DNA of 64,000 nt, taken from NCBI GenBank assembly GCA_965113315.1, contig OZ220369.1, one strand, 5' to 3'. The notes beneath the pieces are model-generated. The model was given only the letters and a program-made list of their open reading frames with translations. It was not told the DNA's origin and made no database searches. Both the position numbers and the translations under genes were made by a program. The DNA is from Podarcis vaucheri. Lineage: Eukaryota. Within the stretch, counting starts at the first letter, position 1; each line of letters opens with the position of its first letter. Of this stretch, positions 1 to 64,000 are shown in pieces.

Positions 1-193
1 CCAAACTAGGTGACCATCATTCATGCACGTATGACTGGTTCTTTATCTAGTGGTAGGGGAGGCCCTCCATATTCTGGACTGGAATCAGTGAGGCCAAAGG
101 GTTAAAGCCCTCCTCCCTTACCCACCAGGATCTCAGTGTAGATTTGGTGGGGTGGGGTGGAAACCAGGACCAGCCCAGGACATTTTGCCAATA

Positions 194-434
194 CAGTGGT
201 ACCTCGGTTTAAGAACAATCCTGTTTACGAACGATTTGATTTACGAATTCCGCAAAACCAGAAGTAGTGTCCCAGTTTGCGAACTTTACCTCAGTAAAAG
301 AAAGGAATCCGAACGGTGGAAGGGCACCGGCGGTGGGAGGCCTCATTAGGGAAAGCGCGCCTCGGTTTAAGAATGGTTTCGGTTTAAGAGCAGACTTCTG
401 GAACGGATTAAGTTTGTAAACCAAGGAACCACTG
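194..434. mobile_element. Tc1/mariner (Tigger/pogo-like) MITE
   Basis: TA-CAGTGGTACCTCGG ... GGAACCACTG-TA. Confidence 0.85.
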
Positions 435-1346
435 TAGAGGCAAAGCAGAAAGTGGCCTCTCCTCCTCTGTGCACCTCCCCCCCCGTTGCCTGCTGCCCCC
501 CAGCCACCAGGTGATGCGAAGTGCACAGCAGAGGAGGCCAGTGAGTGCAAAGCGCACTCCACAGAAGCGGGATCTGGTCAGCACTGGTGGGAGACCCCCT
601 ACTCTTTAGTTTTTAAAAACCGATCAGCAGTGTGTAACAGAGAAAAGGGTGGAGGCTGTGGGCAGTCATCCTAGCTATAAAAAATGGAGTGTTACTGGTG
701 TGCGTCTATTGGAGTGTGTTTGGCTGCAAACTGCAGTTTGTTAAGGGTGCTAGCTCTACAGTTCCCAGGATTCTTTGGGAGAAGTCAAGCGCTTTGAACG
801 TATGGTGTGTATGCAGCTACTGAGCCAGAGCCATTGTGAGTGGCCCTCTGGGGATAAGGGAAGCAGCATTGGGGAATCTGAGCCTATAAAGTCCCAGTGT
901 ACATCTTACAATTGCTTTATTTTTATTTATTTTTCTGTTTGCAGCTTCTTTATCCACAAAAATGCTCCAAGTTTCATCTTGGAAGTGTGGGGGGAAATAG
1001 CTCCATCTAGTAAAAGACATGATCTGGCTTATTAGTAAATTGTGTGAAACGGCATCATTTTTAAAAGCTCTACTGCTATAGTTTCATACCTTGGCCTCAG
1101 TACATATTGCAAAGTCTTGTATAAACAGATAAAAATGGTGGCAAAAGGCATACACATTCTCCACACTTACTGGTGAAGAGTTGGGGGTGTGGGTGTGGGT
1201 GTGGGTGGGTGGGTGTCTGTGTGTAATTACAGCTGTCTTGGTGCTTACAGACCCTTTCACAATCACCAGCTGTTTTCTATTTTTAGTTGTGGATAGCTTG
1301 CATTTTACAGCTTGCCATGCTTATACAAGATAAAATTAACTTAGCT

Positions 1347-1603
1347 GAGAGCCAGTGTGGTGTAGTGGTTAAGAGCGGTAGTCACGTAATCTGGGAAACC
1401 GGGTTCGTGTCTCCGCTCCTCCACATGCAGCTGCTGGGTGACCTTGGGCCAGTCACACTTCTTTGAAGTCTCTCAGCCCCACTCACCTCACAGAGTGTCT
1501 GTTGTGGGGGAGGAAGGGAAAGGAGAATGTTAGCCGCTTTGAGACTCCTGAAGGGGAGTGAAAGGCGGGATATCAAATCCAAACTCTTCTTCTTCTTCTT
1601 CTT
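1347..1603 (+). mobile_element. tRNA-derived SINE (Squam3-like)
   Basis: A box tggtgtagtggtt, B box gggttcgtgtc, gggtgaccttgggccagtcac core, (CTT)n tail; older related copy at about 2218-2474. Confidence 0.8.
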
Positions 1604-4600
1604 TACAAGACTTCCGCAGGGTGGGTGGGGGGGACTGTCCTCTTGGAATTAGAAAAGGGCCAGCTATAATCCTAAGGCCACCTATTTCAAACCCATGGAT
1701 TTGGGTAGTGATCCTTTGCAACAGAACTTCCTTCCAGGTGACACTGAGCCTGTGCCAACAGTTAGCATCTTCAAACGAAGGTTCAAGATGTCTCTGTCTA
1801 TTCACTTGACTTGTATTGTTTTATAGATATTTTCTGTTGCTGTTTGCTGTGTTTTTATTATATTCTTGGCTTCTTATTTGTACAGCCGGAGTCATTAACA
1901 CAGTGCCCAGGGGCACACATTCACCCAAAGAGTCTTTCCCTGATAATCACAGTACCTTCTCTTCCAGCTGAATTGAGGCTTGAAAGAAGGCGCCCTTGAC
2001 TCAGAGAGCTCACAGAGTTGCAAAGCTCCATGGTACAGCATCTGTTTGTCCCTGGCATCTCCAGCTAGGGCTGGGAGAAAACCCTCTCTGAAATCATGGT
2101 CAGTGTGGACATTACTGAACTAAATGGACCAATGGTATGACTGAGCAGAAGGCAGCTTCCTATGTTCCTATCTACATATCTATCATATTTTCCCCACCTC
2201 TCCCTCTTTTTAGCAAGAGAGTGTGGTGTAGTGGTTAGAGTATCGGACTAGGAACTGGGTGGAAAGCAGGATTCTAGTGCCCATCAAGTCATGAGCTTCC
2301 CTGGGTGACCTTGGGCCAGTCACTGTCTCTCAACCTAAACTACCTCACAGGGTTGTTGTGAGGATTGAATGAGGACAGGGAGAAATGTGTATAAGCCATA
2401 CAGTATTGAGCTCCTTGGAGGGAAGAGGGAGGATATCGATGCAATAAATGAATGAATGAATGAATGAATGAATGATTTTGGTATCTTCTTTTTTTCTACT
2501 GAAGATCAGTTTTCCACATTTCTCCAAAAGTTTGTGTGGAAAAAACACCCGCACAAAAATTCATTGGCATTTTTACTGTGCATTTCTCATAATATACACA
2601 TTGTCACAAGCAATTTTGCCCAATACAAGTGTTATTTTCAGTGATCCATATTTATGCACACTTGCTCCTAAATATATGCATTTTTGTACATTTGTGGGGG
2701 GGGAGCACTGCAAAATTGAAATAAAATTAGTATTTTGAATGACAGCTGCATCAACGTTTGCATATTGCTTCGGAGCAGTGTGAATTAGGCCAAATTTATC
2801 TCCCACTCTTAGTTGCTAGCCTTTTAGCCATTGCTCCCTTGTGCAAGGCTGACTGAGATGCCCCATACTCATGCTTTCTGGCAAGGATGATTTCTCGAGA
2901 TGCAGTAAGGTAATTCGCGTAGCATTTCACTGCATAAGCAACTCCCAAATCCCACACAAATGAGGTTTACATTTTTGTTTGCAAATTACCCTCCGATTCA
3001 ATAGATGCTTTCTGTAAAGATATTAACTACAAACGCTTTTCACAACGCCTCTGGTGAACCACAATGCATATGCACAATGTGGAGTGGAGCTCAAATTTGT
3101 TCAATTCATGCGGTTTTACGCAAAAACAAATAAACAATCAAACACAAAGGGGGTGTGTGTTGGAATGCCCAAGCTGATTTAGCAAACACTCAAATTATCT
3201 AGGCCACCCTGAGATAAGTAGGCTCTTTTGTCAACACATTGGTCACTTCAAGTGAAAAGAAAGCTATTTTGTTCAGGAGAGGTAAGGAGGAGCTGGGCTC
3301 TTCAGCCCCAACAGTACAGGGTCATTCAGTTTAAAAGCTGATGAGAAGTCTCCAGGAAAAGGACAATAGCACTTAAAGAATAAGCACCACTTAGGGTTGC
3401 CAGACCTCCAGTTCTGACCCAAAGTCTCCCGGTTGACTGGCCCCCTCCAGGTGGCAGGTGGCAGGCTGGAATCTCCAGGTGAGCAAGAGTGCCTTTAATT
3501 TGAGAGAGAGAGCGCGTTTGCAAGCTTCAGCCCAGCAGGAGTTGACTGCAAATTATAGCACAGGCGCTCTGGGAGATCTGCCCTCCTTTGCCCCTTTCTC
3601 CCAATTAACCTCCATCTCCATCAGAAGGGCACCATGTTAGCCATCCTGCACACATCTCTTCCTGTAAAGCTGCAATGGCAGGATCAGCTCCATGTTTTAG
3701 CAGGCCCTCAGCATAGTGCCCTCTGGTGGGCTCCTCTTACACTCCCTCCCCATTAAGCTCTTGAAATTCACTGGCGGCGACAGTAGGAGTGTTCCAGTGA
3801 AAGCAAAAGCCTGCTGGATCAGGCCCAAGGCCCATCTAGTCCGGCACACTGTTCTCAAAGTGACTAAACAGATGCCTGTGAGAAACAAGCAAGCAGAATC
3901 TGAGCACAACAACACTCTCCCTGCAATTCCTAGCAACCGGTATTCAGACACACATTGCTTCCAAGAGTAGAAAGAGATCAAAGCAAACAATAGAAAATCA
4001 GATATAAAAGCTAGGTGCAAAATGGTTCCTTAAACCAGGGTAGAGTCATCAAAACGGAATGCCTACTTCCCATTTTGGGGCCAGGCAGACAGAAAGTTCT
4101 ATTTTTCAATGCAACTGTTGCGTTCCTGAAATTTATTCTGATGGTGCAGACAAAATATACTGGATAGAATTCTACAGGATGCGTTGCTAGTGTGTGAAAA
4201 CAGTCAAGATCCAAGGATCACCAGGCATTCACCTCCAGATGGTGGAGACCTCAGGTCCTGGGCATTTTTACTTGGTTGCAAGTGCCCGATAGACAGGTCA
4301 AAATGTGTCTGGCACGCTGATCGTAGCATTTTTCATGCAGCCCCTGGAGTCTGCAATCTAGGGATAGAAAATTGCTGGTGGGAAGGGATTCTTTACATGC
4401 TGGCCATTGCTCCCCTCTCTCATAATCACCCCCCTCGGGGGACAGATTGGGGGAAAGGAGCTCCCGAGCGCAGGGTGGGGGGAGTGCCAAAAATTCAGAG
4501 AGGAAAAACTGCGGTCAAGGAAAAAGCTAAGCGCCTCCTTCCCAATTGCTCCTTTCTCACTCCTGACTGCAGCCACCAAAGATTGCCTTCATTTAAACAC

Positions 4601-6434
4601 ACACAAACACATTGCAGGAACTTATAGTACAGAATATGTAAACATCTAGATCGGCTCTGGGAACCAGCAGAAACCAGAGGGCTCTTTGATAATTCCTCAC
4701 TTTTTAGTGGTAGCTCTCTCCCCTCTACTTCTGGGTTAGTGGTATATTGCAAAACCAACCCTTTGAGTTCTCTTGATGGGGGTCATCTCAACAAGTCTTT
4801 AATAGAAGCAGTAGTGAATGAACTGCCCAGCTCCTCGCCCTGTATCCTTACACAGCCAGATCTCTCATCCTGCCATGTTTAGGGATATTATGATAATCAC
4901 TGAAACTAAAAATGGCTTTATTTGCTCAGACTTAAAATATAAATTCTACTACTGCTCCCAGAAAACCGCCTTAGACTTATATAAAGAGCCTCTCAAAGCA
5001 GCCAGTAATTAATCTGTGATTTATCCTTAACATCGTCGAACGATCAAAGGCGGATACATATTTTGAAATGAGCAGGGGACCATAGAATGCTTGAGACCCA
5101 GCTAATATAGGGAATTATCAAAAGACCTCCCAAATGAATTGAGTTAATTCAAGCCTCCTTGTTCACAATTAGGCCATTATCTTAAAATCTGCAGTTCAGT
5201 TCCTCACCATCACATCTGCGCTCAAAAACAGACCCTCACGGGTGTTGGAGAATGGGGGGTGGGGTGGGTGAACATTTCTAAATCCTTAAAACTTCCACAT
5301 CTCCTGCTTTTTTCTCTCTCTAAAAATGAACAAATGTGTTTAAAGAGATACTTCTTTTAATGTGTGATTGATGCTGTCTAACCAAATTCTTGATGTTGCT
5401 TCCATTGTACAGCAAGGTATGCTTTGAGGAAGGGGGGGGCGTGGGGAACCAGCTTGTGTTGTGATAACAAAGACACAGAAAAATAGCTCCGTCTCCGCTT
5501 TCAAAGGGACAAGCTGTTTTAATTTCCTCTGAAGAAGCTCATTACAACATGATGGGCAAAATGTCAGGAATAATTAAACGGGGGGGGGAGCTATTTGGAA
5601 TCAATGGTCTGTTTGTGAGGACCTCCCTCCAAAAAAAATCTCTATCACCTGACAGGAATATTATTATTTTTTTAGGACAATAAAGCCTCTAAGTCTAAGA
5701 CACGAAATGTGCCACAAACATTTTCTCCCACCCCATTTGCCGAAACTTGAAAGGAACTTAATGTTGGAGCAGATGGAGGTGCAAAACATCATTCACTCTC
5801 ATGCTCACGCACAAATCAAGCTGTTTTGTGTGACAACAGAAGGAGCAAAGCTGTCTTGTGAAGCTCAAGAGTCAGTGGCCTTCCTTTGGTTTTATAGGGG
5901 TGGGGGTCACGCCTCCCGCCAGTCCTCAGGTCACGACTCTAAACATCAGTCCATCAAGATAAGAAGGTTGCGACAGATGATATTAATTACCTGCCCTTTC
6001 AAGCCATCATTGTCTCACATGTGGTTAACTCTTCATCATGTTCATCTCCAGGACAATAAAAAAGTAGGGGTGGGGGGTGGGGAGCTTCCACTGGGTTGCT
6101 TTGGCACAAGGAGTCAAGACCGTCACAGTCAAAAAAACCTTCCCTTTTGCAGGCATAGACTGTGGTACAGGGTGAGTTTTTCTGGGGGTAGAAGAACTAC
6201 ATGTTGGGGACAACCTCGCGGTTCCTTGGAAGCCTAGTGTGGTATCCTGTTTTCCATGGTAGCCAACCAAATACCTCTAGGAAGGAAGTTCATTAGCTGG
6301 GCATGAAGGCAATATTACTCCTCAGCAACACTGGGACTGAAAGGACGATGTTTGCAATAAACTACCTGAACCAGTGGGGTGTGGCAGATAGAAAGCTAAT
6401 CTGTTCTCCCCCCTCACTTCTCTTTTAGCAACTA

Positions 6435-6665
6435 CAGTGGTACCTCGGGTTATTTATGCTTCAGGTTACATACGCTTAAGGTTACAGACTCCGCTAACCC
6501 AGAAATATTACCTCGGGTTAAGAACTTTGCTTCAGGATGAGAACAGAAATCGTGCAGCGGCAGCAAGAGGCCCCATTAGCTAAAGTGGTGCTTCACGTTA
6601 AGAACAGTTTCAGGTTAAGAACAGACCTCTAGAACGAATTAAGTTCTTAACCCGAGGTACCACTG
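6435..6665. mobile_element. Tc1/mariner MITE
   Basis: TA-CAGTGGTACCTCGGGTTA ... TAACCCGAGGTACCACTG-TA; same family as 27416-27641. Confidence 0.88.
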
Positions 6666-6735
6666 TACTTCTGTACTTGTTAGTACATGTGTGTGTGTAT
6701 TGACTCTATTTTGGCCACATGTAAAACCTATACTT

Positions 6736-7184
6736 GGCAAGGTCCGTATAGTTAAAGCTATGGTTTTCCCAGTAGTGATGTATGGAAGTGAAAGCTGGAC
6801 CATAAAGAAGGCTGATCACCGAAGAATTGATGTTTTTGAATTCTGATGCTGGAGGAGACTCTTGAGAGTCCCATGGACTGCAAGAAGATCCAAACTATCC
6901 ATTCTGAGTGCTCACTGGAAGGACAGATTGTGAAGCTGAGGCTCCAATACTTTGGCCACCTCATGAGAAGAGAAGACTCCCTGGAAAAGACCCTGGTGTT
7001 GGGAAAGATGGAGGGCACAAGGAGAAGGGGACGACAGAGGACGAGATGGTTGGACAGTGTTCTCGAAGCTACCAGCATGAGTCTGACCAAACTGCGGGAG
7101 GCAGTGGAAGACAGGAGTGCCTGGCGTGCTCTGGTCCATGGGATCACGAAGAGTCGGACATGACTAAATGACCAAACAACAACA
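6736..7184 (+). mobile_element. 5'-truncated RTE/BovB-type LINE
   Basis: ORF2 C-terminal remnant (LKLRLQYFGHLMRREDSLEKTLVLGKMEG.RRRGRQRTRWLD-like); (CAA)n tail; 13-bp TSD AAAACCTATACTT at 6723-6735 and 7185-7197. Confidence 0.9.
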
Positions 7185-8777
7185 AAAACCTATACTTAAG
7201 GTTCTCTTTGTTTGGCACGAGTAATAAAAGTTTTCTTTATCCCTTCAACCGGCAGGCTTACCAGTCAATTTTATTTCTTCACACCATTGCAATATATTTA
7301 CCAAACTTCCAACAAGCATCTGGTATTGAGTGACATACGGCCTCTTAAGTCTAGTGGTTCGTTTAGCCATCTAAATTAGTGGCCATCCCTCCATCCTGCC
7401 TCTGGCTTCACAGCAGACTTCTAACTCCAGTGAGGATTTTAAGGCCACATCCACACCAGACATTTAAAGCACTATGATACCACTTTAAACAGTCATGGCT
7501 TCCCCCAAATAATTATGGGTGCTGTAGTTTGTTAAAGGTGCTGAGAGTTGTTTCAACCCCCCCCCCCCATTTCCCTCACAGTTTTTGTAGACTGCGTTTT
7601 TTCTTCCTGTTTTACAATCAAGCAGTGGATGGATTTTATGAAATGAATAAAATAAGCAGATAAAATAAAACAAGTGCTATGGTATTTAAGGGTGGTTTAG
7701 AAATTAATTGCTATTCACAGGGAACTCTGAGAACTGTGACAACTTTCTTGTTTCATTTGTTCCAGATGAAAATAATGACCTCATGGACCCACTCCCTGGG
7801 CTTAGATGTGGGTATGGACATCCAATGTGCTGGCACTGATGGGGGGCTGATGTTGACATGTTGATTTCAAACATCTAGTCAGATATTCGGCTACAGGCCT
7901 CTTCTCTGGCTAGAATACCATGACAAACGCCTGAGTAAAGAGATCAGGCCAGGAACATGCATGTTTCTCTTCCCTTCCCTCTCCAAAGATTGTGGCAGAG
8001 GAATTCAATTTATGCCAGGTCCCGGTTTCCTAAAAGAATAAAGAGTCACAAAAAGTTAAGCCAAATGGATTAACATTTAAAGGAATGTGTTTCTCTCCGG
8101 GACATTGGCTCCCACAATATGGTCTCCTTGTGTTTATAGCGACAGGTGCAGGTTAGCTCTTTATCTACAGCAAATCAACCAGGGGAAGAAACTAACGCCA
8201 TCTATAGTACATCTTTTAAAGGCTAGATAGCAAATGTCAGAACTATTTGATCTGGTTTTAGAAACCAACTTTCAAGATTTTGCAAGATTTCGCGTGCATG
8301 TATATATCTACACACACTTTGAAAAGATTTTAAAGGCAGATTTCTTTTTTAAAGAACAAACTTTTATGTGCGTATAAAATGGGAAAGCATGCTCAAAGTC
8401 TTGGGCAAAGAGAAAGCAGAGGAGAGAGCTATCTGCAGTGCACCATAAATCTATCCAAATGTGTGCCAGCAGCTGGATCTTTTTATGTGTGACATATGCT
8501 CTTGATGCTTAAGATCAACAGATATAGCTAGATTTATTGAACAACACAAGCATTAATTGTGTCTGGTCCAAAGTCCAGAAATACTTGATAACATACAAAA
8601 CTCTTGAAACGAAGAGCTATATGCTTGGAGTATCAAACTGACAGATACCAGGGTATGGGCAGGATTGGCCAAATTAGGATCAAAAGGGTTGTGTTCTTAG
8701 AATCGGGACTGAGTCAGAAGCCTTGGCAAGATATAGGACCAGGGCACTGTTTCGGAAGGGGAATAGTCTCCATACCC

Positions 8778-9684
8778 AGTCAAGTCCTTTATTACGGTCA
8801 TAGACCAGCATAAGCAAAACATCTAAATAAATAGCATAACAGTATGAATCTAAGCTAATAATTATTAAATAAATAGGAGCAAGAACCAAAGGTAGATTTA
8901 AACATATACATAGAATACTTAATTAAGCATAGACAATGGTTGAGTAAAAATTTATAAGAAAAATTAAAAGATTGGTTAACACAGCTATATGGGGTGGGTT
9001 TCAGAAGTGCGGATCTAACAATATGGGCCTTCAGTTTAGGATTGAATTGTAGCATAGACCATTCTTCGTTGAATATCTATCATGGCAGCACAAAATCTGG
9101 TGACTGAATATGTGACTTCTGGGCTCTCGTCCTATAGTAATAGGGAGATGTATGTTGTTCTGAACACCCAGGAAACTTATATAAAACGGGCTGGATAAGC
9201 CTAGTTCAAATGTCTACTGGCAATGAAGAAGGGCATGCTCCGCTGTTTCCTGCTGCCCAGAGCCACACGGGCATTTCCTCTCCTCGTAAGGTATCTTCCT
9301 ATAACAGCCTTCCTGAATTGCTGAAGGGAGGGCCTGACAACGGGCCAAAGTGAAAGCCCTTCTTTTTTTGGTATTTCGAGATTAGCTATGTATGGCACTT
9401 GGGAAGTCAAATATCTTCTAGTTTCGCTAATTAAAAATTTGGGGGACCTGGCTAGGTCTACCTGTCATTCTATATCTACCACACGCTGTTTAATATTGTT
9501 TTTTTGCTTGTTCATGCAACATGTTGAGTAGGATCTGTGGACTGAATCCTAAAATTGCTATTATATTTTCCACTGCTCGTTTCCATGTAGACTGAAATTT
9601 GTCTATAATAGTCAGAGAAACAAGGCCGCTCGGAAGGAAGGCTAGTCTCAGCCAATAATTAAGAGTGGCAAGCCACACTCTGGC

Positions 9685-9690
<6 letters not shown>
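8778..9690 (-). mobile_element. Decayed 3' portion of a non-LTR retrotransposon (RTE-X-like) with C-terminal Cys/His motif
   Basis: Frameshifted minus-strand translation RRAFTLARCQALPSAIQEGCYRKIPYEERKCPCGSGQQETAEHALLHC; 3' end gctggtctatgaccgtAATAAAggacttgact; family name uncertain. Confidence 0.6.

Positions 9691-9743
<53 letters not shown>
9689..9743. repeat. Compound (TC)n(CA)n microsatellite
   Basis: Seen directly. Confidence 0.95.
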
Positions 9744-9744
<1 letters not shown>

Positions 9745-9982
9745 TGAATGACTATTTTCCTCTTAAACACATTCAACAGGGTACCATAAGCATGGCACTG
9801 CAGTAGAAGGCTCTACCACCAAAGTATGCAGGTTTGGTTCTCAATCATATGGAGAAGGCCCTCCAGCTATAAGGGCAGGGACTCTCTACAAATGTTTTAA
9901 GGAATGTGCTTAGATAGGAGACAAAGTCTGCTGCACGATGCCACCCATAGAGGATCAGGATATCAGTGACTACTAGCCAAGA

Positions 9983-10564
9983 TACCCTTGTGCAAATTAA
10001 TTGAAACAAACAATGTAGTTTATTGTACAAAACTCACATATACATTAGTAATGGATATGACCTCAGCTATTTTTAAGCAGCATTTGAACACGGTTTGGCA
10101 TGGAGTCTAGTAGTTTTGAACAGTCACTGTTGATTTTCAGATCCCTGTACCACACTTGAATCAGCGCCTGAATGAGCTTCTCCATAGCCGTACAGTCTAC
10201 AGCACAGAGGTGACTATTGCATATAGCCCACAAATTCTCAATGGGATTTACGTCCAGGGAATTCCCTGGCCAATCAAGTACCTGTATTTGCTGCTCTGTC
10301 ATTAATTTCTTCACCACTTTCGATGTGTGACAGGGGGCTAGGTCCTGCTGCAATATCCCAGTGCCATCAGAATACCTCTTTTCCAACTCTGGAATAACTC
10401 TCTTTCGTAGAACCTCAATATATTGTGGCGAGCGCATCATTCTTTCTATTGGCTGCAGGCTTCCGACACCATAATGATCAACTGACTTTTCGTGTTTGTT
10501 TTGAGCACAGGATTATGGGTAAGATAGAAAACATGTTTTGTTTCAATTAATTTGCGCAAGGGTG
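9983..10564 (-). mobile_element. Internally deleted Tc1 (DD34E) transposon keeping both TIRs and the C-terminal transposase fragment (ORF 10063-10440)
   Basis: TIRs acccttgtgcaaattaattgaaacaaa / tttgtttcaattaatttgcgcaagggtg followed by TA; peptide QQDLAPCH...WPGNSLDVNPIENLW has 34 residues between D and E. Confidence 0.88.
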
Positions 10565-11783
10565 TATGTCCTCCACTGTCAGAGGAGACAGTACTGCGCT
10601 AGATGGGCCAATGGTCTGAATTTGTATAATGCAACTTCCTATGCTCTTATGATTAGACAGTCCTTTGGCATGATCCAGCAGCGTTCTTATGATCTTATAA
10701 CTCTAGTGATGTTATCCCAAGCTGCTCATCTGGAGAAAGTATCAGGAGAGAGATAGAGAGATGTAGCCTGTAGTACCTCATATGAAATAAGGCTCCATCC
10801 CTTTGCCCTGCATGCTTTGTAACTAACAAGCTTTGCTAAGAAGGACAGTGTGGTTTCCTTTCAAGCTTTCAGGTTTACTGCTGGTGATGCCCATTGGCGA
10901 TGGAGCATTGTAAAATCCTTGCTTGCAGCAAACTTTCAACATCCATGAGACAGATAAACAGTTCCAAATGCTGATGGTAGTTTCAGTAGGATTGCGCCAA
11001 TAACAGGCAGGAGACTGGCAAAGATTTTTGAGCTCTATGGACATATGGTACACATAATCACTTGCTGAAATTGGTGCACATATTAATTTCTTCTGTCTTG
11101 CTTAGTACACGTCAGCCAATGGGTTTCCAAGTGTCCTGGAATTCACTGCCAGAAGAAGAACTCCAGCTCCCAGCTCGGCTTCTGCCAAAGACTTTAATGC
11201 TTAAATAAGAGTGGTACATAGGCAAGGCACAGTTACAAGGTACAGCAGGTGTGTAAGAGGATGAGATACCTAGCTAGGTGCAAGCTAAGGCGCTAGTCCA
11301 ACAAGCAACATGTCCTCTGCACCTTGCTTCAAAGGACAGGACAGGCACAACACTTAGCATAGCAAATGGCTGTAGTCATGAGACTGGGCAATCCTCAGGG
11401 TGGGTTGAGCTTGCAAGGTGGGTTTGTGCTGGTGTTTCTGAGTCCTAGGAGATGGAGGCAGGATCAACACTGGTTGTTGAGAAGCAGGTAGAAGAATCTG
11501 ACCCTGAATCTGAACATATGGGTCACATAAGTTCCACAAAATATCAAATGTACTTTTCAATGTGACTGCCCTTAAACATCTATGTAGTAGGATAAAATGT
11601 GCATATAAATGCATTTATTGGTGAAAATAACATACAGAAATGCATTACATTAGGGGAAATTGCTTTGCAAAAATGTATGCACTGGGCAAAACTGCAATAA
11701 AAATGTGTGTATTAGTAGAAATTCACACAAAAATGCTTATGAATACTAAAAATAAATAAATCTCAAGCTGATGTGGAAACATA

Positions 11784-12137
11784 CAGTGGTGCCTCGCAAG
11801 ACGAAATTAATTCATTCCGCGAGTTTTTTCGTCTAGCGAATTTTTCGTCTTGCGAAGCACGGTGTCGGAAAACTTTTGGAAAAGCTTAAAAAATCACCAA
11901 AAACCTCAAAAAAGGCTACCACACCGCGTTCTATGACTTGCTCCTCGAAGTCAAGCTGCAACTGTATTAACGGTGTTAAGAAAAAGGAAACAAACTTGCA
12001 AAAAACGCAAGACGTTTTCGTCTTGCGAAGCAAGCCCATAGGGAAATTTGTCTTGCGAAGCAGCTCAAAAACCACAAAACCCTTTCATCTAGCGAGTTTT
12101 TCGTCTTGCGAGGCATTCATCTTGCGGGGCACCACTG
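11784..12137. mobile_element. Tc1/mariner MITE (CGCAAGACG subfamily) nested in an older repeat
   Basis: TA-CAGTGGTGCCTCGCAAGA ... TCTTGCGGGGCACCACTG-TA; homologous to 27756-28111. Confidence 0.88.
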
Positions 12138-12269
12138 TACATCATAGGGCTGAAAAAATGAGAACCCAAAATTGACATATTCACCCAAACCTAATGGTAA
12201 CTGGGTTGGTTCACCTTTCAGTGTGAACTGAATCAAATTCTTCCCCCCTGTCCCTAGCCCTAGTGAGTA

Positions 12270-12458
12270 CAGTGGATGCTCGGGTTGCGAATGTGATCCG
12301 TGCGGGATGCACGTTCACAACCCGCGTCTGCGCACACGTGGGTTGCGATTCAGCACTTCTGCACATGCGTGACCGCTGAAACCCGGAAGTAACCCGTTCC
12401 GGCGGTCCGTAACCCAAAAAAACACAACCTGAAGCGGCTGTAACCCGAGGTATGACTG
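12270..12458. mobile_element. Tc1/mariner MITE
   Basis: TA-CAGTGGATGCTCGGG ... CCCGAGGTATGACTG-TA; inverted homolog at 22587-22807. Confidence 0.82.
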
Positions 12459-13104
12459 TACTGGCCAGTTCTGGAAGCAAAACACCTTGTGTATGGTTTT
12501 TTTTGGTGGTGTCAATGTAGCAGAAATGACTGCTCTGACCTCCAGCTTAACGTGGGGGATGAGGAGAAGCAGTTTATGTTGGCATCATCCGATTAAATTC
12601 TGTACAGCTCAGCATTTTCCCGCTTGCAGAGATGCATTTTCAAAGCGGCGAGTAAGAGATACAAGTATAAATCCTATTATTTGCTATCAGGCGCGCTCAG
12701 CATCACCCCCACTGCACACGTCTTTGGAAACACAGGCCGTAATCTCAACTTGCCTACGCGCCCACTTGTAGGAGCAGACACGTCTGCCAAAAACATTAGA
12801 GGCCTGTGTTTCAGTTTCCCTGCCACCGCTTTCTCCTCCTCTCTTCCCTGGCAGGATTATGTTTGGGTCTGCTGGGTAGTTCTGCTTGTCAAGAGATGAG
12901 CTACTCCTACATATCCCGGTCTGATTTCTAAAGCGAATGTGTGTCTCCCTGCAAGGATAACGACGAGGACGTCTGGAAAATTGTTTAAGGAAACTTCTTT
13001 AATAGCTGCAGTTCTTTCTCGCTTCTCTCAAAATGGTCACCTCCCTAAGGATAGTGGCAGGAACAACCAATGCAGCAGCCAGATTATTGGATGGTGTTCC
13101 ATTT

Positions 13105-13242
13105 AGAAGTGGCTTAGTCATGCTGGCCACATGATCCAGAAGCTGTACGCTGGCTCCCTCAGCCAGTAAAGCAAGATGAGCGCTGCAACCCCAGAGTCGG
13201 TCACGACTGGACCTAATGGTTAGGGGTCCCTTTACCTTTACC
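13105..13242 (+). mobile_element. Sauria SINE 3' fragment
   Basis: Matches the 3' half of the two full copies and ends in cctttacctttacc. Confidence 0.8.
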
Positions 13243-14758
13243 ACTTTGAACAGTTGTGGCATCCTCTAAAGAATTCTGGGAGCTGTAGTTTTTTAAGGGT
13301 TCTGAGGGTTGCTCAGAGACACCTAGCAACTCTCAGTACCCTCAATGAATGACATCTCCCAGAATTCTTTGGGGGAAGCCATGACGGTTCAAAGTAGTAT
13401 CATAGTACTTTAAATTGATGGTGTGAATTTGGCCTAAGTTGCGTAAGTTGGTTTGGTAATTGCAAAGAGCAACAAAACCGAGTACTCAAGCAGCTCTAAC
13501 ACTCCTGGAAAAGTCTCAAACATTTACATAAATATTCCAAAAGAGGGCCAGCCTAATTAAACAACCTCTCTCTTCCTTATCATTCCTTCTTATGCCCATC
13601 GATTTTCTTTTCTTCTCACTCCTACAGATTACACATGAATGTCCCCTGCATACAAAATTACATCCTGGGTCAGATTAATTAAACTCCCTGTTGTGGCCAG
13701 TTGATATTTTATAAATTGTTGTTTATCGGGGTTCTCTTTCTTCCTCCTTTCTTGCTACTTCTACAAACAAAACATTTTTTTATAGCTATAAAAAGAGAGA
13801 CCACCACCAAAAAGAGGCCTGTGGCCTTGTATGGAGGTGGGGGAAACACCCCACATGAAATACCCAAATACCTTTTGTCTTTCGAACCGGCTGGAATTTT
13901 GAGCCGTTTGGGGTTCTGAGCTTTTTCTGGCATTATCAGGTTAGAACAGGACAAACACATGAATGCCTGACATCAGCACTAAACCCAGCAGGACGTGTTA
14001 CTTTTTCATTAGAATCTTTGAGCTTGAGATCAGACACAGGGAAAGATTAAAACAAATATGAATTTAATCAAGGGATTCTACTTTCCTGGTGTGGGAACAG
14101 GAACACGCTGACATAAATAGAGGGCCGAGCACCAGGGCATCTAAACCATATCAAAGGCGGCTTGCTTACCACTAACTGCTCAGATGATCCATATCATAAC
14201 AACAAAAAAGAAAAACAATTATTTATTCTTTTTGATGTTTGTGGCTCAGAAGTAACTTCCTTTTTGAAGAGTGCAAGGTCAAAGCCAAGTTATTGTGTGT
14301 TTCTTTTTCTAGGTTTTCCCCCCCTACTTCTTCTTCTTCTCCTCTCTTTTCTTTCGCATGAAACTTTGTCAGCGAGGGGCTGAAAGTTATTAGATTGTAT
14401 GACCTACATTTGGGATCTGTGCATGGAAGCAAAGAGACGCTGGCTTCTTTTGTGGGTAAAATAACTGGGGGGAGGGGGTTGGGAAGGTGTTAATTGTTAA
14501 AAAGTAAAAAAGAGGGCTGCAAATTACATCCTTATGGAAAATGAGATGATTAAAAAAGAGAGAGGAAAAAGAGAACAGGGGAGTATATGTTCCGAAATGT
14601 AGAAGTCCATAGCCCATCCCTTTCCCCTGAAACATACTGGTGAAGCAATGGGAAGCCAAACCATCGTTTGACCATCTGGGCCCTTTCCTCATGCTCCCAT
14701 TCTCAAACCTCCCTCTCTGTCCTTCCAAGGGTGTTCTGACAGTTCCCTGGACTTCCTG

Positions 14759-15104
14759 TGTCATGGGTTGCCTGGATGCAGAAGACTGGTGGGAGGCTGG
14801 GGAACCTCTTGCTGTGACTAGCTCCCCTACCCCTTGGTCTCCCAGAACACAGAGAGAAATGAAGAGGGCGGAGTAAAGAGAGACAAAACGAAGCAGCCTT
14901 AGGCTGCTGGGGAAGGAACAGCAGGAGGAGCCTTAGAGAGCAGTGAGGAGGCAGGGACCTCCAGTCCTTGAAACTCCTTCCCTGATGCAAGATCTATTGG
15001 GAAGAACTGCTGTGATCACTAAGCCTGCACTATTTTGTTTTCTTTGAATAAAGAGTTGACTTCACAGACGCAACGGGCGTTTTATCGCTGACCTGCTCCT
15101 GACA
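14759..15104 (+). mobile_element. Solo LTR (346 bp), Gypsy-type
   Basis: TGTCA...TGACA termini; perfect 5-bp TSD TCCTG (14754-14758 and 15105-15109); AATAAA at 15047-15052. Confidence 0.85.
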
Positions 15105-17779
15105 TCCTGGTTTGCAACAAACCATAAGCTGTCTTCAGGCATTTCTCCTCTGCACTAACGCTTGAGGCAGGGGAGAGGAGCATGTTAGCTCCCACCCATC
15201 AACCATCTCGGAGCCCTGTGGAACTTATGAAGAGCCCTGCTGGGCCACACCAAAGGCCTATCTAGCCCAGCGTCCTGTTCTCACCGTGGCCAACACAGCA
15301 GGGAGCAAGCAGGACCCAAGCACAAGAGCCCTCTCCTCTCCTGTGGTTTCCAGCAACTGGTATTCAGAAGCATGCCGCCTCCAACAATGCAGGTAGAACA
15401 TTGTCATTGTGGCTAGCAGCCATGGACATCCTTATATTGCTACAGGGAGCCTACACCGGCTTTTCTCAATGTTGCCCTGCAGATGTTTGGCCTACAACTG
15501 ATTTTGTAAGCTGCTGTGACAGACAGATGCTTTGCCTTAGAGAAGCAAGCTCATAGCAGTATCAGGTAGCCTGGCCACTGGTCAGGGATGATGGGAGTTG
15601 TATTGTCCAAGACAGATGGAGGGCTTCAGTTTGAGGAAGGCTGGTCAACACAAATACAGAGAGTTGTAGAAAGTTGACCTCCAGTTCATGAATGTCAACT
15701 GTCCCAGCTCGATGGGACAGTAGAGGAAGCAGGTTTGTCCATATTCCCTCTCTCCCAGCATGTTGATTTGACACAAAAGACAAGTGCCTGGGTAGAGCAA
15801 TAGTTTGGCATTACATCTCAGCTGAGAACGCTATGTTTCTCAGGCAAGATATTGTTTGTTTGAAGGTGAGAACTGTGAAGCACAGACCAATTCTACTTTG
15901 TAGCAAACAATATTTCCCCCCAAACTGGGTGTCAGAAAACCCTATGGTTTGCTGTGAACCAGGTCTGATAGATAGACTGTTGTAGCATGCAAGGGAAGGA
16001 GACTGTGTGAGCCCAAGACCTGCTCCTTTTGGTCAAACCATGGTTTGGTGATTTATCCATAATGGCTCAGTTTGGATGTTAATGATTATTTTTAAGTGAG
16101 CTCCAGTGACACTACACACATTCTTTATCAAGGTCCCAGGACCCGAAAAAACAATTTCAAAAGTACAGAATACGGAAAAGACATTACTAGGCAGTCACTG
16201 TGTTTTATGCAAGACATATGGATTTTTAATTCTTACTACCTCCAAGAGAAAATTTTGCCATGGCTAGGGTTATTTATTTTTTTTACCTTCAAGGAGGTAC
16301 TTGAGATGAAAGATAACAGAGTTTCCAGGTAAATTTACCAATAAGGGCTTAATTCATTGGTTCCAGGAACCAGTGACATTGGTTTACATGGTCCTTGCCC
16401 AAAGACAGTGCCAGTACATGTTTTTGTCCCAACTTCTTGGTAGCTGAAGCACACCTATGAATTAAAATGCAGAAAACCCTTCATTTTTATATACAACAAG
16501 ATTAACTTGTCACCACAGTGCCAGAGTGACTGCCGGTGGTGGCTCAGACCAGCCATGACCCTGGGCTCATATTTGTCTTCTCCAGGGGATGAGACTGAGG
16601 AGTCAGGAGAAGAGGTGAACCCAGGACCAGCCCCAGAAATATGTCTATAAGATGCTCCTCTGGATCAAGGATGTTGCATTGTCATCCTTTGTCTCAGAAG
16701 ACTCTGTTTGGGGGGGGGGGCTTTACAACCAGAATCTGGCTCTATTTTGTCAGCTCCAACGCCCCTGGCTCAACTCCTGGCCTCTGGCTGAACCTTGGCA
16801 ATGTGCTAGCCATTTCCAGGATATAGCCCTGGGATGTGGGAAATGGCTTCTTTGTGCAAAACTGGCTGCCAGTCACCTCATCCTGCACAACTGGAAGGAC
16901 AGAACATCCTACCCATTCCAAGATCCAGCACACTTATCCATGTGTTCCACCTAGGAACAGAGCGAATTTTAAAAGCAGCTCCAGAAAGATACCTACTATG
17001 CTACCCCATACTACAAAGGTAGGGAACCTCAGGCCTGAGGGTCAAATGGGGCCTTTCTATTTGACCCTAGGGAATCTCCTTGTCTCATATCCCTATTTCC
17101 CAGGCCGGGCCCCTCACCAGTCGTGCTTTGTGCCACCCCATAAGGTCTCTCCCAGCCTTATATGGAGACGCCAGGGACTGAACCTGGGACGCTCTCCCAC
17201 TGAGACACAAACTTTCCCTGAATTTTGTTTCTATCAGGAAGTGAAGGATAGCCTCCCCTTCAGATCCTGAAGAGCAGGCAGCAGGGAAGGCGACAGGACC
17301 TGCGCAGTCCGACAGAGCCCAACGGTGCTGATGCCTACCCTGGGTCTCTAGGCTGAGGTGTGGAAAGCAGTTTAAATTCTCCCATGTTGCCCTGGAGCAA
17401 CGCTATGTCAGCTGCTCCAGGGCACTGTGGGAAATTTAAAATGGCAGCCATTCAGTACCAATCGGAGGAGCTGCCCCTGCTCCGCCCCATACCCCAAACC
17501 GATCTTGCAAATTGCGATGGAATCACTACGGCTCCTGCTATGGTCAGTCAGTCACTTTGTTATCTCCTGCAGCCAAAGACATTTGCAAAAAGATACATTC
17601 TCCCCCCCCCCTCCCCAAGGGATATGAAAAGGATTCAAAATATAAGATGAACATTCCAAAGATTATTTATCACGGTCTTTTGTTATCACCAGAGCAAAGC
17701 ATATTAATAGCCATACAGTGCCAGGTCCAGGGGTTTTTTTTTGGGGGGGGGGACTCCGGGGAAGTCACACAGCCTGACC

Positions 17780-18156
17780 CAGGGGTCAGCCAACTTTTTC
17801 AGCAGGGGACCGGTCCACTGTCCCTCAGATCTTGTGGTGGGTCGGACTATATTGGGGGGGGGCATGAAAGAATTCCTATGCCCCACAAATAACCCAGAGA
17901 TGCATTTTAAATAAAAGGTTACTGTCAGGGAACTGCCATCAGTACTGGAGAGGGAGAGCGAAAGCCAGAGGGATTCCAGAGAGTGTCCAGGGATTGGGAG
18001 GAGCAGCCTAGGCGACTGGGGCCTTTTGAGGTAATACAGCAGGCCAACCCAGTTCTACTCTTTTAAAAACACGCTGATTCCCAGAATGTCCGCAGGCCAG
18101 ATTTAGAAGGCAATTGGGCCAGATCCGGCCCCCGAACCTTAGTTTGCCTACCCATG
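17780..18156. mobile_element. hAT-type MITE carrying a nested LTR fragment (17923 to about 18052)
   Basis: CAGGGGT...ACCCATG termini; 8-bp TSD gcctgacc/gcctgatc; homologous to 24668-24918 apart from the insert. Confidence 0.75.
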
Positions 18157-18444
18157 GCCTGATCCCGCTCTCTTGAGGAATTTGCTTCCTCACCACCATA
18201 ATTACCATCCTCATTTTCCTCACTATTTCCACCTGCTCCCTTGCCAATGAACAAGCAAGCAGTGGCATCTATTGTGCCTCCTCCATCTCTCTGGAACTGT
18301 TGCCCTGGATCAGAATGAGAGTCAAGCAGGCAGGGTGCAACACTGAAGAGCAGGGGCTCTTGTCAACAGGCCCCCTGGAGGGTTGTGGCCCCCTCAGCAC
18401 ATTCCTGACCCTGCCAGTTCCTGATGCTGGCCCTGGATCTTGGC

Positions 18445-18731
18445 CAACTTCAAATATCTGAAGGGTTGGCCTATTGAAGATGGAGCAAGCTTGTATTCTG
18501 CTGCACCAGAGGTAGGAGCTGAACCAATGGAACAAGGAAGGATATTCCAACTAAACATGAGGAAGAACTATCTGATGGTAAGAGCTGTTTGGCAGTGGAA
18601 CAGACTCCCTCAGAAGGTGGTGGACTCTCCTTCATTGGCGTTTGGGTGGCCATCTGTCAGGGATTATTTAGCTGTGATTACTGCATGGTGGGGAACTGGA
18701 CCAGATGACCCTTAGGGTCCCTTCCAACTCT
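18445..18731 (+). mobile_element. CR1 LINE 3' fragment
   Basis: FKYLKG...NYLMVRAVWQWNRLPQKVVDSPSL remnant and CR1 tail gatgacccttagggtcccttccaactct. Confidence 0.85.
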
Positions 18732-20268
18732 GCACCCCTTGAAGAGATGACAGCTTCCTCTGCCAACCCTCCTAAGTCAAAATCCAATGTCTCTTTCATC
18801 ATGTGAAGAGGACCATTGCAGACACCAGGACAACTGGTATCTTTACTCCTGAATGCCTACAATGGGCTGCTGGGTTCTGGAAGCTTCCAAACAGCCATTA
18901 AGCTCTTAGCTCAACCAGACACAACCAAAATGTTAAGCTCACATGGGGGCAACCAGTATTTAGTGTGCCATTAAATGCGGTCTAAAGGTCAACCAGTCTC
19001 CAGTTTCTCATTTCAGCTCGTGTTCACTGCTCAAAACACATTGCAAGTATTTATTTGTGCAAGGAGGATGAACTTAGGCATTTTAAGGAGGCAAAACCCC
19101 CCAAACAACTGCAATATCAGCCAGCCCTTTATCTGTAGAAGAAAGGTGTACTTCTTCAGATCGAGTGCCACATCGAATAAACACAACTGTCGTCAAATGT
19201 CATGAACATCTGAGGACGACATCGTTCAGTGTGGCAATGCAGACAGACTAAGGAAAGAGGTTCTTAAAAAAACAAAAACAACAACCCAAAACAGTCCATA
19301 ACAACCCCTAAAATCAAAACCAAGACCTCATTATTAACATTGCCGCTGGCAAGGTGAGTGGAGAACACAACCTCTTCCTTCTTTCCTTTACATGCACACT
19401 GGTAATTATGCAAGGGACACTGTCTTAAGATGATTTTAAAAAGAGGTGCTTTCATTGTTTTTCACTTCATACAAGGTTAAGGGTTCTTTGGGTCAAAATA
19501 TTCTGCCTCAGCATCTCTTCGCTGTATCAGTCCTTTTTCTTTCCGGGGTGGGGTGGGGATGGGGGGGAAGAGTGGGGGCTGGAAACACCCAGAGCCATAA
19601 TTTGTCTTAGAATTCCTTTTGAAACGCTACAAGAAAGACTAACCACTGCTCTTTTCCCTCTGTTTCTTATTCCCGCAATCCCTTTATCTGGCTTTCATTT
19701 CCAGGCTCGCTTGGCCTCTTTTGTAGGAGAGACTTCAGGGAGCCCAAGTCACTTTCGCAGCCCCTGTGATGTTCGGGAAGATTAAAAAGCGGCTTTGAAG
19801 CTTTAACAGCACTCTGTAAGCCCCGTTGGTACAGGACCTCAGAAAGACCCAAGCCATCTGGCAAACTGACATAAAGACGACGCAAAGTGATTGAAACAGT
19901 TTCTTCAAAGCGACAATGGCCGGCTGGCAGGTTTGTTGATTTGGGGTTTTTTTTGTCTTTTATGTGTCACCCTCAAAAAAAAAAAAGTTGCAAGAACACC
20001 TAGGCAATCGCAGAGAGAGAGAGAGACAGAGAGAAACGATTGGTGCAATCTGCTTCCACAAGTTTCTATTACCAGAAGCAAAAGAGGGTACTCGGGGAAG
20101 TCACTGAAAGCAATCCGGTGAAACACTAATGAATTTAACCTGAGGCGGTCTGTTTGGTAATTATATAATTAAACACTTCATTTGGAATTTCTAAAGCTTT
20201 TGCAGGGAAGAACAGCACTTCCTATTTACTGAATCCGGTTTTGACAGCTTAAGCTGGCGCGCATGCAT

Positions 20269-20275
20269 ACACACA

Positions 20276-20310
<35 letters not shown>

Positions 20311-20311
20311 G
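20269..20311. repeat. Compound (AC)n(AG)n microsatellite
   Basis: Seen directly. Confidence 0.9.
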
Positions 20312-22586
20312 AAGGGGGGACATGTACAGGGGGGCAGAAAGGGAAGTTGTTTCATCTGAGGACAAAATGATTTGGAAGATAAGAAGCCGTCACTGTGCGC
20401 CTAATTGCAATTGTCTCGTTTTAATAACTGGCGACATAAATATCTCCAATCAGAACATTTCCTCGCAATGTCAGAATACAATGATTGATACGTTTAAAGA
20501 AGAAGGAGAAGAAAGGAGGGAGAGGGGGAGAGAGGGAGAGATGCTCTGATCTGCGACTACATGAAACGCGTTTGTTGTTTTTCCCTGGGTGATGTCAAAC
20601 ATTCCTAGGGAGAGAAAAGATATTAAAAAGACGAATTTACATATTATTGATACTGTCAATCTTTGTTACTGGGCTCTAATGCGCTAGTAACGGAATGAGA
20701 GATGTAAACGAGACGTGTCTATGCCACTGGGGAAGCACCACGGAGATGGCAGGTTTGGGAGGACAGTTGAACTCAGCCGGATTTCCACCAGATCAGATGT
20801 GGCTTGCAGTGGAAGCTTCCCTGAACTCTTGCAAATCTCCAAAACTGCAGTCTTACGAAGCCAGGAAAAACAAACGTCAACCCATTCACCCAACTACCCC
20901 AGTAATCCTGGCCATGGCTGCTATAGTAATCTATACGATGAACAGTTTAAAACAGGTGTAACCATTTTGCTGTGCTCCTGAGGTCACCTTTTGGAGTGGC
21001 AGGTGAGGCCTAGGGATGGTTGAATCTGTCCATTTCAGTTTCTTATTTCTCCAGTCTTAAATTCATGTCTCCACATTTCCACATCAGCTTTTTTTAAAAA
21101 AAAGTCCTCATGAAAATTCGTCAGTATTTTAGTGCGAATTTCTCCTAATATACACATTTTTGCAAAGCAAATTCCCCTAAATCGTGTATGTTATTTTTAC
21201 TAGCATCTGCATTTATCTGCATACTTTAGTATATTGGGCGGTGTGCAGTTAAGATTTACTCAGAGTAGTCCCCTTAAAAATAATGAGCATGAGAAAGTTA
21301 AATCTGTTAATTTCAGTGGGTCTGAGTAAAACTTAGCTGCATACCACCCGGTGTCCTTTCATATAGTCTCGGCTGCAGAACTGCATTGCAAAATCTAGAG
21401 AAGTGCAAATTTCAAAGGATTTCTGTGTTTTGGTTTGCATATTGTAACAGTATTCCCTCTGTGTACTTCAGTAAGTGGGAATTGGGTAGGTTTGCCTTCA
21501 AATGCAAACTGAATCTAGTTTCTCGTCTTTACCTAAGGAGGCCATCACTGCCCCCTCTCATTCTGCCACTCCCTTTATATCTCTGTGGTCCTCTTCTTTC
21601 CCACCCAAAAACCTGCCAGGGGAGAGACAGACCACTCTGGCCAGATAGGAAGTTAGGGAGCTGCATTATGCTGAGGTCTTTCTAGGCCAGTGGTGCCATC
21701 CACCCCATTAAGCCTCAAAGCTTGATCCTGAAAACAAACAGCTCATCTTCAGTGTGAAGACTCTCCCTAAGCACCTGGGTTTAGCAATCAATCCCTCTTC
21801 CCAGGGAACTCTGGGAATGGTAACTCTGTGAGGCAAATGGGGGGGGTCTCCTAACAACTCTCAGCTCCTTTAATAAATTTCAGCTCCCAGAATTCTTTGG
21901 GGGAAGCCTTGCCTGTTTCAAATGGTATCATAGTGCTTTAAATTTATGGTGTGATTGTGGTAATTGCCTCAACGCCTAACGCGCCTTCTTGGCTCTCTTT
22001 TCGGAAGGCATGGTGAACAAAATTATTGGTGCAATTCTAGTCCAAAGCAATGGTACTGGGCAAGAAAGTGGGCACTCCTGCGAATAGACTGAGGTTACTC
22101 ACACCGACAGGTCTGCTGGAGGATCCTTGGGGATTACGTCTGCCAGCCCGATTCACTGGCCAAGTCAAGCTTGCATGCCTCCTCAGTTGTCAGGTCTACC
22201 ACACCCTCAGTGGGCAGAGCTGGGGCTAACTCCATCAATTCTCTCCACCACTGGGAGGTCAGGCTGTGTTGTGGTCAGGATGTTGCTCGACAGTCTCATT
22301 AGTCTCATCCCAATTCTCCACCTCCTCTGACCAATCTTGCCAAGAGGTTTTCATGGGGCTCATGACAAATAGCTACACTGATGTATGAAATTTCATGGGA
22401 CTCCAAACTGCACCTAGTAAAAGGCAATAAACCTGTACATCTTGTGAAGACTTGTGTTTTGTTTTTTTTTTTGTTTTTTTGACCCAAGAGATCAGACCCT
22501 TTTGGTGCATGAATCCCCTTGATCTCTTTTATTTGCCTTTCCATGCTTTTATATGCTTTTATACTGTTGTTTTATACTGTTTATTA

Positions 22587-22807
22587 CAGTCATACCTCGG
22601 GTTACAGACACTTCAGGTTGTGTTTTTTCAGGTTACAGACTGCCAAAACCCGGAGTTACTGGAACGGGTTACTTCTGGGTTTCGGCGGTCGCGCATGTGC
22701 AGAAGCGCCAAATCGCAACCTGCGCGTGCACAGATGTGGGTTGCGAATGCTGCAGGTTGCGAACGTGCATCCCATACGGATCACGTTCGCAACCTGAATG
22801 TCCACTG
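22587..22807. mobile_element. Tc1/mariner MITE
   Basis: TA-CAGTCATACCTCGGG ... GTCCACTG; reverse complement of 12270-12458. Confidence 0.82.
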
Positions 22808-24667
22808 CTTCAGCTTATATTTTTGCTTCACTGGACCTTGTTTTCATATTGTACATAGTGTACGCCACTCTGAGATTTTTGAAATATAAAGAAGTCCAGA
22901 AATACTTTCAAATAAATAATAAAGGACACGGTTAGGACTTGCCACGTAACGGCGATAATATAATTCTGTGGGTGAGAAATCTTTAGTTTGAACCTTTCCC
23001 CTCCTACAACAGAACACAGTTGCAATGCGCTAAGGGAGGAGGGGAGAAAATGTTCTGTCGCTTTCCGTGTCAAAGCGAGGGGAGAAATATTAAGCGTGGA
23101 GTTGCGATCATTATGATGAGGTGCTGGAGAGGTTTCCTCTCTCATTTCCTCTCTCCCCGTTGCTTTCATTCCTTGCACTCCTCTGATCTTGATATCGCTA
23201 GCAAAGCCGCCTCTCTCCCTGCCCTTTCCTGCTCTGGACTGCCCTCCTAGTCCTGCAAATCAACACAACTAAGCTGAGAGTTTGTCAGAGAGTCCTTTGC
23301 TAGAGAGCAGTGCTCTTACCCATCCTTCCTCCACCTCCGCCACCCGCCCTCCCCAGACTGCAAAATACCTTGTTATAGCAAGACCTTTGTCATGAAAACT
23401 GGAGAAACTGCCTTCTGTCTCTCTGGTGGGCATGGAAATAGGCACAGCAGAAGCTGATCAAAAGAGGCAACTTGAGGGAGGAAAGCAGATTCTTCTTAAA
23501 AACAACAACAGCCATTGCCCCATACTTCCTTCTTGCAAAATAGCCACAATGCACAGTCTGTTTATCACAGCTTACTGTGCTATGTTATGTGTGCCTAGTT
23601 CCATGCTGGGCAACTTGGGCTAACATGCCTGCCAACTGCAGCTGCTGGGGGACCGCTGGGATCCAGAAGTTGCTCTAGGGAGGAGAGCTGAAGAGTCAAG
23701 TCAAGAGTCAGAGTAAGGCCACATTCACACCACATGCTTAAAGCAGCATTATGCCACCTTAAGCAGTCATGGCTCCCCGCAAAGAATCCTGGGAACTGTA
23801 GTTTGTTAAGGCTGCTGAGAGTTGTTACGAGACCCTCCTCTCACAGAGCTACAATTCCCAGAGAGGTTTAGCGGTTAATCCTTCTTTACAGGGAACTCCC
23901 TGATGTGAGGTCAGAAAGATCCAGGTATCAGAAAGCTTCCAGTGAATGGAAAATAGGGCACCTCTGTTCTAAATATGCATTGCAAATATTTGTAAATACA
24001 TCGCAGTTGTGCATTGTATATTGGTATTACAGGCAACAACCGATTAATGTGTGCCTGAAAGGTGTGAGACTGCGCGCACACGCATGGCGCAAACTCAGAA
24101 ATGACCTGAAACGATAAATCAACACATCACTAAAAGGGCGTAACAGGGTGGGGAATGCTTATAAGCGCTCCACCAACACATACAGGGGCTGGAAACAGAA
24201 ATGGCCATCCACTGTATATAAAATAAACTCTATACCAAGATGGGAAGCTGCATGGTGACAGAGTGCTATCTGAGATGGTTAAGAAGGTGAAATCACCCTG
24301 CGAGCCATTTTAAAAGCTTGGTTCCAGGTTGTATATGTCAGGGGGTAAATAGATGCATGGCATTCCTATGGTGGAGAGGAGCTTCATCCCTGAAAATAAT
24401 TATTTCAAAAATGGCTTAAGGGTCATAAGTAACAAACTTAAAGCCCCAAAAGGTTAACAATTATTTGTGGATCTACAAACAATGAGGAAGGGTAATAAAA
24501 AGGAACAGAGAAGAAGAGATTTCTGGGCAGATTGCAGAGATTGCTTGTAGAATTTATAGAGGATCCAGGGTGTCATTGGGAAAGGGGAGTATCTGTTTTG
24601 CAAGCAGAAGGTCCCAATTTCCATCTCCAGGCCAGGCTCTGAGAGACCCCTGTCTCAAACTCTAGAG

Positions 24668-24918
24668 CAGGGGTCAGCAACCTTTTTCAGCTGTGGGCCG
24701 GTCCACCGTCCCTCAGACCGTGTGGTGGGCCAGACTATATTTTGAAAAAAAGATGTGAACGAATTCCTATGCCCAACAAATAACCCAGAGATGCACTTTA
24801 AATAAAAGCACACATTCTACTCATGTAAAAACATGCTGATTCCTGGACCATCTGTGGGCCGGACTGAGAAGGCGATTGGGCCGCATCTGGCCCCCGGGCC
24901 TTAGGTTGCCTACCCCTG
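24668..24918. mobile_element. hAT (Charlie-like) MITE
   Basis: TIR CAGGGGTCAGCAACC / GGTTGCCTACCCCTG; 8-bp TSD ctctagag/ccctagag; inserted in an older repeat. Confidence 0.8.
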
Positions 24919-25514
24919 CCCTAGAGAGCCATTGCTAGTCAGTGCAAACAGTACTGGGCTTAGATGGACCAATGCTCTGAATTGGTGCAAGGTAGCTTCC
25001 TATGTAATCCTGGAATGAAGATCTGCCAGCTGAGGGGCTTTAGGATTCTGCCCCATTGCATAGGCAGAACAGCAGATACACCCATGCAGTGGGAAACGTG
25101 CTGCAGAACGACCCAAACATGCCAACCAAATGGCTGAAATGGGGGGGGCAGAGTTGCATGCAAGACATGGGCCCAAGAACACTCAGTGAGACCATGGCAC
25201 CATCTAGCTCAGTATAGTCTACACTGACTGGCAGCAGCACTCCGGGATTTCAGCACCCATCTCTCCCACCCCTTCCTGGGGATCGAACCTTCTGCATGTG
25301 AAGTGTGTGCTCTACCACTGACCCACAATCCTTCCTCACATGTGTCCCATCCCAGATTGTAAGTCCTTTGTGGCAGAGACCTGTTTTCCTTTACTTTGGA
25401 AGAGTGTCATGCAATTTCATCATGCTGCATAAACAAAAGAAATAACAGTACTGTACAGCAAAGAAGGCATTTCAGACAAAACAACGCCCTTCATGAAACT
25501 GCATGGGTCTCCAC

Positions 25515-25516
<2 letters not shown>

Positions 25517-25549
<33 letters not shown>
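25517..25549. repeat. (CA)n microsatellite
   Basis: Seen directly. Confidence 0.95.
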
Positions 25550-25551
<2 letters not shown>

Positions 25552-26507
25552 CAACAGTTGAAATTAATCTGTGTGGTGTGTTCAGAGCTATTTCCAGGGC
25601 CTGGAGCATCTGTGGCAATTAATCCCCTCTAAAAGAAACTGACGCTCAAAGGAATTCACACTGCGGCGAAGTCTTACACATGTTACAATGTCAACTATGA
25701 ATTTCCAAAGCTCAGATTCTTCGCTGCTTTCTGGTATGTAAACCAACCAAAGACTGCATGACTGTCTTCCACACTAGTGCAATGATGATGCGTCTAAGTT
25801 TTTGACAGATTATCTCTTTGGGCTTCTACATACCATTAGTGAATGTATGTTTAACCCTATTTTAGCCTGCATGCAAAAGTCTGCCAGGCCCCCATTGAAA
25901 ATTTATAGTAAACACAGGTCCTGCTTTCTCAATACAATGCGTTCCCAGAAAATCATTCATTAGGTGAGCTGACAATTTCTATTATTTCCTATGGAAACAT
26001 TTCTAATCTATGATTTGCCTGATTTTCCCCTCTCTGTCTGCACGGTTTCTGCCCCAAACTGCTACAGCCAACAGGCAAAAGAAAGGAAAAACCAATTTGC
26101 CCAATTTCTCCTATTCCCTGATTTGGCTGATCTGCCTGAAATGGCTGCCATTGACCAGCACAGCAAGTAAGGAAATGGGCAAACTCCAGCTGTTCGGATA
26201 TCTGAATCAGCCATTCATGTAGAAAGGTTTGGGAATAATTATTTGTGCTTGGATAACTGAAATTTCACATAACAAGTGCTCTGATAGTGGGACCTGTGTA
26301 CAATATCCAGACCACAAGGCTTAGCTGTCATGTAAGCTATGGGTTGTTTAAGAACTATGGCTTGTTTCTCCAAAGTTTGTCTTGTTTTGCAGCTGTTCTT
26401 GCCTTATGAAGACTGTGATTTGGTGAGAGTCTGGGAGGGGGTGGTCAACAAACCATGGTTAAGGAAGCATGCTGGGTTCACACATAACATCAAGCTATAG
26501 TTAAAAC

Positions 26508-26872
26508 GAGGGACGCGGGTGGCGCTGTGGGTAAAACCTCAGCACCTAGGACTTGCTGATCGCATGGTCGGCAGTTCGAATCCCCACAGCGGGGTGAGCT
26601 CCTGTCGTTCGGTCCCAGCTCCTGCCCACCTAGCAATTCGAAAGCACCCTTAAGTGCAAGTAGATAAATAGGTAGCGCTTTATAGCGGGAAGGTAAACGG
26701 CGTTTCCGTGTGCTGCTCTGGTGCCGGTTCGCTGGAGCAGCTTTGTCACACTGGCCACGTGACCTGGAAGTGTCTGCGGACAGCGCTGGCTCCCGGCCTC
26801 TAGAGTGAGATGAGCGCACAACCCTAGAGACTGTCAAGACTGGCCCGTACGGGCAGGGGTACCTTTACCTTT
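26508..26872 (+). mobile_element. Sauria SINE, full length
   Basis: tRNA-like head (tggcgctgtggg...gttcgaatccc); (ACCTTT)n tail; 12-bp TSD TATAGTTAAAAC. Confidence 0.9.
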
Positions 26873-27065
26873 TATAGTTAAAACAAACCAAAGTTCACAA
26901 ACCAACAACAATACATTGTCACCAGTAAACAAACCATAGTTAAGCTTCAAAGTTCACACAGAATGCTAAGCCATGGTTTAATAACCCATAAACAACGGTT
27001 TAGCATTATGTGATTACCAGGCACACAGGTGTGGGTTTTTTTTAGAGGTGCTAAGCAGCTTTGCC

Positions 27066-27067
27066 GT

Positions 27068-27130
<63 letters not shown>
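27066..27130. repeat. Compound (TG)n(AG)n microsatellite
   Basis: Seen directly. Confidence 0.95.
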
Positions 27131-27135
<5 letters not shown>

Positions 27136-27415
27136 TAACCATACTAGTGTCTGATATGCTGTTGCTGTTGTTGTTAAATGGGGTAAATGGGTAGTCCAAT
27201 TTCCAGGAAAGATTTCAAATAGCTGTCAAATAACTCAATAAATTAATTTGCACAAAATGTGGAGCAGCTGCACATGACAGATCAGTCATTGTTTCTGAGA
27301 GTAACCAGAAGAGGTTGTGTTGCTGGTGATCAAGAGAGTCATATGGCTTAGCTTTTGCTGAGTTTTACATTTGAGACTGCAGTTAAGGGACCACATGTCT
27401 GAATGCTTCCCCATT

Positions 27416-27641
27416 CAGTGGTACCTCAGGTTACATACGCTTCAGGTTACACACTCCACTAACCCAGAAATAGTGCTTCAGGTTAAGAACTTTGCTTCAG
27501 GATAAGAACAGAAATTGGGCTCCGGCGGCATGGCAGCAGCAGGAAGCCCCATTAGCTAAAGTGGTGCTTCAGTTTAAGAACAGTTTCAGGTTAAGAACGG
27601 ACCTCTGGAATGAATTAAGTACTTAACCTGAGGTACCACTG
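27416..27641. mobile_element. Tc1/mariner MITE
   Basis: CAGTGGTACCTCAGGTTA ... TAACCTGAGGTACCACTG-TA. Confidence 0.85.
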
Positions 27642-27755
27642 TATTAGAATTTAAAAAAGAAAACTGCCCTGGGCTTTAGGTCCACTGACCTAGAGAGTAA
27701 AAGGTGTAAAGCTGTTCTGTTTTTGAATCTGACAGTGTTATCCACCACTGAACTA

Positions 27756-28111
27756 CAGTGGTGCCTTGCAAGACGAAATTAATTCGTTCCGCGAGTTTTG
27801 TCGTCTTGCGATTTTTTTCTTCTTGCGAAGCACGGTGTCAGGAAAGTTTTGGAAAAGCTTCAAAAATCACCAAAGTCTTTAAAAACCTCAAAAAAGGCTA
27901 CCACACCACGTTCTATGAGTTGCTCCTCAAAGTCAAGTCGCAACTGTATTAACGGTGTTAAGAAAAAGGAAACAAACTTGCAAGACGTTTCCGTCTTGCC
28001 AAGCAAGCCCATAGGGAAAATCATCTTGCGAAGCAGCTCAAAAAACAAAAAACCCTTTTGTCTAGCGAGTTTTTTTGTCTTGCGAGGCATTCGTCTTGCG
28101 AGGTACCACTG
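27756..28111. mobile_element. Tc1/mariner MITE
   Basis: TA-CAGTGGTGCCTTGCAAGACG ... CGTCTTGCGAGGTACCACTG-TA. Confidence 0.88.
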
Positions 28112-30190
28112 TATGCCTCTCTGGAGAAGACTCACAGTTCATAGCACATTCTTTCCGTGAAGAAGGTTCTAGGTTTAATCTCTGTCCTCCCCAGGTGGGA
28201 CTGGGAAAGACCCCTGTCTGAGACCTTGGAAATCCATTGCCCGTAGGTGTAGGCCAGGGTGCCCTCCAGTTGCTGTTGGACTCCAACTACCACCATCCCT
28301 GTCCCTTGGTAATATCAACTGGAGATGCTGGAAGCTGGTGTCCAACAACATCTGGAGGGTGCAATGTTGGCTACCCCTGATGGAGACAATACTAAGCAAG
28401 ATGGACCAATGGTTTGATGGGGTTATGTAGCCTCCTCTATTCCTCTGCCTCCCTTGGAAGGAGAGCCTGCACATTCCTACCCACTTGGAGATTGAGCCTG
28501 CCACGTTGAGGTTATTAGCATCATGCCCTGACCACCTGAACTACCTGTGCAACTGGCAGGGATGCACCTAGGGATTGGTCAGGTTGGTCCCCGCCAAGGA
28601 TGCAGGTCCAAGAGGGCACAAAAATTGTGAAGGACAAGCTGGCGATTGCCAAGGGCACAAGGGAATGTGATGCAGATACTGCTCCTTGCCAGGGGTCCCA
28701 GGGAGCCTAGGTACACCTCTGAACTGGTTTAGAGTTTCCTGAACAGAAGGTGTGGCTTCCACCTTTGAATCTCAAACCCTCTCCTCTTAGCACAGCTTAT
28801 GAATGCTGAGAAATAAATAGGCAAAATGTGGGGTTTTTTTAATCTCCTCTAACTTTTTAATATAAAAAAGTTTTGATTTCTCCATTATTTCCCAAATAAG
28901 TGATTTTGCCATAATGAAGTAAAATGGCAACCTTAGCAAATAGCTTTATCACTGGATAAACTCAAAGCCAACGACTACAGAGACTCCTCATAAAACAACT
29001 GTTTGAAAGACTATTTCTTCCCACTTTAATAACTCAGCAGCTTAGCCGAGCTCTTAACAAGTTCCAGGGTTATTAAATAATCCAGCAAGTTACATTATCT
29101 GAAATAGAAATCCACATTTCATTAATGCGGAAATGCTGAATGCGACGGGTCCATTTTTCCTTTGCATATTACACCACCAAGTGGATGGAAGAATAAGGAG
29201 ATAGGAGGCCATTCACCGGCATCCTCTAGAGACACGAATGAGACAGAGGAGCTGCACATTGAGGAAGGTGGGTTCTTAAAAAATAAAGATAAACAAGACT
29301 CCCACTGAGGCACAACATATGTTTGGTTGGCCATCTCATAACATCTCGCCAGTCGTGAATATAATGCTTCATATGGGTTTCCTTCCTCCATTTGTTTTGC
29401 AGGTGTATTTTAGACTGTTTCCAAACAGGGGCTTAATATAAAGCAGGTATTGGGGGACCTTTGGCCTTCCAGATTTTGCTGAACTACAACTCCCATCGTC
29501 TGTGGCCACTGGCCATGCTTGCTAGGGCTGATTGGAGGTGTGCTAGATCAGCAGATCTCCTGTACTGGTTGGGTTACTGGATTAGCTGATCTTCGAGGTC
29601 CCACTAACATTGTGACTCTATGGGCCAAATTCAGGAGACCCTAATTCCTAAGGCAAGCTCTGATTTTGATTCTCTTCTTTTTGCAAAAAAAGGAAGTCGA
29701 TTATACAAGATGCAGATTGATGGTAAGCATCCACTGAAAGTGGCAACTCAACCGACAGAATGGCTTCCATTAATCGCATAACTTCCACGGTGGAAAGACA
29801 TGTGTATCGGTTATTCATGGCTGCGAGAGAATGAAGCAGGATTACATTCCACGCACCCCACCTCTCCCACCCTTCACAATAATCTCCGTTTCTTCATGGC
29901 TAATGACTCGCCGTTTGTTTGCAAATGGGATTTCAAACTCCATAGTACTCCAACCTAAAATGCGAACAATGAGGATGGGGAGAAACGCTGGAGAAGGAGT
30001 GTATGGAAAAAGGAAGCCTCTCTCTCACACACACAGCAGCCTGTGGTGGAAACAAACCTGCCTGTGCTTTGCTAGGTACGCTTAATAGTATTATTAGAAA
30101 AGAGTTTCCCCAACATCCGTAGTTAAAAATGCACACCTGCAGAACACCTTCAGAACGAATGACTAAGAATACATTTCCAAATGCTACAAG

Positions 30191-30346
30191 CAGTGGCGTA
30201 GCGTGGGTTGTCAGCACCCGGGGCAAGGCAAGTAATTTACGCCCCCTAACCCGTGGATTTGCGCCCCCTAACCCTTGGATTTGCGCCCCCTAACCCTAAC
30301 CCCCAGATGTTGTGCCCGGTGCGGCCGGCCCCCCTGCACCCCCCTG
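30191..30346. mobile_element. Small hAT-like MITE with internal ~22-bp tandem repeats containing CCCTAA
   Basis: CAGTGG...CCCCTG ends; 8-bp TSD gctacaag/gctacagg; (gccccctaacccgtggatttgc)-like units. Confidence 0.6.
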
Positions 30347-32799
30347 GCTACAGGTGCTTCAGCACTGGGCATTTATTGTCCAACAGCCACACTATGTTCA
30401 CTCACTCTTTACAGGTCATCTGCATGATGTAGAAATGTATCAGGCCTACAGGTGAAAGAACGTGTCAACTTTGGTTTCACTCAGTTTCTCATTTTTCCAG
30501 TCTCCAGTTCTCCACATTCCCGTATCAGTTTCCACCTGGGAGAAAAATCCTCATCACTATTTCAGTGTGAATTTATCCTAATAAACACATTTTTGTGTGT
30601 AATGTTGCCTAATATACACTTTTATTTTTGCAAAGCGGTATCTCCAAAAACAATGCACTTTTCTTTGATATTTTTACTAATATACACATCTTTATGAACA
30701 CTTTACCCTGGTATATACATTTTTTTGTACACATCACTTGAATGCAGAAAAGCATTGCAAAATTTGGAGAGGTGCAAATGTTGGACAGCTACTTTTCAGT
30801 TCATGCATTGTATTGAGAAATGTGAAACAGGTAGCTTCTCCTTTAAATGCAAACTTAATCTAATTTCTCCGCCATCCCTGATTTAGGTCGTAACTGTACA
30901 TTATACAGTGCACCCACCCAGGCCTGCAGAGCTGAAAAGCAACTTGCCTGCTTAGCTATGTAGGCATCTCCTATAGAAATGTCACAGACCTCTAGCTGTG
31001 TGTGCAGTCTGCTCCTCCCTGCATCCTGAACACATCACTTTGCAAGCATCTATCCAGTTCATTGTGGCATAAGCTGTCACAGGCAACGACAGTCTTCATC
31101 AAATGCATGTCACATCTGCGACAAAACAGGACCACCAAGCGTTTATCGTGTGCCTTGAAGAACCTTTAGTTGCTCAGAGATTTGCCAGTTTCATTACAAG
31201 TCATGTACAGATCAGTAAGTCCTTGTTCTAAATAAAAATCAATGTGTGATCTTAGCCACCTCTCGCGTAAAGCTAAGTTTGACAAAAGGGGAGGGATATG
31301 AGAGAGGGAGAGAGAGAGAGCGCTCCCGCTTTTCAGCACACAATGTCTTGTTATGCTGCTGTCCGATGAAATCCAAAACCTGGAAGGCATTATGCTAGTT
31401 GTCACCTACAGATATTTAAAATGTATAGATTTCTGCAACAGTGGATTCAGGTTTTGTTGCTGTTGAAAGGAAACCACTGTATACAAAAAGGAGGGGAAAG
31501 GGGATTTCGGTCAGGGTAAGTATTCCAGCTTTCTCATGTTTACATCTGTGGCATTACTTAATCCATTATGTTCAAGTAGACTGGTGAAGATGGGGTGGAA
31601 GATGTGGAGCCCTGGTGGATCAAACCAAAAGTCCATCTAGCCCAGTGTATTTTGTTTCCGACAGTGGCCAATCAGATACCTTCAGGAAGTCTAGAAGCAG
31701 ATCGTGGAGCCAATATTCCTCTTTTGCTGTTTCTGCCAAGCGACCAGTATTTACTAATACAGGTGGGGTCTGCAACAAAACGTTGCAGCGTGAAGAGCTT
31801 CTGCTAAGGTTTCAGCCAGCAACAGTGCCCTCCTGGAAAAATAGGAAGCTGCCTGATAGTGAGTCAGACCACTGGTCCATCTAGCTCAGCATTGCCTACA
31901 CGGCCCAGCAAAGGTTCTCCAGGGTTTCATAGAGGGAGTCTTTCCCAGCCGTACCAGAAGATGCCAGGATTGAACTAGGGACTTCTCGCATGCAAGGCAG
32001 ATGCTTTGCCTCTGAGTTACAGCCCTTCTCCACAACATGCAATGGGGAACATAGGAAACTGCCTTACACTGAATAAAACCCATTGGAAGTCCAAAGGTTT
32101 TCCACCTCTGCTTTAAGCAGATATGGGGTCTCCCACCTACCCTACTAGCTTGGAACATTTTATGTGGAGTTGCCAGAGATTGAGCCTAGGGCATAGGAGC
32201 CAATTTCTATGGGCCGCGGGGGCTTCGCTTCCCCCAATAAAACATTGCATTGCCATTCAAATGGTCGGCATGCACCATGTCATGTGACTGAATATGCAGG
32301 GCAGCCCCCCCCCCAATATTTTATTCAAGTTGGCACTGCTGGCCTTGAGTCTTCTGCATGCAGACTATGTGTACTACCCCTGAGACATCGGCCTTTTTCT
32401 TCTGGGTATGCGCCAAGGCAGTCAGTATGATAGTTACCAAAATTCTGGGGCAATGTGGTATGATTAATATTAATAAAATTTCTATGCCGCCCTTCACCCG
32501 AAGATCATAGAGTGGTTTACAATATAAAATTACATGACATACTAACAAACAAACAAAAATAACCTGTTCCCCACAGTTTAAAAGGACATAGATTGCTTAG
32601 TTAGCCAAAGGCCTGGGAGAAGAGGAATGCTTTTGCCAGGTGCCTAAAGATATGTAACGAAGGCACACAGGTGAGCAAGGATGAATGGGCTTAAAGGGGC
32701 GTGGGATGCAGAAAGTTCATGAAAAGTAAACTGTACACTAGGTTCAATTTATAAAAGTATTTATGAGTTGCCTATTGGCTCAAAAAAGAGCTTGTGGGG

Positions 32800-33096
32800 C
32801 TGGCGGGGGGGGGAGAAGCAGGTCGGGGAATAGCGGGGTGGCGCCTCCCCACTGTCCCCAGCTTTTGGGTGCAGGCTGCTGCCCACAAGCCTTGCGAGCC
32901 CGCGGGACATCCCGCCGGGCTTGCAAGACTTGCGGATAGCTTCCTGAAGCCTGGAGAGCGAGAGGGGTCGGTGCGCACTGACCCCTCTCGCTCTCCAGGC
33001 TTCAGCGAGAGCCTGCATTCGCCCCATAGGATGCACCCAGATTTCCCCTTCATTTTTGGAGGGGAAAAAGTGCGTCCTATAGGGCGAAAAATACGG
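32800..33096. mobile_element. Partial CCGTA-type Tc1/mariner element with an internal 62-bp palindrome
   Basis: Right TIR tatagggcgaaaaatacgg-TA resembles 51605-51625; left end not resolved. Confidence 0.65.
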
Positions 33097-33429
33097 TAAA
33101 TAAATGAAAACACGAATGCACCATATAAATCGCCTGCTGTGTGTCCCCACACCCCCTTTTGGAAACCCTAGAGCTTAACTCCTATCCCCAAATCAAGCTT
33201 CCTCTCAGTTGCAGTCTGATATGATCATAACCTAGCATTCAGAAAACAAGATTTTAATATATCATTAAAGAACCTCCTTGAAATATGGCAACCCTACAAA
33301 TTAAAGCTCTTATCAATATGGATAGGCACATATCCATGCAAGATAACTGATTATATATAATTTTATATGTTATATAAATATAATTTTAGCCATCTCTCTT
33401 ATATATAATTGAGTCTCACCTTTGAACAG

Positions 33430-34400
33430 GGAAGCGGGGAAGAACAAGGCTCAACCGGCGACTGCGCCGCTGTAGTGGCGCGCTGGAGCCGCCAGGGGAC
33501 ACCATTCATCTTACAAGGCACCTTACTAGTGCCGCTCTCTGCCCTAGTCTCTTCCTTGTGCTTTTTTCTTCCTCCTCTCCCCCCTCCCCTTCGATTCGGG
33601 CCTATGAGATAGAGTTATAGAAGGGCACACAACTTCAGCTTCCGAGTTCTGTTACCTTTTTTCCCTTTGGCTTTATCTGAACTGTTATATGTCACGTTGT
33701 CAAAGCACAACTGGTCTCTGTGAATACTTTGAGCAGACCCACTGAAATTAATGAACTAACTCGTGCCCGTTAACTTCAGCGGATCTACTGTGAGTAGGAC
33801 GAGAGCTGGTTACTGCGCGGGGGAGGTGGGGTGGCGGATAAAGGGAAGAGCGAGGCAGGGACACGCGGCTTTTTAAACGGAGCTCCGCCCAAGCCCTCGT
33901 TTTATCCGTTCGCTTCCTATCTCTTCCTCCGCAGGGGTCGGGATGCAGGGAGAAGAGAGACGGCTGCCAACGCGAGCGCGGAAGCTGCTCACCCGGGCAA
34001 GGCGTTAGGCCGCTCTTCCATTTATTTCTATATCTGTGCTCCCCTCTCCCTCCGCTTTGTGCTCGGCCTTCCTCTCGCGAGAATAAACGAAGCGCGGCGG
34101 GAGGAGGGAGAGGCTTGGCGGAAAGAGGGAAGGAGCGTCTCGGCGGCCGCGGCGTCTGCGTTCGGGCCATGGGCAAGAAGCACAAGAAGCACAGGGGGGA
34201 GAAGTACCCGTATGAAGGTGCCGCCGCCCCTCCTTCCTCCCGGGGCTGCTAAATAGGTTGATAATGAGGGGGCGGTGGGTTGTGTGGTGCTGTTGTGTGG
34301 TGTGTATAGGTGTGAGAGCGTCTGGTGTGTTTGTGGTCCTCCACTGTCCACTTCGAAGCCGTGGGTCGGGGCGGGAGTGGTTCTGTGAGGGAACCGGATT
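33430..34400 (+). promoter_or_regulatory. CpG-island promoter of BRD7
   Basis: Sharp rise in GC/CpG around exon 1; GC-box-like and ETS-like (gcggaag) motifs; TCTCGCGAGA palindrome at 34073-34082. Confidence 0.85.
34169..34217 (+). CDS. BRD7: BRD7 coding exon 1 (MGKKHKKHRGEKYPYE)
   Basis: gccATGg Kozak context in a CpG island; donor GAAG|gtgccg. Confidence 0.93.
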
Positions 34401-37400
34401 CTGAGGGGGGTTTTTAGGGGGAAGTGGCCTCCTCCTCCTGTGGGTGGGTGTAGGATATCTTTATCTATTTTATTGCATTTGTATCTCCCCTTCCCATGAG
34501 CTCAAGGTGGCATATACACGGTTCTCTCGCCTTCCTCATTAAAGCCACACAACAACCCTGTGAGGTAGGTCAGGTAGAAGAAAGGTATGAGCAGTGGAGA
34601 CTCTCACAGGGCACCTGAGGGTCCCCCGCACCCTGTTCCTGCAAGCATTAATTAATTAAACAGTTAATTAATTGAATTAATTTTGCCCCAACATACGCCC
34701 CTCCCACCATTTCGATCTGTGGGTCTGGTGCCACTGCCGGTGCCACATAATGTCCCACTTGTAGGAAATAAATACTTTCAAGTGTGGGTTGTGCCCTACC
34801 CATTGGAACTCCCTGCCTGTTGACGTCAAGCGGTGCCTTGACTGTATCCCTTTCGGCGCACCTTTCTTTGTAAACGGCTTGGAGGGTTTTTGCAATCAAG
34901 CGGTGCATAATTTTTATGAATGGGAAAAAGAAAAGGAAAAAACATTCGGTCTACCCGGATATGTAGAATGTTGACTGTGCATTTCGATTTGTTTTTGAGC
35001 TTATGACACGGTACATAATATAATATTTATGCAATATTAAAATTGAAGTGATTCTATAAATACAGTTATAAAACTTATGAGAATCTGTATTTATTATATA
35101 ATTCTTAACAGTGACAGCATAAAAAGGGAGGAGCAACCAGCAGGATATCTAAAATACAAAGACAGTGAAAAAGTGCAATACCTTCTCTCAAAGATAGCTG
35201 TTAATCCTGGCCACCCATAGAAAATGGCAGACTGCCCTAGCTCATCTGTCAGTTGAACTAGGAACTGCACTTAAAATTAACTATGGATATATATATATTT
35301 AAGCCAGCTCCAGAAACCTTTTGAAGTTGTCTTGTTTTAAACTAGCTATAGTTAATGGTCCATTTAACTTGAAGGATCACCTTGCCCCATATGTGCTTGC
35401 TTGACTGCTTCAATCTGCAGAGCTTGCACTGCTACAAGTGCCATATTATAATTGTTCTCCATCTGTTAGGAGTTTGTCTTTCAGCACAGCAGCACCTGTG
35501 CTTTGAAATGTATTGTCTATTAACATTGAGCAGGCACCCTTGCTACACTCCTTGATGCCTACTAAAAATGTTGTTATAACAATTCTATCCACAACCGGAC
35601 CTAACGGTCAGGAGTACCTTTACCTTTTTATATGGGAACTGGACCATTGTTTTGTGAAGTGATTTGAGCACTTGAAATACTTTGTATCAGGAATGAGGAA
35701 CCTGCAGCCTTCCAAATTTTTCTAGATTAAATCTCCCATCATCTAGAGCTGATGGGCGCTTGGAGTCCGAATAACATTGGGGGCCCCAAATGTTCTCATC
35801 CGTGTTCTGTATGAATGCTGAACAAAAGCTTCAAGACTTAGCACTACAGTATCCTCTTAAATGCTATGTTTTAACCTTTCTGTCTCTGACTAGTTCGTTC
35901 ATTGTAGCATTGCAAAAACCAAGTACAAAGCTGCTCTGTGGCATTCAGATATTAATGGAGCTAAGGTCTACATGAAACTCAGTGGTTGCATGTAGATTGG
36001 CTGGCTATACAAAGAAAGATACATTTTTTTCTAGTAACTGACACCATAAAAAATAAGCCTTAGGTCAATATTTTGGGTTCTATATATATATATCTTATCT
36101 ATATATTATTGGCTACATATTCATCAGTTTAATTGTTAAAAACTTTTGTAACCTGAAGTTGGCTAGCCTATTAGGGTATGTAGTGCAAGTTTATTTGTAA
36201 TATTTAAACCAAGTCTATTTCCTGTGCTTTTCCTAGAATATGTAGAAAAGCCCTTAAAGCTGGTTTTAAAGGTAGGAGGAAATGAAGTCACGGAACTTTC
36301 CACTCAGAGCTCAGTACATGATTCAGCCCTATATGAAGACAAAAATGACCATGAAAAACACAAAGACAAGAAAAGGAAGAAGAGGAAAAAAGCAGAAAAG
36401 CAAGTTCCTGGAGAAGAAAAGGAAAAAAGAAAGAGAAAAGGAAAGGTAGCTTTCAGAGCAGTTGTTTTGGTTTTTTAACTTAAATCTTTTCCTTGTGATA
36501 GATTGTCTTTGGCAGGCTTCTCCAACCTGGGGTCCTTCAAATGTTTGGGCTGGAGCTGATGGGAGTTGTAGTCCAAAACCTATGGTGGGCACCAGGTTGG
36601 TGAAGGTTGGTCTTCAGGATAGTCCTCCTCAATCCTTTGGAAAGACTTGGGATGCGGCATAAAGGGCTGAGTTGGGACTGTGGAATTAAAACAATGGGTA
36701 AAGGCACCTTGCACAAGCAGAATTGCATGTGCAGCTTTCCACTTGTGCAAATTTAGCCCATACCTCAAAGTTAAATCACCTCCTTTGCATGCAGAAGGCC
36801 CCTTGTTCAGTATTCAATTTTAAAAGGACCAGGTAATGGGAAAGACTGTATGCCTAAGACCCTGGAGAACCACTGCTGGTCAAGCTAGAGAATACTGGGC
36901 TAGATGGGCAACAGGCTGATCTGGTATAAGGCAGCTTCCTATGGAACACATCATTTAATTATTAATAAGCTTGTCCTGACTTAGTGTGTCTTCCAGTAGG
37001 TGGAGACAGCACATAAAGAACATATTTGTAATGTTCCTTGTGTACCTTTAGTATACTTACAATGAATTTCCTCACTGAGTAAACAAATTGTAATCAGATT
37101 TCCAGCCACTGGTATGGATACTTCTCTCAACAGTTTTGCTTATATTTTATGTCCACAGGATGATAAAAAGAAGCGAGATAGGGACCGGGGTGAAAGTGAA
37201 GGAGAAAGAGAACTGAAATGTCAGACTCCTCTAAGGCTAGACTTGCTACCTGAAAAACCATTGGCAAGCAGTTTGGCAAAACAAGAAGGTAAGAAAAAGC
37301 TGTTTTGTTGTTTCTTTTTGAGCTGTTAAGTAAGTTGATTTGTTCTGCCTTGCTTCTCAATTTATGATGTTGGCCACCTTAAGTGCTTTGTTGTTGAAGA

Positions 37401-38392
37401 GGAAAGCTGGAATATGAATCCTGAAAGTTTTTAAAAAAATTAAGATCAGTCTCTAAATAAGGCTGAAATAGCAGCAACACTGTAGCTATTAGTTCTCACC
37501 GTTACTAACATGTAATTGGCCAAAATCTGAAAAACTGAAGTTTGCTTTCAAATTGTGGGCGGTTTCTTAATAGGCTGAAATGCTTCATGCGCCACTGTTT
37601 CTAAAATTAAAATAAATGTATGTTTGAAACTGAGATATGAAACACTTGAAACAGTCAGGAATACCCCACAAACATGGTCCAAAGAGTTATGGCAAGTGCA
37701 TCCCATGGCTGGATGGGACACTTCTGTGGTCTTATTCTCTTGATGACAGGGTGATAATGAGGCACACACCTGTCTTTGGCCATTGAGCCTCCCTGCTGAG
37801 CAGGTATGGCCAAAGTTAAAAAGACTGGCTCACTTTCCATCTCAGCTAGCTAAGCTGAAGAAGGGAGAAAGGCAGAAGTTCCAAAGGTGATTGAAGCAGC
37901 AGCTCTGAAACAACCCCCTTGCTACGGCATAGGCAGAATTAGAATTGGGGAGCGCACCACCACCTATGGAAAAGGTCTAATTTTTTTGTAGTGTGCATAG
38001 TCCTTCCTGTCAGAGCAATTGAGAGAGCTAACCAGCTTATGGAACCTTATGCACAGAAAAAGTGTTGTTAACAGGAGAAAGCAACTCTTGATGTGTTTAT
38101 TACCTTGCACAGCAGTACTTCATTTGAAAATATAGCATTTTCTATTTAGCATTTCTTAGGTGTGTGGGTGTGGGTGGGTGTGCGCACGCGCATGCACTCT
38201 AGTTAATATTTTTCTTTCATCTTTTTGTCCTAGAAGTGGAACAGACGCCACTTCAAGAAGCATTGAACCAACTTGTGAGGCAGCTGCAAAGGTGAGTTCT
38301 TCTCACACTCTGAGCATTTCTGATACTGCTAGTAGAAATTGCTAAAGACTAGAAAATGCTGTCTAATCAATGTGTTAATTTTTCTGAGCTGG

Positions 38393-38436
<44 letters not shown>

Positions 38437-41400
38437 CATGTGTTTGTGTTGCTATTACTATCAGCAACTGTAAAATCTGCCAAGTTAATGCATGTTGAAC
38501 CCAAGTTCCTCATCATCTTCCATCAATAATGGTTTTCACTTTTAATCGTTAAATCTTTATTGAAGTGGTTCTAGAAAGTTACTGATAAATGGGTTGTGTT
38601 TCTGTAGTAGTTATGGAATATCTTGTAGCTTTTATGGGATCTTGGTTAGTGGTCTAAGTTTATCTTTCTCCAGAGGGCATTAAAGGTAAAGGGTAAAGGG
38701 ACCCCTTCCCATTAGGTCCAGTCGTGACCGACTCTGGGGTTGCGGCGCTCATCTCACTTTATTGGCCGAGGGAACCGGCGTACAGCTTCCGGGTCATGTG
38801 GCCAGCATGACTAAGCCGCTTCTGGCGAACCAGAGCAGCGCACGGAGACGCTGTTTACCTTCCCACCAGAGCGGTTCCTATTTATCTACTTGCACTTTGA
38901 CGTGGTTTTGAACTGCTAGGTTGGCAGGAGCTGGGACCGAGCAACAGGAGCTCACCCTGTCACAGGGATTCGAACCGCTGACCTTCTGATCGGCAAGTCC
39001 TAGGCTCTGTGGTTTAACCCACAGCGCCACCTGCGTTCAGAGGGCATTAGGTTCTCCTAATAGGAAAAATCTGTCTGACATATACTCTTGCTTAACCCAT
39101 GTGAACTTTTCTAGCCTCATAGGGAATTGTTCATGTAACTTGACTACAGATTATATGAAGCATTGCTCCATTAGGGCAAAAACATACTTTCTTTTTTTAA
39201 AAGGAGTTTATCAGGGAAAGGGTGGAAGTAAGCAGTAGTTACTAGAGGAAGGTCAAATTAATTTTGACGATTCCAGGCCTATTCTTGCTTGTGGATTTGC
39301 CCAAAAGCTAGTGACAATCTTCTCAGTCAGTGCAGTTGAGTTATATGTATGATTCGTGACCGCCTTGGACAACTCATCTTTCATAGCTTTTAGGTATGTT
39401 GCATACTGTCAGGGGATGGTTAGCTGCTTGTGCTTAAAATTGTGCCCCTTCAGAGTTTGTGCGACCCCACAAACCTCTGTGTGTGACAGAGCTCCTCAGA
39501 CATGTCTGCTCTAGTCACTAGTAGAGTCTGACAGTGGCTGTCTGCGGAAGCGCTTCCAGCAAAGAAGTTCCTTAACGGAAACGCGTCTCCTGGACTCACG
39601 ACGTGGCAGCTTCCGGCGGAGTATGGGTCTCCCTGCAGTTGCTTCTGACACCTCCCCGCTATTTTCGCTCGAAGTGTCTCTCACCCCTTTCTCTCCCCTG
39701 CTACTTCCTGCCTGGGCTGCTGCGTCTCTCTCAGCATTACTGAGATCCTCCTCCAGAGACCCCGCGCTCCCCCTGCTGGTCCCTGCTTTGGCTGTTGACT
39801 CTCTCCCAGTCTCTGGGAGCCTTACCACTTCCCTTTCCTCCGATGTCAGTTCCCTGACATCCACCTCCCCTCCAGGGCCCCCCTCTCCCCCGCCCCTACT
39901 TTCTCCTCTGGGCGGTGAGGAGCTGAAACCCCTAAAAGAATCCTCTTCATCTTCAGACGTCTCGAACAATTCCCTCCATCGGTCTTCGTTCCGACTCGCT
40001 GAATCCTCCTCCACCTCGGAATCAGCGAACCCCTCCAACTCTTCTTCGTCGTCGGTGGTGGCGAAGTATTCCCTCCGGAACCTCGCCACTGGCTGGGGTT
40101 TTCTAGGGAATCTCTGATGAAAAGTTTCAATCAAAACCTCGTCATCTACATCCTCTGCCCTGACCCAGGTGTTTTCCGACTCCGGCTCCCCTTCCCACAT
40201 TACCAAATACTCTACTTGCTCTCCCCTCCACCTAGAATCGAGAATCTCCGCTACATGGTAGCTGTGTTCTTTTTCCTCCATAGCTGGTCCCCTATTGACC
40301 CTCCCCTCTCTGTCCCCTATATACGGTGACAGCAATGATCTGTGGAACACTGGGTGCAACTTCATGTGGTTCGGTAACCGGAGTCTGAAAGCCACTGGGT
40401 TGACCTGTTGCGTGACTTCAAATGGGCCCAGTCTTTTGGGTCTTAACTTCTTACAACCTCCTTTAAATGGTAACCCTTGGGTGGACAGCCACACCTGGTC
40501 CCCCACCCTAATGCTTTCCCCTTCCCTTCTGGTTTTGTCTGCCTGCCTCTTATATTCCTCCTTCGCCCTGTTTAAATTAAGTTGGAGCTGGCGATGGATC
40601 GCTTCCATTTCTTCAACGAACTGTTCTGCGGCAGGAACGCTCCAGTTCTCCCCCTCCCCCCCTGGGAAGGCTCGGGGATGACACCCGTGATTGGCCAAAA
40701 AAGGGCTCATCCCCGTGGACACGTTCTCTGCATTGTTATAGGCAAATTCTGCCAACGCCAGCTTCTCCACCCAATCATTCTCTCTGTCATTCACATAACA
40801 CCTCAAATATTGCTGGAGGACACCATTAGCTCTTTCCGCCTGCCCATTGGTTTCTGGATGACGGGCAGTGGAAAAATTCACCTCTACATGCAATAAGCTC
40901 ATGAGCTTCCTCCAGAACCTGGAAGTAAATTGTTTCCCTCGGTCCGAAACCACCCTCAAGGGGGCACCATGCAACCTAAACACATTTTCCACAAACAATC
41001 TAGCGGTTTCTTCTGCTGTGACCGCATGTGAGCAGGCTATAAAGTGGGCCATCTTGGTTAACAGGTCTACCACAACCATAATGGCTGTCTTCCCTTTGGA
41101 CCTGGGCAGATCAGTCATGAAATCTATTGCCACTGCCTCCCATGGTCTTTCCGGCGTGGGTAGTGGTTCTAATAAACCGGCCGGTGCCCGCCTCTCCCCC
41201 TTGGCTCGTTGACATCGGTCACACCCTCTCACATATTCACGCACATCTTCCCTGACCTTGGGCCACCAGAATTCCCTGGTAACCAGCCACATGGTTTTGT
41301 GTTGCCCAAAATGCCCTGCTGTGGGGCTATCGTGCAGTTGCTTGAGTACCTTTTCCCTCAATTCCCCTTCAGGTATGTATAACGCTCCCTTGTAATACAA

Positions 41401-44400
41401 CGCCCCGTTTCTCTCCTCAAAACCCCCGGGTTTGTCTCCCTCCCTCCTGAGACCCCTGAGTTTGTCCTGGGCGTATTCATCCTGCACCGTTCCCTCTACC
41501 AGTTCCCTTTGCCCCACCAAAGCCGCCCCACACACCCAGCGGTCCTCGGGAATAACATGGGTCTCTTCGGGTGCACCCTCTCCCTCCAAATATTCAGGTT
41601 TGCGTGAGAGAGCGTCCGCCCTAACGTTCTCCGGGCCTGGTACGTAACAAATCTCAAAGTTAAATTTGGAGAACTCCTGGGCCCATCTCAACTGCCTTTG
41701 GTTGAGCACTCGCGCAGTTCTCCAATACTCTAGATTCTTATGGTCCGTGCACACTTGCACCTTCTGTTGTGCACCAATTAGTAGGTGCCTCCATCTCCGG
41801 AAGGCCTCATAAATAGCCAGAAGTTCCCGGTCGTGCACCGTGTAGTTTCTCTCAGATTTGTTCAGCTTTCGCGAAAAGAAGGCACACGGTCGCCACTCTG
41901 ACCCCTCCTTCCCCGGCTGCAGAAGAAGCACCGCCCCTATGGCTCTGTCAGAAGCGTCTGTTTCGACCCTCAGCTTTTTTTGTAAATCCACATGTAGAAG
42001 TTGTTCGTCAGAGGCGAAGGCCCTTTTCAGTTCCTCAAACGCTCGCTCCGCCTCCCCCGTCCAAACAAACTTCTTTTTGCTGCTGAGACAGTCCGTGATG
42101 GGCGCCGTCAGGTGGGCGAAGTTTCGGATGAACTTACGATAAAAGTTTCCAAACCCTAGGAACCTCTGCACATCCTTCTTGGTCTTGGGTGTTTTCCATT
42201 CCAGCACCGCTTGAACCTTGCCGGGGTCCATGGCCAACCCCTTGTCTGACAAGCGGTACCCCAGGAATTCCACCTCCTTGGTATGAAACTGACACTTTTC
42301 CAGTTTCACCCACAGTCCGTTGGCTTGCAGCCTGCTCAACACTTCTCTGACGTCTCTCACATGTTGCTCCTCATTCTCCGAATACACCAACACGTCATCT
42401 AAGAAGGCCACGCAATTTTTGTAGAGCAAAGGCCCCAGTACATGGTTCATAAAGGCTTGAAAACACGCGGAGCCTGTTTGTAATCCAAAAGGCATAACGA
42501 GGTATTCAAATGCCCCCAAAGGGGTGAACATGGTGGTCTTCCATTCATCCCCTTTCCTTATACGTATCAGGTTGTACGCCCCCCTTAGGTCCAGCTTTGT
42601 AAAAATCTTTCCTTTTCGCACCCTGGTCAAAATATCATCAATCCTGGGCATAGGAAAAGCCGCCGGCTCTGTCACTGCATTTAGGGCCCGAAAGTCACAT
42701 ACCAGCCTCGGCTTGTCCGTGTTTTTTTTATCCACAAAAAACACTGGGCTACCCCCCGCTGCCTTGGACTCTCTGATGAAGCCTCTCTTCAGGTTCTTGT
42801 CAATGAACGCTCGCAACTCCTGCATCTCCCTGTCTGACATGGCATACAACTTGCCTACAGGAAGCTGTGCTCCAGGGAGTAAATTGATCTGGCAATCAAA
42901 GGGCCTATGCGGGGGTAGTTGGTCCGCTTCCTTCTCGCTGAACACGTCGCTGAGATCAGCATACTGTGGTGGCACCTTCCCCTTCTCCATCACTTCCGTC
43001 CCTGCTAGGGTGGCTTGGACCCCTGCTGACCCCTTTTCCGCCCTGCAGTGTTCTAAGCAGTGTGCGGAACCGAAGGAAACCACTCTTTGATGCCAGCCCA
43101 CCAGCGGATCATGTAGGGCTAGCCAGCTCATTCCCAAAATAATGGGAGCGCCTCCCAAGGTGGCCACATTAAACGCTATCAGTTCTGTGTGCCTTGCCAC
43201 CCTCATTATCATTGGGACGGTCTGCAAGCTGACGCCTCCTCCCAACAGTTCCCTGCCATCAATCGTGGTCACCTGCAGGGGGTTGCTTAAAGGGATAGTC
43301 TGTATCTGGTGCTCAGCAGCAAACTCCTTGCTCATGAAATTGCAGGAGCTGCCTGAGTCCAACAGCGCCTTTATTTTTAGGGGGTGTCCATTTTGCAGCT
43401 CTAGCGACACTTCAATCACTAGAGCAGGTCGAGGAGCTTCTGGCACTGGCACTTGGGGAAGGGGCACTTTCACTGCTCTTTGGCCTGGCTGCAGTGCCCT
43501 GCTGGCAACCAGGCGTTGGCTTTTACCTGCTCCGTTTCTCCCTGCTCTTCCCCCTCAACAGCTCCCACCATCCCTTGCCATTCCTTCCTCTGGGGGCAGA
43601 CTCTGGCAAAGTGGCCTGGCTGTTGGCAGAGATAGCATTTCCGGGCTCCCTTTCCCTCCTTCTTCGCCCCCTCACTGGGCTTTGAAACTGCGCGCGCGCG
43701 GGCTGTTCCGATTTCCATCGGCTCTGCCGGCGGGAAAGCTGGCTCAGGAATGTCTGGAATGCGGAACTCCTTCCAACGTTCCCCTCTCCCTTCCCGCCTC
43801 TCCAAGGCTCTTGCCTCCTGGCGCGCTCCAATGGTCAGCGCAGATTTGGTCAGCTGATCCATAGACCCCGCCCTGGGGCTCCTGGCCAGCTCGTCTTTCA
43901 CAGCTGAAGAAAGACCTTCTTCAAATAGCATCTGAATGGGTGCCGCCGATAAATCCCACCCCAATCTGTGAATCAGCATGGTAAATTCAGTCCAGTACTC
44001 ACGGACAGATCTGCTTCCCTGCTTGCAAGCCATTAGCTGTCTGCGTACCGCCCCTTCCTCAATATCGCTGGAAAACATGATATCCATTGCACGAAAGAAT
44101 TTCATAGTGTCCTTTAGGATATCGTTGTGCGTTGCCATCAGGGGTCGAACCCAGTCCCGCGCCCCCTTCTCAAGATGCCCAATTACGAACGCAACTCGCG
44201 ATTCCTCATCAGGGAACTCATCAAACTGCACATTCAGAGCATATTGCATCTCGGTCCTAAAGGCATGGTAATCCTTGGGGTCCCCCCCAAACTTCTGCAC
44301 CAATCCTGGTACCTTTCTGGGGAACTGAGTGGTTCTCCCCTTTTTGTCAGCATCCTGAGCCCTTCTCTCCTCGAGCCTCGCCGTCTGCAGCGCAAGTTGG

Positions 44401-47400
44401 ACCTCCAGAGCTTGATACCTTTCTTCCAAGCTTGGACCAGCTCCAACCCCTGCGTCTCCGGTTCCGACTGGGTTGCTCATGATGCTTTCTCCTGCACAGG
44501 CAGCGTACAGAGACTGTCAGACTGCTGTCAGGGGATGGTTAGCTGCTTGTGCTTAAAATTGTGCCCCTTCAGAGTTTGTGCGACCCCACAAACCTCTGTG
44601 TGTGACAGAGCTCCTCAGACATGTCTGCTCTAGTCACTAGTAGAGTCTGACAGTGGCTGTCTGCGGAAGCGCTTCCAGCAAAGAAGTTCCTTAACGGAAA
44701 CGCGTCTCCTGGACTCACGACGTGGCAGCTTCCGGCGGAGTATGGGTCTCCCTGCAGTTGCTTCTGACACCTCCCCGCTATTTTCGCTCGAAGTGTCTCT
44801 CACCCCTTTCTCTCCCCTGCTACTTCCTGCCTGGGCTGCTGCGTCTCTCTCAGCATTACTGAGATCCTCCTCCAGAGACCCCGCGCTCCCCCTGCTGGTC
44901 CCTGCTTTGGCTGTTGACTCTCTCCCAGTCTCTGGGAGCCTTACCACTTCCCTTTCCTCCGATGTCAGTTCCCTGACACATACCTATGTGGACCAGAATG
45001 AGGATTTGATGGTTTCTTTCTTAGTTTTAACTTACACTTGGTGAGGCTTGGACTATTGATGTTTGAAGGCTTTGCTCTATGTATTAACACTGCTTGGAGT
45101 TTGGGGAATGCTGCCAGTCTTAAACAGGACCCTTCAATTGAAGGTGAGAGTAAGATTTTGCAAGCATTCAACGGCCTTGTAAAATAGAATTGCTTTCTCT
45201 GCCATTGATATTATAATCCATTTTGGTGTTCTAAGGAGAGACAGAATGTGGCACCTGTGGTTTGGTTTAGAAATGTCAAACATGCTTTAAAAATAAAATC
45301 CCATCAAAAGTAAAGAAATAAAATAAAATAAAAAGGGAGGGTGAGACTGCTTCCAGGCAGCACCTCTACAACTTTAAAGAAATGCAAGATTGTATTATTA
45401 GGGCAAAAGCTCTCTTGTTTCAGTTCAGTTCTGTGGTTTCTTTCAAGTTGGAGTCTTCTCTCCTATTTAATACTAAGCTCTGTCTGTTCTTTGTTATAGA
45501 AATGAAACATAAAGGGCTCTTCTTTTCATTTCTTAACAGAAAGGATCCAAATGCTTTCTTTTCATTTCCTGTGACTGACTTTATTGCTCCTGGCTACTCC
45601 ATGATCATTAAACGCCCAATGGATTTTAGTACCATGAAAGAGAAGATCAAGAACAATGGTTACCAGTCCATAGAAGAACTAAAGGTGCTTTTAATTTATA
45701 TTTTAACTGCAGAGGGGGGATTAGACGTTGACACTTGCTGGTACTAGCAATTGCATTGTGCAGGTTTTTTTCAATATTTTATTCATTTTGGTGCTGCACT
45801 TTCATAGTTTATGAACACATAGAATAAAAAATTGGCGCATCTGGCTTTCAGAGTTGTTCATTTGCTTTCTTTAGAGAAAGTCTTTGTGAATGTTTTCAAG
45901 AGACATTTTTCATGTTCCAGGGTGTTGGAAATTTTGTGTGTGTGTGTGTGTGTCAAGGAGAAAAGACTGAACAGCAGAAGTACTTGATCTTTTAAAACAA
46001 GGATGTGAAATGAACCTGGTCATTAGTGCATCAGAGTAGTAAATACTTATAGTCATAATTAAGTGACTCTTCACCATTGTACTAATAAGGTTGAGGTTTT
46101 TCTGTGTTTAAGAGAACTACTTAAATCACAGAAGCATGTAAATATGTTTGTGTTGTTGTTGTTTTGTTGTTGTTTTCTTGAGAAATGTAGGAAAGAAGCT
46201 TTAGCACACAGGACAGTAATAAGAATCCCTTACGTTCTTCCAGAATGTAATACAATTGCATTACTGAAACAAATATTGTGTATATTGACTCTCATCCCCC
46301 CCCCCAAAAAAAAAGTTTAGGAAATTTTAAAAAATGCAACTTGCCTCTTTCCTGCCTTATATAGCACTATATTTTAAAATGCCTGCCCCAACCTTTTATC
46401 CTTTTATTTGCATATTTTAAAGAAAAACACGTGTGATTCCCTTATTGCTGTTGTCATCCTGACAAAAAGAGCCCTCTGATCTCTTGGGAGTACTGTCTGC
46501 ATTGAGCATTGCCTTTATCAGCACATTAATATGAAAAGTGTAAAGTCAGATGTCTGTCATAAGCATCTTTGGTCTCAGATCAAATCTGTCATCTTTAACA
46601 CACATCAACTGCTGGCCTAGTGTTTTGCAAACTAATATCTAAGTAAAAGGATACCAAATCCCAACCAGAGACTCAGCCTGTCACGCTTAAGAGCTTCGAG
46701 GCGGCAGAGAATGCAGGCCTGGTGCCTCTTCTGCCAGCTAGTGCAATGATTTCTTAGCCTGCCCTTTTCTTCTATCTGCAGTAGTTCTGTAGTTAGAGGT
46801 GGGTCAGGAGAGAGACTATTAGAACAGTGGAGTAAGCTAGAACCATGGAGTAGCAATGCTTCCTATCTGCATGTGCGCACACAGCAGTGCTGTCTATGCA
46901 TGTGTGTGTGCACAAGCGTGGTTGCTAGGTTGGAACTTGGAAATTTTACTAATAAACTATATAGACTAACTTGCACCTGTATTATAATGCATTATTCCTT
47001 TATCCTCCATATTATGAGGATACTTTTTTAGCCAGGCAGAACAAACAGCACCTGCCATCTTGTCCACAGTACAAATTTCCATACATAAAGGGGCAGATAT
47101 ATTTTCTAGGAAACATTCCTGTAAGTTCCTACTAATGTGTCTTACTTCTTCTGTTGATACAGGAGAACTTCAAACTGATGTGTACTAACGCCATGGTCTA
47201 TAACAAACCAGAGACCATTTATTACAAAGCTGCTAAAAAACTCTTGCATTCAGGAATGAAAATACTCAGCCAGGTAACTGAATTAAGGAAATAATTCAAG
47301 AGGTATTGGAGTTTTGTTGGCTTGTGTATGGTTTCATCATATTTCCATTTGTGTTTAATAGAGAAGAGGCCATTCTTTTCTAGCTAAAGGCTAAGTCATT

Positions 47401-50400
47401 GGGTTAATTCAATAAGTAGTTCTTTCTTCTTTATCTCTCCAAGAATAGTTCTAACTTAAAATTAAATTGTTTGCAAATTATTTGTAATGGAACCCTACCT
47501 ACTTGCTTGATCTTTCTTCCAAGGATCACTACGGCTGCAATCCTAAAGACATGTATTAGGGACTAAGTATATTGAACTCAGTGAGACTTACTTCCCTACA
47601 CCCCATTTTTTCTCTTCACCTCTTACCTACCCAGTGGGCAGATGGGGGAAGCACAGAGCACACTCAACAGGAATCTGAACTGATAGCTTGTGGTAGGCTT
47701 TTCTCCCCATCTCTTTCCATTGCTAGCACACAGTGCTGCTATTCTAGAAAAAGAGATGCCAGAACTCACCATGAACACCTCCTTCATTCTTTTAGAATGG
47801 CAATGGTGCCCACCTGAGAGGTGCTGGAACTGAGTTCCTGTGAGTTCTCCCTGGGGAAAAAGCACTGCTAGTACAACTGCTTTTACAATATTTTATTAGC
47901 GCAGAATGTGGACCTTCAGTTTGGGGAAAAAGACTGTAGACTCTGCAAGGGTTCTGTGACAGCTTTGCAATCCTCTTTCCCCCTCTGAAGACCCCTTGTA
48001 ACTGAAAGAAAAGCACTTAATGATTAGGCAGTTTTAAAATGGGGGACTCACATACAGTATGAAGTTTTAAACCTGCATGGTTTGTTTCCTTAGGAAAGAA
48101 TCCAGAGCTTGAAACAAAGCATTGACTTCATGGCAGACCTTCAGAAGAGCAGGAAGCATAAAGATAAAACAGGTCTCCAGTCAGGTGAAGATGATGGTGG
48201 CTTTGGGAAAGATGCAGACTCCATGGACATAGACCTCAGAGCCTTTAAAACACCTAGCAAAGAACTCAAGAAGTAATTACTCTGCAAAGGGCTTACATAT
48301 TTCTTTCATTTCATCAAAATTAGGAGCAAGCAGCCCCAGGCTGCACTGAAAGCAACTATCTCCAGTAGCTCTGAATAGGGATTAAACAAATACATGGAAG
48401 AAGACTGGTCTGTCAGTAGCACTTAGGCATGATGGCTACATGGAACACCTCTGTACAGAGGCATCTATAGGGATCTCCCATTTTTGGGTAGCCTTAGCCA
48501 AGGATCATAGCCACCAGTCCTATTCCACCACCACCCACATTTTTTTCTGAAGGAAAAGCACAAAATCTTCTGGCATTGGCACTCACCCACTTGCCTTTCC
48601 AGCTTCAGAGCAGGGAAAAGGCCAGTTGGTAGGAGTTGCTAGATTGACCATGCTTGGGTGCCTTTACCACACAACTGCCAATCAATCCTCAGCCAATCCT
48701 GGAGCTGGAGAGGCAGCAAGTGTTTGCTAGAGCTGCCAGTGGACAACATTTATAGTAGAAACATACAATTTAATATAATGAAAACTATCCTATTACAGAA
48801 TTGACTTGTCTCTTCTTTCTTTTTGGTACTTATTTGCACTCCGGTAAAACTTCAGGTTCAAATTATGTTGTCCTGCTGTATAAGACAAATTTTAGAAACA
48901 TTTTGTTGTATCCAGATAATTTTACTCAAAACAAAGCCATTGAAATTAATGGACCTATATTAGTCACGTCCTGTAAGTTCAGTGGGACTATTTAGAAAAC
49001 AAACAACATTGGATACAGTCCCTTCTGCTTGAAATAATACTTTCAGACTCAAGGATGATGACATGCACAACGAAGGAAGCATGTTACTGGCAAATTCCAC
49101 CTTCACTGCCAAATGTGCCACTTTATTTTAAACTGATGAAGAACTTCTTGGAATTTACCAGTTATTGACTGCACACATTCTAAAACAAAGTTTTAGACTT
49201 GGTGGTATTAAACCCTTTTTTTGCTATCTTATATACTATGAAGGGGTACAGTAATGTATATAGTTATGGGATTTTTTGTCTCTTTTTAATGTATGTTTGT
49301 TTTCTAGGAAAGAGAAAGAGCTACTTGAAGAAAAAATAAGGAATAGTAATTTAGAGAGGGAACAAGAACTGATTGAACATATCATCAGAGAATCAGGAGG
49401 AAAGTTAACAAAAAGACCTGCTAATGCTCAGGTAAACGGAGAAAAGGATATGGATGATGCTCATTATCTAGAACACCATAACATAAGTTAAATACGTTTC
49501 AGTCCCTTTCATCTGATGTTTCAATGATTGATGTGATTACAAATCTAAAGTCTCATAATATCCATTCATTGAAGCAATAAACAAAACAGCCTGCTAAATT
49601 ATGTATGACTCTGTCATCCTAGCTTTGTAGGCTGTGCACAAAAGACACATTTTAATGGCTTGATCTTTATTTCAGTGTGAGTTTGAAAGAAGAAAACCTG
49701 ATGGCACAACCACCCTGGGACTTCTTAATCCAGCAGAAAATAACACAGGGGGTAATGCTTGCACTGAGTAATTTTAACAACCTTTCCCCTTGGTGGTGTG
49801 TATTACTGATGGATTTCTACACTTAGTAGAGGTGCAGAGGAAGTCTCTTGAGGCTGTCCCACATTCCTCCCGTGCTAGCGTTCCTTAGAATTCCCACTGA
49901 GCATCTGGCTGCTTCTGGTCCCTGCTTAAATGGTCCCTGTTTGAACAGTTAGCCCAGAGACAGTCAGAATGGGATGTCCTTCATGAGAATGCTGTTTGAT
50001 TTAGGGAATAATGACCTAACATCTTGGAATATTCCATGGCATTTTTAAACAAACGCCTTCCAGAAGCATGATTCCTTATCTAGCAAAGATGGGGGACCTG
50101 TGCCTGCCCAGATGTTGCTTGACTTCCCATCCAGTATGCCCAGAGCTCTGGGATGAATGGAGTTGTAGTCCTGAGCCATCTGGAGAGTCTCAGGTTTCCC
50201 ATCCTTGCAATATAGGTTAATAATTTCTATGCATAAGGTCCCAAATTCAGTTCCCTGCCTTCACCTGCTCAATTAAGTAAATTAAAATAGATTAGCGTGG
50301 ACATTTCTGTTTTAGGGTTGTTATTACAACTACCTTTTTCTTCCTTAGTGCATTTTTATGACTTATAGTTGAATCCAGGACAAAGGTGTTTTTAAGGGAC

Positions 50401-53400
50401 TATTTTTCAGTGTTTATGCTCACAAAGGCTTTAGAAAAACCTAGTAAATACTCAGAAGGGAGATGTTGTGTGCATGTGGCTAACTTAAGTCCTATAACTT
50501 TCTTTTTGTTCATCTCTTGAGTGGTAGAACTCGGACATGGCTCTGCAAAGTTGGGTGTCACAGCTGGAAGACTGCAGTCAGGTGTAAATACGTTACAAGG
50601 GTTCAAAGAAGACAAAAGAAACAAAGTTACTCCTGGTAAGTGTGACTTCTAATTTATGCTTAGTGGTGCCCTTGAATGCAACAAGGCTGGCAGAAATTAC
50701 CGTACTTTTCTCTCTATAACACACAGATTTTTTCTCCTAAAAAGTAAGGGGAAATGTCTGCGTGTTATTGAGCGAATGTGTGGTCCCTGGAGCTGACCTT
50801 CCCGAGCACAGAGGCAAAAATCAGGCAAAAATCCAATCGTGCGCGTCAGGGAGAAGGGAGCTCCGTGAGAGAGGAAGCTGTTGCTTTCCTGCATTCTGCC
50901 TCAAGGGTCTTACTGCCCACCCTCTTCTGTTTCGGTTGCTGTTTGCTCAAACAGAACAAAGAGCAGGCAAATCCCCTCCCCTCCAGGCAAGCAAAGGGGA
51001 AAGGAAAGGATCTCCGTGCTCCGGTGCTGCTGCATCCAGGGAAGCATTTTAGGGACTCGCAAGTAGCCGGAAAACATGCAGGTGGGAGAGAGAGAGAGAG
51101 AGAGGGCTGGCTTGGGTGTGTGTGTGTGGGGAAAACTTTTGCCTTCCTTTCCTCCCTCTCGTTAAACCCCTCTCCTGCATTCTTAGCCAGCTGCTTCTCT
51201 GCACATCCCTCTCGTGCTCATTCTCACTTCTGTGTTTTTCCTTCCCTCCCCACTTAAAACGTGGTTACAAAGCACGGATCCACATGGATCCTCAGGATCT
51301 TTGCATTGGGTCACCCCAAATTCACCATCAGATCACATTACATGTCCATGGCTACAGCCTGCACCCAAAAAATCACGCCCCCACTGTTGCCTGGGGCCAC
51401 AATGGTGCAAAAACGTGGTTACAAAGCACAGATCCACAGGGATTCTCAGGATTTTTGCATTGGGCTACCCCAAACTCACCATCAGATCACATGTCTGTGG
51501 TCACAGCATGACGCACAAAAATGATACATCCACTGTTTCATTCAGAATTTTTTTCACTTGTTTTCCTCCTCTAAAAACAATGTGCGTGTTATGGTCAGGT
51601 GCATGTTATAGAGCGAAAAATACGGTACTCAGGTCAGCTATGAACCACTGACTGAGTGCCCTGTAGCCCTTGCTACGTTTAACTATGTCTAGGCATGTAC
51701 TTATATGTTATCTGGAGGGGTGGAGCAGACAGATAACCTCTTTGAGTAGCCACAGGTGGAAACAGCCAGCACTCTCCTCAACAGGCTGCAGCTGCCTCTG
51801 CCCAGGCACACCCTTCTTCTTTCCTAGAGGAAAAGAGCACTGGGAATTAAAGCTGAAATAAAGTATGAAAGTTAGAGGTTTGCTTAACTGTGCACTATTG
51901 TAAACAACCTTTTGAGAATTTGCTAAAAGGTGGCCCAATTACTACAGGTGCCACATAATACCTGTTCCACATTTGTAAGAACTCTTATATTTAGTGTGAC
52001 AACACTAAACTCCCTGCCTCTTGTAATCAAGCAGGCACCTTTACTATGCTCTTTTTTTGCGCCTGCTTAAAATGTTATTGTTCAGACAAGCCTACCTAGA
52101 TGCTTCGAAAGTTGAGGTAAATTTAATCTCTTTTAGCATTTTAGCTTTTGGATATTTTTAAGTATGGTTGTGATTTTCTTAATTTGATTTTATCTTTTTG
52201 CAAACTGCCTCGAGGTTTCTTTTAAAATCAGGCAGTGTATAAATTTTATGAAATGAATAAATAATATTACATGCCAACATGTTTGCAAGTATAGTCACAT
52301 ATAGTACAACCTAGTCCTAAAATAGCAGGCCCTCGTTTAAACTACAGATTGTTTCAATTCTATGGGATAACTAAGAACAGGTTTATGCTTTTAACAATTA
52401 CTAGTTTTTGTTGTTGTAATTTGGTCTGTAGAGGATACCAGGCTGCCTAAGAGATTCGAAGCAGAATTTATGGCATTGGCAGCCTGAGCAATTTTAGCAG
52501 TCTCGTTCCTGTACTGCAGGGGTGGCCAACTCCCAAGGACTAGCAGTGATCTCCTTTGGGGGGTTCAGGTCAAAGTTGTTCAGCTTTTTTTTAGGGAGGA
52601 GGAAAGCCCCGTTTTTTAGGGGTTCAGGTCAAAGTTGTTGAGCTATTTAAACAGCATAATTGTGCAACATGATTTGTGTAAGAGACAACCAATGTGAACT
52701 TAGCTTCTAGGTGGTTTTTCCTCTCATAAATATTGAAAGCTATATATCAGATCTCTTTATATCACCTAGTGCCTTCTGCAGTTGTTTGTGGTTGATGTAC
52801 TAAAAACCCCATATAAAAAGGAGATTTTGCATATGTGGGAAATAAGTAGAGGAGAATCTATTGTATGACTTGGGCTATAAAAAACAAAAGAGATTAGAGC
52901 TAAATATTTTGCTCATTTGCTGCTTGGCAAGAGTTGTTGGTCCAGTCAGCAGAAAACTGAATTGTTTCTAGCTTGCCGAAACAGAAGTTTTGTTGAACGA
53001 TCACATCATATGCGTTGGCAGCTGCTAGAAAAGCTCAAAAGCTTTTAACGGTATATGCACTAGACTGTTTGATCCCTGAAAATATATGGGATTTGTATCC
53101 ATCATCAGAACAATTAAAAGCTTTACACATTATTAGTTTAGTCCTTAAAACTCAGCTAATCTGATCAGCTAACATAGATCAAAGCTGAATCTGGGTGATA
53201 CCCAGTTGCGGTATCCCACTTGTCCAAATGCAGCTCTCTCCTCCCCTCTGCAACTCCCTGCAAATCAGGGATTTGCAGGATGTTGGGGGTCCTTCTGGAG
53301 CAAGATGGGGAGCTGCATGGGGTGGAGAGGAAGGGGAAGTCCCCTCACATCTGCTGATGCAATGTTGGATCTCGCTCTGTATCCACAGTCTTTTATCTTT

Positions 53401-56400
53401 GCTGATGTATTCATTCTTGAGGCAAAACACAAATTGAATCACAGAAATTCACATCACTTGATTCATTCAAGAGTTGAAACATATGACTTGAGGCTTTTAA
53501 GATATCTACACTGTGTGGCATAATAATATTTTCACACTCTTATTTCAATATTGGGGCACTGCATATAGCCACATATGTACCTGTTAAACCAATTTGGATT
53601 TGCAAAAGCAGTTTTCTATGGGCATGCATGCTGGTTGAATCTGGGTTGACAAGCAATTAATAGAAATGCCAGTTTTAATAAACCAGTTTATGGAATGTAG
53701 CTCTGGTGTGGTATGAATTCAGCAACCTAGTTGTGCAAGGTAAAAGTGGATAGGTTCAGACACAAGACTTGCACAACCTAGGTGGAGGGGATTGGTCAGA
53801 ATTGTGGCAATACTAGGCACAATCTTTACCCATGTCACGATACTGTTGGACTACAGATCCCATCATCTCTGAACATGTTGACTGGGGCTGGTAGGAGTTG
53901 TAGTATCTGGAGGACACCTAATTGGCTACCCCTGAATTATGCATTCTGTTCTCTTAGTTTGTTGTGTTTGTTAGGGCTTTGCTTCTCCCTAACAAACCAG
54001 GTTTAATAAGCAAACAGCAAACTCTGGCTTAAGGCTGGCTAGTGAGAATAAAATATTGTCTCAGATTCAGTTGCCGTGTGAAACTATCCCCTTCCTGGTT
54101 TGATTAGCAACTTGCGTAAAGGTGGGAATGAAGCAGCAATTCTGCCAGCCCATCTCTTGCACAGTATAGTTTATTAAGTCAAAATCATTGTGAACATGGC
54201 CTTTGAGTGAATAAAACCACCTCTGAAAAAGCATTTCATTCATTCCGAAAGAAATATTTAATGACAGTTGCTTCAGTGTTTCCCCAACATTTACAATTTT
54301 CTGTTGGAAGAAATGGTGACTGGCAGTGGGGAGAGGAGGCACCCCCGCCCCAAGTATAACATCTCTGGTTGCCTGGCACTAGGACAGGTGTAATTGAAGC
54401 AACAGTAATTTCTTGGCACTCATGGAACTGGGTTCTCAAAGCCCAAAGAGGCTTTCTTTACTCTGGCCAGACCAGGTGCAATAGATTTAAAGTGCTGTTA
54501 GCTTTAAATTGAGAAGCTGTACCTCTTCTTCCAACAAACAGTAAACACCTGTGAAGAGCAAATCTGTTGTTAAAAGGGACATTCAGTCTAACACATGTGA
54601 GAATATTAATTCCGGCTCTTATTTTTCATTAGTGATGTACTTGAACTACGGGCCCTTTAGCTCTTATGCTCCAGCTTATGACTCCACATTTGCAAATATC
54701 AGCAAGGATGATTCTGATTTAATCTATTCCACCTATGGGGAAGATTCTAATCAAGGGAATTTTAAGTAAGTAGGCTTATTTTTGTCTTTATCGTGATGAC
54801 TTTGAATTAAAAACCTCTTTTAGAAATGTTCACATATTGGCAGGTGGGGGGGTGCTTCTTTTCCTGCTACTGGCATTGGCACTAGCAAGAGAATGGAACT
54901 TGACTGCAGCTTTTGTATTCTTTATTTTTGACTAGTTAATGCAGGGGTTTTCCTGGAATAACACTTAACTCAACAGGGAAGCTAGTGAGTTCTTAGTATT
55001 TCGATTTTTACATCTCATCCATTACAACCTTTGTCCAAATACAAATAAAAATCTAAATTGTGGTATGATTCTGAGAGATGCTTTTTCTACGCACATAAGT
55101 TTCCCTTGAGGGTCTCAGTTGGATGGATCTCTTCTTGTGTCTCAGCTTTCCTGACTGGTTCATAGATTCATAGAGTTGGAAGGGACCCTGAGGATCATCT
55201 AGTCCAACCCCCTGCAATGCAGGAATATGCAGCTGTCCCATACAGGGATCAAACCTGCAAGCATGGCATCATCACTGTCATTCTCTAACCAACTGAGTTC
55301 TCCAGGTTTTTTGTGAGAGATGGAGGAATGAGCGCTGGGGTTGGGCACCTGCTGGTATTTGGCATGTTAATGTGTAACCACGTCATAGGAACCAACTCCT
55401 AAGGGCCAAAGGAGCTTTGCTCCCCCCTTAATGAAATATTTGAGGCGGCCCCAAAGTTTATGGGCATTGCCATTCAACTGGTGTGTCTGCACAACATCAT
55501 GAGATCAGTTATGTGGGGCAGGGCTTACCTGGCCCTCCCCTAATATTTTATTCAAGTTGGCACCCCTGAACCCCATATTTGTAGAAAGCTTGCTTAGTGT
55601 TACTTTATTCTGGTTGCACTTTGGCTTTTCCAAGACAAATTCAAGTTGGCATACATTAGGGTATAATGTGCTCCTCTCCCCCACCACCGCACATACAAAT
55701 CCCTTTGCTATCAGCTTCCCTCCTGCACCCACCAAATGAAGCGCAGGTTACACAGACTGATTAGAATACCACCTTTTGCATTGAACATACATAGCTCCAG
55801 TTTTTACTATTTCTAGGAAACGTCAGTGATAACTAGCACTGCAAATTTACACAAGTTACGAGCCTGTGGATAATAATGCATGTCTGCATCCCAGTACAGA
55901 TGTGAATTTAAAAACATATCCAAGAAAGGGAAAATCTATAAACTTAAGAGAAATCACCAGTTAACATCCCTAGTGGTTCTGATATTATAAAACTTTTTTT
56001 TAAAGAGAGAACAAAACAAAACCTCAAAGGTAAGTTGTGATTTTGTTTTTATTTGTAAGATTGTTTATTGTAAACTAATTGGCATGCAATTTTGTTGCTT
56101 TTATCTTCAGCATCAGTGAGTTCCTGGCAAAATCTCAAGACTACCCATATGTAATGGCGGACAGTTTGTTGGATGTTTTGACCCAAGGAAGGCATTCTCT
56201 CTCACTCAGAGAACTAGAAAAGGTGAGACTGCTTGTGTGTGAGCATCTGTATCAGATGCTCTCTCATTATCCTTAACTGTTCACCCTACAAGCTGAGGCT
56301 GATGGGAGTTGCCCTCCCAATATTGTTTAACTACACTTTGGCTACTCCCAAAGTGTAAATGGTGGAGTGGAAATCATGGCATTAAGGAGTCCATAGACAT

Positions 56401-59400
56401 GGGGACAATTACCCTGGACTGTAAAAAAATCTACATGGCAGATATTACTTCTGAGACCAGGTACTGGTTCTCCTTGAGAAAGCATGTTGGAGGAAAGGCA
56501 TACCTTTAGAAATATTTCAAACTATGTTTTTATGTAAGAGTATTTAACTCACCTGGATCCCACTGTGAAGTTTTCATTGAGAAATTTATTCCCTGTAATG
56601 GGGTTAATTAGCAGAAAACTAGCTTGATAAGATGTGTGTGTGTTATAACTAAGCCTGCAATCATGTGCACAGGCTGCTTAAAACCCATCAGCTTTAGGTC
56701 AGATTCTTATGCCCCTTCGGTGTCATGGGACCCACAGCAGTATTACTCCTTCCTGTATCACTGTGGTAATATGAAAAGCCCGGGATTACATAGGAGAAGC
56801 CCTCACTGTCCACCTCAAGCAAATATAACCAACATCTGGAAGGCACCCACCCTGGAGTGTTTTAAATCAGAGGTAACCAGTTGAAGGGGTTGAGCAGCTT
56901 GAAAACTTTATCCTTCTTTTCTAGTTGCAGCCAGCAGAAGAAGCTGAATGTCTGTGTGAAAAGTCTGCTACAAGCAAGGATGTGGAGGTGATACTCTTCT
57001 GAATTTGATTGAGGCAGTGAAAGGTTCTCATGCAAGCCAGTTAGAATAATTTGTTTCAAGTGCCAAATTTTATGTACAGTGGTGCCTTGCAAGACGAAAA
57101 GAATCCGTTCTGTGATTCTCTTCGTCTAGCGGTTCTTTCGTCTTGCGAAGCAAGCCCATTGAAGGATTAGCGGATTAGTGCTATTAGCAGCTTTTAGCGT
57201 CTTATCTGCTGATCGGATCAGCTGATAAGCAGCTTAGCGGCTTAGAAAAAGGGGGGGGGAAGGAAAAAAAACCAGCAGGAACTCGCAAGACATTGTCGTC
57301 TTGCGAAGCAAGCCCATAGGAAATTCGTTTTGCGAAGCACCTCCAAAACGGAAAACTCTTTCGTCTAGCGAGTTTTCCGTCTTGAGAGGCACCACTGTAC
57401 TTCTACATAAAACCGGAACAGCTGACTTGCTCTTTACTGTGCAGCATTGGAGATAAACTTCCAGCTCTGTGTTGCAACCTTTCATTCATAGCATTAAAAT
57501 CAAGTTATGTAAAGTTCACCTTATTGTTGTGCCACGGTCAGATTTTAATTGCAGTCATCTGTATTCTCCAGCCACAGCGTGTACTATATAAAGAAACCTG
57601 TTTTAAATCCTTATTACTTTGAAAGCTAAGCCCTCACAACTTCATGCTGTTGTCTGTTCAACATAACTGTTGTAAACAGGAGACATTTGATGAAGGAGGT
57701 ATAAATGTATTACTAAGGTATCCTCATCTGACTCATTGGCAAATGGATGAGATTCTGCAGAATGGTTTAATTGCCTCTCTTTTGTTGTAAATGTTGAAGA
57801 TGGAACATAGTCCCAGATATGATAGTTGACCAGCTGATACTGGAGTAGTTCTAATTATAGTGGTTTAAACCATCCCACTTAGTATATAGCAGGGATGGGG
57901 AATATGTGGTCCTCCAGCTGTTGGGCCACAACAGCCCCAGCCAGCATGCCCAATGGACATTCCCCATTCTTAATGCCTATTTTTGATCTGAAGAAAAGGT
58001 TGAGAGTCACCACAAATGCACTGCTTGGTTCAAATATTTTGTATAAATTTGGGTTTTGCTTGATTTTTAAGAACCTGCATTTGTTTGCCATCTACAGATT
58101 CTGGAAACAGCTCAACCAAGTAGGTTTGACTCCTCTCTCAGTAAGGAGAGGCTGACAGCACTGAGAGCAGTAACCAATTTTGGAATGCCTGTGGAGGAGT
58201 TTGACTCAGAAGGTGAGTGGCATGAACTGGGCACTTGTTGCTTTGCAAGGCCTCTTGGCACATTCCAGCCCAGCTGATGTCTGCCCAAAACTTCACTTTC
58301 AATTGAACAGAAGCGGAGGTCTTCCAGAAAAAACTTGACGAAACCACAAAATTGCTTCGGGAGCTTCAAGACGCTCAGAATGAACGACTAAGTACGAAGC
58401 CACCTCCGAACATGATCTGCCTTTTGGGCCCATCTTACAAAGAGATGCAGTTGGGTAAGTGTGTTGCTCCTGGCACGTGAAACCTTTAAATTTTAGACAC
58501 GTCCTGGCTCTTTAGTCTAACCTCTGCCCTGCTACTAACTTCTTTAAAATGGATGCTGGTTGTCTTGGTAACCACATTTATCAAATGGAGCAGCATTGCC
58601 ACGACAATATAGGGACATCACCTTCCTGGATGTCATAGAAGAGTGGAAGATTTGTGGTTGCTGGCGGGGATTGAAATGCTAGTTACTGCAAGCTGAAGGA
58701 GATTCCTTTATGCCTTGCTGGCTGCTGCAGGCAGAGGGGCCAAGCCTGGAAAGCTAGATGAAAGTAATCTTCCCTTGCCCCCACTATCTGAAGTCATGAT
58801 GGACAGGGCAGGGCCAGCAAAGACTCTGCAGCTAGTGCACAGAGCAAGTTAGATACGGTAGCCACGACGGGAAACAAGGTAGTGCATTTCACTTCCTTAT
58901 TGTTCCTATTGTTATACCGTATGGAGGGCTGCATGGCTTACTGTGCATGAGGTGATTTTGCTTGCTTTGCTCCTCTGTGCTAGAGCACTGGCCCCCTAAC
59001 CACAATTCCTGGGGGCTTAGTGATATGTCAAAACCAGGGATTGTGGTTTGTATGGAGTGAAGCAAATTAGGACCTTCTCAGTAGAATGCTCTCCCATCTG
59101 ATGCCAACCCTCTTCAGGGAACCTTTTAATGGTTGATGTTTTATTGTGTTTTTAATATTTTGTTGGGAGCCACCCAGAGTGGCTGGGGCAACCCAGTCAT
59201 ATGGGTGGCATATAAAAAATTATGATGACCTTTGACTAGGATATAGTACTAAGCCAGTGACCATGGTTTGTTCCCATGCACCAGTAGAGAAAATGGTCCA
59301 GATAGGTGAGTGATTTATCATAAATCATTAACTCTGCCCCACTTTACATGTCATGGAAAACCAATGTGTGCCAACTAGTTTTATATGACAGAACCCTGCA

Positions 59401-60092
59401 TTTTTAGGCGGTTGGGGGGCAATTAACAGACTTTAGATAAACCTTATAAAGTCCTATCAATGTTTTACTATTAACTTTTCCAGCGGAGAGAGTGACAAGT
59501 AATCTAAAAGAGCTTGCACAACAAGTGGCTCCAGGAGATATTGTGAGCACATATGGCATCCGTAAAGCGATGGGGATTTCAGTTCCTTTACCAGATGCCA
59601 TGGACAGCTTTGTTGACTTAACAGATGGTGAGTAACCACAGTGCATTTCAGCAGGTCCCCATAGATTGGTTGTCCTGGATGTGGTTCATGAGTTGCTCAC
59701 CACATGGAGTAACTGCAGTAAGATATTCTGTAAACTAGCACTTAAGAGGTACTTAACCCACAGAAGAAATAAACAATGAGAAAGTCTGACTTCTGTGTTG
59801 ACCCTATCATGTTGGACTAGTTAGAGCTGGAAGATGTGCCTAAATCTGACTTTGGCACATTTTTGGCTTGACATTTCCCCTTCCCTGCAGTGAGAGCTGC
59901 TTGTTAATTCTGAAGCAGATTCACACCATTGTCTGTCTAAATAGAGAGAAGCTAATATACCTCCACCTGTTTCCTTAGCCAAAACAAGCAAAGTAATAGG
60001 CTGTTAATGCTTTTTCCTCCCCAGAAGCAGAGGAACCTCCAAAAGCTCCTGTTCTCGTTGGAAATGAATGTGAACCAGTTGGTGGTACATGA
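34169..60092 (+). CDS. BRD7: Bromodomain-containing protein 7 (PBAF subunit); 17 coding exons joined, about 1968 nt / 655 aa (653 aa if the distal exon-13 acceptor is used)
   Basis: Spliced translation runs MGKKHKKHRGEKYPYEEYVEKPLKLVLKVGGNEVTELST...KDPNAFFSFPVTDFIAPGYSMIIKRPMDFSTMKEKI...YNKPETIYYKAAKKLL...NYGPFSSYAPAYDSTFANISKDDSDLIYSTYGED...GNECEPVGGT*. All introns are GT-AG and phases are consistent. Exon sizes 49,209,130,58,145,111,179,124,76,108,133,112,63,115,144,144,68 sum to a multiple of 3. Confidence 0.97.
36237..36445 (+). CDS. BRD7: BRD7 exon 2 (EYVEKPLKLVLKVGG...KRKRKGK; basic NLS region)
   Basis: Acceptor tttcctag|, donor AAG|gtagc; within ORF 36224-36478. Confidence 0.95.
37159..37288 (+). 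CDS. BRD7: BRD7 exon 3 (DDKKKRDRDR...SSLAKQE)
   Basis: Acceptor ccacag|, donor AAG|gtaaga. Confidence 0.95.
38234..38291 (+). CDS. BRD7: BRD7 exon 4 (EVEQTPLQEALNQLVRQLQ; start of bromodomain)
   Basis: Acceptor tcctag|, donor AAG|gtgagt. Confidence 0.95.
38394..38437. repeat. (CTTT)n microsatellite
   Basis: Seen directly. Confidence 0.9.
38683..39037 (-). mobile_element. Sauria SINE, near full length, in BRD7 intron 4
   Basis: Reverse-complement head and (ACCTTT)n tail; 12-bp TSD CAGAGGGCATTA. Confidence 0.9.
39407..39859 (-). repeat. 3' LTR
   Basis: Direct repeat of 44526-44978; preceded on the minus strand by the purine tract GGAGGGGAGGTGGA (39860-39873). Confidence 0.97.
39511..43473 (-). 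CDS. pol: Retrotransposon Pol (aspartic protease, RT, RNase H, integrase, chromodomain, acidic/basic tail); probably made as a Gag-Pol -1 frameshift fusion
   Basis: 1320-aa uninterrupted ORF: LLDSGS (PR), LDLRGAY/MPFGL/FLDD (RT), TDASD-ELLAI-TDHKNL-ADALSR (RNase H), HDSPTAGH..CDRC plus IDF/SDRG/E (IN), GPF, chromodomain YHVAEILDSR...YLVMWEG...NTWV. The annotated start is a GTG overlapping the gag TGA. Confidence 0.97.
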   Translation of the reverse strand: MKVPLPQVPVPEAPRPALVIEVSLELQNGHPLKIKALLDSGSSCNFMSKEFAAEHQIQTIPLSNPLQVTTIDGRELLGGGVSLQTVPMIMRVARHTELIAFNVATLGGAPIILGMSWLALHDPLVGWHQRVVSFGSAHCLEHCRAEKGSAGVQATLAGTEVMEKGKVPPQYADLSDVFSEKEADQLPPHRPFDCQINLLPGAQLPVGKLYAMSDREMQELRAFIDKNLKRGFIRESKAAGGSPVFFVDKKNTDKPRLVCDFRALNAVTEPAAFPMPRIDDILTRVRKGKIFTKLDLRGAYNLIRIRKGDEWKTTMFTPLGAFEYLVMPFGLQTGSACFQAFMNHVLGPLLYKNCVAFLDDVLVYSENEEQHVRDVREVLSRLQANGLWVKLEKCQFHTKEVEFLGYRLSDKGLAMDPGKVQAVLEWKTPKTKKDVQRFLGFGNFYRKFIRNFAHLTAPITDCLSSKKKFVWTGEAERAFEELKRAFASDEQLLHVDLQKKLRVETDASDRAIGAVLLLQPGKEGSEWRPCAFFSRKLNKSERNYTVHDRELLAIYEAFRRWRHLLIGAQQKVQVCTDHKNLEYWRTARVLNQRQLRWAQEFSKFNFEICYVPGPENVRADALSRKPEYLEGEGAPEETHVIPEDRWVCGAALVGQRELVEGTVQDEYAQDKLRGLRREGDKPGGFEERNGALYYKGALYIPEGELREKVLKQLHDSPTAGHFGQHKTMWLVTREFWWPKVREDVREYVRGCDRCQRAKGERRAPAGLLEPLPTPERPWEAVAIDFMTDLPRSKGKTAIMVVVDLLTKMAHFIACSHAVTAEETARLFVENVFRLHGAPLRVVSDRGKQFTSRFWRKLMSLLHVEVNFSTARHPETNGQAERANGVLQQYLRCYVNDRENDWVEKLALAEFAYNNAENVSTGMSPFLANHGCHPRAFPGGEGENWSVPAAEQFVEEMEAIHRQLQLNLNRAKEEYKRQADKTRREGESIRVGDQVWLSTQGLPFKGGCKKLRPKRLGPFEVTQQVNPVAFRLRLPNHMKLHPVFHRSLLSPYIGDREGRVNRGPAMEEKEHSYHVAEILDSRWRGEQVEYLVMWEGEPESENTWVRAEDVDDEVLIETFHQRFPRKPQPVARFRREYFATTDDEEELEGFADSEVEEDSASRNEDRWRELFETSEDEEDSFRGFSSSPPRGESRGGGEGGPGGEVDVRELTSEEREVVRLPETGRESTAKAGTSRGSAGSLEEDLSNAERDAAAQAGSSRGEKGVRDTSSENSGEVSEATAGRPILRRKLPRRESRRRVSVKELLCWKRFRRQPLSDSTSD
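43462..43527 (-). other. Putative programmed -1 ribosomal frameshift signal (slippery heptamer plus pseudoknot)
   Basis: G_GUA_AAA in the gag frame, 6-nt spacer, 10-bp stem 1, 7-bp stem 2; pol is in the -1 frame. Confidence 0.8.
43470..44480 (-). CDS. gag: Retrotransposon Gag (336 aa; retrotransposon-gag capsid-like domain plus CCHC zinc knuckle)
   Basis: ORF with FGGDP...QGSRSVREYWTEF...FEEGLSSAVKDEL motifs and CYLCQQPGHFARVC (CX2CX4HX4C). Confidence 0.95.
   Translation of the reverse strand: MSNPVGTGDAGVGAGPSLEERYQALEVQLALQTARLEERRAQDADKKGRTTQFPRKVPGLVQKFGGDPKDYHAFRTEMQYALNVQFDEFPDEESRVAFVIGHLEKGARDWVRPLMATHNDILKDTMKFFRAMDIMFSSDIEEGAVRRQLMACKQGSRSVREYWTEFTMLIHRLGWDLSAAPIQMLFEEGLSSAVKDELARSPRAGSMDQLTKSALTIGARQEARALERREGRGERWKEFRIPDIPEPAFPPAEPMEIGTARARAVSKPSEGAKKEGKGARKCYLCQQPGHFARVCPQRKEWQGMVGAVEGEEQGETEQVKANAWLPAGHCSQAKEQ
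44513..44523 (-). other. Primer-binding site, self-priming type
   Basis: AGTCTGACAGT lies 2 nt after the 5' LTR and is exactly complementary to ACTGTCAGACT in the LTR (44654-44644); no TGG tRNA-type PBS. Confidence 0.8.
44526..44978 (-). repeat. 5' LTR
   Basis: Direct repeat of 39407-39859, no differences seen by eye; upstream of the gag ATG at 44480. Confidence 0.97.
45540..45684 (+). CDS. BRD7: BRD7 exon 5 (bromodomain, RKDPNAFFSFPVTDFIAPGY...IEELK)
   Basis: Acceptor taacag|, donor AAG|gtgctt; in ORF 45382-45747. Confidence 0.96.
47163..47273 (+). CDS. BRD7: BRD7 exon 6 (bromodomain, ENFKLMCTNAMVYNKPETIYYKAAKKLLHSGMKILSQ)
   Basis: Acceptor atacag|, donor CAG|gtaact; conserved YN (acetyl-lysine-binding Asn). 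Confidence 0.96.
48094..48272 (+). CDS. BRD7: BRD7 exon 7 (ERIQSLKQSIDFMADLQK...SKELK)
   Basis: Acceptor ccttag|, donor GAA|gtaatt. Confidence 0.93.
49308..49431 (+). CDS. BRD7: BRD7 exon 8 (KEKELLEEK...GGKLTKRPANAQ)
   Basis: Acceptor ttctag|, donor CAG|gtaaac. Confidence 0.94.
49676..49751 (+). CDS. BRD7: BRD7 exon 9 (CEFERRKPDGTTTLGLLNPAENNTG)
   Basis: Acceptor tttcag|, donor GGG|gtaatg. Confidence 0.94.
50528..50635 (+). CDS. BRD7: BRD7 exon 10 (ELGHGSAKLGVTAGRLQSGVNTLQGFKEDKRNKVTP)
   Basis: Acceptor tggtag|, with an alternative in-frame GAG 6 nt upstream; donor CTG|gtaagt. Confidence 0.92.
50700..51625. mobile_element. Non-autonomous Tc1/mariner element (CCGTA-type TIR) in BRD7 intron 10, with an internal ~155-bp tandem duplication
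   Basis: TA-CCGTACTTTTCTCTCTATAACAC ... GTTATAGAGCGAAAAATACGG-TA; duplicated units start at about 51256 and 51410. Confidence 0.82.
54633..54765 (+). CDS. BRD7: BRD7 exon 11 (VMYLNYGPFSSYAPAYDSTFANISKDDSDLIYSTYGED...)
   Basis: Acceptor cattag|, donor TAA|gtaagt; DUF3512-like region typical of BRD7/BRD9. Confidence 0.94.
55160..55298 (-). mobile_element. Short tRNA-headed SINE with CR1-derived tail
   Basis: Minus strand reads ctcagttggttagag...caggtttgatccctg, then the CR1 3' end gatgatcctcagggtcccttccaactctatgaatctatga. Confidence 0.7.
56111..56222 (+). CDS. BRD7: BRD7 exon 12 (ISEFLAKSQDYPYVMADSLLDVLTQGRHS...ELEK)
   Basis: Acceptor cttcag|, donor AAG|gtgaga. Confidence 0.94.
56925..56987 (+). 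CDS. BRD7: BRD7 exon 13 (LQPAEEAECLCEKSATSKDVE; alternative start 56931)
   Basis: Pyrimidine tract plus ctag|, donor GAG|gtgata; phase 0-0 fits between exons 12 and 14; poorly conserved linker. Confidence 0.75.
57077..57397. mobile_element. Tc1/mariner MITE in BRD7 intron 13
   Basis: TA-CAGTGGTGCCTTGCAAGACG ... CGTCTTGAGAGGCACCACTG-TA. Confidence 0.86.
58098..58212 (+). CDS. BRD7: BRD7 exon 14 (ILETAQPSRFDSS...RAVTNFGMPVEEFDSE)
   Basis: Acceptor ctacag|, donor AAG|gtgagt. Confidence 0.92.
58311..58454 (+). CDS. BRD7: BRD7 exon 15 (EAEVFQKKLDETTKLLRELQDAQNERLS...YKEMQL)
   Basis: Acceptor gaacag|, donor TGG|gtaagt; preceded by a 98-nt intron. Confidence 0.95.
59484..59627 (+). CDS. BRD7: BRD7 exon 16 (AERVTSNLKELAQQVAPGDIVSTYGIRKAMGI...VDLTD)
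   Basis: Acceptor ttccag|, donor ATG|gtgagt. Confidence 0.95.
60025..60092 (+). CDS. BRD7: BRD7 last coding exon (EAEEPPKAPVLVGNECEPVGGT*)
   Basis: Acceptor tttttcctccccag|, in-frame TGA at 60090-60092, followed by AT-rich UTR. Confidence 0.88.
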
Positions 60093-63000
60093 TGCTTCAT
60101 ATGTTAAAAACATAAATGTTTTCAAGTCTTTCCTTTTTTAAAGATTTGTCCCAGTGCATGCATGGGCACTTTGTATACTTGTGTTATATTTGAATTCTTA
60201 GTAAAAACTTTAAAACCAAACCAGTTCTATTTTCCTGACAGATCTAAGAGATGCTTCTTGAATGCAGTGCAGAATGAAGCAAGTTGCAGAGTTTTACATT
60301 CACACAAATCTTGTTACATTAGATGCTGCCTCTATTCTGCAGGCATTATTTGAGTCATACAGGACTGAGGTGACAATGGGCTAGAAAGCCTTAAATTTGA
60401 CATTTAAAATGGTGCACTTATTACAGGAAGTCACATGACGAAGCAAAAGGAAAGCTTATCATGGCCACTGGAAATGGCTGCTGTGGGCAACAATGTTCAA
60501 TTTAAATTGAGTCACCCTAGACAAGTTTTCACATCACATCAGACATAACAGTGCCTTATTGAGTTTGCTCACATTCAGCAGAATCCACCTAGAGATGTAC
60601 ACAGGGCAGCAGCCTTAGACTTGAACAGTTGACTGCTTTCCCTTGAACATACTCCAAAAGCAACTGGCAACATAAGAAAAGAAACTAGCAAAGAGGCCTG
60701 CTTTGGGGTTTGTTTTCCCCCCCTCAGGCAGCACAATGTCTTTCCTTTGTTGACAGTCAAATGGAGGGCAAGGTGCTTCATGTAACATTGCTCTTTCATT
60801 ATAACAGCCTGGGGAAAGTGATCACACAAAGCAAGAATGAAAGATTTACTTTTATGAAACACATTTCTTAAAGAATTTGAAACAATACAAAAGAAGAGCA
60901 ATTAGGCAACAAACGCATCCTAAATTTTTAATCTGGGAAATTTAGAATTAAAACAGAAGGTAGACAAGTTACCTTGACTTGCAGTAGAATGTGAACAGAA
61001 ACAATTAAACATTAATACTTGCATTTCACACTTGAGTTTCTGCTGTTGGCATATGACGTTTGATAACTGATGCCAAACGATGACAAAGAGTTGCAAAGAT
61101 TAAAGGTGGATGCTTTGAACTAAAGCATTCTAACAAATGCACACTAAAGTAAGAACTGAAAGCAGTGTTATCATATTTCACATTAACTTGCTGCTATAAC
61201 AAAATACAATCGTGTAAGTTTCCTTTTTATCCTACCTAGGACTACTCTATCTTGCTACTTTCCAGTGTGACCTACTCTAGACAGCTAAGACTTTCCAAAA
61301 GTCCTAAAAGCCACAGTAGGACTTGACTAGAAGAGTTTTGTTCCTGTCATGAAACATAGGCACTTCAACCTCCGCATAAGTTAATTACACAGTAATTATA
61401 ATGAACACAACAGGGCTGCATCCAGGGCAAAGAATGCCAGAAATCTTTGCACAGTTAGTCACATTCTACTCTGAAAACTTTTTTAAAAATACTAGAGTCA
61501 CAGTCCTCAAGTCTTGGAATGATTTCCATAAACTTCAATTGGATTTCAGTTAAGCTACTCCAGAGAGTGACTTGCAAATTGGAGCAGAGCCAAAGGCATT
61601 CTACAGAATCTCAATCACAGGGAAAAACATACAATTTCAAAATGTTTCATGGTATTCACATTTAAATTTATAGAACACTTCAATGCAAAGCCATTCATTT
61701 TGCTTTCCTAGGATATGCCCAGGTACTAGTCAACACAGTTCAGTTGTGCTCCACATAAAGTCAGACTGCAAGATGTGCACTTACCTGAGAGTAAACCCAC
61801 TGCCCCAGTATGACTTACTTCTGAGTACACATGCATAGCACTGCGCTGCTAAGCATCCCCCCCCCATGGGGCACATAAACAACTCTCTCTTCATTTCACA
61901 TTGTAAACAATTTACACCTTTTCCCCTTGCCTGTAAGACTTAGTGGTTTGTTTCTGGTTCTCCTGTGAAAAGCCTGTCAGACAGAAGTAATTTTCATAAG
62001 ATAAAAAAGTTTCAAGGCTAGCCCCTGGGAATACACCTAATGGCAGGTACAGTGGATTGGATCCCAAAAAATATTGAGCATAAGCTGATGGCCCTGATTT
62101 GCAAACAACTCAGGAGTTTGCCCATTAATAAAACAGGTAGATTCTAGAGCCATTCTTAAGCTCCTGCAACAAGCTGGAAAAGCAAATCTCCATCTTTTGC
62201 AATTTAGTTTCTTCTTGTACAAGGCTCTACTGAAACCTGTACCTTCTGCATCTTTGGATCCAATCCTGTATCATTTAAGCAGACTAAATGAGTTCTACCT
62301 GAAAAATTATTTTGTTCAGAAGCCAGCTTTCTGTGCTTTCCCTACTCCCAATTAGCATGCCTCACACAGATCTTGCATGGTGGCTGGTAACAACACACTG
62401 CTGTGAGGTGTTTCCAAAATGAGTTCTGAAACCCATAGTATTTCTCCTTCACCTAGTTAGTTATATAGGTTGGTATTCAGGGGTCAATTTTGGAGTTGCC
62501 TTATGCTGACTTAGTTTGTGCTAAATATCACTGAAGCTAGAAAGAAATACTCTACAGACAACAGGAGAAAGAATAATAATTAACAAATAGGTCCCCCCCT
62601 CTCAAATTGTCTAATGGGACTGGAGCAAGCAAAAACCCATGGCATAGCAAAAGGTGGTAGACATACGAAGTTCAAGTCTGGCTCAGGGTGGACATTGTAT
62701 TTGGTTGTGCCCTCTCTGTCCATTTTTATCATAAAAATGTGGAAACAGGTGGCAGCCTCTTGCCAATGATGAAATCTAGCAATACAATAGTTTGGGAGGG
62801 AGGGAGAGGTTCACTAACTGTACAAAATTTGCACTGTAGCTGCCAATGTGCTGCCCTATGGTTTGTTACGCCCACAAGAGAGATCTGTATCCCCAGAAAC
62901 TATACTTCTTTTTATCAGACGAATTAAGGAAGACACTGGAAGTTTCTCTGTGCCGTATTTTAAGAGTGTGTATCACCCAATTCTGCCTGCCTTACAGCAC

Positions 63001-64000
63001 TGCCATGCCAGCAGTGAAAACTATTTGAAGCTACTCACAATTATAGGAGCAGGGTTACCAAGTGCAAGAATCTGGATTTTTACACGCACACTCACACTGC
63101 TGATGTTAAGCATGTTGCTGTGGGGCACTAATAGCTGCTGAAACAAAAAGCACCTGGTGAAGTGCAAAAAACATTACAGCACAAGCAAAAGGTGTACGAG
63201 GAGAAGCCACCCACACATTTCCACCCAGAGTGGAAAGCACATTCAAGAACCAAGGCCAAGAATGTTTCCAGACCCAGGTAACAGAATCCAGAAAAAAATA
63301 AGCCATGTGAGCAAAAAATAAGCAAGTTCCTCACATCACTTGTCTTCTGCTCCAGTAGAGAATAGCACAGGCATAAGCAAAACAGATGTGTATGATATAT
63401 CCGGGTATGGTTTAGCAGCAGAACAGGATTACCACCACAGAAATGTTTATAAGGACCGGGTTGTGGTTGTAGAGAAGAATACTGGCAGTGCAACAGTTCC
63501 TGGTACTGAAATCCAGTTCTAGAGCAGAGCTGCAGCTCAAAGTCAGGTGGGAGGGTGGGGGAAGCACAACCAAATGATAAGAGCACAAGCTTTGTGTACA
63601 GTTGATCCCAGAGTCAACCCCTGACATCTCCAGTTAAAAAGTTCTCAGGCAGAGGAGTCTTTGGTCCCATTGCCTTATGTAATAAGACTGCTGCAAACTC
63701 AAGGCGGTGCTGTGGCCATGGACAAGTGCAATACTGTTAAAACCAGGTCTGAAAGGATGAGGCAGTGGAATGTTTTAACGAGGCAATTCGTTCAACTGTG
63801 AATCCATGAAAAAGGTGCAGAAGTGGAGCTCTGTCCTGTGGCTGCATGGCAGGGAAAGGAGAGAATAATCTGCAACATGGACACCTGCAAACTCTTTTGA
63901 CAGGCACAGCTGTAAAGAGCTTTTCCACAATCCTTTCCTCTTGAGATACAAGTACTACCACTTCTAGTCCGCACTCGTTTTTGTCATAAGCTCCTTTCCA

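What the first reader, a model, noticed from the sequence alone, without database searches (positions are those of the whole stretch)
39925..40080. Chromovirus integrase tail carries two tandem LEDGF-IBD/TND-binding-like motifs: candidate host-tethering system for integration into transcribed genes
Seen: right after the chromodomain, Pol has two similarly built 18-aa segments, FRREYFATTDDEEELEGF (40080-40027) and WRELFETSEDEEDSFRGF (39978-39925). Each is a short amphipathic helix ending in F, then an acidic S/T-rich linker with CK2-type sites, then (L/F)xGF. Established: this layout, with core (E/D)-x-E-x-F-x-G-F, is the IBM/TIM motif by which CDCA7L/JPO2, POGZ, MLL1 and IWS1 bind the LEDGF/p75 and HRP2 integrase-binding domain or related TFIIS N-terminal domains. 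Binding is enhanced by CK2 phosphorylation. HIV integrase uses the same LEDGF domain to target H3K36me3 gene bodies. Inference: this reptile retrotransposon may mimic host TIMs to tether its intasome to elongation chromatin. This would fit its position in an intron of a housekeeping gene and its imperfect chromodomain cage. I am not aware of this being described for a Gypsy element.
Basis: partly seen in the sequence, partly recalled or inferred. Interest (0 to 1): 0.88.

Follow-up and report, generated by a model that had tools for sequence, protein, structure and literature searches.

The report
Lizard retrotransposon mimics LEDGF-docking motif
A very young, intact lizard retrotransposon carries two short motifs in its integrase tail, held by selection across a clade whose chromodomain has lost histone-reading residues, that likely mimic the host motif for docking on LEDGF/HRP2 (the chromatin tether HIV uses); binding and targeting to genes remain untested.

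Summary
Observation confirmed. Both segments lie in the Pol tail of an intact Ty3/Gypsy chromovirus (identical LTRs, at least 150 near-identical copies) inserted antisense in a BRD7 intron of a lacertid lizard.

The motif is conserved and under selection. In 43 natural copies, the helix F, the anchor F and the G are invariant and the last F is kept in 41. Synonymous sites are near saturation while anchor pN is 0–0.10. The motif marks one clade about 1.1 substitutions per site deep, whose chromodomain aromatic cage is broken; 0 of 177 intact-cage chromodomain proteins carry it. The layout (helix-F, 8–9-residue acidic linker, FxGF) matches solved LEDGF ligands, and the host encodes LEDGF and HRP2.

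Not shown: binding (the complex prediction gave no answer) and targeting to transcribed genes. Young copies are random with respect to gene markers at megabase scale and about 5-fold enriched on a W-like contig. Neither copy matches the quoted core exactly; motif 1 has L for F in this subfamily.

Nine literature searches found no earlier report. Verdict: a likely new variant of tethering by motif mimicry.

The parts
44525..44978 (-). 5' LTR, 454 bp, TG...CA
   Evidence: 100% identical to the 3' LTR
43470..44516 (-). gag frame (Retrotrans_gag, Ty3 capsid, CCHC knuckle)
39511..43554 (-). pol frame, 1347 aa stop to stop: protease, RT, RNase H, integrase, SH3, chromodomain, tail; runs into the 3' LTR
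40855..41148 (-). integrase core (rve, residues 803-900)
40111..40260 (-). chromodomain; cage Y1099 and W1120 kept, third aromatic replaced by E1123
   Evidence: Pfam Chromo E 8.5e-12; pLDDT 87-93; cage definition from PMC3350952 passages
40027..40080 (-). TIM-like motif 1: helix ending in F, 8-residue acidic linker, LxGF (FxGF in most other subfamilies)
39925..39978 (-). TIM-like motif 2: W..F helix, 9-residue acidic S/T linker, FxGF
39860..39873 (-). polypurine tract directly before the 3' LTR
   Evidence: sequence, LTR edge
39406..39859 (-). 3' LTR, which also encodes the last ~115 Pol codons
39541..39618 (-). LTR-encoded basic stretch plus LLxW motif at the Pol C-terminus, conserved in the clade
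39401..39405 (.). 5-bp target site duplication (second copy 44979-44983)
38234..38291 (+). host BRD7 exon upstream of the insertion
   Evidence: splice joint 37288>38234 in RNA reads; exon candidate
45529..45687 (+). host BRD7 bromodomain exon downstream of the insertion
   Evidence: phmmer to BRD7 E 6e-26, BRD7 residues 146-198

Best explanation
The two conserved tail motifs likely mimic the cellular TND-interacting motif and would dock the integrase of this Gypsy clade on the integrase-binding domain of LEDGF/p75 or HRP2, a borrowed chromatin tether that likely replaces the clade's broken chromodomain cage. Shown: intact young element; motifs in frame after the chromodomain; protein-level selection on the anchor residues; co-occurrence with cage loss; host PSIP1 and HDGFL2 present. 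Inferred: the helix F fills the first IBD pocket, the acidic linker (probably CK2-phosphorylated) lies on the basic patch, and FxGF fills the second pocket; two motifs per chain and several chains per intasome would add avidity; the receptor's PWWP domain would hold the complex on H3K36me2/3 nucleosomes, which predicts broad euchromatic, gene-body-leaning integration rather than strict targeting.
For: Layout equals the TIM definition (helix, 8-16-residue acidic linker, FxGF), and all known LEDGF/HRP2 partners need the FxGF part (PMC9987994 passages). Linkers are 8 and 9 residues versus 8, 10, 8 and 14 in the JPO2-M1, JPO2-M2, POGZ and MLL1 constructs. hhalign pairs motif 1 with these ligands (E 0.0028, probability only 10.9%). 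In 43 natural copies, motif-1 anchors are F 43/43, F 43/43, F30/L13, G 43/43, F 41/43, with x free (Q,E,A,V,I) and no indel in the linker; motif-2 anchors are kept in all 25 double-motif copies. pN is 0.095 and 0.000 at anchors versus 0.24-0.39 in neighbouring residues and 0.19 in the chromodomain, with pS 0.6-0.9. The motif is present in 0 of 177 intact-cage and 16 of 26 broken-cage chromodomain proteins; the bearers form one clade in a tree built without chromodomain and tail (SH-aLRT 95, quick tree). Host IBD exons are present and 92-97% identical to vertebrate PSIP1.
Against: No binding data. Copy positions give no support for gene targeting: gene markers within 1 Mb 0.57 versus 0.51 expected (P 0.22, n 94), within 2 Mb 0.98 versus 1.01; 12 of 108 youngest copies lie on a 39-Mb gene-poor W-like contig, about 5 times the density elsewhere. 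Older motif-bearing copies sit on that contig and at chromosome ends (9 of 27 and 9 of 18), like the intact-cage control. This subfamily has L for the first F of motif 1, two copies have W for the last F, and the single-motif lineage has an S/T rather than acidic linker. Aromatic and Gly residues are often the most conserved in any motif, so conservation alone does not name the partner.
Confidence: 0.57

Rival explanations
1. The motifs bind LEDGF, HRP2 or another TND protein, but not to steer integration into genes: for example HRP2/POGZ/HP1 on silent chromatin, general chromatin retention, gap repair, or help with transcription of the new copy.
For: HRP2 is reported to prefer silent-chromatin marks and to associate with CBX1 and POGZ (PMC4797281 abstract). 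Young copies are enriched about 5-fold on the W-like contig and random to gene markers. Many TIMs bind other TNDs through the helix alone.
Against: The W and chromosome-end excess grows with age (young 99.5%, control 98.3%, single-motif lineage 95-96% pairwise identity), as expected from retention rather than targeting. The coupling to cage loss suggests a replaced targeting function. LEDGF acts locally within genes while megabase gene-density bias is attributed to CPSF6 (PMC8149907 passage), so the megabase test does not exclude gene-body targeting.
Confidence: 0.2
2. The aromatic-acidic-FxGF segments bind a different partner (histone H2A-H2B, a PH-type or other acidic-motif reader, or the element's own capsid or integrase) and resemble TIMs by convergence of composition.
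For: Acidic-aromatic motifs are common in chromatin proteins (recalled). hhalign probability against known TIMs is low (10.9%). No PDB sequence matched the tail profile at E up to 10. The single-motif lineage lacks an acidic linker.
Against: Invariant G-F with a free x, fixed F-to-F spacing of 8-9 and an upstream helix, repeated twice, are the defining TIM features. AlphaFold2 models the tail at low confidence, unlike the well-folded chromodomain (pLDDT 44-59, pTM 0.43).
Confidence: 0.2
3. The segments are chance or nucleotide-level features of the region before the polypurine tract, with no protein role.
For: They lie 65-220 nt upstream of the 3' LTR, where cis signals are expected.
Against: Anchor codons vary synonymously (TTT/TTC, GGG/GGA/GGT) with pS 0.73-0.87 while pN is 0-0.10; 11 of 200,000 shuffles give two motifs.
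Confidence: 0.03

Closest known systems
Cellular TIM/IBM ligands of LEDGF/p75 and HRP2 (JPO2/CDCA7L, POGZ, MLL1/KMT2A, IWS1; Drosophila JIL-1 with JASPer)
   Same: Helix ending in F, acidic S/T-rich linker, FxGF, in a disordered region; the JPO2 constructs M1 and M2 also show two such motifs from one protein.
   Different: Here the motifs are on a mobile element's integrase; binding not measured; motif 1 has L for F in this subfamily. POGZ is a transposase-derived host gene, not an active retroelement.
Lentiviral integrase-LEDGF tethering (HIV-1)
   Same: Same proposed host domain and outcome: an integration complex tethered by an H3K36me2/3 reader.
   Different: HIV integrase binds through a folded interface (recalled), not a linear TIM; gene targeting is proven for HIV and not shown here.
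Integrase C-terminal linear-motif tethers: MLV integrase tail-BET ET domain; HTLV-1 integrase-PP2A-B56; Ty5 targeting domain-Sir4
   Same: A short motif in a flexible integrase tail recruits a host factor (MLV: PMC8149907 passage; HTLV-1: search listing only; Ty5: recalled).
   Different: Different motif and receptor; none is a vertebrate Gypsy chromovirus, and none pairs the motif with a decayed chromodomain.
Chromoviruses (Ty3/Gypsy) with group I or group II chromodomains, e.g. MAGGY
   Same: gag-pol layout, PR-RT-RH-IN-SH3-chromodomain, 5-bp TSD.
   Different: Vertebrate elements are described as group I with an intact Y24/W45/Y48 cage, and cage-less group II as plant-only (PMC3350952 passages). 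This lizard clade has a broken cage (the single-motif lineage also lacks W45) and has gained the TIM-like tail.

Membership tests
Ty3/Gypsy chromovirus | LTRs, TSD, gag, pol in order PR-RT-RH-IN, chromodomain at the integrase C-terminus | tested here: met
Group I (MAGGY-type) chromodomain | Three-residue aromatic cage Y24/W45/Y48 | tested here: not met
   Y48 equivalent is E in the window and the double-motif lineages; the single-motif lineage also lacks W45
TIM/IBM (LEDGF/HRP2 type) | Obligate short alpha-helix with F/V/L/I anchors | tested here: met
   Predicted helices H61-69 and H96-103, at low confidence; anchor F invariant
TIM/IBM (LEDGF/HRP2 type) | Acidic linker of 8-16 residues rich in D/E and S/T | tested here: met
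   8 and 9 residues, acidic in the window; S/T-rich but not acidic in the single-motif lineage
TIM/IBM (LEDGF/HRP2 type) | FxGF | tested here: met
   Motif 2 met in the window and in 25 of 25 double-motif copies. Motif 1 is LxGF in the window; first position F in 30 and L in 13 of 43 copies
TIM/IBM (LEDGF/HRP2 type) | Lies in an intrinsically disordered region | tested here: met
   pLDDT 44-59 over the tail versus 87-93 in the chromodomain; spacer variable in length
TIM/IBM (LEDGF/HRP2 type) | Physical binding to the IBD/TND, FxGF-dependent | not testable with these tools
   needs NMR, ITC or pull-down
TIM/IBM (LEDGF/HRP2 type) | Affinity raised by CK2 phosphorylation of the linker | not testable with these tools
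   S/T-x-x-D/E sites present in the sequence only
LEDGF-tethered, gene-targeted integration (HIV-like) | New insertions enriched inside transcribed genes | tested here: inconclusive
   No annotation available; megabase gene-marker proxy shows no enrichment but does not measure gene-body targeting

The most novel reading that the evidence does not exclude
A vertebrate Gypsy clade abandoned chromodomain reading of heterochromatin and evolved a cellular-type LEDGF/HRP2-binding linear motif, later doubled, that steers integration into H3K36-methylated transcribed chromatin: HIV's host tether reached independently, by mimicking the host's own ligands.
Probability: 0.35. Interest if true: 0.88.

Novelty: new variant of a known kind. 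Interest (0 to 1): 0.72.

Why it matters
How vertebrate LTR retrotransposons choose insertion sites is largely unknown. This gives a named, cheaply testable receptor and a natural series within one genome: intact cage without motif, broken cage with one motif, broken cage with two. If binding holds, it would be the first mobile-element mimic of a TIM that these searches could find, a second origin of LEDGF use besides lentiviruses, and a possible competitor of MLL1, IWS1 and POGZ for LEDGF in the lizard germline during a very recent burst of insertions.

Tried and rejected
Complex prediction (2 copies of lizard PSIP1 IBD plus the 64-residue tail): no answer, score 0.01 against a mark of 0.34, alignments not used, peptides and disordered chains uncalibrated; it is no evidence either way. 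ESM Atlas on the tail: best score 0.80, leads only. PDB sequence search with the tail profile: 0 hits at E up to 10. Earlier findings of this scan: nothing. The look-up of sequencing runs: no RNA holder listed. Element RNA depth was near zero in two raw RNA runs, but these runs differ from the window at fixed sites and may be a relative, so this was not used. The contrast in chromosomal position between the young family and the intact-cage family P0006 (12 of 108 versus 22 of 39 on C41) looked supportive but was rejected as age-confounded. A shared flank of three young copies was a script artefact. FFAT-, LIR- and WxxF-acidic readings (recalled motifs) were rejected because their key residues are not what is conserved. 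A strand-skew or exon-finding test of flanks for gene-body membership was judged underpowered and not run. The careful tree did not finish; the quick tree is cited.

Full report
1. What is there. Window 39406-44978 (- strand) is an intact Ty3/Gypsy chromovirus: 454-bp LTRs that are 100% identical, a 5-bp target duplication, a gag frame and a 1347-aa pol frame with protease, RT, RNase H, integrase, SH3 and chromodomain hits. The two segments translate exactly as reported. The element lies antisense in BRD7. RNA reads splice 34217>36237 and 37288>38234 (the runs may be from a close relative), and the next exon, 45529-45687, matches the BRD7 bromodomain. The junction across the element itself was outside the stretch laid. 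The family is very young: the 150 best-scored matches in G000 are 99-100% identical over chromodomain plus tail (108 at 100%, counted), and ten sampled copies are 99.5% identical pairwise. The closest named proteins are from Podarcis muralis (94%).

2. Is the motif real? A TIM-style pattern, written after seeing the data and recovering 3 of 4 known ligands, appears twice in 11 of 200,000 shuffles of the tail. To test conservation I took older subfamilies from G000. Of 70 loci, 48 passed the anchor and stop filter and 6 more were dropped for upstream frameshifts, leaving 42 plus the window. Motif 1: helix F 43/43, anchor F 43/43, then F30/L13, a free x (Q,E,A,V,I), G 43/43, F 41/43 (W 2), with a fixed 8-residue linker. 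Motif 2 is present in 25 of 43, with all anchors kept, and absent from an 18-copy single-motif lineage. A further set of that lineage keeps motif 1 in 24 of 25 loci. Between six double-motif lineages, pN is 0.095 and 0.000 at the motif anchors, 0.24-0.39 in the adjacent helix, linker and spacer, and 0.19-0.20 in chromodomain and SH3, while pS is 0.6-0.9 everywhere. Against the single-motif lineage, anchors are 90% identical and linkers 9% (pairs are not independent). The constraint is therefore on the protein, and on exactly the residues that define a TIM.

3. Phylogenetic setting. A tree of 129 integrase core plus SH3 segments, built without chromodomain and tail, puts the bearers in one clade of 18 rows (SH-aLRT 95, quick tree, no bootstrap); 16 carry the motif and 2 are gene models that lack the chromodomain and tail. 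The clade spans about 1.1 substitutions per site (summed branch lengths). Among held proteins with a recognisable chromodomain, the motif occurs in 0 of 177 with W45 plus a third aromatic and in 16 of 26 without. Of the 10 misses, 2 belong to the family (one apparently frameshifted, one failing the linker threshold) and 8 are unrelated. This is one origin, not many independent events, so it shows association, not cause. Named members are Podarcis only; P0060, P0061 and P0352 are unnamed. Chromovirus-derived proteins from Rhineura, Vipera and Thamnophis have intact cages and no motif. Group II cage-less chromodomains are described as plant-only (PMC3350952, passages).

4. Match to known ligands. 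TIMs consist of an obligate helix, an 8-16-residue acidic linker often phosphorylated by CK2, and an optional FxGF that all known LEDGF and HRP2 partners need (PMC9987994, part 1 of 6 and passages). The IBD fusion constructs returned give real ligands with linkers of 8, 10, 8 and 14 residues; ours are 8 and 9. hhalign aligns motif 1 with them at E 0.0028 but probability 10.9%. AlphaFold2 predicts a folded chromodomain, two short helices at the motif starts and disordered linkers. Neither window copy matches the quoted (E/D)xExFxGF core exactly; other subfamilies do. The host encodes PSIP1 (C39) and HDGFL2 (C40) IBD exons (the HDGFL2 label is recalled), the PSIP1 exon 92-97% identical to other vertebrates. 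Binding itself was not measured.

5. Does it target genes? G000 has no annotation here, so I used 394 kinase, RRM, WD40 and Ras loci as gene markers. For 94 youngest copies outside C41, marker counts equal the random expectation at every scale (1 Mb: 0.57 versus 0.51, P 0.22; 2 Mb: 0.98 versus 1.01), and 9 of 94 lie within 5 Mb of an end (null 12%). Twelve of 108 lie on C41, a 39-Mb contig with 2 markers and an apparent gene pair with C42, hence W-like by inference: about 5 times the density elsewhere. The intact-cage family P0006 avoids markers (2 Mb: 0.57 versus 1.01, n 65) and sits on C41 (22 of 39) and at ends (9 of 17). But the older single-motif lineage does the same (9 of 27; 9 of 18), as do other older bearers (17 of 30, 10 of 20 and 13 of 20 fetched loci on C41). 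Those patterns track age and cannot be read as targeting. The proxy is also indirect: LEDGF acts locally within genes, and gene-dense bias is attributed to CPSF6 (PMC8149907, passage). Contig lengths are lower bounds and copy lists are capped at 150. Gene-body targeting is thus neither shown nor excluded, and HRP2's reported preference for silent chromatin (PMC4797281, abstract) keeps a non-genic tether open.

6. Mechanism. Most likely (0.57) the tail docks on the LEDGF or HRP2 IBD in the manner of JPO2, POGZ and MLL1, with avidity from two motifs and probable CK2 control, and the receptor's PWWP domain holds the integration complex on H3K36me2/3 chromatin in place of the decayed cage. Anatomy, selection and cage loss are shown; docking, phosphorylation and site choice are inferred. 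Rivals: same receptor but another purpose (0.20), another partner (0.20), no protein role (0.03).

7. Novelty. Nine full-text searches (listings and abstract starts) returned no report of a TIM or FxGF motif in a retrotransposon. The TND review's viral-mimicry section names only lentiviral integrases and has no occurrence of 'transpos'. Passages of 10.1101/624023, PMC8534522 and PMC13165374 added none. The library lacks most subscription papers, the primary IBM/TIM papers were not read, and no supplements were read; a motif-scan table there could list such elements. Tethering by an integrase-tail motif is a known kind (MLV-BET; HTLV-1-B56, listing only; Ty5-Sir4, recalled). A cellular-type LEDGF motif in a vertebrate Gypsy clade with a broken chromodomain would be a new variant of it. 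Interest 0.72.

Noticed in passing
window 39541-39618 (-), inside the 3' LTR: Pol reads through the polypurine tract and ~115 codons of the LTR and ends in a basic stretch plus LLxW-type motif. It is kept in P0060, P0061, P0350-P0352 and many G000 copies with synonymous codon variation: a second conserved short motif, possibly a nuclear localisation or chromatin-binding signal, unexplained.
   Followed up: partly
P0006 family, e.g. L103-L112; also P0354, P0180: Intact-cage chromoviruses carry an RRS[AS]R[LI] stretch near the Pol C-terminus, recalled as resembling HMGN-type nucleosome acidic-patch anchors; a possible alternative tether in the sister lineage.
   Followed up: no
G000:C41 (about 39 Mb): W-like contig: 2 of 394 gene markers, a WD40 hit with the same score as one on C42, and heavy accumulation of all Gypsy subfamilies examined.
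   Followed up: partly
L063-L082, L113-L137 (single-motif lineage): The chromodomain has lost W45 as well as the other cage aromatics, yet the rest of the domain is conserved; its motif linker is S/T-rich instead of acidic, which would make binding phosphorylation-dependent.
   Followed up: partly
window 44505-44524 (-): The sequence after the 5' LTR does not look like a standard tRNA primer site by eye; self-priming as in Tf1/sushi elements is a recalled possibility. Not tested.
   Followed up: no
window 11782-12139, 27754-28113, 57075-57399; also 6461-6667 and 27426-27643: Several dispersed repeat families with 2-3 copies each at 60-92% identity; the first set begins TACAGTGG and looks like a non-autonomous DNA transposon (recalled resemblance).
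   Followed up: no
L008, L009: Two of 30 young copies are inserted into (AT)n microsatellites.
   Followed up: no

What the first reader, a model, noticed from the sequence alone, without database searches (positions are those of the whole stretch)
44494..44654. tRNA-independent self-priming signature: exact 11-nt LTR/PBS complement plus U5-leader stem
Seen: the PBS position, 2 nt after the 5' LTR, reads 5'-AGTCTGACAGT-3' on the minus strand (44523-44513) with no TGG tRNA complement. The LTR sense strand contains its exact reverse complement ACTGTCAGACT (44654-44644), and pairing stops on both sides at 11 nt. U5 GCACAAGCAGC (44552-44542) can also pair 10/11 with leader GCTGCCTGTGC (44504-44494), and U5 holds a hairpin (cagagtttgtg...cacaaacctctg). 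Established: S. pombe Tf1 primes reverse transcription with the first 11 nt of its own mRNA, cleaved by RT/RNase H, in a structure with U5-leader and U5 inverted-repeat stems. Self-priming has been proposed for the Tf1/sushi group. Inference: transcription starts near 44654 and this young amniote element self-primes, making it an intact vertebrate model of the mechanism.
Basis: partly seen in the sequence, partly recalled or inferred. Interest (0 to 1): 0.72.

Follow-up and report, generated by a model that had tools for sequence, protein, structure and literature searches.

The report
Self-priming jumping gene in a lizard
A young, high-copy jumping gene of a lizard has no landing site for a host tRNA; that site matches 11 letters of the element's own end-repeat, a match kept with different letters in related families, so it likely starts copying itself with the tip of its own RNA, as already proposed for this group.

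Summary
Confirmed; a known kind. The finding lies in a 5.6-kb chromodomain Ty3/gypsy element (44978-39407, minus strand; identical 453-nt LTRs, 5-nt target duplication, open gag and pol) of a lacertid lizard. The PBS (44523-44513) is the exact complement of LTR 44654-44644: 58 of 20,000 shuffles do as well, and 1 of 4,655 internal 11-mers (the PBS itself). Eleven different primer sequences in this genome each match their own PBS. A one-base PBS variant predicted its LTR partner in 30 of 30 copies, and the two sites agree in 57 of 57 copies. The U5-leader stem covaries in sister families. The start at 44654 is inferred (pyrimidine/purine start, TATA-like box at -31 in one family, invariant C after the PBS), not measured. 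Self-priming is already described for the Tf1/sushi group, vertebrates included by inference. This scan noted like signatures in copia, BEL/Pao and another gypsy clade, none in this family. Side finding: Pol reads through U3 and the primer copy, and its integrase tail holds two conserved helix-acidic-FxGF units resembling LEDGF/HRP2-binding motifs (binding untested).

The parts
44526..44978 (-). 5' LTR, 453 nt, TG..CA
   Evidence: identical to the 3' LTR
44979..44983 (-). target-site duplication GTATG, 5' copy
44644..44654 (-). predicted self-primer (inferred first 11 nt of the RNA); pyrimidine at -1, purine at +1
44570..44598 (-). hairpin (7 bp, 1-nt bulge, 4 bp); kept only in the nearest subfamily; role unknown
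44542..44552 (-). 5' arm of the LTR-leader stem
44524..44525 (-). 2-nt spacer GC between LTR and PBS; the G can pair with RNA nt 12 across a 1-nt bulge
44513..44523 (-). primer-binding site, exact complement of 44654-44644
44512..44512 (-). C directly after the PBS, invariant in 10 of 10 primer types; inferred partner or copy of the cap G
   Evidence: cap reading is inference
44494..44504 (-). leader arm of the LTR-leader stem
43470..44480 (-). gag, 336 aa, Retrotrans_gag, DUF4939, CCHC knuckle; best PDB match PEG10
43521..43527 (-). candidate -1 slip site GGTAAAA (12 of 13 relatives have GGGAAAC here), followed by a predicted stem
39511..43554 (-). pol, 1347 codons open, -1 frame to gag: PR, RT, RNase H, integrase, SH3, chromodomain, acidic and basic tail; last 349 nt lie inside the 3' LTR
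40027..40080 (-). integrase tail unit 1: aromatic helix, acidic linker, [F/L]xGF
39925..39978 (-). integrase tail unit 2: aromatic helix, acidic linker, FxGF
39860..39873 (-). polypurine tract next to the 3' LTR
39407..39859 (-). 3' LTR; its primer copy (39535-39525) is also coding sequence of the Pol tail
39402..39406 (-). target-site duplication GTATG, 3' copy

Best explanation
This is a recently inserted chromodomain Ty3/gypsy retrotransposon whose primer-binding site pairs exactly with 11 bases of its own LTR, and it likely primes reverse transcription as Tf1 does: the RNA is predicted to start at 44654, fold back onto the PBS and be cut by the element's RNase H after base 11, which would free the primer. 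A second stem between the LTR end and the leader would hold the fold. During plus-strand synthesis the primer would be copied into the new PBS, which would keep the two sites matched as families diverge. Shown: anatomy, complementarity, covariation and linkage. Inferred: start site, cleavage, copying of primer and cap.
For: Exact 11/11 at offset 2; 58 of 20,000 shuffles; 1 of 4,655 internal 11-mers. Of 60 ten-kb loci fetched around gag hits, 35 had an LTR pair: 15 match 11/11, 12 (one distant family, RT 52% identical) match 10/10, 2 have one mismatch, 2 have two, 4 give no match. Each of 9 PBS types fits its own LTR best; 8 of 12 copies of a nearer subfamily match 11/11 with two compensating changes. 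In 16 aligned copies 5 of 11 pairs change on both sides, against 23-40% pairing for slid controls. Prospective test: PBS T>C variant (203 pattern matches against 647) has the LTR A>G partner in 30 of 30. The two sites agree in 57 of 57 copies while a site 9 nt from the PBS site shows all four combinations, and L203 has both switched on an otherwise window-type haplotype. Start-site hints: pyrimidine at -1 and purine at +1 in 10 of 10 primer types, C after the PBS in 10 of 10, GATAAA at -31/-30 in 7 of 8 copies of the distant family. No tRNA fit. Mechanism for Tf1 as stated in PMC7175516, PMC10085805, PMC11042837 (passages).
Against: No direct start-site or cleavage data. No TATA box and no poly(A) hexamer in this LTR or in 600 nt of downstream flank. 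No copy truncated at 44654 was found. Only two of the three Tf1 duplexes are supported: an IR-type stem beat shuffles (<=25 of 500) in 2 of 13 elements, not in the window copy (150 of 500). The LTR-leader stem passed in 8 of 13 and is not in the window copy's lowest-energy fold when the PBS is blocked. The 16 aligned copies were chosen among exact matches, so their 100% pairing is not a test; copies share ancestry, so counts overstate independent events. The A/G change is at a CpG on both sides, so parallel decay could contribute.
Confidence: 0.86

Rival explanations
1. The same 11-mer primes, but it is not the 5' end of the genomic RNA: transcription starts further upstream and the primer is cut out on both sides, or it comes in trans from short LTR transcripts.
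For: No TATA box in this subfamily; many LTR copies could supply short RNAs (2,169 candidates); covariation alone does not locate the start.
Against: Start-type bases at -1/+1 and an invariant C after the PBS in 10 of 10 primer types; TATA-like box at -31/-30 in the distant family; pairing stops at the same 5' base in every family.
Confidence: 0.07
2. The pairing is a structural element for packaging, dimer formation or translation control, or a chance echo of the LTR end motif (the 11-mer contains TGTCAG), and priming happens otherwise.
For: In the window copy the 11-mer includes the LTR terminal hexamer; other covarying hairpins occur nearby.
Against: The primers of the other families lack that hexamer yet match; the paired site always starts 2 nt after the LTR, where minus-strand synthesis must begin; no other primer is in sight.
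Confidence: 0.04
3. A host tRNA, tRNA half or other host small RNA primes, and the LTR match is incidental.
For: Half-tRNA priming exists in copia lineages (PMC6317226, passages); my tRNA set is partial (19 anticodon types).
Against: No TGG; no 3'-anchored match of 3 nt or more and at most 7 nt internal match among 45 distinct tRNA genes; eleven PBS sequences that follow their own LTR cannot all follow conserved host RNAs.
Confidence: 0.03

Closest known systems
Tf1/Tf2 of Schizosaccharomyces pombe (self-priming shown by experiment)
   Same: 11-nt LTR sequence complementary to a PBS just after the 5' LTR, no tRNA site, a PBS-flanking stem, chromodomain integrase (PMC7175516, PMC10085805).
   Different: Vertebrate host; separate gag and pol in -1 overlap and a CCHC Gag (Tf1: single ORF, no CCHC, PMC10085805); third duplex not supported; Pol runs through U3 and the primer copy; no test of cleavage here.
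Vertebrate Tf1/sushi elements, GyDB V-clade (sushi-ichi, Amn-ichi/-ni/-san; pufferfish V-clade1)
   Same: Chromodomain gypsy of vertebrates, present in amniotes (PMC2774666); self-priming and 'pretzel' fold proposed for the group (Butler 2001 as cited in PMC10085805, PMC6317226); Pol overlapping the LTR and very young copies reported for V-clade1 (PMC11117352); Gag closest to PEG10 among solved structures.
   Different: Here the inference rests on eleven covarying primer types in one genome and on linkage among young copies. This subfamily lacks AATAAA and has GGTAAAA for GGGAAAC. I found no account of this family's PBS or integrase tail; Butler 2001 itself was not available.
TND-interacting motifs of MLL1, IWS1, JPO2, JIL-1 (for the integrase tail only)
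   Same: Aromatic helix, acidic S/T-rich linker of 8-9 residues and FxGF, twice in series (motif defined in PMC9987994, PMC8022399).
   Different: Carried by a retrotransposon integrase; unit 1 of the window copy has LxGF; no sequence match to the solved complexes; binding untested.

Membership tests
Tf1/sushi group (V-clade chromovirus) | Ty3/gypsy order PR-RT-RNase H-IN between LTRs with TG..CA and a 5-nt target duplication | tested here: met
Tf1/sushi group (V-clade chromovirus) | Chromodomain at the integrase C-terminus | tested here: met
   PF00385, E 8.5e-12, residues 1099-1148
Tf1/sushi group (V-clade chromovirus) | No tRNA PBS; >=10-nt complement in the own LTR starting 0-5 nt after the LTR (criterion of PMC6317226) | tested here: met
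Tf1/sushi group (V-clade chromovirus) | Three-duplex 'pretzel' fold | tested here: inconclusive
   central duplex and LTR-leader stem supported; IR-type stem only in 2 of 13 elements
Tf1/sushi group (V-clade chromovirus) | CCHC Gag and -1 gag-pol overlap (non-fission-yeast members) | tested here: met
   GGGAAAC in 12 of 13 relatives, GGTAAAA in the window family; frameshifting itself not tested
Tf1/sushi group (V-clade chromovirus) | RT/IN tree groups it with sushi-ichi, Amn and fungal members | not tested
   no named reference sequences came from any tool; the tree holds only copies from this genome
Tf1-type self-priming | The complementary 11-mer is the 5' end of the RNA | tested here: inconclusive
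   indirect support; only contigs available; no truncated copy
Tf1-type self-priming | RNase H cut between bases 11 and 12 | not testable with these tools
   RNase H motifs present; needs a bench assay
tRNA-primed gypsy elements | PBS complementary to a tRNA 3' end (TGG) | tested here: not met
   (45 distinct tRNA genes, 19 anticodon types; partial set)
TND-interacting motif (integrase tail) | Aromatic helix, acidic linker of 8-16 residues, FxGF | tested here: met
   helix is read from residue spacing, not modelled
TND-interacting motif (integrase tail) | Binds the LEDGF or HRP2 TND | not tested

The most novel reading that the evidence does not exclude
The integrase of this lizard clade mimics the host's own LEDGF/HRP2-binding motifs twice (helix, acidic linker, FxGF) and so reaches the chromatin tether that HIV integrase uses, by a different route. 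The far end of the same protein is encoded by U3 and by the self-primer itself, so one 11-base stretch is primer, RNA start and codons. The invariant C after every PBS is the copied cap, a DNA record of the start site.
Probability: 0.4. Interest if true: 0.7.

Novelty: new member of a known kind. Interest (0 to 1): 0.42.

Why it matters
Self-priming has been shown by experiment in fission yeast; in the papers I could see, the vertebrate case is an inference from single sequences. This genome gives a natural compensatory-change series (eleven primer types, and matched changes among young copies) that makes the vertebrate case very likely and names the start base to test. The side finding in the integrase tail, if it binds, would add a new way for a retrotransposon to be steered to active chromatin.

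Tried and rejected
RNA evidence for the start: no RNA holder listed; the runs laid are contigs, RNA status a guess, and show no start or end. Search for copies truncated at 44654: 0 matches, weak evidence either way. Rfam over 39000-45500: 0 matches. The repeat finder gave a 300-nt LTR; the alignment showed 453 nt. 25 of 60 ten-kb loci had no LTR pair at the expected place and were dropped before the count. The 13 other long ORFs outside the element have no Pfam match. Integrase tail against PDB sequences: 0 matches. Complex prediction of the tail with HRP2: tool not available, no verdict. Not held: Butler 2001, Levin 1995 and 1996, Lin and Levin 1998, Sharma 2018, Atwood-Moore 2006; what they say is taken from citing papers. 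No supplements were read; Additional files 1 and 5 of PMC6317226 list predicted self-primers and may include vertebrate V-clade elements. PMC4340606 passages were not relevant. Earlier notes of this scan by sequence, by place and on the tail motif: nothing.

Full report
1. What is there. The finding sits at the 5' end of a complete LTR retrotransposon on the minus strand, 44978-39407. The LTRs are 453 nt and identical, start TGTCAGGG and end CCCCTGACA, and are flanked by the 5-nt duplication GTATG. gag (44480-43470) has Retrotrans_gag, DUF4939 and a CCHC knuckle; pol (43554-39511, 1347 codons without a stop, -1 frame to gag) has protease, RT, RNase H, integrase, SH3 and a chromodomain. The catalytic motifs are present. 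The best solved-structure matches are Ty3 for Pol and PEG10 for Gag (E 4.5e-4). The host is a lacertid lizard, judged from database hits to the Pol tail and to a host exon. The family is young and large: the 40 scored hits of 2,169 candidates are 99-100% identical, and 647 places hold the LTR-PBS junction pattern.

2. The observation. The PBS 44523-44513 is the exact complement of 44654-44644 and starts 2 nt after the LTR. There is no TGG in the first 45 nt after the LTR. Chance: 58 of 20,000 dinucleotide shuffles of the LTR reach 11 nt or more at offsets 0-5, and of 4,655 internal 11-mers only the PBS has an exact complement in the LTR. The 10/11 stem 44552-44542 with 44504-44494 is as described. 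The hairpin is real but misquoted (cagaggtttgtg...cacaaactctg, 44598-44570).

3. Covariation across families. I fetched 60 ten-kb stretches around gag hits in the same genome. 35 had an LTR pair at the expected place; 25 did not and were dropped. Taking the 11 nt at offset 2: 15 match their own LTR exactly, 12 belong to one distant family (RT about 52% identical) that matches 10 of 10 with the eleventh base unpaired, 2 have one mismatch, 2 have two, and 4 give no match, their detected repeats looking partial or interrupted. Nine PBS types tested against each other's LTRs always fit their own best. A nearer subfamily adds a type with two compensating changes, exact in 8 of 12 copies; the other four match 10 or 9 nt or carry mismatches. 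The primer types fall on separate branches of an RT tree of 24 copies, with modest support for most forks. In an alignment of 16 copies picked among exact matches, 5 of the 11 pairs change on both sides, and slid controls pair 23-40%; RNAalifold finds the same helix unaided.

4. A prospective test among young copies. A pattern with a non-T base at PBS position 5 matched 203 places, the 100 listed all with C. All 30 fetched carry the predicted G at 44648 in the LTR. Over 57 copies (7 best hits including the window's own, the 30 variants, 20 more of the common type) the two sites agree every time, while a site 9 nt downstream of the PBS site occurs in all four combinations, and copy L203 has both sites switched on an otherwise window-type haplotype. 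[quoted passage not shown] Caveats: shared descent, and both sites are CpG, so parallel decay is possible. Contigs of other organisms show other letters at the same partner sites (44519/44648 and 44522/44645) among the 40 rows shown, but are unphased.

5. The start site is inferred, not measured. In 10 of 10 primer types the base before the primer is a pyrimidine, the first base a purine, and the base after the PBS a C. The distant family has GATAAA at -31 or -30 in 7 of 8 copies listed. I read the invariant C as the partner or copy of the cap G; that RTs can copy a cap G is recalled knowledge, and the C could simply be inherited. Base 12 (C, once T) can pair with the G just after the LTR across a 1-nt bulge in all types. 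Against: the window's subfamily has no TATA box and no poly(A) hexamer, whereas L061, L076, L091 and L092 have AATAAA about 70 nt after the primer; no 5'-truncated copy was found; no raw RNA reads were available.

6. The flanking stems. The LTR-leader stem pairs in 89.6% of cells with 3 of 12 pairs changed on both sides and beats shuffles (25 or fewer of 500) in 8 of 13 elements, the window copy among them (2 of 500; search ranges were set after seeing the data). It is absent from the window copy's lowest-energy fold with the PBS blocked, and present in six relatives. An IR-type stem beside the PBS passes in 2 of 13.

7. tRNA control. ARAGORN on 50 tRNA-bearing stretches gave 58 genes, 45 distinct, 19 anticodon types. 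None matches the PBS region at its 3' end (3 nt or more); the longest internal match is 7 nt. The set is partial.

8. Mechanism (0.86). The RNA likely starts at 44654, folds back on the PBS, is cut by RNase H after base 11, and the fragment primes minus-strand DNA, as described for Tf1 (PMC7175516, passage). Rivals: same primer from another source (0.07), a non-priming structure (0.04), a host RNA primer (0.03).

9. What is known. PMC10085805 (passages and the second half of section 28) calls self-priming a common feature of the Tf1/sushi group and cites Butler 2001 for the 'pretzel' fold; PMC4600332 and PMC6317226 (passages) say it is implicated from fungi to vertebrates; PMC2774666 (passages) places V-clade elements in fish, amphibians and amniotes; PMC11117352 (passages) reports a very young V-clade1 whose Pol overlaps the LTR. 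PMC2864245 and PMC3601003 were seen as passages only and add little. The primary Levin and Butler papers were not held. The element works like Tf1 and meets every group feature I could test except the third duplex (inconclusive); its place in a tree with named members was not tested. Verdict: new member of a known kind. Earlier notes of this scan report like signatures in copia, BEL/Pao and another gypsy clade, untested here.

10. Side finding. Pol reads 349 nt into the 3' LTR and stops 25 nt past the first base of the primer copy; L064, L087 and L093 stop at the same place (L074 within 1 nt) with a conserved tail, while other copies stop earlier, and four intact copies of the distant family stop 23-42 nt before their primer. 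Differences in the last 39 codons fall mostly on third positions (20-21, against 6-14 at the other two), so the primer is also coding. Between chromodomain and LTR the tail holds two units of aromatic helix, acidic linker and FxGF, with the aromatic and GF residues invariant in 12 aligned copies while the spacer varies in length. 20 of 40 copies with a chromodomain have at least one strict acidic FxGF; the distant family has none. The pattern, written after seeing the sequence, occurs in 0 of 20,000 shuffles of the tail. It matches the description of TND-interacting motifs that bind LEDGF and HRP2 (PMC9987994, PMC8022399, 10.1101/624023; passages), and the host has two genes with that domain. 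Searches listed no paper on such a motif in a retrotransposon integrase (listings only). Binding is untested.

11. Scores. Observation confirmed, interpretation supported, interest 0.42; novel case 0.4 likely, 0.7 if true.

Noticed in passing
window 40080-39925 (-); L061, L064-L067, L074-L076, L084, L087, L093: Two conserved helix-acidic-FxGF units in the integrase tail, resembling LEDGF/HRP2-binding motifs; absent from the distant L073 family.
   Followed up: partly
window 39859-39511 (-): Pol reads through all of U3 and the primer copy of the 3' LTR; conserved basic tail ending DSxSD, third-position excess of differences.
   Followed up: partly
window 44512; all ten primer types: Invariant C right after the PBS, also in the family with a 10-nt primer; candidate cap-G signature.
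   Followed up: partly
window 44978-44526: No AATAAA or common variant in this subfamily's LTR or in L064, L087, L096 downstream of the primer, while L061, L076, L091, L092 have it about 70 nt after the primer; 3'-end formation unexplained.
   Followed up: partly
window 43527-43521 (-): Candidate slip site GGTAAAA in 30 of 30 best copies and 27 of 30 variants, where 12 of 13 relatives have GGGAAAC.
   Followed up: partly
window 44632-44606 (-) and aligned columns 31-56 of A1: A hairpin just after the Pol stop codon appears in each subfamily with quite different letters.
   Followed up: no
L215-L234, L185-L214: U3, R/U5 and gag haplotypes are shuffled among young copies, pointing to frequent recombination between subfamilies.
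   Followed up: no
G000 contig C41: Most top gag hits fall on this 41-Mb contig, which looks like a repeat-rich sex chromosome; not tested.
   Followed up: no
G000:C39:20146470, C28:3348225, C41:329761: Some copies of the distant family have gag and pol in one open frame of about 1,550 codons, others a 307-codon gag frame.
   Followed up: no
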